Shown here piece after piece: positions 1 to 64,000 of a stretch of DNA of 64,000 bases. Under the pieces are notes generated by a model that saw only the letters and a program-made list of their open reading frames with translations, searched no databases and had not been told where the DNA came from. Position 1 is the first letter of the stretch. Every line of letters begins with the position of its first letter. Source of the DNA: Takakia lepidozioides (Eukaryota; Plantae; Bryophyta); NCBI GenBank assembly GCA_030704615.1, contig CM060731.1, positions 66,216,001 to 66,280,000 of the forward strand, in the 5' to 3' direction. The position numbers were made by a program, and so were the translations under genes.

Positions 1-1669
1 GGTGGCATCGGTATGGATGTGAACGGATCAATGATGACCGGGCCCTAACGGGCGACCCGGCCCCGTGACCGCGCGGTTGTAACGCAGTCGCCCGCGTGCG
101 CTGCGAGGCTGGCAGGGCCGGCCTTTACAGCTGTGTGAGCAGTGTGCGGGCGGCTTGATGAGAGACAAGCTGCTTCCATGGTGGTGTGTTAGGGGGGCAT
201 TCACGCTTCACGAGGGATCAATACAGAGCAACTTGCTCCTTCACGTGGATTTCTTGGTTGTTCTGATCATGGATTCATGAGAGTAGTGTGCTCAATAACA
301 ACAGAAGGCATGTGCAGAATTTCACTCATCAGAGACTGGAGTGAAGGTGATTGATAGAGAGGGCCGTGAGGACAGTGTGTATTAATCAAAGGAGGCAGAA
401 GGGGGATAGGGGGGCGGTGATCAGGGCGCCGATCAGGGGAGATGTAAACGTGGGCACTAACGTAGGAAACTTTGTAAGGTCCAGCGGGGGCCCCACTGAA
501 GGAGAAATGGAGATTTGAGATAGGTGGGACCCAGGGAGCGAGAGAGACAGACAGCAACGAGGAATTCATTTGCCCGGCACGCAGCGACCGGACCTGAAAG
601 CACCGGGGCAGATGCTGTCCGTGTGAGAGCGGTAAATCGCTGGCAAGGCTTGAGTCAGGGTTTTGTCAACGTTTTGCGGCATCCTCAGCATCTCAGACAT
701 TTAGACATGGGAGCATCTAAGATGCGTAGGAGGACGGTGGACTAAATTCCGGGATTTCCTCACAATCAGAAATGTTTCACACTCTTTATCTTGTCTACAG
801 TTGAAGGTGTTATTCATCGTTTGCCCCAAAAACATAGGTCCAAACATGGGGCTTTGATTTGTTATTTGCAGCTTTGCAATCCAATTGACACCATCGAATA
901 GGGACTACAGAGAGCACACCTTCCAATTGGGGTCAGCTCATGATGGTGGATTTGACATCGCTTTTCAAGTTTTGAAGACATCAATTCTACAGACTCCAAG
1001 GGCATCTTCTACAATGTTATCCACTTCTTTCTTCCTCCTCATTCTTCGATTACAGTATGATATCAGATACATTCGCGGTGCACCTCCAACCAAGAAATTC
1101 AGTCATGAGGCAAGAATTTACAGAGAAAACTTTTCAGTGTCACAAGGACAGGCCACATTGCTACATCTACATGGGTTAATCGCTCAGGACCACTAAGTAA
1201 CTTCTCAAATTCAAGAAAACCTCTGACAAGGTTTTCAGAACCAAACTAACCATTTCAATCTTCACTGGCATTGTTTGAAAAAGGGGGTAAGGAAATGCAG
1301 CCCTTCCCACTGAAAAGTTGTCTGAAAAAGGTGGTAAGGAAAGGCGGCCCTTCCCACTGAGAAGTTATCAAAATGAGTGCAGGACCAGCACCATCAGTAT
1401 GAGATTCCTTTGGTTCTCGTTGACCTCTATTCTGTACTTTAGTATTAACAAACCTGTTACCTTCCTGTAACTCTGGCTGTGTCCCTGTCTCTTCCCCCTT
1501 CCACCTTCGTAAGGTCACTGTAGTGATCAGGATGTGACTGTATCACTAGGGAAATATGCTATCACAATGATACTTCATCATTGTACTACACATGTCTCCG
1601 CTAATGGAAGTGCAGAAAGAGTGCATGATTAATTCCGGAAGCTGATGATATGCTCGCCACTGTGGCAGA

Positions 1670-3978
1670 CTAAAAGTCCATGCAAGCCGCATTTGTGTCC
1701 TTCAATAGCACAACACAATCGTCTACAGAATCAAGATGGTACAAAACTGGGATGAGGGCGACACAGCCAAAAAGCACTGGGATGGGACCAAACACCCAAA
1801 GAAGCAATGGGCAAGCCATATAGAAACCCCGTGTACCCATAGTAAAGAAATTGCACCCTGCGGCCAGGACGTTGGCGACAGAGTCAGGTGTATTTCCGGC
1901 AGGGACGTTGATGAGAAAACAGACATCATTTATGTGATGCACCGATTGCATATAGCACAAGAAAGAGAACATAAAAAAGGATAGTAGTGACATGTACTTC
2001 ACGGACTCCATCGAGTTCATGTACCGATTTGTCCAGTAGCTCTCAGAGCGAGTCATGAAGACTGCCACCATGGAGACCAGCAGGATGGCTGTGGTGGCCA
2101 TCAGTGTGCACCCCATTATAGTGTTGCGCAGCGTCTGCACTGCCAATAGATTGTTCTTCTCATTATCCTGCAACATATTTTCCACCCACTGCAACATTAG
2201 TCTTCCTGCTGGGTGCAGACCCACCCCCACACACACACACACACAAAAAAACACACGTTGTATGAGTGTGTTTGGCAGTGTGAGAGAGTACATGACTTTA
2301 GTCCTGGCTGTTAAAATGTTCTCCCAAAGCCTCTTACCAGAGTCTCAATGACTATCTGAAAATCCTTAGTCCCAGGATTGTGTAATGGCCATGCTATGAG
2401 GCTTCTGAGCTTTCTTCTACCTACTACTTGCAGACTTGGGCCTATGGTAAAAAGTAGGAAATATGAGTATCTGTTCTCTCTATCCCACCCACACTGTGCA
2501 GTCTCCCTGGGGCCCTTCAGGCTTCCTATGTAGGTACAAGGAGAGAACTTTATTACATCCCTCTGAGGACCCAAGGGACAGAGAGCAGTAGGGATCAGCT
2601 CGGAAAGAACCTTGAAGTATTACAGAACTACTGTGGAAACAAAGAATCATTCAAACTTTACATGAAGGAAAGTAATCACATTGTTTCTTCGACATCTGGA
2701 GCAGCAACTCTTCTACATGGGCTCAATCTTGAGCTACCTTAAGGCATGCTCCAATGATGGGACTTTGGTAAATTAAATCCTACTTGAAAACCAGCTTAAG
2801 GAGGGCCAACCAACAGCAAGACTGCCACAGACTACCCCAAGCTGTCCCCATCTCCATTGGGAAGCTTTTTTGAAACAGCTCCTTGCCACAAGCATTTGAA
2901 GTCACATGTAAATTAACACCAAACTCATGACATATCTACACAGAAAATGTATCTGGTTAATTTGTTACCAATGCCACCACCCATTGAGTGGTGGGACATT
3001 CACTGTGTTCCTGTCCTTAGGACACAATATGCCCTAGCTAATAGTGATTCACAAAGGGGCCTAATCACGGCGATTGTGAACAAAGTAGTTGTATGTAAGG
3101 TCTATAGTTGCATTGATGGACTGTACTGTTACAGACCTGATTTTTCCAGATAATGTCAAAACGGCGTATTGTTGGTCCCATCGAATTTATACATGTCTAT
3201 AAATAGAAGAGTGGGCTATGGCCTGCTACAGCTCTCTTTGTCATAGCTTCTGCAAGTCTCACCAAAAGACATTGTAGGCACAATGGCACTCTTGCTGGAT
3301 TGTCAGGAGACGCCCAACCCCTCCCTGTAACTGCTTCCATCGATACAGCCACTGACTGTCTTCTCTTCAGGCAATTATAGGTTAAGTTATCAGACTATAT
3401 AAGTCGAGTCATTGACATTTCTTTGAGTGGAGAAGGGATCACAGGGGATCCGAGCGATAGGCAAAATCCTGGGCTTTGCATGTACCTAATACCACAAGAC
3501 GATTATACCACATCTCGTGTATATTTCGGGTGGGTACTACCAGACAAGCAACACTTTCATGAAAATGCCACCCAATTATGCAACCTTCTTGTTTATGCTA
3601 GTTCACTGGTGGTTAAAAATGTGGTGCAACCTTCCTGGCTGAAAGCAATGGTTCGACAATTCCTTAGACCGTCGTGTACGCCAAGACAGTTCCCTTATAA
3701 TCAACATCCAGAGAGAAAAAAGAAGACAAACCTTCTATGCGTTCCGAAGGGGGCGAGAGAGAGACAGACAGGAAGGGAGAAGAGAATGGAGAAACCCAGC
3801 GAATTCGCACCTTCATTATTTTGCGGACCCATTCTCTTCTGTCACGGTGGCTGAGGCCCACCACAGTCTGCAAAGGGTAGCGTATGATGCGGTAGTAGAA
3901 ATAGGCGTGGTAGGCCAGCAGCGAGGCCATGCCCAGCGGTACCAGGATGTAGTCCAGGTACTGTGCCCTCCATGCCAT
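1670..3978 (-). CDS. DUF599-family membrane protein, 2 exons (3978-3811, 2167-1670), ~221 aa
   Basis: Exon 1 MAWRAQYLDYILVPLG...WVRKIMK ends at AAG|GTGCGA (3810). The acceptor TTGCAG|GAT (2167) continues in phase 0 into DNEKNNLLAVQTLRNTIMG...GTRGFYMACPLLLWVFGP, which are DUF599-type motifs. Confidence 0.9.
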
Positions 3979-5789
3979 CTTCTTACACCTTCCTGCGTCT
4001 CCCCCTCTTCAATGCCACCCAACTCTACAAAACCCAACAATTTCGTTCATACATGCAGAGCTGCAGGTTATCTCCCGTCTCAGTGCTGGCGAAGACCAGG
4101 CCAAGCAGTGCAGGCAGCCCTTGGAATAAGTTTGAGTATGCTGCAATGTGTAGATCTGTCAGGAGAAGAAGAAATATGATTCAAAAAGAGGAGTAGGTAG
4201 CACGCAGGTTGCATGTGCAGTCAGCACCAGCCGACCCGACCATCTGTGAGCTCGTTCGTGTCCCCTGTCACTTTGTCTAATCACAAGCTCGTCAATGCCA
4301 TGAGCGTGTTCCATACTTTAATAAGGCAGATACATGACCCGTTGGTGGAGGGGACGTTTCGCAGCTACTTGATCGGTTGCGACAACATTTTGGCAAAGCT
4401 CCATACACGGCACCCTGAATCATGTGTCTCGTGCGAATGACCACCTAAACTGTGTTATGTTTTCTTTTCCTCTGCAGCATGATTTGGTTAAGTAGAATTT
4501 CTGACCATGGAAAGACTTGAGCGCATCTGATATTTAGGGACCTTCTTTCACACCGCATAGCATTGGTGTTTGACTCTAAATGAATGACCCAAACCAACTT
4601 GACTTGAATTTCCTACAAAGCTTTTTCTTTGGATTTGGGCACACTACTTGCAATGGGGCATAGTTCTGCTCTTGATCACTTCTAGACAAGCAGTCAAATA
4701 TGGTACTAATTGGCTGGTTTATATTGTTCAACTTTGGGGCATAGTTGTCTCTGGCCAGGCTTCGGCATGTACCCAAGCAGAAACTGAGACCCCCCATGGA
4801 GGTTACATCTTACCCTCAATCTATCTACTTGTGTTAAATAGATAAGTGGGCTCGTTAGGGAATATGTACTCGATGGTTACGATTTTGAAGTTGTCCTGGA
4901 TTTCAAAGGAGTCCAAGTATTCACTTAGCCAGAAATATGCAGACCACAAAACCAACAGAAAACATCCTCTTGAGCTCACACACGTTGTTGCATTAATGTT
5001 TTCTAGGTGGAGCTTCACTAAGAGGGGTTGTACCACCAGAAAGATGAAGAGTGGGGGCATACCATCCTAGCTTGTTGTTATACATTGATCTTCGGAGTAT
5101 CCTACAGTACAGAAGGTTTCGCAAGAGCATTTGGACACGTTGGAAGACTTTGTAAGGGATCATTCATGGGCTCCGGCTCACGCTCGGAGATCTCAAAGTC
5201 CTGACCCTCAGCCCTGCAGCTCACCTACCCCAAATACCTGAGCGGAAACCTGAAGCCAGCTGCCGTACATCAGACGCTCTTCAAATTGTTTTCTTTCCTT
5301 GCTAGGTCTTGGGGGAAAGGGAAATGTGGACATCTGAGCATTTAACTGTACCTAAAATTCAGATAGGTTGAGACAGTTTAGTAATATTTTTAGAATATGA
5401 CTCTATATGGAATTTGAATGTTGTAGGCTTGATTGATAAAAGACATAACAATGAGATGCTTGATCTACAGTTACTCTTATTATGTTGTGCAGAAAGAGGG
5501 TGAAAGTGGAAGGTTTAGATGGATGTCTGGCTTTGATATGTACCTTGAGTAGCTGTTTTCTGCCCATTTCTAGGGGGTGCAACTTGAAGTGCCACAGCTA
5601 CATGGAATAGAGGGCTAGAGAAAATGTGCATTGCACGAAGCTGTTGCTTTGTCACACGTTGAAGCATCATTTCCAAGAATTGGTTTGTCGTTCAAGTGTA
5701 TGTTCCTCCTCGAGAGCTGACCAGGAAATGTGAAGTATCTGAGAACCTTTGAGGACACTCACTACTAGTGATTTTCAAAAGTTCTATTG

Positions 5790-6433
5790 TATAACGTCCC
5801 TGTGAGATTGAACCTGCGACAGGCTTGGCAGGATGTTGAACGGTTCAGCAATCATCGACGGCTGTCTGGGGGAGGTGATGGGGATGTCACGTGGAACAGC
5901 AGGTGGTGGCAAGCTCCCGTTGATCAAGACCAAAAGCTACATATGAATATGGTAGATAAGTGTACAGGGAGGAGATTAGGGATTCTCTCCTTCTGGTTTT
6001 TTTCCTAGATAAGAGAACTCGGAGATGTTGGCTGTACAGAGTGTGGCAGACAGGACGGTCATGGTGAACAGTGACTACGAGTAGGGAAGAGAGATGATAC
6101 AGAAGCTGATGCATGGTGTGGCGGTTGGGAGGACTGGGTGTGTCCCAGTACCATGTGCAATTCTAGGATTGGGTGATAGTTCCAGTTGAGTCAGGAATCA
6201 TTGGGACTTGAAGGATCTGTACATAAAGTAATTGTTGGTGTTTGGCCATGTTGGAATAAGAGCCAGTGGCACAGAGTGATGACTGCAGTGGCCTAGGATG
6301 TGTGATCTCGCCTAATTGCCAAGGACTTAGTTTAGATTCAAGTCTGGTCATGATGGAACCATTGGCAGGGGAGTGAGATCTGAAGTTTCAGTCGACGAGA
6401 CAGGGAGGAGAATTAGACAAGAGGAATGTAAGA
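5790..6433 (+). repeat. 5' LTR (644 bp)
   Basis: Direct repeat of 10665-11324. Starts TATAAC, ends GTAAGA, followed by TCT and the PBS. Confidence 0.93.
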
Positions 6434-6436
6434 TCT

Positions 6437-6448
6437 TGGTATCAGAGC
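6437..6448 (+). promoter_or_regulatory. Primer-binding site (initiator tRNA-Met)
   Basis: TGGTATCAGAGC 3 nt after the 5' LTR. Confidence 0.95.
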
Positions 6449-6492
6449 AGATTTTGACCTTTTGTGGTTTATGAGCCAATTGACAATCGGCT

Positions 6493-9400
6493 TTGGAAGC
6501 TCGTTGCTTCAGTGGAATTCAATCTCTAAGAGGTAGGTGTAGCACATCTCCAGAGTTGATGGAAGGAGAGACAAGCCATACACAAGCTGCAGTTGAGAAA
6601 ACACAAGAAATTGTTGTGCCAGAAGAACTTACCACTATAAAAGCTGGAGATCTAGCTCAGGTCATTCGTGAGGCAGTAGCTAGTGGAGTGAAAGAGGGCA
6701 TAGTTGCTATTGGCAGGAGACCTACAACAAATCAAACTCCACCGGCGGTGCCACCCGACCAGCAAGTGGTAGACCAACCAGTAAGTGCTCCCCATAATGA
6801 TTTGCATGCAAGAACTAGGACAAAAAGAAAAGAGGCTAGAGGTGGTTCTGCCTCTGGTGCATCCTCACAGGATAGCCGCTCCATGATGGCAAGGGATTCT
6901 AAGAGAAGAACGGTTGACAAGGAAACTAGGAAGATGACGCATCTTCCTGAATTCCATGGTCGCCCAAATGTGCCTTGCACTGAGGTGTTGTCTTTTCTGG
7001 AGACTCTGGAAGAGTTCTTCAGTGAGGACTATACAGATGCAGATAAGATCCGAACCAAACGTCTATCAGAGAAGGAACAAGAAGAACACCGACGGTTGGG
7101 TCAGTGTTTCATCTGTCATGAAAAAGGCCATCGGGCGTTTGAATATTTCAAACGCGTACAACGTGCAGCTGCAGCTGTGATTGTGCAAGAGGTTGAGGAT
7201 AAGATGGATGTGGATGCACCTGGGACGAGCAAAGGTAAACAGCTGAGGATCTCAACGGCTGTGATGGGTGAGGAGATAGACTATAATTCCACAGTCATAC
7301 GATTGAATGGTCAGGTGGGAAGAGAGACCACGACTGTTTTGATTGACCCAGGAAGCAGCCATAACTTTTTGTCTCAAAATTTTGCAAACAAGTGCAAGCT
7401 GCAGTTAATGGAGGTTGGCGCCAGCACCATTCTGTTGCCTAATGAAGATACAGGATCTAGCAACAGTAGGAGCTTGGATGTCCCTGTCACAATGCAGGGG
7501 ATCACCACTGTGGCGGATTTTGAGGTCTGGGATGGTGCGAGGTACGACGTCATCTTGGGGATGCAGTGGCTGGCATCTGTGGACGCTCAAGTGGCATGTC
7601 GAGATTGCTCAGTGGAGGGGGTGTTGCCTGGCGGTAAGCGATTCAAGCTTACAGGTATAAGAGCCATACCCAATGTTCCCTTGTTGTCAGCCCTTCAAAT
7701 GAAGCGATGCATACGGAAGACAGCCGATCAGCTGTTCTTCGTAAGCATTCATGAAAATGATAACGAAGACATTGAAGTGGAGTTGAACAATCTCAACAGA
7801 GCAGATAAGGTCTTGTCTGAATTTTCAGATGTGTTTCCCAGTGATCTGCCTGGACTACCTCTTGAATCATGATCATGCCATTGAGTTCATGATCAGTGAT
7901 CATGCCATTGAGTTGGTTCCTGAAGTAGTTCATGTCTCTAGGATTCCTTATAGGCATTCTTTGGTGGAGAATGAAGAATTGGAGAGACAGCTGGCTGATT
8001 TGCTAGAGAAAGGTTATATTAAGCCTAGCAAGTCTCCCTGGGGAGCACCAGTGTTGTTCAAGAAAAAGAAAGACGGGACTTTAAGGTTGTGTGCGGACTA
8101 CAGATGGCTGAATAAGCTAACTGTAAAGAACAAGTTTCCACTTCCTAGGATAGATGACTTATTTGATTACTTGCATGGTGCGCAAGTATTTTCAAAGATA
8201 GACCTACGAAGTGGATACCATCAGATCCGTGTCAAAGACTCGGACACGTTTACGACGGCCTTCAGAACTAGATTTGGCCACTATGATTATACACTGATGT
8301 CTTTTGGACTCACAAATGCACCAGCCACTTTCATGTGCTTAATGAATACCTTATTTAGAAAGTATCTGGGGAAATTTGTGTTACTCTTCATGGATGACAT
8401 TTTAATCTATTCAAAATCTGAAGGAGAACACGTGGAACACTTGAAAAGTGTTCTAGAGATCTTAAGAGAAAATAAACTCTATGCTAAGAAGAGCAAGTGT
8501 GAGTTTTTGGTTTCCCAAATGGAATACTTGGGTCACATAGTGTCAAAGAATGACATCTTAGTTGATCCCAAGAAGGTAAAGACAGTGGCAGAATGGCCAA
8601 TCCCAAAAGATAGAACTGATGTGAGAGCATTCTTAGGACTTGCAAGCTTTTATAGAAGATTTATAAAGGCATTCTCCAAGATTGCAGCCCCTCTCACTAG
8701 CTTGTTGAAAGGCTTAGGAGCGATTACCTGGACCGAGGATTGTAATGAAAGCTTTGAAAAGCTTAAACATATGTTGACACATGCTCATGTCTTGAAGTTA
8801 ATGAATTACAAGACAGGTGGTCTAGTACTTTGCACAGATGCGAGTGACCTGGCCATAGGAGCTGTGTTAATGCAACACGGACAGGTAATAGCTTATGAGT
8901 CTAGAAAACTAAGCCCAGCAGAGCTGAACTACCCAGTGCATGAAAAGGAATTGTTAGCCATCATACATGCCTTAAAGGTTTGGCGGCATTATCTGCTGGG
9001 AAGGGAATTTAAGATTGAGACAAACCATGAAATCTTGAAGTATCTGGCCACACAACCCAACCTCAGTCGCAGACAATGTCGTTGGGTAGAATTCCTCCAG
9101 CAGTTCTTTTTTGAATTACATTATGTAAAGGGGAAAGAGAACGTGGTGGCAGATGCGTTGTCCAAAAGAAGGTGGACAACAGCTATTTCAATGATAAGAA
9201 ACATTGTGATAGACGAGGTAAGAGGTCACTATGCTAGAGATGCATATTTTAGTGGCCCTTTTGAAAGCATGTCTCGTGGGGTTAAGACTCCCGAGGAAAT
9301 TGGCAAGTATCTTGCTTATCTGTTGAAGGATGGATTGTTGTACTACAATGGGCGTCTATGCATCCCTCTGGTTGCAGACTTTAGACTAAAGATCATGTAC

Positions 9401-10652
9401 GACTGTCATAACATACCCATGGCAGGCCATCCTGGCTTTCAGAAAACATATCTCGCAGTCAGGAAACAATTTTTCTGGCCTGGATGAAGAAGAACATACG
9501 AGATAGGTGTTACCCTTGTCAGGTAACCAAGACAGAACAGATCAAGACTCCTGGACTTTTGCAACCTCTGAATGTGCCTAGGGCAAAGTGGGAATCTATA
9601 AGTATGGATTTCATTGTCTCTGCCTAAGACAAGAAATGGACATGATGCCATCTTTGTGGTGGTTGATCGCTTGTCAAAGCAGGCGCATTTCATACCCACA
9701 AAGATGAGTGCAACTGCTATAGACACAGCTAATCTCTTTGTAAAAGAGATATACAGACTGTATGGATTGCCAAGAGAAATTGTGTCTGACAGGGATTCGA
9801 AGTTTACAAGTGGATTTTGGACTGCTTTGTGCAAAGCTTTGAATACCAGATTGTGTTTTAGCAGTGCTTACCATCCAGAATCTGATGCTCAAACAGAAAG
9901 GACAAATAGAACCTTAGAAGACATGCTCCGAATGTATGTGGGGCAAAGGAAAAGCTCTTGGGAGCAATATTTTCATTTGTGTGAGTTTGCCTATAATAAG
10001 AACATGCATACAGCTATTGGGGTAAGCCCATTCGAAGCTGTCTATGGGCAAGATTGCTTGACACCAACATCTTGGCATGTTTCAAATACTAAGGTCGAAA
10101 GTGTCAATCAGATCATAGCAAGGATGCAGCAAGAAATGGACTTAATGAAGGATAGCATGAGGAGAGCTCAGGAAAGGGCAAAGGCCTATGCTGATCAGAA
10201 AAGATCTTTTAGGGAATTTGAGATCGGAGATCAAGTATTTTTGAAAGTGATCCCTAAGAAGAGCCAGTTGAGCCTAGGAATGCTACAAGCTTTCCCCGAG
10301 GTACTGTGGATCTTTCAAGATTATCAAGAAAATTGGCAAGGTAGCCTACCAGCTGGAACTGCCTGTTAGGTGGAAGATACATGACGTATTTCATGTGAGC
10401 CTCCTTAGGAAATATGTTTCGGATCCCAACCATGTTCTCCCAGAATTGCCAAAGGTCAAAACTGAAGGAGAAGTTGTGGTAGAACCAGAAGAGATTCTTA
10501 AGATAGAGGTGAAAACCTTGAGATCTCGTTCTTGGAACGAATTCTTGATCAAGTGGAAGAATTACCCTGTAGAAGAATCTACATGGGAGAGAGAAGATGA
10601 TCTTCGTAAGAACTTTCCCCAATTCAGTATTGAGGACAATACTCCCTTATAG
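6493..10652 (+). pseudogene. Gag-Pol polyprotein (disrupted): shortened gag with Zn knuckle, aspartic protease, RT, RNase H, integrase, chromodomain
   Basis: CFICHEKGHRAFEY knuckle (last C>Y); LIDPGSSHNF protease; [11 protein letters not shown]; TDASD/ELLAI RNase H; GHPG, VDRLSK, SDRDSKF, ERTNR integrase; EFLIKWKNYPVEESTWE chromodomain. Breaks at ~7870 (short duplication of GATCATGCCATTGAGTT), ~9487, ~9614 and ~10290. Confidence 0.93.
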
Positions 10653-10661
10653 GAGGGGAGG
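10651..10661 (+). promoter_or_regulatory. Polypurine tract
   Basis: AGGAGGGGAGG immediately upstream of the 3' LTR. Confidence 0.9.
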
Positions 10662-10664
10662 TGA

Positions 10665-11324
10665 TATAATGTCCCTGTGAGATTGAACCTACGACATGCT
10701 TGGCAGGATGTTGAACGGTTCAGCAATCGTCGACAGCTGTCTGGGGGAGGTGATGGGGATGTCACGTGGAACAGCAAGTGGTGGCAAGCTCCCGTTGAAC
10801 AAGACCAAAAGCTACATATGAATATGGTAGATAAGTGTACAGGGAGGAGATTAGGGATTCTCTCCTTCTGGTTTTTTCCCTAGATAAGAGAACTTGGAGA
10901 TGTTGGCTGTACAAAGTGTGGCAGACAGGACGGCCATGGTGAACAGTGTCTACGAGTAGGGAAGAGAGATGATACAGAAGCTGATGCATGGTGTGGCGGT
11001 TGGGAGGATTGGGTGTGTCCCAGTACCATGTGCAATTCTAGGATTGGGTGATAGTTCCAGTTGAGTCAGGAATCAGTGGGACTTGAAGGATCTGTACATA
11101 AAGTAATTGTTGGTGTTTGGCCATGTTGGAATAAGAGCCAGTGGCACAGAGTGATGACTGCAGTGGTCTAGGATGTGTGATCTCGCCTAATTGCCAAGGA
11201 CTTAGTTTAGATTCAAGTCTGGTCATGATGGAACCATTGGCAGGGGAGTGAGATCTGAAGTTTCAGTCGACGAATAGGCAGGGAAGAAAGACAGGGAGGA
11301 GAATTAGACAAGAGGAATGTAAGA
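10665..11324 (+). repeat. 3' LTR (660 bp)
   Basis: Matches the 5' LTR with ~15 substitutions (counted by eye) and a 16-bp indel (ATAGGCAGGGAAGAAA). Confidence 0.93.
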
Positions 11325-11789
11325 TATTGCCTACTTGATAAGTGCTTGTGATTTTCATGATTGGTAGTAGTGTGGTGTTGATACTCAAATACTCGTGCTG
11401 AATATGTAGAATGTCTAGCTCCCTGAGGTAAGCACATATGTGGAAAATTAATATATAAGTCCAATGTCATGTATTCAATAGGGTGTCTGTAAAGAACTTG
11501 AAAATTGGCTTTTTTGCAAACTGCTGGATTATCATCCAATAAAGCTGAAGTTTGAAGGGCAGTCTAGCAATTTTAAATTGACATTACATGTGCATTGGTT
11601 GCTACCATTGATTTGTAAATGTTGAGGTCTACTTAACTGCTATGCATTGAATTCATGAAATGAATGTGTGCTTGATTTTCACTGCACCTCTGAAATAAGC
11701 ATGTAGGTCATCTAAGTGAACCAGTGTCAATAATAGAGGACATGTCGAGTACCCTGTGTTTGTATTGTGACTCTTAATGGGCATGTATG

Positions 11790-12250
11790 CAGCACATAGA
11801 AAATGAACTGCTCTTGTAACATGCCTACCTACGCTTTGCCCATTCCTAAGCTGTATGACATGAAGTGTCACATATGCATGGAATAAGGGGCTAAAACAAA
11901 TACGCATTAGGGAGCTTTTGCTTTGTGACACATTTGTGTCATGTCAAACAAGGGTTTATCATTCAAGTGTATTCAAGCTCCTCAAGAGCTGACCAGGAAA
12001 TGTGAAGTACTTGAGAACCTTTCAGGACACTCTATACTTGTGATTTTCAAAAGTTCCGTTGCCTACTTGATAAGTGCTTGGGATTTCTCATGGTTTGAAC
12101 TAGCTATTGTGTTCATGACACAGTGACTACCTCCCAGCAAACAATACATCTACATACAGAGTTTGTCATGTATTCAATGGAGTGAGTCTTGCAAAACTAA
12201 TTTGTTGCCGGCTGCTGGGATATTATCCACTAAAGTTGAAGCACCTCAAG
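11790..12250 (+). repeat. Diverged tandem duplicate of the LTR element's flanks (paralogous empty site)
   Basis: 11961-12090 matches 5691-5789 joined to 11330-11360 (AAGTTC-cgTTG-CCTACTTGATAAGTGCTTG). Confidence 0.85.
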
Positions 12251-13949
12251 GGAAGATTATATTGGTGGCAAGCTGGGCTGCAGCATTTGAGGCCAGGCTT
12301 TTGGATTGACAATTGATCGAAGGGGCCAGGAGGCCAGACTTTGACTCTGCTTGGCTGCACCTTGGGTTAACATGTGTTTCACCTGAATCTCTGCCGTGAA
12401 GCACCAAAGAAGTAAAGAGCTCCACACACCCATCTTATGTCACAATTCACAAAGTATTAGCAAAGCATTTGATGACACCTTCAATCACTTCATTTAGGGA
12501 CTTACCAATCTGCAGTGCTCTTTCCCAACACTTGCACTATGCATGGCCCGCCTTTGAAATAGATAGTGCTCAGAAATTAACCTCTTGACGAAGGTGCAAG
12601 TTTTCCACCAGAGTTGACACAATGATTTTCAACCTTCAATACTGTTTGTCTAGCTTCAATGAAAACAAGGACTGAACTTCACTAGGGCCAGCCAAACTGA
12701 GGTCTCATGAAGTTGAGCCTGCCAGTCCATTGTTAAACCCCAGATTGATGAAATGAGTTGAATGAAGCAATATACTCAAAAGCTATCGACAGAACAAATA
12801 TCTTAAATCATTGTAACAACAGAATAGAGACAACCAACCCACACGACACACCTACAAGTTAAATTCCAAGCTAAATCTTTGGCAAATTTGTCAACACATA
12901 AGATTGGCAATGCATGGTGGAACTTGTGGTACTTCAAAGACCTATACCAAACCAGTAAGTAGATCGCAGTCTTAACACTGCTGTCAATCACGTCAGACCA
13001 TCAGCTTCATCTTGTGCAGAAGTGTTGTCACCACTCCCCACCAGCTTCATAGCTCACATATAACAGTAAGTGGCAGAGAAAACAATGACAACCAAATTCT
13101 GCATGAGACAAAGACAAACCTAGCACTTGTTGGTGTACGGTGGTGTCGCCAGTGAACCATTATCTAAAACAAAACGTTGATCCCATCTTACCATTTCACC
13201 ATTTGTGTATGTGATTCATTTATTTTCCAAGCAAAGCTTGAAGTTGAAAATTTGATTTAGCCTCTTCAAAAGAGGAGAGTGCATTGTGGAGTCCCATTAT
13301 TTCATGTCTAGAAGTGACAAGGGGAAGACCCCCATAGTCTATTGGTAAGGGCACCAATAGAGACTTGTATTTGAATTGTTGGAAGAACGAATCTTTGTAT
13401 TTGATTACTAATTTGAAAATTAGCCAGCTCTGGCAAAGCAGGCCAGCAGGCTGGATCTATGATATAAGGCCAGTATAGGGTCTCTATGTGCTAATTTCCC
13501 CCCCGCACTAGCAAGCCATGGAGGCCTAGGGGAGGGTGTGGTTTGTATTTTTTTTTTGTCTTGGGGTTTGGGCGGGCTGATTTCGCTTGACAGCAGCTGC
13601 CCCAAAATCGCAAGCAGCCCCCAATGCGTCTGCAAATTCCCTTAAAGGGGGGTATTCTTATCTTTAGCTATTAGATTCAATTTGTACCCCTCTAAGGGTT
13701 AGGAGCCTGGTCGTCTCAGACACTGTCTAATTTCTTACGTGCTTTACCAACAATTTCCAGATAACTAACAAACTAACATGTTTTGGCAGTACAATGCCGA
13801 ATCCGCTTGTCTTATGATCAAAAACGATCTGAAAAGAAAAGTGTACCAATATATGCATCTATACACAACCTCCCGAGCTCATAGTAATTAGCTACAGGGC
13901 CCATATATTGCGCTACCCACAAGTGCTTTCCTCAAATAGCTTGGTGCTG

Positions 13950-40769: not shown

Positions 40770-41400
40770 GCCTCAAAGAAGCTACATATGCATGACAGTT
40801 ATCGTATTTGAACAACACAATTATTTGATTTGATAGATGGTGATAGATTTCGAGATCCAAAAAAAAATTGTAGTGACTATGGTTATTTAATAGGAGCTAA
40901 AGAGAGCCATTTTGGCAAATATGTGCGAGAGGCTTGCATTTGTTCTTTAGTTTCATAGAATTTTAAAGTATGGATTGGGGTAGTTTATGGGTTTGTTGAT
41001 TGGGTGAAGAATTATAAGAAAAGATAAGTGTGTGAAGTATATATTGGAATATTTAAAGGAAGTCGTAGAAGTAATATTGCACCTAGTTGTGTATGTGTCA
41101 TTTTAATAGGAATACATTGTGACCAAACTTTGTGGAAATTTAGGTGGATGTTGCAGATAAAAAACACATTTTTTATCTAAAAGATGTCTTCATTGAAATT
41201 CGTTTGTTATATATACTGTCATTTTCGTGTAAGTGAGGTTCTCGTAGAGTAGCACGATTGAGATGACATGATTTTGAATTTCAGTTATGACTAATTAACT
41301 AAGACTCCAAATCCGAGAAGTTGATCACTGGTTATCACGGCCGATTCTTAGCAATGAGGCATAAACGCGCGATATTATTCATATCATATGTGCCATCATT

Positions 41401-41715
41401 TTCTAGAAGAGAGCAAAGTTGTCAATATTGGTGGTCGTAGGTTTTTCTCATTTTTTTAAATGTCTACGATGGCGATCACATGTTTTTTCATTTTTCTAGA
41501 ATGCATTAAAAAAGAATGTTGCGACCACTGATATTGGCGGTCGTATGCATTTAAAATAAAACAAATTGCTTCTATCGCTAATATTGGCGATCGGATGCAT
41601 TAATAATGAAAAAAAATGTTGCGACCTAGAAATATTGATGGTTGCATGTATTAAAAAAAATTAAAATGTTGCGACCGCCAATATTGACAATCACATATCT
41701 TTATTTTGCTAGTTT
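41401..41715. mobile_element. Probable CACTA-derived miniature element
   Basis: Repeated inverted TGCGACCGCCAATATTGGCGGTCGCA-like motifs with degenerate ends (TTCTAGAAGA... / ...TTTTGCTAGTT). Confidence 0.5.
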
Positions 41716-42284
41716 TTTTTAAATAAAGTAAAATTTTATCCACGTGGTGAGTCTAATTGGGCAGCAACCTCGGTCTAGGATAAATAGTCAATAATAAAGA
41801 TAAAAAATAAAAATCAAACAAAATCGAATATGTACATTCCATCTATCTTGTAGCTAAAGAACATGGTTCCTACAGTACCTCGGACTCAGCCGCAAGCCTC
41901 GAACCAGTTTATTTATCAAACAACATATTGATGCTTATATATGTGGCTAGCTGGAGAATACCTAGAAAGCCCGAATTAAATGTACATATTTGCAAGGTAA
42001 ATCACACGACTGGACTGAGTCCCTGACAGTGCCTAATCCCTTTGTCTTTTGTATGTACATTATCATCTAAGCAATATTCCAATTGGTTTCAAGCACAATG
42101 GACTCTCCATTGCTTCTCTACTACCAATTGTTTTTGAAAGGGTGGATATTGCATCGAAACATGACCTCTATACATGCATCAAATAAGAACTTATGGAGCT
42201 GCACAACAAACAGACATAGAATCTGCAACACAAACGACGTGTTAGGAGTACTACGATTCAAAACTTGGAGAAATATCAGTTCCC

Positions 42285-43570
42285 TGGCAAGGGTGGTGAA
42301 GGCCATCTCTTGCACCTAATGCTTGAAAGAAGATGGTGGGTTTGAAAGGGTGCGCCAACGCACACTTCCACTGTGCGGATCTGCAGCAGAGAACTCCACA
42401 AGCTAAAAACAAAAAGATAATCAAAATAGAGAGAACTTTGGGTAAGATGTGAACATGACAAAGCTAAGAAAGTTGAAAAATCTGAAACTACAAGAAATGT
42501 CAGTTTGCTCCGCCAGAGAATGTTAAAAAAATTAGGAGAGATCGAAAAATAAAAAAAACACTATAAGTAGACAGACCCGGTGCATGCAGGGGTGGTGACG
42601 ACCTTCCCTTCCACCTCATGCTGGTGGTTTTGGAAGTGTGTGCCAGCACACACTTCTGCTGCAGACCTACACAAGAACCTAAGAAGTAGAAAAAACAAAA
42701 AAACAAGTCTAATCAAAATAAAGATAACTAGGGATAAGTTGTGAGCATGAGAAAGTTGATAAAAATAAAAATAACGCTGCAACTAAGATAAAGGTCAGTT
42801 TGGAAGTATGCGCTACCGCACATTTTCAACAGAGAACATTCCAGAAAAAAAAACATGAGAAATCAGAAAACCAAAAAAGAAAAAACTTTAAATCAATTAT
42901 CAAACAGACTGGATGTCTGCCGGGGTGGTGACAGCCTCACCTTGCACCTCATGATTGAAATGAGATGGCGAGTTCGGAAGTGTGCACATACTACCACCAC
43001 AGACTTGTACAAGAGAACTCAAAAACCATAAAGTACAAAATAGAAAAAAATGGAGATAACTCGGAAAGCTGTTTGGAAGTGTATGGTGGCGCAAACTTCG
43101 TCAAATACCTACTATTCAGATAATGATGTGGAGAAGGGTGAATATTTCATTCAAACAAGACCGCTGTAGATGCATGAGAAGAGAACTACGATCGAGCAAA
43201 CAACGTTTAATGAGTACTAACTGCCTCAAAACCTGAAGAAAGTTGGAAAAATCTTATTACATGACTCCCTTGAACCGCATGCTTCAATAGAAAGGCGTAG
43301 GTTTGGAAGTGTGCGCTAACATACGCTTCAGCCAAAAACCTGTGTCAGGGACCTCAAAATGAAGTTTTCTAGTTTTTTCATTTAAACGAAACCAACAAAC
43401 ACAAAGCAGAAGCCAACCAGGAATACCAAAAAGCACAAAACAACATATCAAGTCGTAAATGAAGTTTGAAACCAAATAGAAAAAGTCCTTAATGTAACAA
43501 AAATGTCATGAACGTCATGTACACAAAAAAAATGGGTTTGTAAGTGTGTGGTAGTGCACACTTCCAGCAC
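42285..43570. repeat. Array of ~25-bp palindromes (GGAAGTGTGCGC-nn-GCACACTTCC) within a degenerate ~300-bp tandem repeat
   Basis: Copies at ~42344, 42632, 42802, 42976, 43075, 43305 and 43540. Confidence 0.75.
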
Positions 43571-43727
43571 CCGAAGAGAATTTATAAGAAATGAAGTAGA
43601 AAGAAGAAGCGAAAAATAAACATAAATCAAACAATCTCCTGCTTAATAAGGGTGATGATCATGGTTGCACAAATGGACGTGACATACAGCTTGCACATCA
43701 GCGTCACGTCGGAAATCATGTCTAGAC

Positions 43728-44800
43728 CACTATAGGAAAATGGGGGGTTATCGACGCTTCGACGTCGCTAAAGCTCCGGGAGGGGCATTTTTGCGACGTC
43801 CGAGCGTCGCAAGCTCGTCGCAACGGCGTAGCTAGAATACCGTCGTTATTTTGCAACGGATGGGGGTCGCTAGGATACGCCGAGACGATTTGCGACGCCT
43901 GGACGTTGCCCAAAAAATAAAATAAAAATGCCTCTCTGCGATGTCGAATTAGCGACGTCCGGGGGTCGCAATGCAGTTTAGGGAGATACCTTTGAATTTA
44001 GGTGGAAAATTTTGAATTTCAAAAACTTGTTGACCATTGACTCCGGTTCTGTCCATTGCCAATACGTTCATTGTTCTATATATATTAGGCAATGCATACT
44101 TGAACCTAGGACCTCCACGTTATAACATTTCTAAGACATTACAGACTAACCAACACACCTACAATACATCTGTATTGTATCACAAAAGCATAAGTATATA
44201 TATACATATCAAGATTTTTTTCAAGTTCTTTCTAAGGGCTCCCTCTTGTGACGCTGGGAAGTTGCAACCTCCGCAGCCTTAATGTCTAGCCCCAGCATTA
44301 TCGCCGTTGTTGCAGCCCCAGTGCGAGGCGCCCCAATTGACGTTCTTGTGATGACTTAAGCTGACTATGACACCGTTGCGACCCCTTGTGGCGACGCCGT
44401 TGCGATCCCCTGGCGTCGCAGCTTTGGGCGTTCCTAGTGACGCTTTTGTGACGTTGGGGGCCGCAAGGTCTAAAAAAAAAAAAAAACCCACTATAGCGAC
44501 GCTGTTGCGATCCCCTGGCATCACAGCGTTGGGCGCCCCAGAGCGGGGCGCTCCCAGTGACGCTTTTGTGACGTTGGGTGCCACAAGGCCCAAAAAAAAA
44601 AACAAAAACCCACTGTGGCGACGCCGTTGCAACCCCCCGGCGTCGAAGCGTTGGGCGCCCCGAATGACGCTTTATGTCACAACATCAATTTTTATTTTAT
44701 TTTATTATTTTATTATTATTTTTGGGCATTGCGACCCTCCGACGTCGCAAAAAAAAAAAAACCCGTCGCAACCCCCCGCGGCGACGCACCTTGCGATAGC
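43728..44800 (+). mobile_element. Left end of a CACTA element (same GCGACG family as 33290-33813)
   Basis: CACTATAGGAAAA at 43728, with dense GCGACG/CGTCGC repeats at 43750-43970 and 44250-44800. No right TIR was found. Confidence 0.8.
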
Positions 44801-47800
44801 TGGGTGTCGTCCTACTCGTATCCATTGTTTCGCTGTTGTTCTAATCCACAACATCACCGTTACGCAGTTATCTGCATGTATGACTCTAACGCATAGATCT
44901 CCACTGTGAACTGTGTGTGAGACTTGGTAGAATCTTGGCTGAGGATTGCTGTATGGCAAAATGCTATGATCGTAGGTTATCAACGTATCACCAATAGTAG
45001 GATGTGTTGGAGATAGAAGCCTATCTTGGCTCGTCATTCTTAATTATACCTTTTTGTCCTTCATTCCACGTTTGCAGGTCCGAAGTCAAGATACTCTCTA
45101 TGAACGCATCTCCAGTTTCGAATTCTGCTTATATCTTCTGTCACGGCCTCCTATATAATCAAACGGCTGAGCTCACCATGGTGTTCTACTCTAACTAGCC
45201 TATCTCTTGCCTAAAATTCTACTATGTTGCCAGTAGTACTCGAGAAGCTAAAGTTCAATGATCCGTTATCGATTCCCTGAATTAGCTCATCTCATGCCCT
45301 AAGCAACTGATGTAAGGATGCCAACTTTGGATCCACGTCTCATTGAGTACTTTTCCGACATTTTCACAGTTAGCATTCCGTTCTATTGGCATAATTCTTT
45401 CATGTATGGTGACTGTTGCTTCAATCGAAACTAACTATTTCGTTGATCATTTCATTCTCTATGTGACAACCTAGAACTCCTATGATTCATTCCTTCAAAA
45501 TCAATTGCAACCCATGTCATGACTCTATCTGGACTTAACATCCAAACCTTTCCCCATATATTTTCTCCCGTGTGAACTATTCTTACTGCTAGATCTCCTG
45601 GAAGCCTGTAATTTGGGTCTTGTGGATCAAAGCCAAGCAGTTCCACGTTAGCAAATCCTACTACTCTATTCACAAGGTCACCCATTTGTGGTCCAACACT
45701 TCGATAGTTGTCCCTTGCGTTCCATCTCGTTGAAGTTGTTGTTGATACGTCGGCTTTTCCTGTTTAGTTAGTCCTCCGTCGACCAAGCTCCGATACAAAA
45801 AAAAATGGGCCTAACACCCCTGCCAATACAACCAGTTAGTTCACCAATATTTAATATCCCAGACTGCAGCGGAAGAGAAATCTGGAATAAACGGGAGTTT
45901 ATTAGCTCATTGCAAAACAAGATCCTTTGTCTGATTTTCAAACACCATCATCCCTGGAAAGTTGGTGATAGCCCTAGACTGACACTTCTTTCACTTGAAA
46001 CCTCAGGCATATCATTCATGTAACACTCGAAGGCAGGTTGGTGAATGTGCCCATGTCAAAAGGTCTAGTGTCCATGAATTTCCTCTAGACTAATGTGTTT
46101 GTCTTTTCCAAACTCTGGATTGCGCTCTCATGTAATCTGGAAAACTATCGTCTTCATCACTTTTCCTGCATCCTAGATGTTAGTCTAAGCTTCGTAGCAT
46201 ATTAGTTCAGCTTTGTAATAATGCCCAGGCTAATTCCACTCTACCCGCATTGATTTATGTCTAGAAACTGAACTATGTACCCATACTGGATTACGACCAG
46301 AACATGTTAGAATCTGAATTCCTACCATTTTGACATCGGGTACAATTCCAGATTTGACGATTCGAGTTGAAGAACACCTTGGCTGAGATTTGAAGCCGCA
46401 TTATGGAATACCAATTGATCAATGCACCAACTACCAAGCTACCCGCCCATTTTCTTGCTTCTATCCAAAAATGTAATCTTTTTATTCTATAACACATGCA
46501 CAAGGGCGAGGTTGAAGGGGGTGCGGATTTGACATCGCCCACCAAATGCGTCCCCTCTCTGGCAAGCCCCCACGAACGCATTCAACTCTCATCCTATGTC
46601 GAGTGTCTTCCTCAAATATAAACATAATCATATAACCCATTATATGACATAAACTACACCTTTAATAAATTTCCAAGGCCGCTGTCCCCTGTTCTGTGAT
46701 TTAAAAATGCGGACCATGCTACAATCCAGGAGACATGATGTGCAACACCTATTACTCATGTATCTACATTGGAGGTAATCCTCGAGGCAACTGGGGTACA
46801 TGTCGCCCAACTTCAGACTCTCATGTGCTCATAGTCACGTCGGTGTCACGCACGAGACTCATTTCAAATTCAAATGTGGCAGTTGGTGACCGTTAACGGT
46901 CAGCTCGGTCGGCCATCCTGGCCATCCTCGCTGCCGACCCGTTGCTGTATGTGTACGTTGCGGGAGCCCCCGAGCTATATAGATGAAGGCAGCGCAGAAT
47001 CATTGCTGGACATTCTCAGTATTGGCCTTCGGACGTCTCAGGTTCCTGCGGAGAGATAGAGATCGAGAGAGAGAGCTTCGTCTTTGCCTCAGTTGCCATC
47101 GACAGAGAGAGACCGAGAGAAATGTATCAGCAGAAGGTAGAGAAACAGATCAGAGTAGGGTCTGTGTGTCTCGATTTCGTTGTACAGATGAGAATACCGT
47201 TCGAATAACCGATTCAGAGGGCTTACTGACTCAGAGAGAGAGAGATTCCCTTTGAGGAAAGCATTAAGGTTAAGGAAGAGATAGACAGTGAGACCAGTTG
47301 GCTTCATTTCGTGAACGGTGGTGTACAGATGGATGCCATCTCCTCGAGTGCGTTCAATATTGGCTGCAGTCTACGCGATTCGTGAATATAAGGGAAAATC
47401 TGATCTCAGCCTATTGGGTTTAACAGTCATGTTGGAAGCAGAATTGTGGACAGTTTTTGTAGTGGCTGTGCTCTTGACTCTTTTCATCCTTGAATATGTC
47501 TGCTACGCTATATTAGAGATTGAGTGCATCAATAGGATCTGGGACGCTATTATTTCTGCTTTCAAATTCGTCGGCCACTCCTTTGTTGCATGCTTCAGGA
47601 GAGCAGATTCTGCTGCTCTTTGACGATTCAGACTTCCGCACCATAAATTCCTGCTGCTTGCGCTTTATTTCTATGTACTCACTTCAAACGACTGTACAAT
47701 CTAAATCTCAGCGGCTGCGAGAATTTAAATAGGCACTGAATGTGTCAGACGTCATGCGGGTTTGATCGCTAGAATTTGATTGAAATTCTGATTTGGGTCA

Positions 47801-48083
47801 CAATCTTCATTGTAGATCAGTGCACGGTTCGGGCTTCATTTCCTTTAGACGCAACCGTGGCATGTGCAAAGGCCTCGAGCTAATTCTGTATTTGTGGCTG
47901 ATCAGAGATCCCGACATCATTAACTCCGCTTTTCCTTTATCACCTCTTGTTTCTCTTCTTTGACCTTGCACAGGAGCCGCAGTTGTTCCGCATCAGATAT
48001 CTTCAACAATTAGACCTGTTGATATTTGGACTGTGCGCATATTGGCTCGATTGGGTTTGGTTGTTGTTCTGCAACGGTGGAAA

Positions 48084-51000
48084 ATGGGAGGCCCTGTGGT
48101 GAGCGTTTACCAGGCCACTATCGGCATTGAAATTGGTTTTTCGTTCGGTATTGCTCATCTGATCACTCTAGCGCTCGTTGCGATGGTGACGATTACAATG
48201 GCAACATGGACCGTGCTATTATGGTGGAGGCAACGCGGTGTGGGACCAAGGATCTGGCCACTGTTAGGCGCATCTCTGGAGCAGTTCTCCAATTTTCCGA
48301 TGATGCACGACTGGCTGCTGGCTTACTTTGAGCATACCAAAACCTTTCAAGTGCCCATGCCGACTTGCACCTACACCTACACTGTCGACCCTGCAAATGT
48401 GGAATACATTCTCAAGACCAACTTCTCTAATTATCCTAAGGTATAACCTATATTCCAGCGAAGTGATAAAGTTTTGGCACTGACTCCAACAGATTCATCG
48501 TATGTACACGAAGACACCATATAAGTAGATTATAGAACTTTTACTATACGCGCTCATAGGATGAGCTTCGTGGGTCTTCAAATGAACAACAGCCTGCAGA
48601 TCCCGACGTATGAAATCTTCTCCGGATGAACCACAAGGAAATCCTTGGAACTTTAGTTTGAGACTGCGTGATGCTGTATGAACTAGTTTTGGAGGGAGAT
48701 TTTGACCTGTAATATACCGATGCAGTAGCTTCTGCATGGAAATTTGAAATTATCTGTTTTATAACCGACGCAGGGTGAGGCATTCCATAGCAACATGGAG
48801 GTACTTCTGGGCGACGGGATCTTCAACACTGATGGGGAGGCATGGAAGTGGCAGCGCAAGACAGCTAGCCACGAATTCAACAGAAAGACCTTGAGCGACT
48901 TCAGTGCAGTCGTTTTCCGTGACTATGCGCTCACACTGGCATACATTCTGCACCAAAATGGGCTTGTCCTTAATCAGGCCGTTGACATGCAGGTATGTCT
49001 TCGGGAAGGGTCTACCCCCGTATCTCATGAAGATCTTGAGCTCGCATGCATGATTGGAATTTCACAGGTAGTCTACCCTGAGACTATCGGGTAGACTCGG
49101 GTAGTCTATCGGAATCTAACTAAACCCCAGGGGATTGAAGGTTTCGACTTGTTGAAGTTCTATTTGGAAAACATTTGTTTGCTGCTGAAGATTGTCATCT
49201 GTCGAAAAAGTGCAACTAGTCAAAGATTCAAGCAACTGATGCGGTCACGACTGAGAGTATCCATGTTGGGAGGGACATAGTTCTGATCATACCGTGATGT
49301 GCAGGATTTGTTCATGAGGATGACGCTGGATTCAATCTGTAAAGTAGGATTCGGGGTTGAGCTTCACTCGTTGACTCCGTCATTACCCGACAACCCGTTT
49401 GCCAGAGCGTTCGATGCAGCCAACGAGGGGGTGACACTTCGCTTCATCGACCCACTCTGGCGCCTCAAGCGCCTGCTCTATTTTCCCTCTGAGGCCCGAC
49501 TGGCCAAAAGTGTGAAGGTGGTGGATGACTTCACCTACGGTGTCATCCGCTCTCGCCGGTCAGAGCTTCAACGCTGTGCATGTTCTAAAGGTGCTACTTC
49601 CAGTGTAAGCACTTGGTACCAATTCCTGACCTGCGCGTTGTTGATCTTCTGGTAACCAACGGATTCTAATTCAGAATGCCAACTGCAAGCAGCTCAGTAT
49701 TTCAGTTCGAAATTGTCATCCCGTTGATGCCCCACGTACAGTTCTTAAATATATTCCTGATCGCAAATTCCCTATCAAGATTAATGGCCTTGAAAATGGT
49801 ACGTCGCCACGTTCTGATGATCATCGGGTTTTCTGATCGTCTGGTTTTGCAGAGTTCGAGGGCTGATCTACTGTCCCGCTTCGTATCGCTAAGCAATAAC
49901 GATGACAAGCGTTCGTTTTCTGACAAGACGTTGCGGGACATGGTGCTCAACTTTGTAATAGCAGGGCGTGACACTACGGCTGCCACTCTGTCCTGGTTTG
50001 TTTACATGCTCTGCCTTCACCCTGAAGTGGGCGACACCATTTATGCCGAACTCTGTCAGCTTGAGAGTCCGGCAAAGCCCCCGGAGAGAGGCTGTAATGC
50101 ATTCGTAAACCAACCAAAGGGCGGATTGTGTGAGCAGATGAAATTCTTTGCAGAGTATTTGACATATGAAGCGGTTTCAAAGCTTCCCTACTTGACTGCT
50201 GCCATCACTGAAACCATTCGCTTATATCCTGCAGTGCCACAGGTACAACGTTTACATGTACTGGTTGCCCGGAGTTCTTAATTCTCTTTTCGATTGTTTA
50301 ATCTCGGAGCCTGCAGCTGCTTGGCATCTATAGGGTTACACTAGACAATTGATGCGTGATAAACTAAGTTGATGCTTTTTGTAACCACACAATCACATAT
50401 ATCTGATCAATATGTATAACTACGTTCATGGCGCCAGGACCCGAAGGGTATATTGGCAGATGATGTGCTGCCGGATGGCACCAAAGTGAAGAAGGGAAGC
50501 ATGGTCACATACGTACCCTACTCCATGGGCCGCATGCAGTGGCTGTGGGGCTCTGATGCCCGTGAGTTTCGACCTGAGCGCTGGCTCAACCTCGATGGTT
50601 CCTTCCGCAAGGAATCCGACTTCAAGTTCACTGCATTCCAGGTACTGGTCTTTGCCGCTTTGACACACAATCTTGCTGCAACTATTGTCAATGCGCACAA
50701 GCACGACCTCGGACATAATATAACATGAATATGAACTCATGAATCTGTGCTACTTAATGACAAACGTTGTGGATGCCAGGAACCTGCCCAATACTAACGT
50801 CCACTGGCAATCCCAAGTGTCACCAACCCGTGTTATATACCAGCTCTAGACCTCTCTTTGGACTCACTGACTTACCACAACGATCCGAACGGGTGTTGGC
50901 TTGGGCAGGCAGGACACCGGGTGTGTTTGGGAAAGGATTCAGCCTTCCTTCAGATGCGCATCACAGCGGCTCTACTGTGTCGCTTCTTCCGCTTCCAACT

Positions 51001-51094
51001 GCTGCCTGGCCATTGCGTCACCTACCGGATGATGGCTATCCTTTCCATGGCCCATGGGCTCAGTGTGACCGTCACGCCGCGCGCTCTTAGCTAG
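48084..51094 (+). CDS. CYP704B: Cytochrome P450 CYP704B-like fatty-acid omega-hydroxylase; exons 48084-48440, 48774-48992, 49305-49604, 49853-50242, 50438-50641, 50909-51094
   Basis: GPRIWPLLGA...MHDWL...NVEYILKTNFSNYPK|GEAFHSNMEVLLGDGIFN; MRMTLDSICKVGFG; NFVIAGRDTTA; ETIRLYPAVP; FRPERW; FQ|AGHRVCLG. All introns are GT-AG and phase 0. Confidence 0.93.
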
Positions 51095-52367
51095 GCTAGA
51101 TCAGATTTCTCTGGAGCGACGCACACCGGGACCGTACCAGGCTCTGTAATTCTAGATCAATTCATTTTCCAGATGTCTGATATTATGGAAGAACCCGTGC
51201 ACTGGAGGTATTGAGATTGGAAGATATTGCGCGAGTTCTGAGGCATGTGCCTTGTGGGCGTGAGAGGATAGAAAGATGACAAGCTTTCAAGTGTGAAGGA
51301 GAGCTCCCCTCATAAAAGGAGCTCCCAGGTTCTGAAAACTGTTACCTAGAGATATACGCACCGATCTAGAGAGACTGGAAGAAACATTTGAGATATTATC
51401 TACTTTAATGGGGCTCTGCTGTAAATATGGGGTCACCTTTGCAGGCCCTTGAATTCAAACTTCAGAGCAGATTGTTGTTCTGAAGAGTCGAATTTCCGCA
51501 GAATTTAATTGTTAACCAGTTAGAACTTGATCTAGTGGGTTTTGATGTTACGTCACAGTTCGAAGCTTCCACAATCCGATTCATAGATTTCAAGATTGTG
51601 CGTGCAAAGGTTGAGAGTAGAGAAGGTAAACCCCACTGAGTACATTGAACACTCTTGACCAACAAGATGGAGTTTGATTCTTTTGGAATCCAGTTCTTGA
51701 TGGGTAACTTGCAGACGAAATATTTGGGTTTCGATCTGTTGCATACTTCAGTATTACAGGTTGAAGTTTTCTTTAATGAAATCTTCACAGTAGAGAACTT
51801 AGCAAACAGCCCCGGACAGAACAGAATAATCCGGGCCAGCTGCTACACCTTGCATTCCACTATTTGGGCATGCTTCTTGCTTACATGCCATGGCTTTGTA
51901 TCAGAACCCAAAGAGAAAACATGATGTCCTTGTTACTGAAACTAAGAGAATCTACATTCTTGTAGTCTGACAGAGTACAAATGACAGTACTTACAAATAA
52001 AGCAGAAGATCTTATTCAGTCCATTTTGTTTCCATTGTAGTCTCCTTATAGGAAATAATGTGAGAAGTAGGAGTATATATACATGTTCAAAGGAATTGTC
52101 TATTATATACCCTATACCCTAAACCCTACAGGACATGTGGGTGAAACGACTAGGATCCGGATCTCTACACTTGTGCTTTGTCAGACGCATGCAGATTGGC
52201 GCCATTCAAGCAAATTCGTAATAACAGATCTTTGCAGGAATTCGTGAAGGGGCGTCATTCCGATCTTTCACTGCTCAAAGTCTGATCACTTTTTTCGTAA
52301 ACGAGAAATAAGCGGTGAGATTCCATCGGTGCCCTCCAGTACGTAGACAAGAATCGGCGTAGCCGAC

Positions 52368-52481
52368 TACGTAACTATGGAATGGGCTGGCAGATGACAT
52401 TCTGCCCGGTAGGGCGAGACACTTTTCGAGGTGGGCAGCCAGCCGGGCAGAATGACATCTGCCCGCCCATTCCATTGCGTA
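52368..52481. mobile_element. ~100-bp hairpin mini-element between TACGTA (52368-73) and TGCGTA (52476-81)
   Basis: Arms ATGGAATGGGCTGGCAGATGACATTCTGCCCGG and CCGGGCAGAATGACATCTGCCCGCCCATTCCAT are near-perfect inverted repeats. Confidence 0.65.
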
Positions 52482-55400
52482 ATAGTCAGTAGGTAGTTCG
52501 ATTCTGACCGCAAACACTAGCTATTGTTTCCCACCCCCGCCATAGCTTACCAGATCACTTGAATTTCCGTATTCAGAACTCATAGATATCTGTCATTCTG
52601 AGCGCGTTGCAGTAGAAGCTTGTCAAGAGCTCTCATTTTACGTACTTGGGCATGTTTTCCTCCAGCAATGGCGTTAAGCCTAGATATACCATCATTTGCA
52701 TTAAACATTGAGAATCTTGAAGCTGAAATTTCAGTCCAATGTGACGAGGATGGCGATAACCCTGGTGCTGTAGATTTGGAGAGGTTGGCAAGAGGGTTTC
52801 GTGAAGTTGATGAACGGGAAGTAGAGATCGTTGCTCAGGGAGGCCTACGACACTCCAATGACGTTAATAAGTGGGCCCGCCGTCGTTTTGATGAGTGGAG
52901 GAGATTGAAAAATCTTCCCATTGATGTGAGCATTGAAGACCTGTATCAAACAGATCATAAGTCCCTTGTGGATATGCTAGCTGGATTCTTCAGTCAAGTC
53001 CAGAAGAATGATGGAAATCTTTATCCACCTGAGAGGTAAATGTGTACAAACCCTACACTATGCTGTATTTTCTCTATTTTGTGTGCATACTCTAAGATTG
53101 GCGTGGTAGGTGGCGCTCTTGCTTGTCTTTCTTTGTCCATTATGAATGTAATTGCCTTTGATTTCAATCTTATGATATAATTTTCTTGGTGACAGCTTGG
53201 CTGGGTTGTTTCGAGCATTTGGACGTCTAATCCGTACTCGCATTGAGGCCAATGCTGTGGAAACAGGAGAATCTATCTACCAATTCAATATTCTCAAAGA
53301 CTGTAGGTTTCAGAAAGCTAAATTAGCTTGTCAAACATCTGCAGCAGCTGGACATGGACGTAAGCGAAAGATTACAAACATCTTGACAATAGATCAACAG
53401 AGACACATCCTTCAAGAACCTTTCATGTCAAAAGATGATACGAAGGGATGTGCTATGAGAGTTGTCTTTTATTGCACCCGCAATTTTTGCATCAGAGGTG
53501 CTATGGAACTTTACAATGTGATGGACTGTGACTTCACCTTTGTGACTTCACCTTTGGAAGCGATCTTGCTGGATCTTATGTTCGTTACGATGAGCGACAG
53601 TCCAAGAATCATAAAGTCGATATAGACCATTGTCAACCTGAACGATTAAGGAGGCCAGTTCAGCTCTCCGTTCCTGACATCGTTGCAACCTTTCGGTGCT
53701 TCTACGATCATCGTCCAATCTGGGGATCCGAAGAAATAGGACCTCATCCGCTCTTTTTAAGACCACTTGATGGGAATCCTCGTGCACGCAGGTCTGAAGT
53801 GGTAAGCCTAGTTCTCTTAGTGTCTCTAAATTTCATTGTCTTAAGATGATATGTTGCGGCTAGTAGACATTCTAACTTGGAAGCTTGTTTGTTTTTGTAG
53901 TGGTACAGTAAAATGCGCGTTGGGCAACGCAACCTGTCAACATGGTTAAAAGTGATTACAGTTGATACCGAAGGTAACAGTGAAGGGCAGTTTACAAACA
54001 AAACTCCAAGGGTTTCAACAATAAGCCGCTTAAATCGAATGGGAGTTCCACCTAAGATTGGTATGAGGATAACAGGCCATCAAACTGAGGAAGGATATAT
54101 GAGATATGACGCAGATCATGAGGGTATAATGGCCCGTGCAGTTCAGAACATCATCTCTGCTATATCTGGTACAGGAGGAGACAGAAGCTGGGAGGCAGCC
54201 CTGCAGTATGAGACAGAAAGATGGGAAGGGATTCAGCGAGGAGAGTCAAACTCTAGATATGATGCTTCTCGAGGGTCTGACTTTTCTGCTAGCCCAGTTT
54301 GTAGACTTCCAAGTTCTACATGTCTATCTACTGTTGTACGTCCTACTTCTACAGGTCATTCTACACCTGCTTCCACTTCTGCTACAAGTCCGGTTGTGTT
54401 GGTACAAAAGGATTGTGGGATCAGGTGACATGTGCAACAACAAAGAACTCCATACAATTTTTCAAATCGATCGATTGCCGAATTTGAATTGGGAACCTAT
54501 AAAATCTTTCGGGTCTGGCGAATCGGTTTTTGCCGAAGTTTCTACGAGTCATGTGGTGTCTGGTGGTCATTCCGATGAACGTGACCCTAGTTCGAAGCAG
54601 TTATCACTTGTTCCAGATGCACCTGGACTCATTCAACCGCTAGGCACTCCGCAACCAATCGTTCAACATGTTGCGTGTCCAACAACACTCTTTTCAGTAC
54701 CGATGCTTCTTTGCAAGTTGGCAAACATATCCATGATGACTCGGAAGCATTCTGGGATGATCCAGCAACAGTTGCTCACTTGGACAGATGTATTGAGAGG
54801 CACAACTTGGCAACACAGGTGACAAATTTTGGTCATACTTTCAACAACCTTACCAACTGTCCAATTATTGTCGTGCCTGATCATTCAAGCGCAATGGAGG
54901 TGTTAAAGGCACTACGGAAACCTGAGTAGATCTGATCTATTTGACCCAGTTTCCTAGAAGAAGGCGAAGAAGACGACGGGCCACTGTGGCGCCTTGCAAC
55001 CTCTCGGGGATGCTCTATGCTTAAGCCAAGTTTCTGCTACCAATTGCGTATTGTTTGAGTGTTAGCAGGTCTTCAGATGGTTGTGAATCGTGCCTGCACA
55101 CAGTTAGTCTAGCTGACAACTATAGACATGATCAAGAGAGCTCGAAGTTTGTCTTGCTCAATGTTACAGATTGAGCAAATTCGAAGACAATGTATACACT
55201 CATAGTTCATCACAATAGTGATTACATTTTTTGAGCATTGCTAGAGATTATGGCAATCTCACATGTACATAAAGATAGTCGTGGCAGAGACTCGAGAAAC
55301 ACAAACTCTAAGTACCTCCATCAAAATGACAATTGAAATTGGCATCTTTATGCTTATTTCAATACGGGATCATGCAATAGCTGCAGATCGTAATAGAAAC

Positions 55401-55636
55401 CGAAAAGTCAAACTAGCACATTATGCTTTTGCATAATGTACCAGAAGCCATTGCGCAAAAGCATAATCTGCGAGCAATGTGGCTAAAGCAGGATTGATTT
55501 TCATAATGTTTCTGGAAAATGAACTGGTATGAGCTGCCCAACAAAAATCCATATATGCCCGCAAAAAATGATCACGATTCTGCCGAGTAAGAGACCTCAA
55601 AAGCGGCAGAATCGACTACCTACTGACTATTACGTA
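52476..55636 (+). mobile_element. Tyrosine-recombinase (Crypton/DUF3504-like) DNA transposon with terminal inverted repeats
   Basis: Left TIR CGTAATAGTCAGTAGGTAGTTCGATTCTGACCGC (52478-52511) versus reverse complement of right TIR CGTAATAGTCAGTAGGTAGTCGATTCTGCCGC (55603-55634). The TIRs enclose a YR gene. Confidence 0.82.
52668..54929 (+). pseudogene. Crypton/DUF3504-type tyrosine recombinase; introns 53036-53195 and 53802-53900; frameshifted by a 14-bp duplication at 53527-53554
   Basis: Spliced reading: WARRRFDEW...FFSQVQKNDGNLYPPE|SL...FCIRG..EL...ERQSKN...LFLRP...|WYSKMRVGQRNL...FTNKTPRVSTISRL...GMRITGHQTEEGYMRYD. C-terminal TFNNLTNCPI-type tail. The 3' splicing or frameshift after 54428 is unresolved. 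Confidence 0.82.
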
Positions 55637-56228
55637 CGTTGACTTCCACGCAGATTAGAGGTAGCCGGTGGGGCCAACTTGATATATAGTGGGTGCTGTT
55701 GCATAATTCGGGTGTTGGACCAGATTTTGACGAATTGCAGTTTGTTAAATGGTTTCTTGCTGTGGGGGAGACCATATCTTATCAGTTTTCAAACAAGTCG
55801 GCTGGAACACGCTTCCGGATCAATATGTTTCCAAGCAGCTTTTGGATGACAGTAGTTGAGCTTGCTGCTGAGAGGTGGGTCTTTCCTCCTGTGGCGTTCA
55901 GAATGGTAGATGTTTTGAGTAAGAACAGTTGTCCGGACGAATCCCTCACAGTGTGACATAAAGTTGTCGCACAACTGATTGTGGGGCCGGCTATGGCGTG
56001 ATCAGTAGCTGCAATCCAGCCGCCCACTGACCAAGCTTGACATGCTAATTAACTGATCAGTGATCATTCGCTTTAATGAGCCGTCACTCAGGCTAGGCGA
56101 ACATGGCGGTATTTAAGCGGCAATATTGTGAGCGTCAACATATTTCCAACCACAACCGACCCCCTGTGGATGTAGACGCTCAGTACCAGGCCGTTGGAAA
56201 AGATAAAGCCCCCAGGAGGAGATCACCT

Positions 56229-57758
56229 ATGACGAATTTATTGCTGTTGTTTGTGCTGAAGCTGCATTCTGCTACTTTCGGTGTGAAGAGCTCAGGGCTG
56301 GTTATGAGACCCGCACGCGAACTCTGGATGAATTGTCTGGTCTTCAATCATATTATTGGACGGGTATCCTTGTGAAGAGATTACGGTCTGTACTATTCAC
56401 ATCCCTTTCAGAAATTTCCATGCCGTATGTAGTTCTAGAATCTCTTGTACTTCTACATTCTACCCTCAAGGGCAGGTCGTTTAGACACATACAAATTGCC
56501 AGTGCATAGTGCGCGTTCGCGATCAATACTTCAATCGACGTCTTTTGGCCAGGCATGGAAATTGAAGGGACTGAGTGTGAAGGGATTCTGGGTTGACGAA
56601 TAATCTCACTATATATGCCAGCTACTAGACTTTCTGGCTCAAGCAATTAATCATTGACAACCGAACTTTTGAATCGAGAACTGTACAGGTGCAGACATCG
56701 GATGGATTCCTGCTGGGCCTACAACACATTGCATATGGATCGAGCGGGCCAGGATCATCAGGTGGAAGCCGACCACCTGTCTACCTCCAGCACGGATTGT
56801 TTGGGGTATGTTATGTACATCTACTCTCATGGACGTATTGGCTGACCCGTGACTGGGGGATGTTTTGGAAAAGTTATATAGACTCTGGAAGCTTATTCTG
56901 TTGGAAGTTAGCGAGCCAATCTTGCTGACATACGCCCTGATCTCGCTGACCTATTTACTCTACGATCGCCATCCATGGCTTAGATTACGGTGTGTCTTCT
57001 AGCTATTCAGGCAGACGTTCTTATCTAGTACGGCAGACATTCTTATCTAGTACTTACGTGTATACCTTAGGACCGTAAGCTTAGCACCTTCTTTAGATAG
57101 ACTAGTTCTTGGAAGCATCCTCCTTGGAAACTGTATATAACTCTTCTCCTCGTTGGGAAAGCAGTGCAGATCAATACATTAAAAATCTCTACATATTCCA
57201 CACTCACTATTGAGAATTCATTCCGTCGTTGAAAGTCTACAAACCGTGGTACCGTGGTCCACCGTCTCCATTTCCTAAATTATGTGAAATCTCGAAGGTT
57301 TACTCCAAACTGTGCATATCAGATGCTGCAGTACTTACACGTCGTAATTGGATTCATATTCCTTTACAAACTGTAGGTTCTTTCTCGCCTGAACAGGGTG
57401 GACACAATTGGGTAATGAATCCGCCCCAGGAGTTCACAATGTGCCTGTGGCAGATTTTCGATCTGTTTGGCATAGAAGAATTCAGTATGCACAAGTAAGT
57501 TTGCAAGTCTCGACACACCTCTTAGTTTCTAGTTATATGCATTGTGATTGTCAAGTGCTGTTCTGAAGCAAATATTCTCAATCGGCGATGGTGTCCAGGT
57601 CTGCCGGCCGAATAGGTAACTCAAGATTTGATGCACAATGATCCGTGATCTTGTGGTTACCGTTCTGAAGGTGTTCGTAAAGTAGGCAATGAGCTGATCG
57701 ACTTAGCGTGCTCGGTTCAAGGTGTCAATTTCGGTGATTTGACAACTGCTTTTACAGG
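56229..57758 (+). pseudogene. Triacylglycerol/acid lipase (LIP1-like alpha/beta hydrolase) pseudogene with internal deletion
   Basis: GYPCEEIT|VQTSDGFLLGLQHI...RPPVYLQHGLFG|GGHNWVMNPPQE then jumps to LFGIEEF and C..GVNFGDLTTAFTG. The GHSxG core is missing and exon 1 is frameshifted. Confidence 0.8.
56899..57193 (+). mobile_element. Solo LTR (295 bp) in the lipase intron
   Basis: TG...CA ends, 5-bp TSD TATTC (56894-98 / 57194-98), internal TATATAA. Confidence 0.88.
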
Positions 57759-58399
57759 TGCTTCCTTGTACCTGGGGACTCAATCTAACTGATATTCTTT
57801 AGAGAGAATTCTCTGGGATGAATATACATTCCACTTCAATGGCCCTATCACACTAATGTAGGCGGAGATTGCTGTCTAGGAAATTCGACCGTATAGGAGG
57901 TCAGATAATTCAAGCTCCAACACGTTCTAACTTCTTAGGCGTGCCGGCTGAGACATTGCTCCTGGGCTTGATCTTTTTCCCCTGAGATAAGTTGCAATGT
58001 AGATTGTTCCTTCAGCTTTATACCCATTTCTTTTGTTTCCTAATTTCCGGTGAAGGTGGGCATCCTGGAAAACGAATTTAATAGATGTGATCACCAACTG
58101 TCATATCCAGCCAGCAGCTCCAGGAATGGCCATGACGTCGAATCAATCCATTGAAAACATAGCTTCGTTCGTACCTGATGCTATATACGAGGTACCGATC
58201 AGGGCTCTTATACCCGTGGCCAGTGATCGAGCTACCAGTTGGAGCTGCTTCCTGCACTAGGATTGCATATCTTTCTCTCGGCCAGGTTATTTGAATCTGG
58301 ATCCCCTTTTTAATATATTTTTTCGACAGGACAGTCCTGAAGACGATCTCGTCACATGTCATGTCAGTTCCTTATATGTACTTAGCAAGACTATGAAAC

Positions 58400-58830
58400 T
58401 TTCTCTGATCAGCTGTGTTATCAATTGATGCTTGTATGTGAAATGCTCGGGCAGTGATCCGGCACGGCGACTTCACAATGTACGACTTTGGGGGCTGCTG
58501 AGAACCTCGTGCACTACAGTCAAGCGACGCCTCCTTCATATCCTTTGGCCAACATACCGCAATCATTTCCCATTCTTCTGGCCTATGGAGGAAATGATGC
58601 CTTGGCAGATCCGCAAGATGTGGGACTCCTTATGGATGCTCTGTAAGTCACACAATCGAAACATCTGCCCTTTAAGGCTGCATGCCAAGAATTGCGAGAA
58701 GGGCCTACTGGCTCCCCAAACTTGTTGACAACAACGATCTGCGAGGGAAGGCCAAGCTGCTCCCGCTCCACTTTCACCTTTGTTCCCGCTGCCTTTGCTC
58801 TCCGGTTCTGACGCCGCAGTGCAGCCACTG
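58400..58830 (-). pseudogene. Possible CACTA ORF2/TnpA-like remnant
   Basis: IVVVNKFGEPVGPSRNSWHAALKG resembles plant CACTA ORF2 N-termini; disrupted downstream. Confidence 0.35.
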
Positions 58831-59133
58831 TATTTGCACAAATATGCGCACTCCGATTTCACTGCAAGCTATCGAGCCAACGTTGATGTCTACACCCCGG
58901 TCATTGCCTTCTTCCATGCCCACATGATTCAAATCTGACTTCCGACTTCATATCACATTGATTGCACATGCCTTCGATCAATCCGTCGTTGGAGCATCGA
59001 AATCTTAAACTGCTATGTTGAAGTCCATGAAACCCAATTTCTATCTAGAGAAGGAAGAGAGAAGGAAGCCCGGAAGAGGAACAGGCTGCTGTCTCATATT
59101 TGAGCCTTAGAAGCTTAATTCGAACTGCAGGAG

Positions 59134-59170
59134 TTTAGGGTTTGGGGTTTAGGGTTTAGGGTTTAGGGTT
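59134..59170 (+). repeat. Interstitial plant telomeric repeat (TTTAGGG)x5, one variant unit
   Basis: TTTAGGG TTTGGGG TTTAGGG TTTAGGG TTTAGGG. Confidence 0.85.
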
Positions 59171-59299
59171 CCAGTTCTGGTTCTGTCCTCACGACGTATG
59201 TAAGGGGACTACCCGTGATTTCTGAGGCCTGCACCACCTACATTCTGGTCAGTGAAGATATGAATCTATCTTTCAAGGCAGAAGATCGATATGTTGGAT

Positions 59300-59620
59300 T
59301 TTGCAGATCATGAGTGCAAGGTGGAGTCAGCTAGAACCCTTCAGTGTGGACTGACACAGATTATTGATGCATCTCTTCCATGCTATGGCAGGGTGAACAC
59401 AATCATCAACGGTCACTTAGGATCTATTCTTCAAGACTTATGAAATTACAATTGGGGATTGTGCAAATTTCACTTGCCCGGATTTTCGAAACATGCTTTC
59501 AAGCTCTCTTGATAATAGAGGAAAATATGTACCCTGACATATCTACCTCCAGAGGATGTTTTGTGATCCAAAACAAGAAAAATATATTCACCAATGTACT
59601 AATTCAGAGACTTCTGCAGC
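59300..59620 (+). pseudogene. SWIM zinc-finger remnant of the same MULE-like family as 28300-28631
   Basis: Own translation (frame not in the ORF track): KTYEITIGDCANFTCPDFRNMLSSSLDNRGKYVP*HIY...YIHQCT. Confidence 0.6.
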
Positions 59621-60565
59621 TAGATAACTCACATAGAATTTCAAACTTCATAGTGTTTGCGAGGATTGATAAAGTACTTTATGTGATTGTTGTTGTCTTC
59701 CCTGTAGACAATGATGCTACAAATTGGAATTGCATTTTGAATCATGTTGGTTACTTTGTATTCTTTGGCTCAATTTACTTTTTTCATTTTGGCCCTCTTG
59801 AGAGCGGGAAGAATTTGGCACCGTCGTCTACGAAGCACTTTTTGTTCATGTTTAGTTCTATTAAAAAGGGGTGGGTTGTGCTTCATTAGAGAATAATACT
59901 TTACTCGTAATGTTGATTACTTTGCTCCAGCGTACCACATTGTGTCTTGTGGGTTGTGTCCACTACTTCATGGAAGTTGCAAATCATGCTTGCGTTGAGG
60001 CAAACAGAGTGTTAGTTTGTTTCCAACTTGGCAGCAAGTCTAACTTTATAATTCAATGCCAACTAAGGTCCAGTCTGTTGTTTCCGTTTCCATTCTTCTC
60101 TTTTTGTACCATATCAGGTTTCCAGAATCTCCATTTCACAGCACTTTCCATCCGGTGTAATAGGCCCCTCCTACACATGGATATATGCTCCATTTCTCAA
60201 TTCTGCTCACTCTTAAGTGCTCACGCTTACTCTAAATCTGCTCACGCTTTTTGGGGCGAAGCGCGAGCACACTCACGTGAGCAGCTGCTCACAATGTAGT
60301 TTCTCTCCTCAGAAAGGTGACGGCCATATCATTGGGCATGGAAAAAGCTCAAGTGCAGAACATAAGGTGGATCATGGTTGCTTAATTTGTGTATGTGAGG
60401 TGTGAGGATGATAGTCATGAGCAGTCAAGATGATCAAAGAGCATCTAAGCATGATGGAAGTACGTTATGAAAATACATTGATTGATTTAGAAATGAAATG
60501 TAGAAAGAGCAAAGGAGTGAACATTGAATGAAGGTAAAAGTGAAGGAAGAAATGAAGAGGACTTA

Positions 60566-60789
60566 GGACCACTTTTCCATGTGAACCCTTTCTCATTTGC
60601 TAGGTTGAGAATGGGACCCTAGGAGACAATGCCTTACATTGAGGTGAGGGTTGTGTTGGACTTAGGGTTGTGCTGCACTTAACTCGGTTACGCAGGGGTG
60701 TGTATGCACATGGAAGGACCTATGCAGACCCGTGTTCCCTCTACATGACATCACCATCATGGGAAATGGGTCCACATGGAAAGTGGCCC
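60566..60789. mobile_element. Tourist-like (PIF/Harbinger) MITE, 224 bp
   Basis: TIRs GGACCACTTTTCCATGTGAACCC / GGGTCCACATGGAAAGTGGCCC, with TTA on both sides. Confidence 0.78.
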
Positions 60790-61604
60790 TTAAGTTGCGC
60801 TCCCGGAGTATTCAGTGATGGGTCAGAATAAAAGATGCTTACGCGGTTTCATCCTAACAATCATTCCAGCAGCCTAGAACCTCAAATCCAATTCATCCTC
60901 AAAAGTGCAGGACCTTTTCCGAAGAACATTTTATGGCCTAGGTTCATCAAAAATCCTGATGGAATGGTTAAGATTATTCCGCGGCAGGCAGCCTCCTGTA
61001 GAACTACTTAAGTGCAGAGAGAGATACAGAAGGGAAAGGAGGGGGCACCCACAGATAGATGCACAAACCAGAAAGGCATACCACAAGCAATGGCCATACA
61101 TTCAGCAACAGAAGGTACTGCACACATCTTGCACAAGGAGGATGTGGACACAGTCCAAAAAGCACAAAGGATGAGGGGGGCATGCCTTTATAAACCAAAA
61201 AGTAAGTTGGTCAGCCATAGCAATTTTGATGATCAGAAGGCCTGTGCTATGTTGCTGAAAGATGGGAGTCACATGTTGACCACAACAAAAGAAACAACTC
61301 AATGGTGCAGTCAGAACCCCTCCTTGAAATCCAGAAGTTTGGCCTTGTGTACTATACAGCCTATACAAAGAAAATACACGTCTGTGCCAGTCAATCCTCA
61401 CTAGTCCCAAATTGCAGATACCTATCACATTTACTGCACACTCAAGAGCCCCATGTAATGGCAACAATTTATTACTGTAAATGCCAAGCACAATTCTCTC
61501 CTTCAGTTCTCATCTTGTCAGGCTGAATGCCATACTTTGGAACTAGATTAGGCTTCCACATCCTCTGAAGAACTGGAAATTCAGGGGAAAGATTAGAAAT
61601 GCTG

Positions 61605-64000
61605 TCATCTCTGCAGCAATGCAAGTAGATGCAAGAGTTCTTCATCAGTGGCACCCTGATTACTATCAGACGATTGACATAATGAGGATGCTGGATTCCT
61701 CAAGAGAGACTGAGATTCGTGGTTGGGGTCTAGACTTGAAGGGCGGAGACCAATGTTGTCAAAAGAACTGCCATTAGAAGAAAAGGAAGAATTGGAATTG
61801 AATGTAAGGGGAAAGGGACCTGCAGAAGATATGGATGCAGCAAGAGAAGGAGAAGCATAGGCATGCACAGAGGAGGAACCAATGACAGGTTCTGAAAAAG
61901 AAACAGGGTTGGCATGTGATGGAAGACCAAGATTGAGAGGGCGAGCACTCTGAGGTAACATCTGTTGAAAATTTGGAAAAACAATGCCACCATTTTGAGC
62001 AGAGTAATTCCCAGTCTCATTCTCTGGATAGACAGGCAATGCACTAGTTGGAGAGATAAGGTGGTTACTGGGCTCAGAAAGATGCTGGCCCCTGCTAAGA
62101 GAATTGAATTGCCAGGCAGCGGTTTGTTCATACTGCATCCCATTGGCAGACAGGTAGAGACTATGCTGACCTGGGTGGCCAGGGGAATTGACTGCCAATG
62201 GAGGCAGTGACCAGGCCTGCTGTGGCACTTCCACTGACATGGAGGCTGGCATTTGCACTTGCTCCTTGGGCAAGCCTACAACTCTATGTGCAGGCGCTGA
62301 AGACGGAGGGCAAGAGACTGAAGAAGAGGGTAGAGACAAAGTCAGCTTGCTAGGTTCAAGACTATAGTCAGGACGTGCTATGGCTCGCTTTACTTCCACT
62401 TTCTTTCCTCGGAATGGTAGATAATGCCGCCGCACAGCAATATCAGCATGTTTGGGATCCTCAAACACCACATATCCAAAACCTCTGGACCGCATGGTCC
62501 CATCATCATCAGTGCCACAGATAACCACAGCATCCACAACTTTGCCAAACTCTTGGTCAAAAAACTCCCACAGCTCCTCATACTGAATGAAGTGTGGCAG
62601 ACCACCCACAAAAACCTTTCTGGCACCCATATTATCATCCCTCTTGTTGCTGCCCCTGGTTGAGACAAGAGTTTGGGACATGGGAGAACACACTGCAGTT
62701 TTTACTACTGGCCGGATGCTTGAACATGCTGAAAATGAACCCTGCAGCTCTCCTGATCCATGCGCAAATGTACACTTGAGGCCATTTGGGCATTTTCCTG
62801 TCTTTTCATGGTATGTACATAGCTTGGTCTTAAGGTTTCTCATGGCTTGATCACCTCCCTCTCCATTCCCTTTACCTGCTCCACAACTCATTTCTGAACT
62901 ATCAATCCTATCGGCATTGACAAGAGTCATCCACTGAATGAGTGAAATGATATTTGCTTCCCCAAGAACAACCCTCATCAGATGCAAGAAACCAGCATAT
63001 GAGTCTTACATCTGAGGCAAATTCACTGTTCCTTTCCTTCGCCAACTTGCATTAAGGAACTCACCCTGTGCACACTCAAAAGATTTTTCATCTTGTGAAG
63101 AAGATAACAAAGGGGGGACAGACTGTAAAAATGGAGGAGACTGAAGCTGGTGTGAGAAACATACAGGTCCCAGTTGAGAAGTTATGGAGGTGCTCAAGGT
63201 AAACCAACCCTGACAATAACGACAGGGTTGTAAGTGTTCCTCTTCTTCATTTCTGAGATGACATACTTTGGTTGCACTGGCACTGGCTGCAAAAGACATT
63301 AGAAGTGAAAGGACGAATGCAAGAAACCTGGGGATGAAGCCTCAAAGATGGCAGAAAATTGGGAATCCACTCGAGGTTGAACAGGGGCAAGAGTAAGGGT
63401 TGCCAAAAGACTCTCCCAAGATTGCTCGGTAAAAGTTTTCTCCTCCTGCAACAATGCCCGCATCTCCAGTGAAGGAGCCAACTGCAAGGGTTTCTCGTTG
63501 CGGACACTAGCCACATTTCGATTTGCACCATGCTTCAGAAGCAACGCAGTGCAGAGCAAATGATTGTTCTTGACAGCGTAATGCAGGGGTGTCTCTTTTG
63601 TGGCTGCCATTACATTCACACACCCAGCATCCTTCTCCAAAATAAGTGAAAGAGCATCAAAATATCCATGCCCAGCTGCAGTGTGAACAGGAGTGGCTCC
63701 AAGCTTGTTCCCGGTCAACACATTAGCGCCTGCGTCCAGAAGGCTGGCAACAACACGCACATTGACATCCGATCTATTCGAAAGAGTGGCTTGCCGCAGA
63801 GCCCAATGCAGGGCAGTATTACCATCTCCATCACGCTCATTGACAGGGGCACCAGCATCAAGTAAAAGGCACACAAGGGTTTCATCATTGCCCTGAACAG
63901 CCTTTAGTAGAGGTGGCAGAAAGGGACTCTGAGAGTGTGCTGACAATCTTGGCCGAAATAAGAGCAAACATTCTAGAAGCTTTCTTGCAATCTCGCAGTT
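61605..64000 (-). pseudogene. Ankyrin-repeat + CCCH zinc finger(s) + RRM protein; 5' end outside the window; reading frame broken at ~63300, ~63050 and ~62930
   Basis: ANK motifs (GNTALHWA, GATPVHTAA, ETPLHYAV); CCCH KTKLCTYHEKTGKCPNGLKCTFAHG; RRM KVFVGGL...RSRGFGYVVF; a degenerate CCCH (ICWFLASDEGCSWGSKYHFTH) in a third frame. Confidence 0.75.

Follow-up and report, generated by a model that had tools for sequence, protein, structure and literature searches.

We found that positions 52374-55636 of the window (the whole 64-kb stretch of DNA analysed here) probably hold a dead, frameshifted copy of a land-plant family of Crypton-like DNA transposons, with a tyrosine recombinase as the sole gene (Table 1). 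The data support a multi-copy, intron-bearing mobile element of the DUF3504/Crypton kind that carries a tyrosine recombinase alone and resides in a plant-type genome. Inverted-repeat ends and a conserved hairpin module are the features that it has in addition to those of classical Cryptons. All named relatives of the recombinase come from liverworts and ferns.

Table 1. Coordinates of the element's features within the window. Numbers beginning with L denote related loci.
Feature	Positions	Strand	Description
Outer left TACGTA	52368-52373	.	Directly left of the hairpin and of the start of homology to other copies
Left hairpin module	52374-52475	+	Arms 52377-52409 and 52443-52475; loop 52410-52442 with GGGCGAG
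TGCGTA	52476-52481	.	Between the hairpin and the left TIR; its CGTA forms the outer edge of the TIR
Left TIR (TIR-L)	52478-52511	+	Degenerate GCAGAAT box at the inner end
Exon 1	52668-53035	+	N-terminal, part of the Cre-like DNA-binding domain; ends in phase 2; profile 17-100, E 1e-25
Intron 1 (GT..AG)	53036-53195	+	Absent from L001, L002, L003 and L128; present in L004
Exon 2	53196-53801	+	R (FCIRG), K (SKN); pieces at profile 103-219 and 217-294
Intron 2 (GT..AG)	53802-53900	+	Present in L002 and L004; absent from L001, L003 and L128
Exon 3	53901-54428	+	K-x-x-R (NKTPR), H (TGH), Y (MRY), stop codon; profile 298-411, E 2e-29
3' region	54429-55575	+	No recognisable coding capacity; inverted repeat 55413-55474 inside
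Right subterminal inverted pair of GGCAGAAT boxes	55576-55613	+	Read from the sequence
Right TIR	55603-55634	+	Pairs with 52478-52511
Right TACGTA	55631-55636	.	Overlaps the last four TIR bases

The recombinase gene is interrupted by two GT-AG introns, as the initial annotation had read it. Four exon pieces were searched separately and unjoined against a profile of plant relatives and lay collinear on this family profile (17-100, 103-219, 217-294 and 298-411; E 6.5e-23 to 6.6e-31), and intronless relatives continued straight over both splice junctions. The single 14-bp duplication that had been held to break the frame was located in exon 2 as a tandem repeat (53527-53540/53541-53554). It shifts the frame of a gene that is otherwise unbroken, it is identical in two contigs of the source runs, and tblastn of relatives spans it together with both introns. 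Frameshifts were also present in copies of L001, L002 and L128, and no intact copy occurred among those retrieved from genomes (window, L001, L002 and L128/L129). Exact look-up of the 171-aa exon-3 ORF found no record, and a search for homologous proteins with exon 3 brought no match within the length range applied. In the RNA-labelled source run we observed only short contigs from the element ends, in which expression of the gene is not evidenced.

Pfam searches of all ORFs of the element gave no RT or DDE match, in agreement with the earlier claim that such genes are absent inside. RT, RNase H and methyltransferase were missing both from the window element and from the 2.7-3.3 kb elements of its relatives, where the recombinase gene stands alone. 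The 3' region distinguishes other copies among the source contigs by small inversions and indels. A plant-type genome is indicated by DUF599, P450 and Ty3 genes.

In DIRS elements the terminal repeats are inverted and an internal region is complementary to the joined ends, and in the window the hairpin arm together with TIR-L does form the reverse complement of the junction that the right and left ends would make. The window could on that basis hold a remnant DIRS/Ngaro tyrosine-recombinase retrotransposon minus its RT, with the hairpin beside the TIR as the internal complementary region. We consider this exceedingly improbable, given that RT, RNase H and methyltransferase are lacking as described above and that the introns, which vary from relative to relative, are still in place, where RNA-mediated copying would remove them. 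Introns of this kind fit a Crypton-like transposon that spreads as DNA and not via RNA.

The catalytic signature of the family is R-E-K-K-R-H-Y, and the window pieces hold all seven residues. The motifs originally picked out as catalytic, R (FCIRG), K (SKN), K-x-x-R (KTPR), H (TGH) and Y (MRY), all fall in conserved family columns: the window has R, R and Y of the tetrad together with the beta-hairpin K and the second H, residues that the family also conserves, with H and Y each kept in 17 of 18 members. The position of the tetrad His (HxxR) is occupied by Lys in the window; 14 of 18 relatives likewise have Lys there, and 2 of 18 have His. Type IB topoisomerases use a Lys at the HxxR position, and by this analogy recombinase activity with Lys in place of the tetrad His is plausible.

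The fold comparison with Cre and DUF3504 proteins was made on a relative, P0016, which is only ~30 % identical to the window's protein. Its full-length fold is that of a two-domain, Cre-like recombinase (VIA-align Z 16.4 over 274 residues against Cre; Z 10.9 against QRICH1). The top 26 Foldseek matches of P0016 were all tyrosine recombinases (Cre at E 2.9e-5), its top ESM Atlas cluster by fold was DUF3504/QRICH1 (TM 0.57), and the top clusters by sequence features were DUF3504/Phage_integrase/QRICH1 (score 0.98). When the window's exon-3 piece was folded alone (pLDDT 75.7), no Foldseek match fell below E 1, and recombinases ranked first (Tn1549 integrase, Cre). The proposed DUF3504 affinity shows in part at the level of the family, where the nearest clusters are DUF3504 and Pfam detected DUF3504 in 6 of 18 relatives (E <= 0.01, best 2.1e-10) and Phage_integrase in 5 of 18; the window's own five exon/ORF pieces gave zero Pfam matches, DUF3504 included. 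P0007 scored 24.0 bits against DUF3504 (PF12012), where the cut-off is 29.7, and a PDB profile search by sequence returned insignificant rows only, with QRICH1 at E 1.1. From the modelled fold, the sole gene is predicted to encode a two-domain, Cre-type tyrosine recombinase of the DUF3504 kind.

We observed that the element belongs to a multi-copy family whose members are dispersed, lie between unrelated flanks and show no target-site duplication. In the source genome, 68 contigs match it at 80-100 % identity. On the left, the differing flanks of eight source contigs end in ..ACGT just before 52374, and a contig with a unique left flank stops 30 nt into the repeat that begins there; on the right, the homology of other source copies stops at 55628, 55632 or 55637. 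Source-contig depth at both ends exceeds that of the flanks, and MITE-like deletion derivatives were found with joints 52497>55572, 52411>55555 and 52406>55588. L128 and L129, from a related family, are 98.9 % identical over 2698 nt, and neither is flanked by a target duplication. Their homology halts exactly at TIRs homologous to the window's, which is the behaviour that the initial annotation had predicted for copies of a multi-copy element, and the source contigs and this pair both show a multi-copy family. Among the source-contig joints listed there was neither an empty site nor a circle junction, and no new insertion was seen.

These copies bear directly on whether the gene could instead be a decaying domesticated host DUF3504 gene (ZMYM/QRICH1-like) that lies by chance between short inverted repeats. 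The nearest structural clusters do include domesticated DUF3504 proteins, the annotations of Riccia, Calypogeia and Adiantum list the relatives simply as hypothetical proteins, and introns are present. Such an origin is nevertheless very improbable, since the multiple copies within one genome range from diverged to near-identical and differ in their flanks, the deletion derivatives retain the ends only, and the window copy is frameshifted, as are those of L001, L002 and L128. The catalytic R, K, R, H and Y are moreover kept, unlike in most domesticated DUF3504 proteins (PMC3212892). The multiple copies with differing flanks in the source contigs thus speak for a transposon and, as first proposed, against a single-copy domesticated gene.

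The inverted repeats of ~30 bp reported around the gene were recovered as a 34-bp pair that is 94 % identical with one indel and has a perfect core of 20 nt (52478-52497/55615-55634). A 16-mer of the TIR occurs in two places only within the 64 kb, and these are the two TIRs. Matches to the 16-nt TIR core in metagenomes (120 loci) were none of them element-related and were set aside as chance 16-mers. TIR-L is homologous to the TIR starts CGGTTAAAG in L002 and CGTTAAAAA in L128/L129; with the thresholds applied, the Calypogeia loci L005 and L006 yielded neither a comparable TIR nor a comparable hairpin. In the window, four of the six GGCAGAAT boxes lie within the element ends, and in L002 this is true of all five GCAGAATC boxes, against 0.63 expected. 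Boxes at 9126, 9146 and 9177 of L002 are analogous to the window's right subterminal pair. The GCAGAAT boxes, which form inverted pairs close to the inner and outer edges of the TIRs, are likely candidates for recombinase binding sites.

The 6-bp T(G/A)CGTA caps assigned to the element are present, but TACGTA is in part merely the outermost bases of the TIRs (CGTA...TACG). The TACGTA core was not seen at the ends of L128/L129 and of L002, so it may be family-specific or simply a part of the TIR. Of the boundaries first drawn at 52476-55636, the right end and the TIRs proved real, and the left start of the repeat had to be moved to 52374.

DDE transposons typically combine TIRs and repeated boxes near the ends with short deletion derivatives. 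Cryptons in the classical sense have no TIRs, and MarCry-1_FO moves by means of its Mariner transposase (PMC3212892). The window could in this case hold a cut-and-paste element on which a DDE transposase acts in trans, with the recombinase as cargo or in a resolution function as in MarCry-1_FO and TACGTA as the target duplication. We regard this as improbable: a DDE gene is missing from the window element and from every relative's element, L128/L129 have no target duplication, and the window's 6-mer overlaps the TIR itself. In addition, the TIR start and the GCAGAAT boxes accompany the recombinase gene across relatives that are only 40-55 % identical in protein.

The Crypton-like element also has a second, outer left end at 52374, which is given by a palindromic module of ~100 bp directly outside the left TIR. 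The module starts with GTA(A)CTATGGAA and contains two inverted GGCAGAAT boxes, and its 99-bp hairpin has a DNA fold of -43.6 kcal/mol (z -10.3). An earlier reading of the hairpin as an unrelated neighbour was overturned by its recurrence beside TIR-L in L001, L002 and L128. All four loci, the window included, show the hairpin followed by TIR-L and share the GTACTA..GAA start, and the L128 hairpin (3443-3533) carries boxes analogous to the window's right subterminal boxes. The hairpin is a conserved left-end module of the clade. A search of Rfam for a miRNA precursor gave sub-threshold matches only (29.5 bits, where the gathering score is 90), and this candidate was rejected.

L129, the 98.9 % identical copy of the L128 element, has no hairpin, so the unit from TIR to TIR can move alone. 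The hairpin and the ends have a higher contig depth than the interior, and T(A/G)CGTA is present on either side of the hairpin. These observations would suit a palindromic mini-element in its own right, or a favoured docking site, stacked on the element with the core in common, which we consider rather unlikely. Stacking at a symmetric core should give a random side and orientation, so the constant arrangement counts against it: in all four hairpin-bearing loci the hairpin lies 5' of the gene, the TIR-L junction is the same and the asymmetric GGGCGAG loop motif has the same orientation. A second near-identical source contig that joins hairpin, TIR-L and exon 1 likewise argues for a module that belongs to the transposon.

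Crypton termini carry short (4-6 bp) direct repeats, which are taken as recombination substrates. The first Cryptons were described as lacking TIRs (PMC3212892), a descriptive trait of those elements and no mechanistic requirement; the window differs from them in its ~34-bp TIRs, subterminal boxes and palindromic left module. Like the CryptonA/DUF3504-type Cryptons and the Glomhoppers of Glomeromycota (PMC3212892, PMC13465315), the window element has a tyrosine recombinase as its sole enzyme. Its family shares with them a DUF3504/Phage_integrase-type sequence, a Cre-like fold, the retained catalytic R, K, R, H and Y, members with and without introns, and many truncated or broken copies. This comparison is one of features, and the window differs in its land-plant host and in the Lys that replaces the HxxR His. 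Glomhopper ends could not be mapped (PMC13465315). MarCry-1_FO, a Mariner-Crypton fusion of Fusarium (PMC3212892), is like the window in carrying a recombinase between TIRs, but it has a Mariner DDE transposase and TA duplications, whereas the window lacks a DDE gene and its relatives lack target duplications.

A Crypton of the green lineage, CryptonF-1_cRei, belongs to the CryptonF group and to a chlorophyte alga, Chlamydomonas reinhardtii. In the accessible part of its description (PMC9977147), the terminal motif matches the target (CACCG/CAYCG), excision is clean without target duplication, and neither a TIR nor a hairpin module is mentioned. Its activity is directly observed in that account, whereas activity of the window family is suggested by near-identical copies. 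The match of motif and target together with the clean excision is the model that we assume for the ACGT-centred core of the window.

From these data we infer circle formation, crossover at the core, target choice and binding sites. The recombinase would synapse both element ends and exchange strands across the ACGT-centred 6-bp core, without target duplication. A circle would be released in which the TIRs abut as a lox-like palindrome (16 bp, TACGTA, 16 bp), and this circle would reinsert at TACGTA-like genomic sites. The predicted junction has two inverted arms around a 6-bp core, as in Cre/loxP and Xer/dif. These, however, are bacterial and phage systems and not transposons, whereas binding arms, core and catalysis are predicted for the window, and its candidate binding boxes lie ~22-25 bp from the core instead of adjoining it. 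Tentatively, we consider it possible that the family is a still-mobile Crypton lineage of early-diverging land plants with a new end architecture, which would comprise lox-like TIR circles, GCAGAAT binding sites, a palindromic alternative outer end, and modular, stackable elements with MITEs.

Defining the ends of Cryptons, which are rare elements, is notoriously difficult. In the literature searched, they are known from fungi, oomycetes, diatoms, animals and the green alga Chlamydomonas and none is from land plants, nor did we find a description of this family of liverwort and fern recombinase elements; the initial annotation likewise knew of no characterised land-plant element of this kind with mapped termini. 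Clear TIRs, candidate boxes, a hairpin, derivatives and near-identical copies make the Crypton transposition model testable with respect to the circle, the crossover core and target choice. The family would bring the tyrosine-recombinase class into the repertoire of plant DNA transposons, and 'hypothetical proteins' of this kind in liverworts and ferns would be explained as transposon genes. In conclusion, if this reading is true, the element represents the first embryophyte tyrosine-recombinase DNA transposon system with mapped ends, and a natural plant system of site-specific recombination.

The element carries a single gene between its terminal inverted repeats (TIRs), read on the + strand through three exons. 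Exon 2 contains a perfect 14-bp tandem duplication that shifts the frame, and apart from it we found no further stops in the exons. The duplication also occurs in contigs from the source organism's runs and so cannot be explained as a mistake confined to this assembly. The exon pieces were searched separately, without joining. A phmmer search with exon 3 against 1.84 billion representatives returned 50 matches, full-length proteins included, and 18 of these were aligned to give a family profile (A1). This profile matched four window pieces in collinear order, tblastn alignments of the relatives crossed the duplication and both introns, and the intronless relatives at loci L001, L003 and L128 were continuous across both window junctions. 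The initial annotation, which had spliced two GT-AG introns and treated the duplication as the sole lesion, thus read the gene correctly. The window copy is dead. Introns vary among the relatives (none in L001, L003 and L128/L129, intron 2 only in L002, both in L004 and the window), which recalls the Glomhoppers, with their intron-bearing and intronless members.

Pfam gave no match for the short window pieces; among the 18 relatives it detected DUF3504 in six (best E 2.1e-10) and Phage_integrase in five (best 2.5e-5). The window exon-3 piece, folded alone and compared with the PDB by Foldseek, had no match below E 1. We modelled P0016, the relative from Calypogeia fissa, with AlphaFold (mean pLDDT 73.6). 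Its top PDB matches were all tyrosine recombinases, with Cre (E 2.9e-5) followed by Tn1549 integrase, XerA and XerH; VIA-align gave Z 16.4 over 274 residues, covering both Cre domains, and Z 10.9 against the DUF3504 protein QRICH1. The closest ESM Atlas clusters were 'ZMYM2-like/QRICH1' DUF3504 by shape (TM 0.57) and cnidarian and mollusc DUF3504/Phage_integrase by sequence features (0.98). The tyrosine-recombinase fold, which the initial annotation named as a check, is borne out in a relative. The catalytic columns of the family read R-E-K-K-R-H-Y, with H and Y each in 17 of the 18 members, and they include the R, K, KTPR, H and Y originally named. All seven residues are present in the window (FCIRG, MEL, SKN, NKTPR, TGH, MRY). 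The window and 14 of 18 relatives depart from the classical R-H-R-Y tetrad in one place, with Lys for the His of HxxR; because type IB topoisomerases have Lys at this position, the change need not abolish catalysis.

Coordinates of the element, its relatives and neighbouring features (window unless a locus is named)
Feature	Coordinates	Strand	Details
Exon 1	52668-53035	+	profile positions 17-100, E 1e-25
Intron 1	GT 53036 to AG 53195	+	
Exon 2	53196-53801	+	before duplication: profile positions 103-219, E 6.6e-31; after: 217-294, E 6.5e-23
Tandem duplication, exon 2	53527-53540 / 53541-53554		
Intron 2	GT 53802 to AG 53900	+	
Exon 3	53901-54425, stop 54426	+	profile positions 298-411, E 2.2e-29
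TIR pair, perfect	52478-52497 / 55615-55634		20 nt
Same pair, one single-base indel	52478-52511 / 55603-55634		34 bp, 94 % identity
Caps	52476-52481 / 55631-55636		TGCGTA / TACGTA
Left hairpin arms	52377-52409 / 52443-52475		99-bp palindrome
L002 hairpin	6280-6395		
L002 TIRs	6398-6424 / 9178-9204		
L128 hairpin	785-890		TIR from 891
2.7-kb intronless relative, two copies	L128:891-3572, L129:169-2866		
Inner right-end hairpin	L128:3443-3533		88 % complementary
Inverted repeat, Calypogeia fissa	L005:6533-6683		19-nt arms, 95 %, 113 nt apart
DUF599 ORF	1670-2293	-	
Cytochrome P450 fragment	49676-50281	+	
Ty3/gypsy-type pol region	6493-10369	+	
Ankyrin, then CCCH zinc finger and RRM ORFs	61605-63967	-	

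The TIR-core 16-mer does not recur within the 64-kb window, and the outermost TIR bases (CGTA...TACG) account for four bases of each cap. We compared two contigs of ENA assembly ERZ25073694, L128 and L129, which belong to the same clade as the window. They are 98.9 % identical over 2698 nt, with no similarity outside, and the common block has CGTTAAAAATAC at its start and the inverted complement of this at its end, which are TIRs homologous to those of the window (CGTAATAGTCAG) and L002 (CGGTTAAAGCC). Homology between copies therefore stops at the TIRs in the window's clade, as the initial annotation had expected. No target duplication is present at these copies. Inside the right end of L128 lies a further hairpin, in which two GCAGAATC boxes are accompanied by two inverted copies that have diverged.

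To assess copy number, Logan contigs of the source organism were aligned to 51900-56100 at a likeness of at least 80 %. In one run 68 contigs matched (29 at at least 99 %, 10 at 95-99 %, 18 at 90-95 % and 11 below 90 %). Eight contigs had other left flanks, each ending in ACGT, and on the right the homology of other copies stopped at 55628, 55632 or 55637. MITE-like short derivatives that retain the ends alone gave three types of joint: 52497>55572 with 35 other nucleotides between, 52411>55555 with 63 between, and 52406>55588. Contig depth at both ends was several-fold above the flanks. Together, the matching contigs, differing flanks, end-only derivatives and end depth show that this is not a single-copy domesticated gene. 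The joints listed for these contigs included no empty site. One contig (951 nt, from a presumed RNA run) reads 52374-52411, 63 other letters and 55555-55628, followed by reversed hairpin-loop-like sequence. The unique left-flank contig ends 30 nt (k-1) inside a repeat that starts at 52374; of the bounds first proposed, 52476-55636, the TIRs and their T(G/A)CGTA caps hold and the left boundary does not.

Directly left of the window TIR lies a palindrome with a DNA fold of -43.6 kcal/mol (z -10.3). The same order, a hairpin and then the left TIR 0-2 nt away, was observed in L002, L128 and L001, which share only 42-56 % identity with the window in exon 3. The four loci have in common the start motif GTACTA(A/G)AGAA (window form GTA(A)CTATGGAA), inverted GCAGAAT boxes and an asymmetric loop motif, GGGCGAG, in one orientation relative to the gene. 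The hairpin box recurs in the TIRs and the right subterminal region: all five GCAGAATC sites in L002 fall within the element ends (0.63 expected), as do four of six GGCAGAAT sites in the window. The side, junction and loop orientation of the hairpin are constant, which argues for inheritance with the element and not repeated chance stacking. L129, however, has no outer hairpin, and the unit running from TIR to TIR is therefore able to move on its own. We therefore read the hairpin as a putative separable left-end module providing a second, outer left end, which fits the repeat boundary at 52374; a docking site or companion MITE is a less likely but serious alternative. Rfam returned sub-threshold miRNA-precursor matches at 52375-52468 (-) (mir-448, 29.5 bits; gathering score 90), which probably reflect hairpin shape only; MITE-type hairpins can produce small RNAs. 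In L005 the annotated recombinase gene is preceded, at a distance of ~320 nt, by an inverted repeat with GGGCGAG nearby, which may be a distant counterpart of the left hairpin.

Joining of the element ends would abut the two TIRs on TACGTA in a 16-6-16 palindrome, a layout like that of lox, FRT and dif sites. Abutted TIRs centre on AACGTT in L128/L129 and AACGGTT in L002, making the ACGT centre a conserved feature. T(A/G)CGTA occurs at all three module junctions of the window (n = 3), where TACGTA has a frequency of ~1 per 6 kb. These junctions, the flanks that end in ACGT and the lack of a target duplication would be consistent with conservative recombination at a short core, as in the Crypton model reportedly put forward by Goodwin et al. 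The same model agrees with observations on CryptonF-1_cRei of Chlamydomonas (PMC9977147). The circle and target model suggested initially is plausible on these sequence features.

The named relatives are all from land plants, namely liverworts (Riccia sorocarpa, Riccia fluitans, Calypogeia fissa) and ferns (Adiantum capillus-veneris, Adiantum nelumboides), and are all annotated 'hypothetical'. In a tree of the C-terminal region, the window clade (support 99/98), with P0001-P0005 from ENA and Logan assemblies, is separate from those of Riccia, Calypogeia and Adiantum. The window is plant-like by content; its DUF599 and P450 sequences are ordinary plant genes that support a plant-type host. The Ty3 retrotransposon encodes protease, RT, RNase H and integrase over three ORFs, and the large ankyrin and zinc-finger ORFs have best database relatives 48 % identical. 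No description of a land-plant Crypton/DUF3504 element was found in the literature searched, which covered few subscription journals and not Repbase Reports. The CryptonV group is cnidarian (PMC8869645), and DUF3504-type CryptonA with intact catalytic residues is described from animals and Glomeromycota (Glomhoppers), the Glomhopper ends having resisted mapping (PMC13465315). Cryptons are described without TIRs or long direct repeats and with terminal direct repeats of 4-6 bp only (PMC3212892), whereas the window element has 34-bp TIRs. In conclusion, we consider it likely that the window element is a copy of a plant transposon that is Crypton-like by its enzyme and by its probable mechanism, and that differs from known Cryptons in host range and end architecture.
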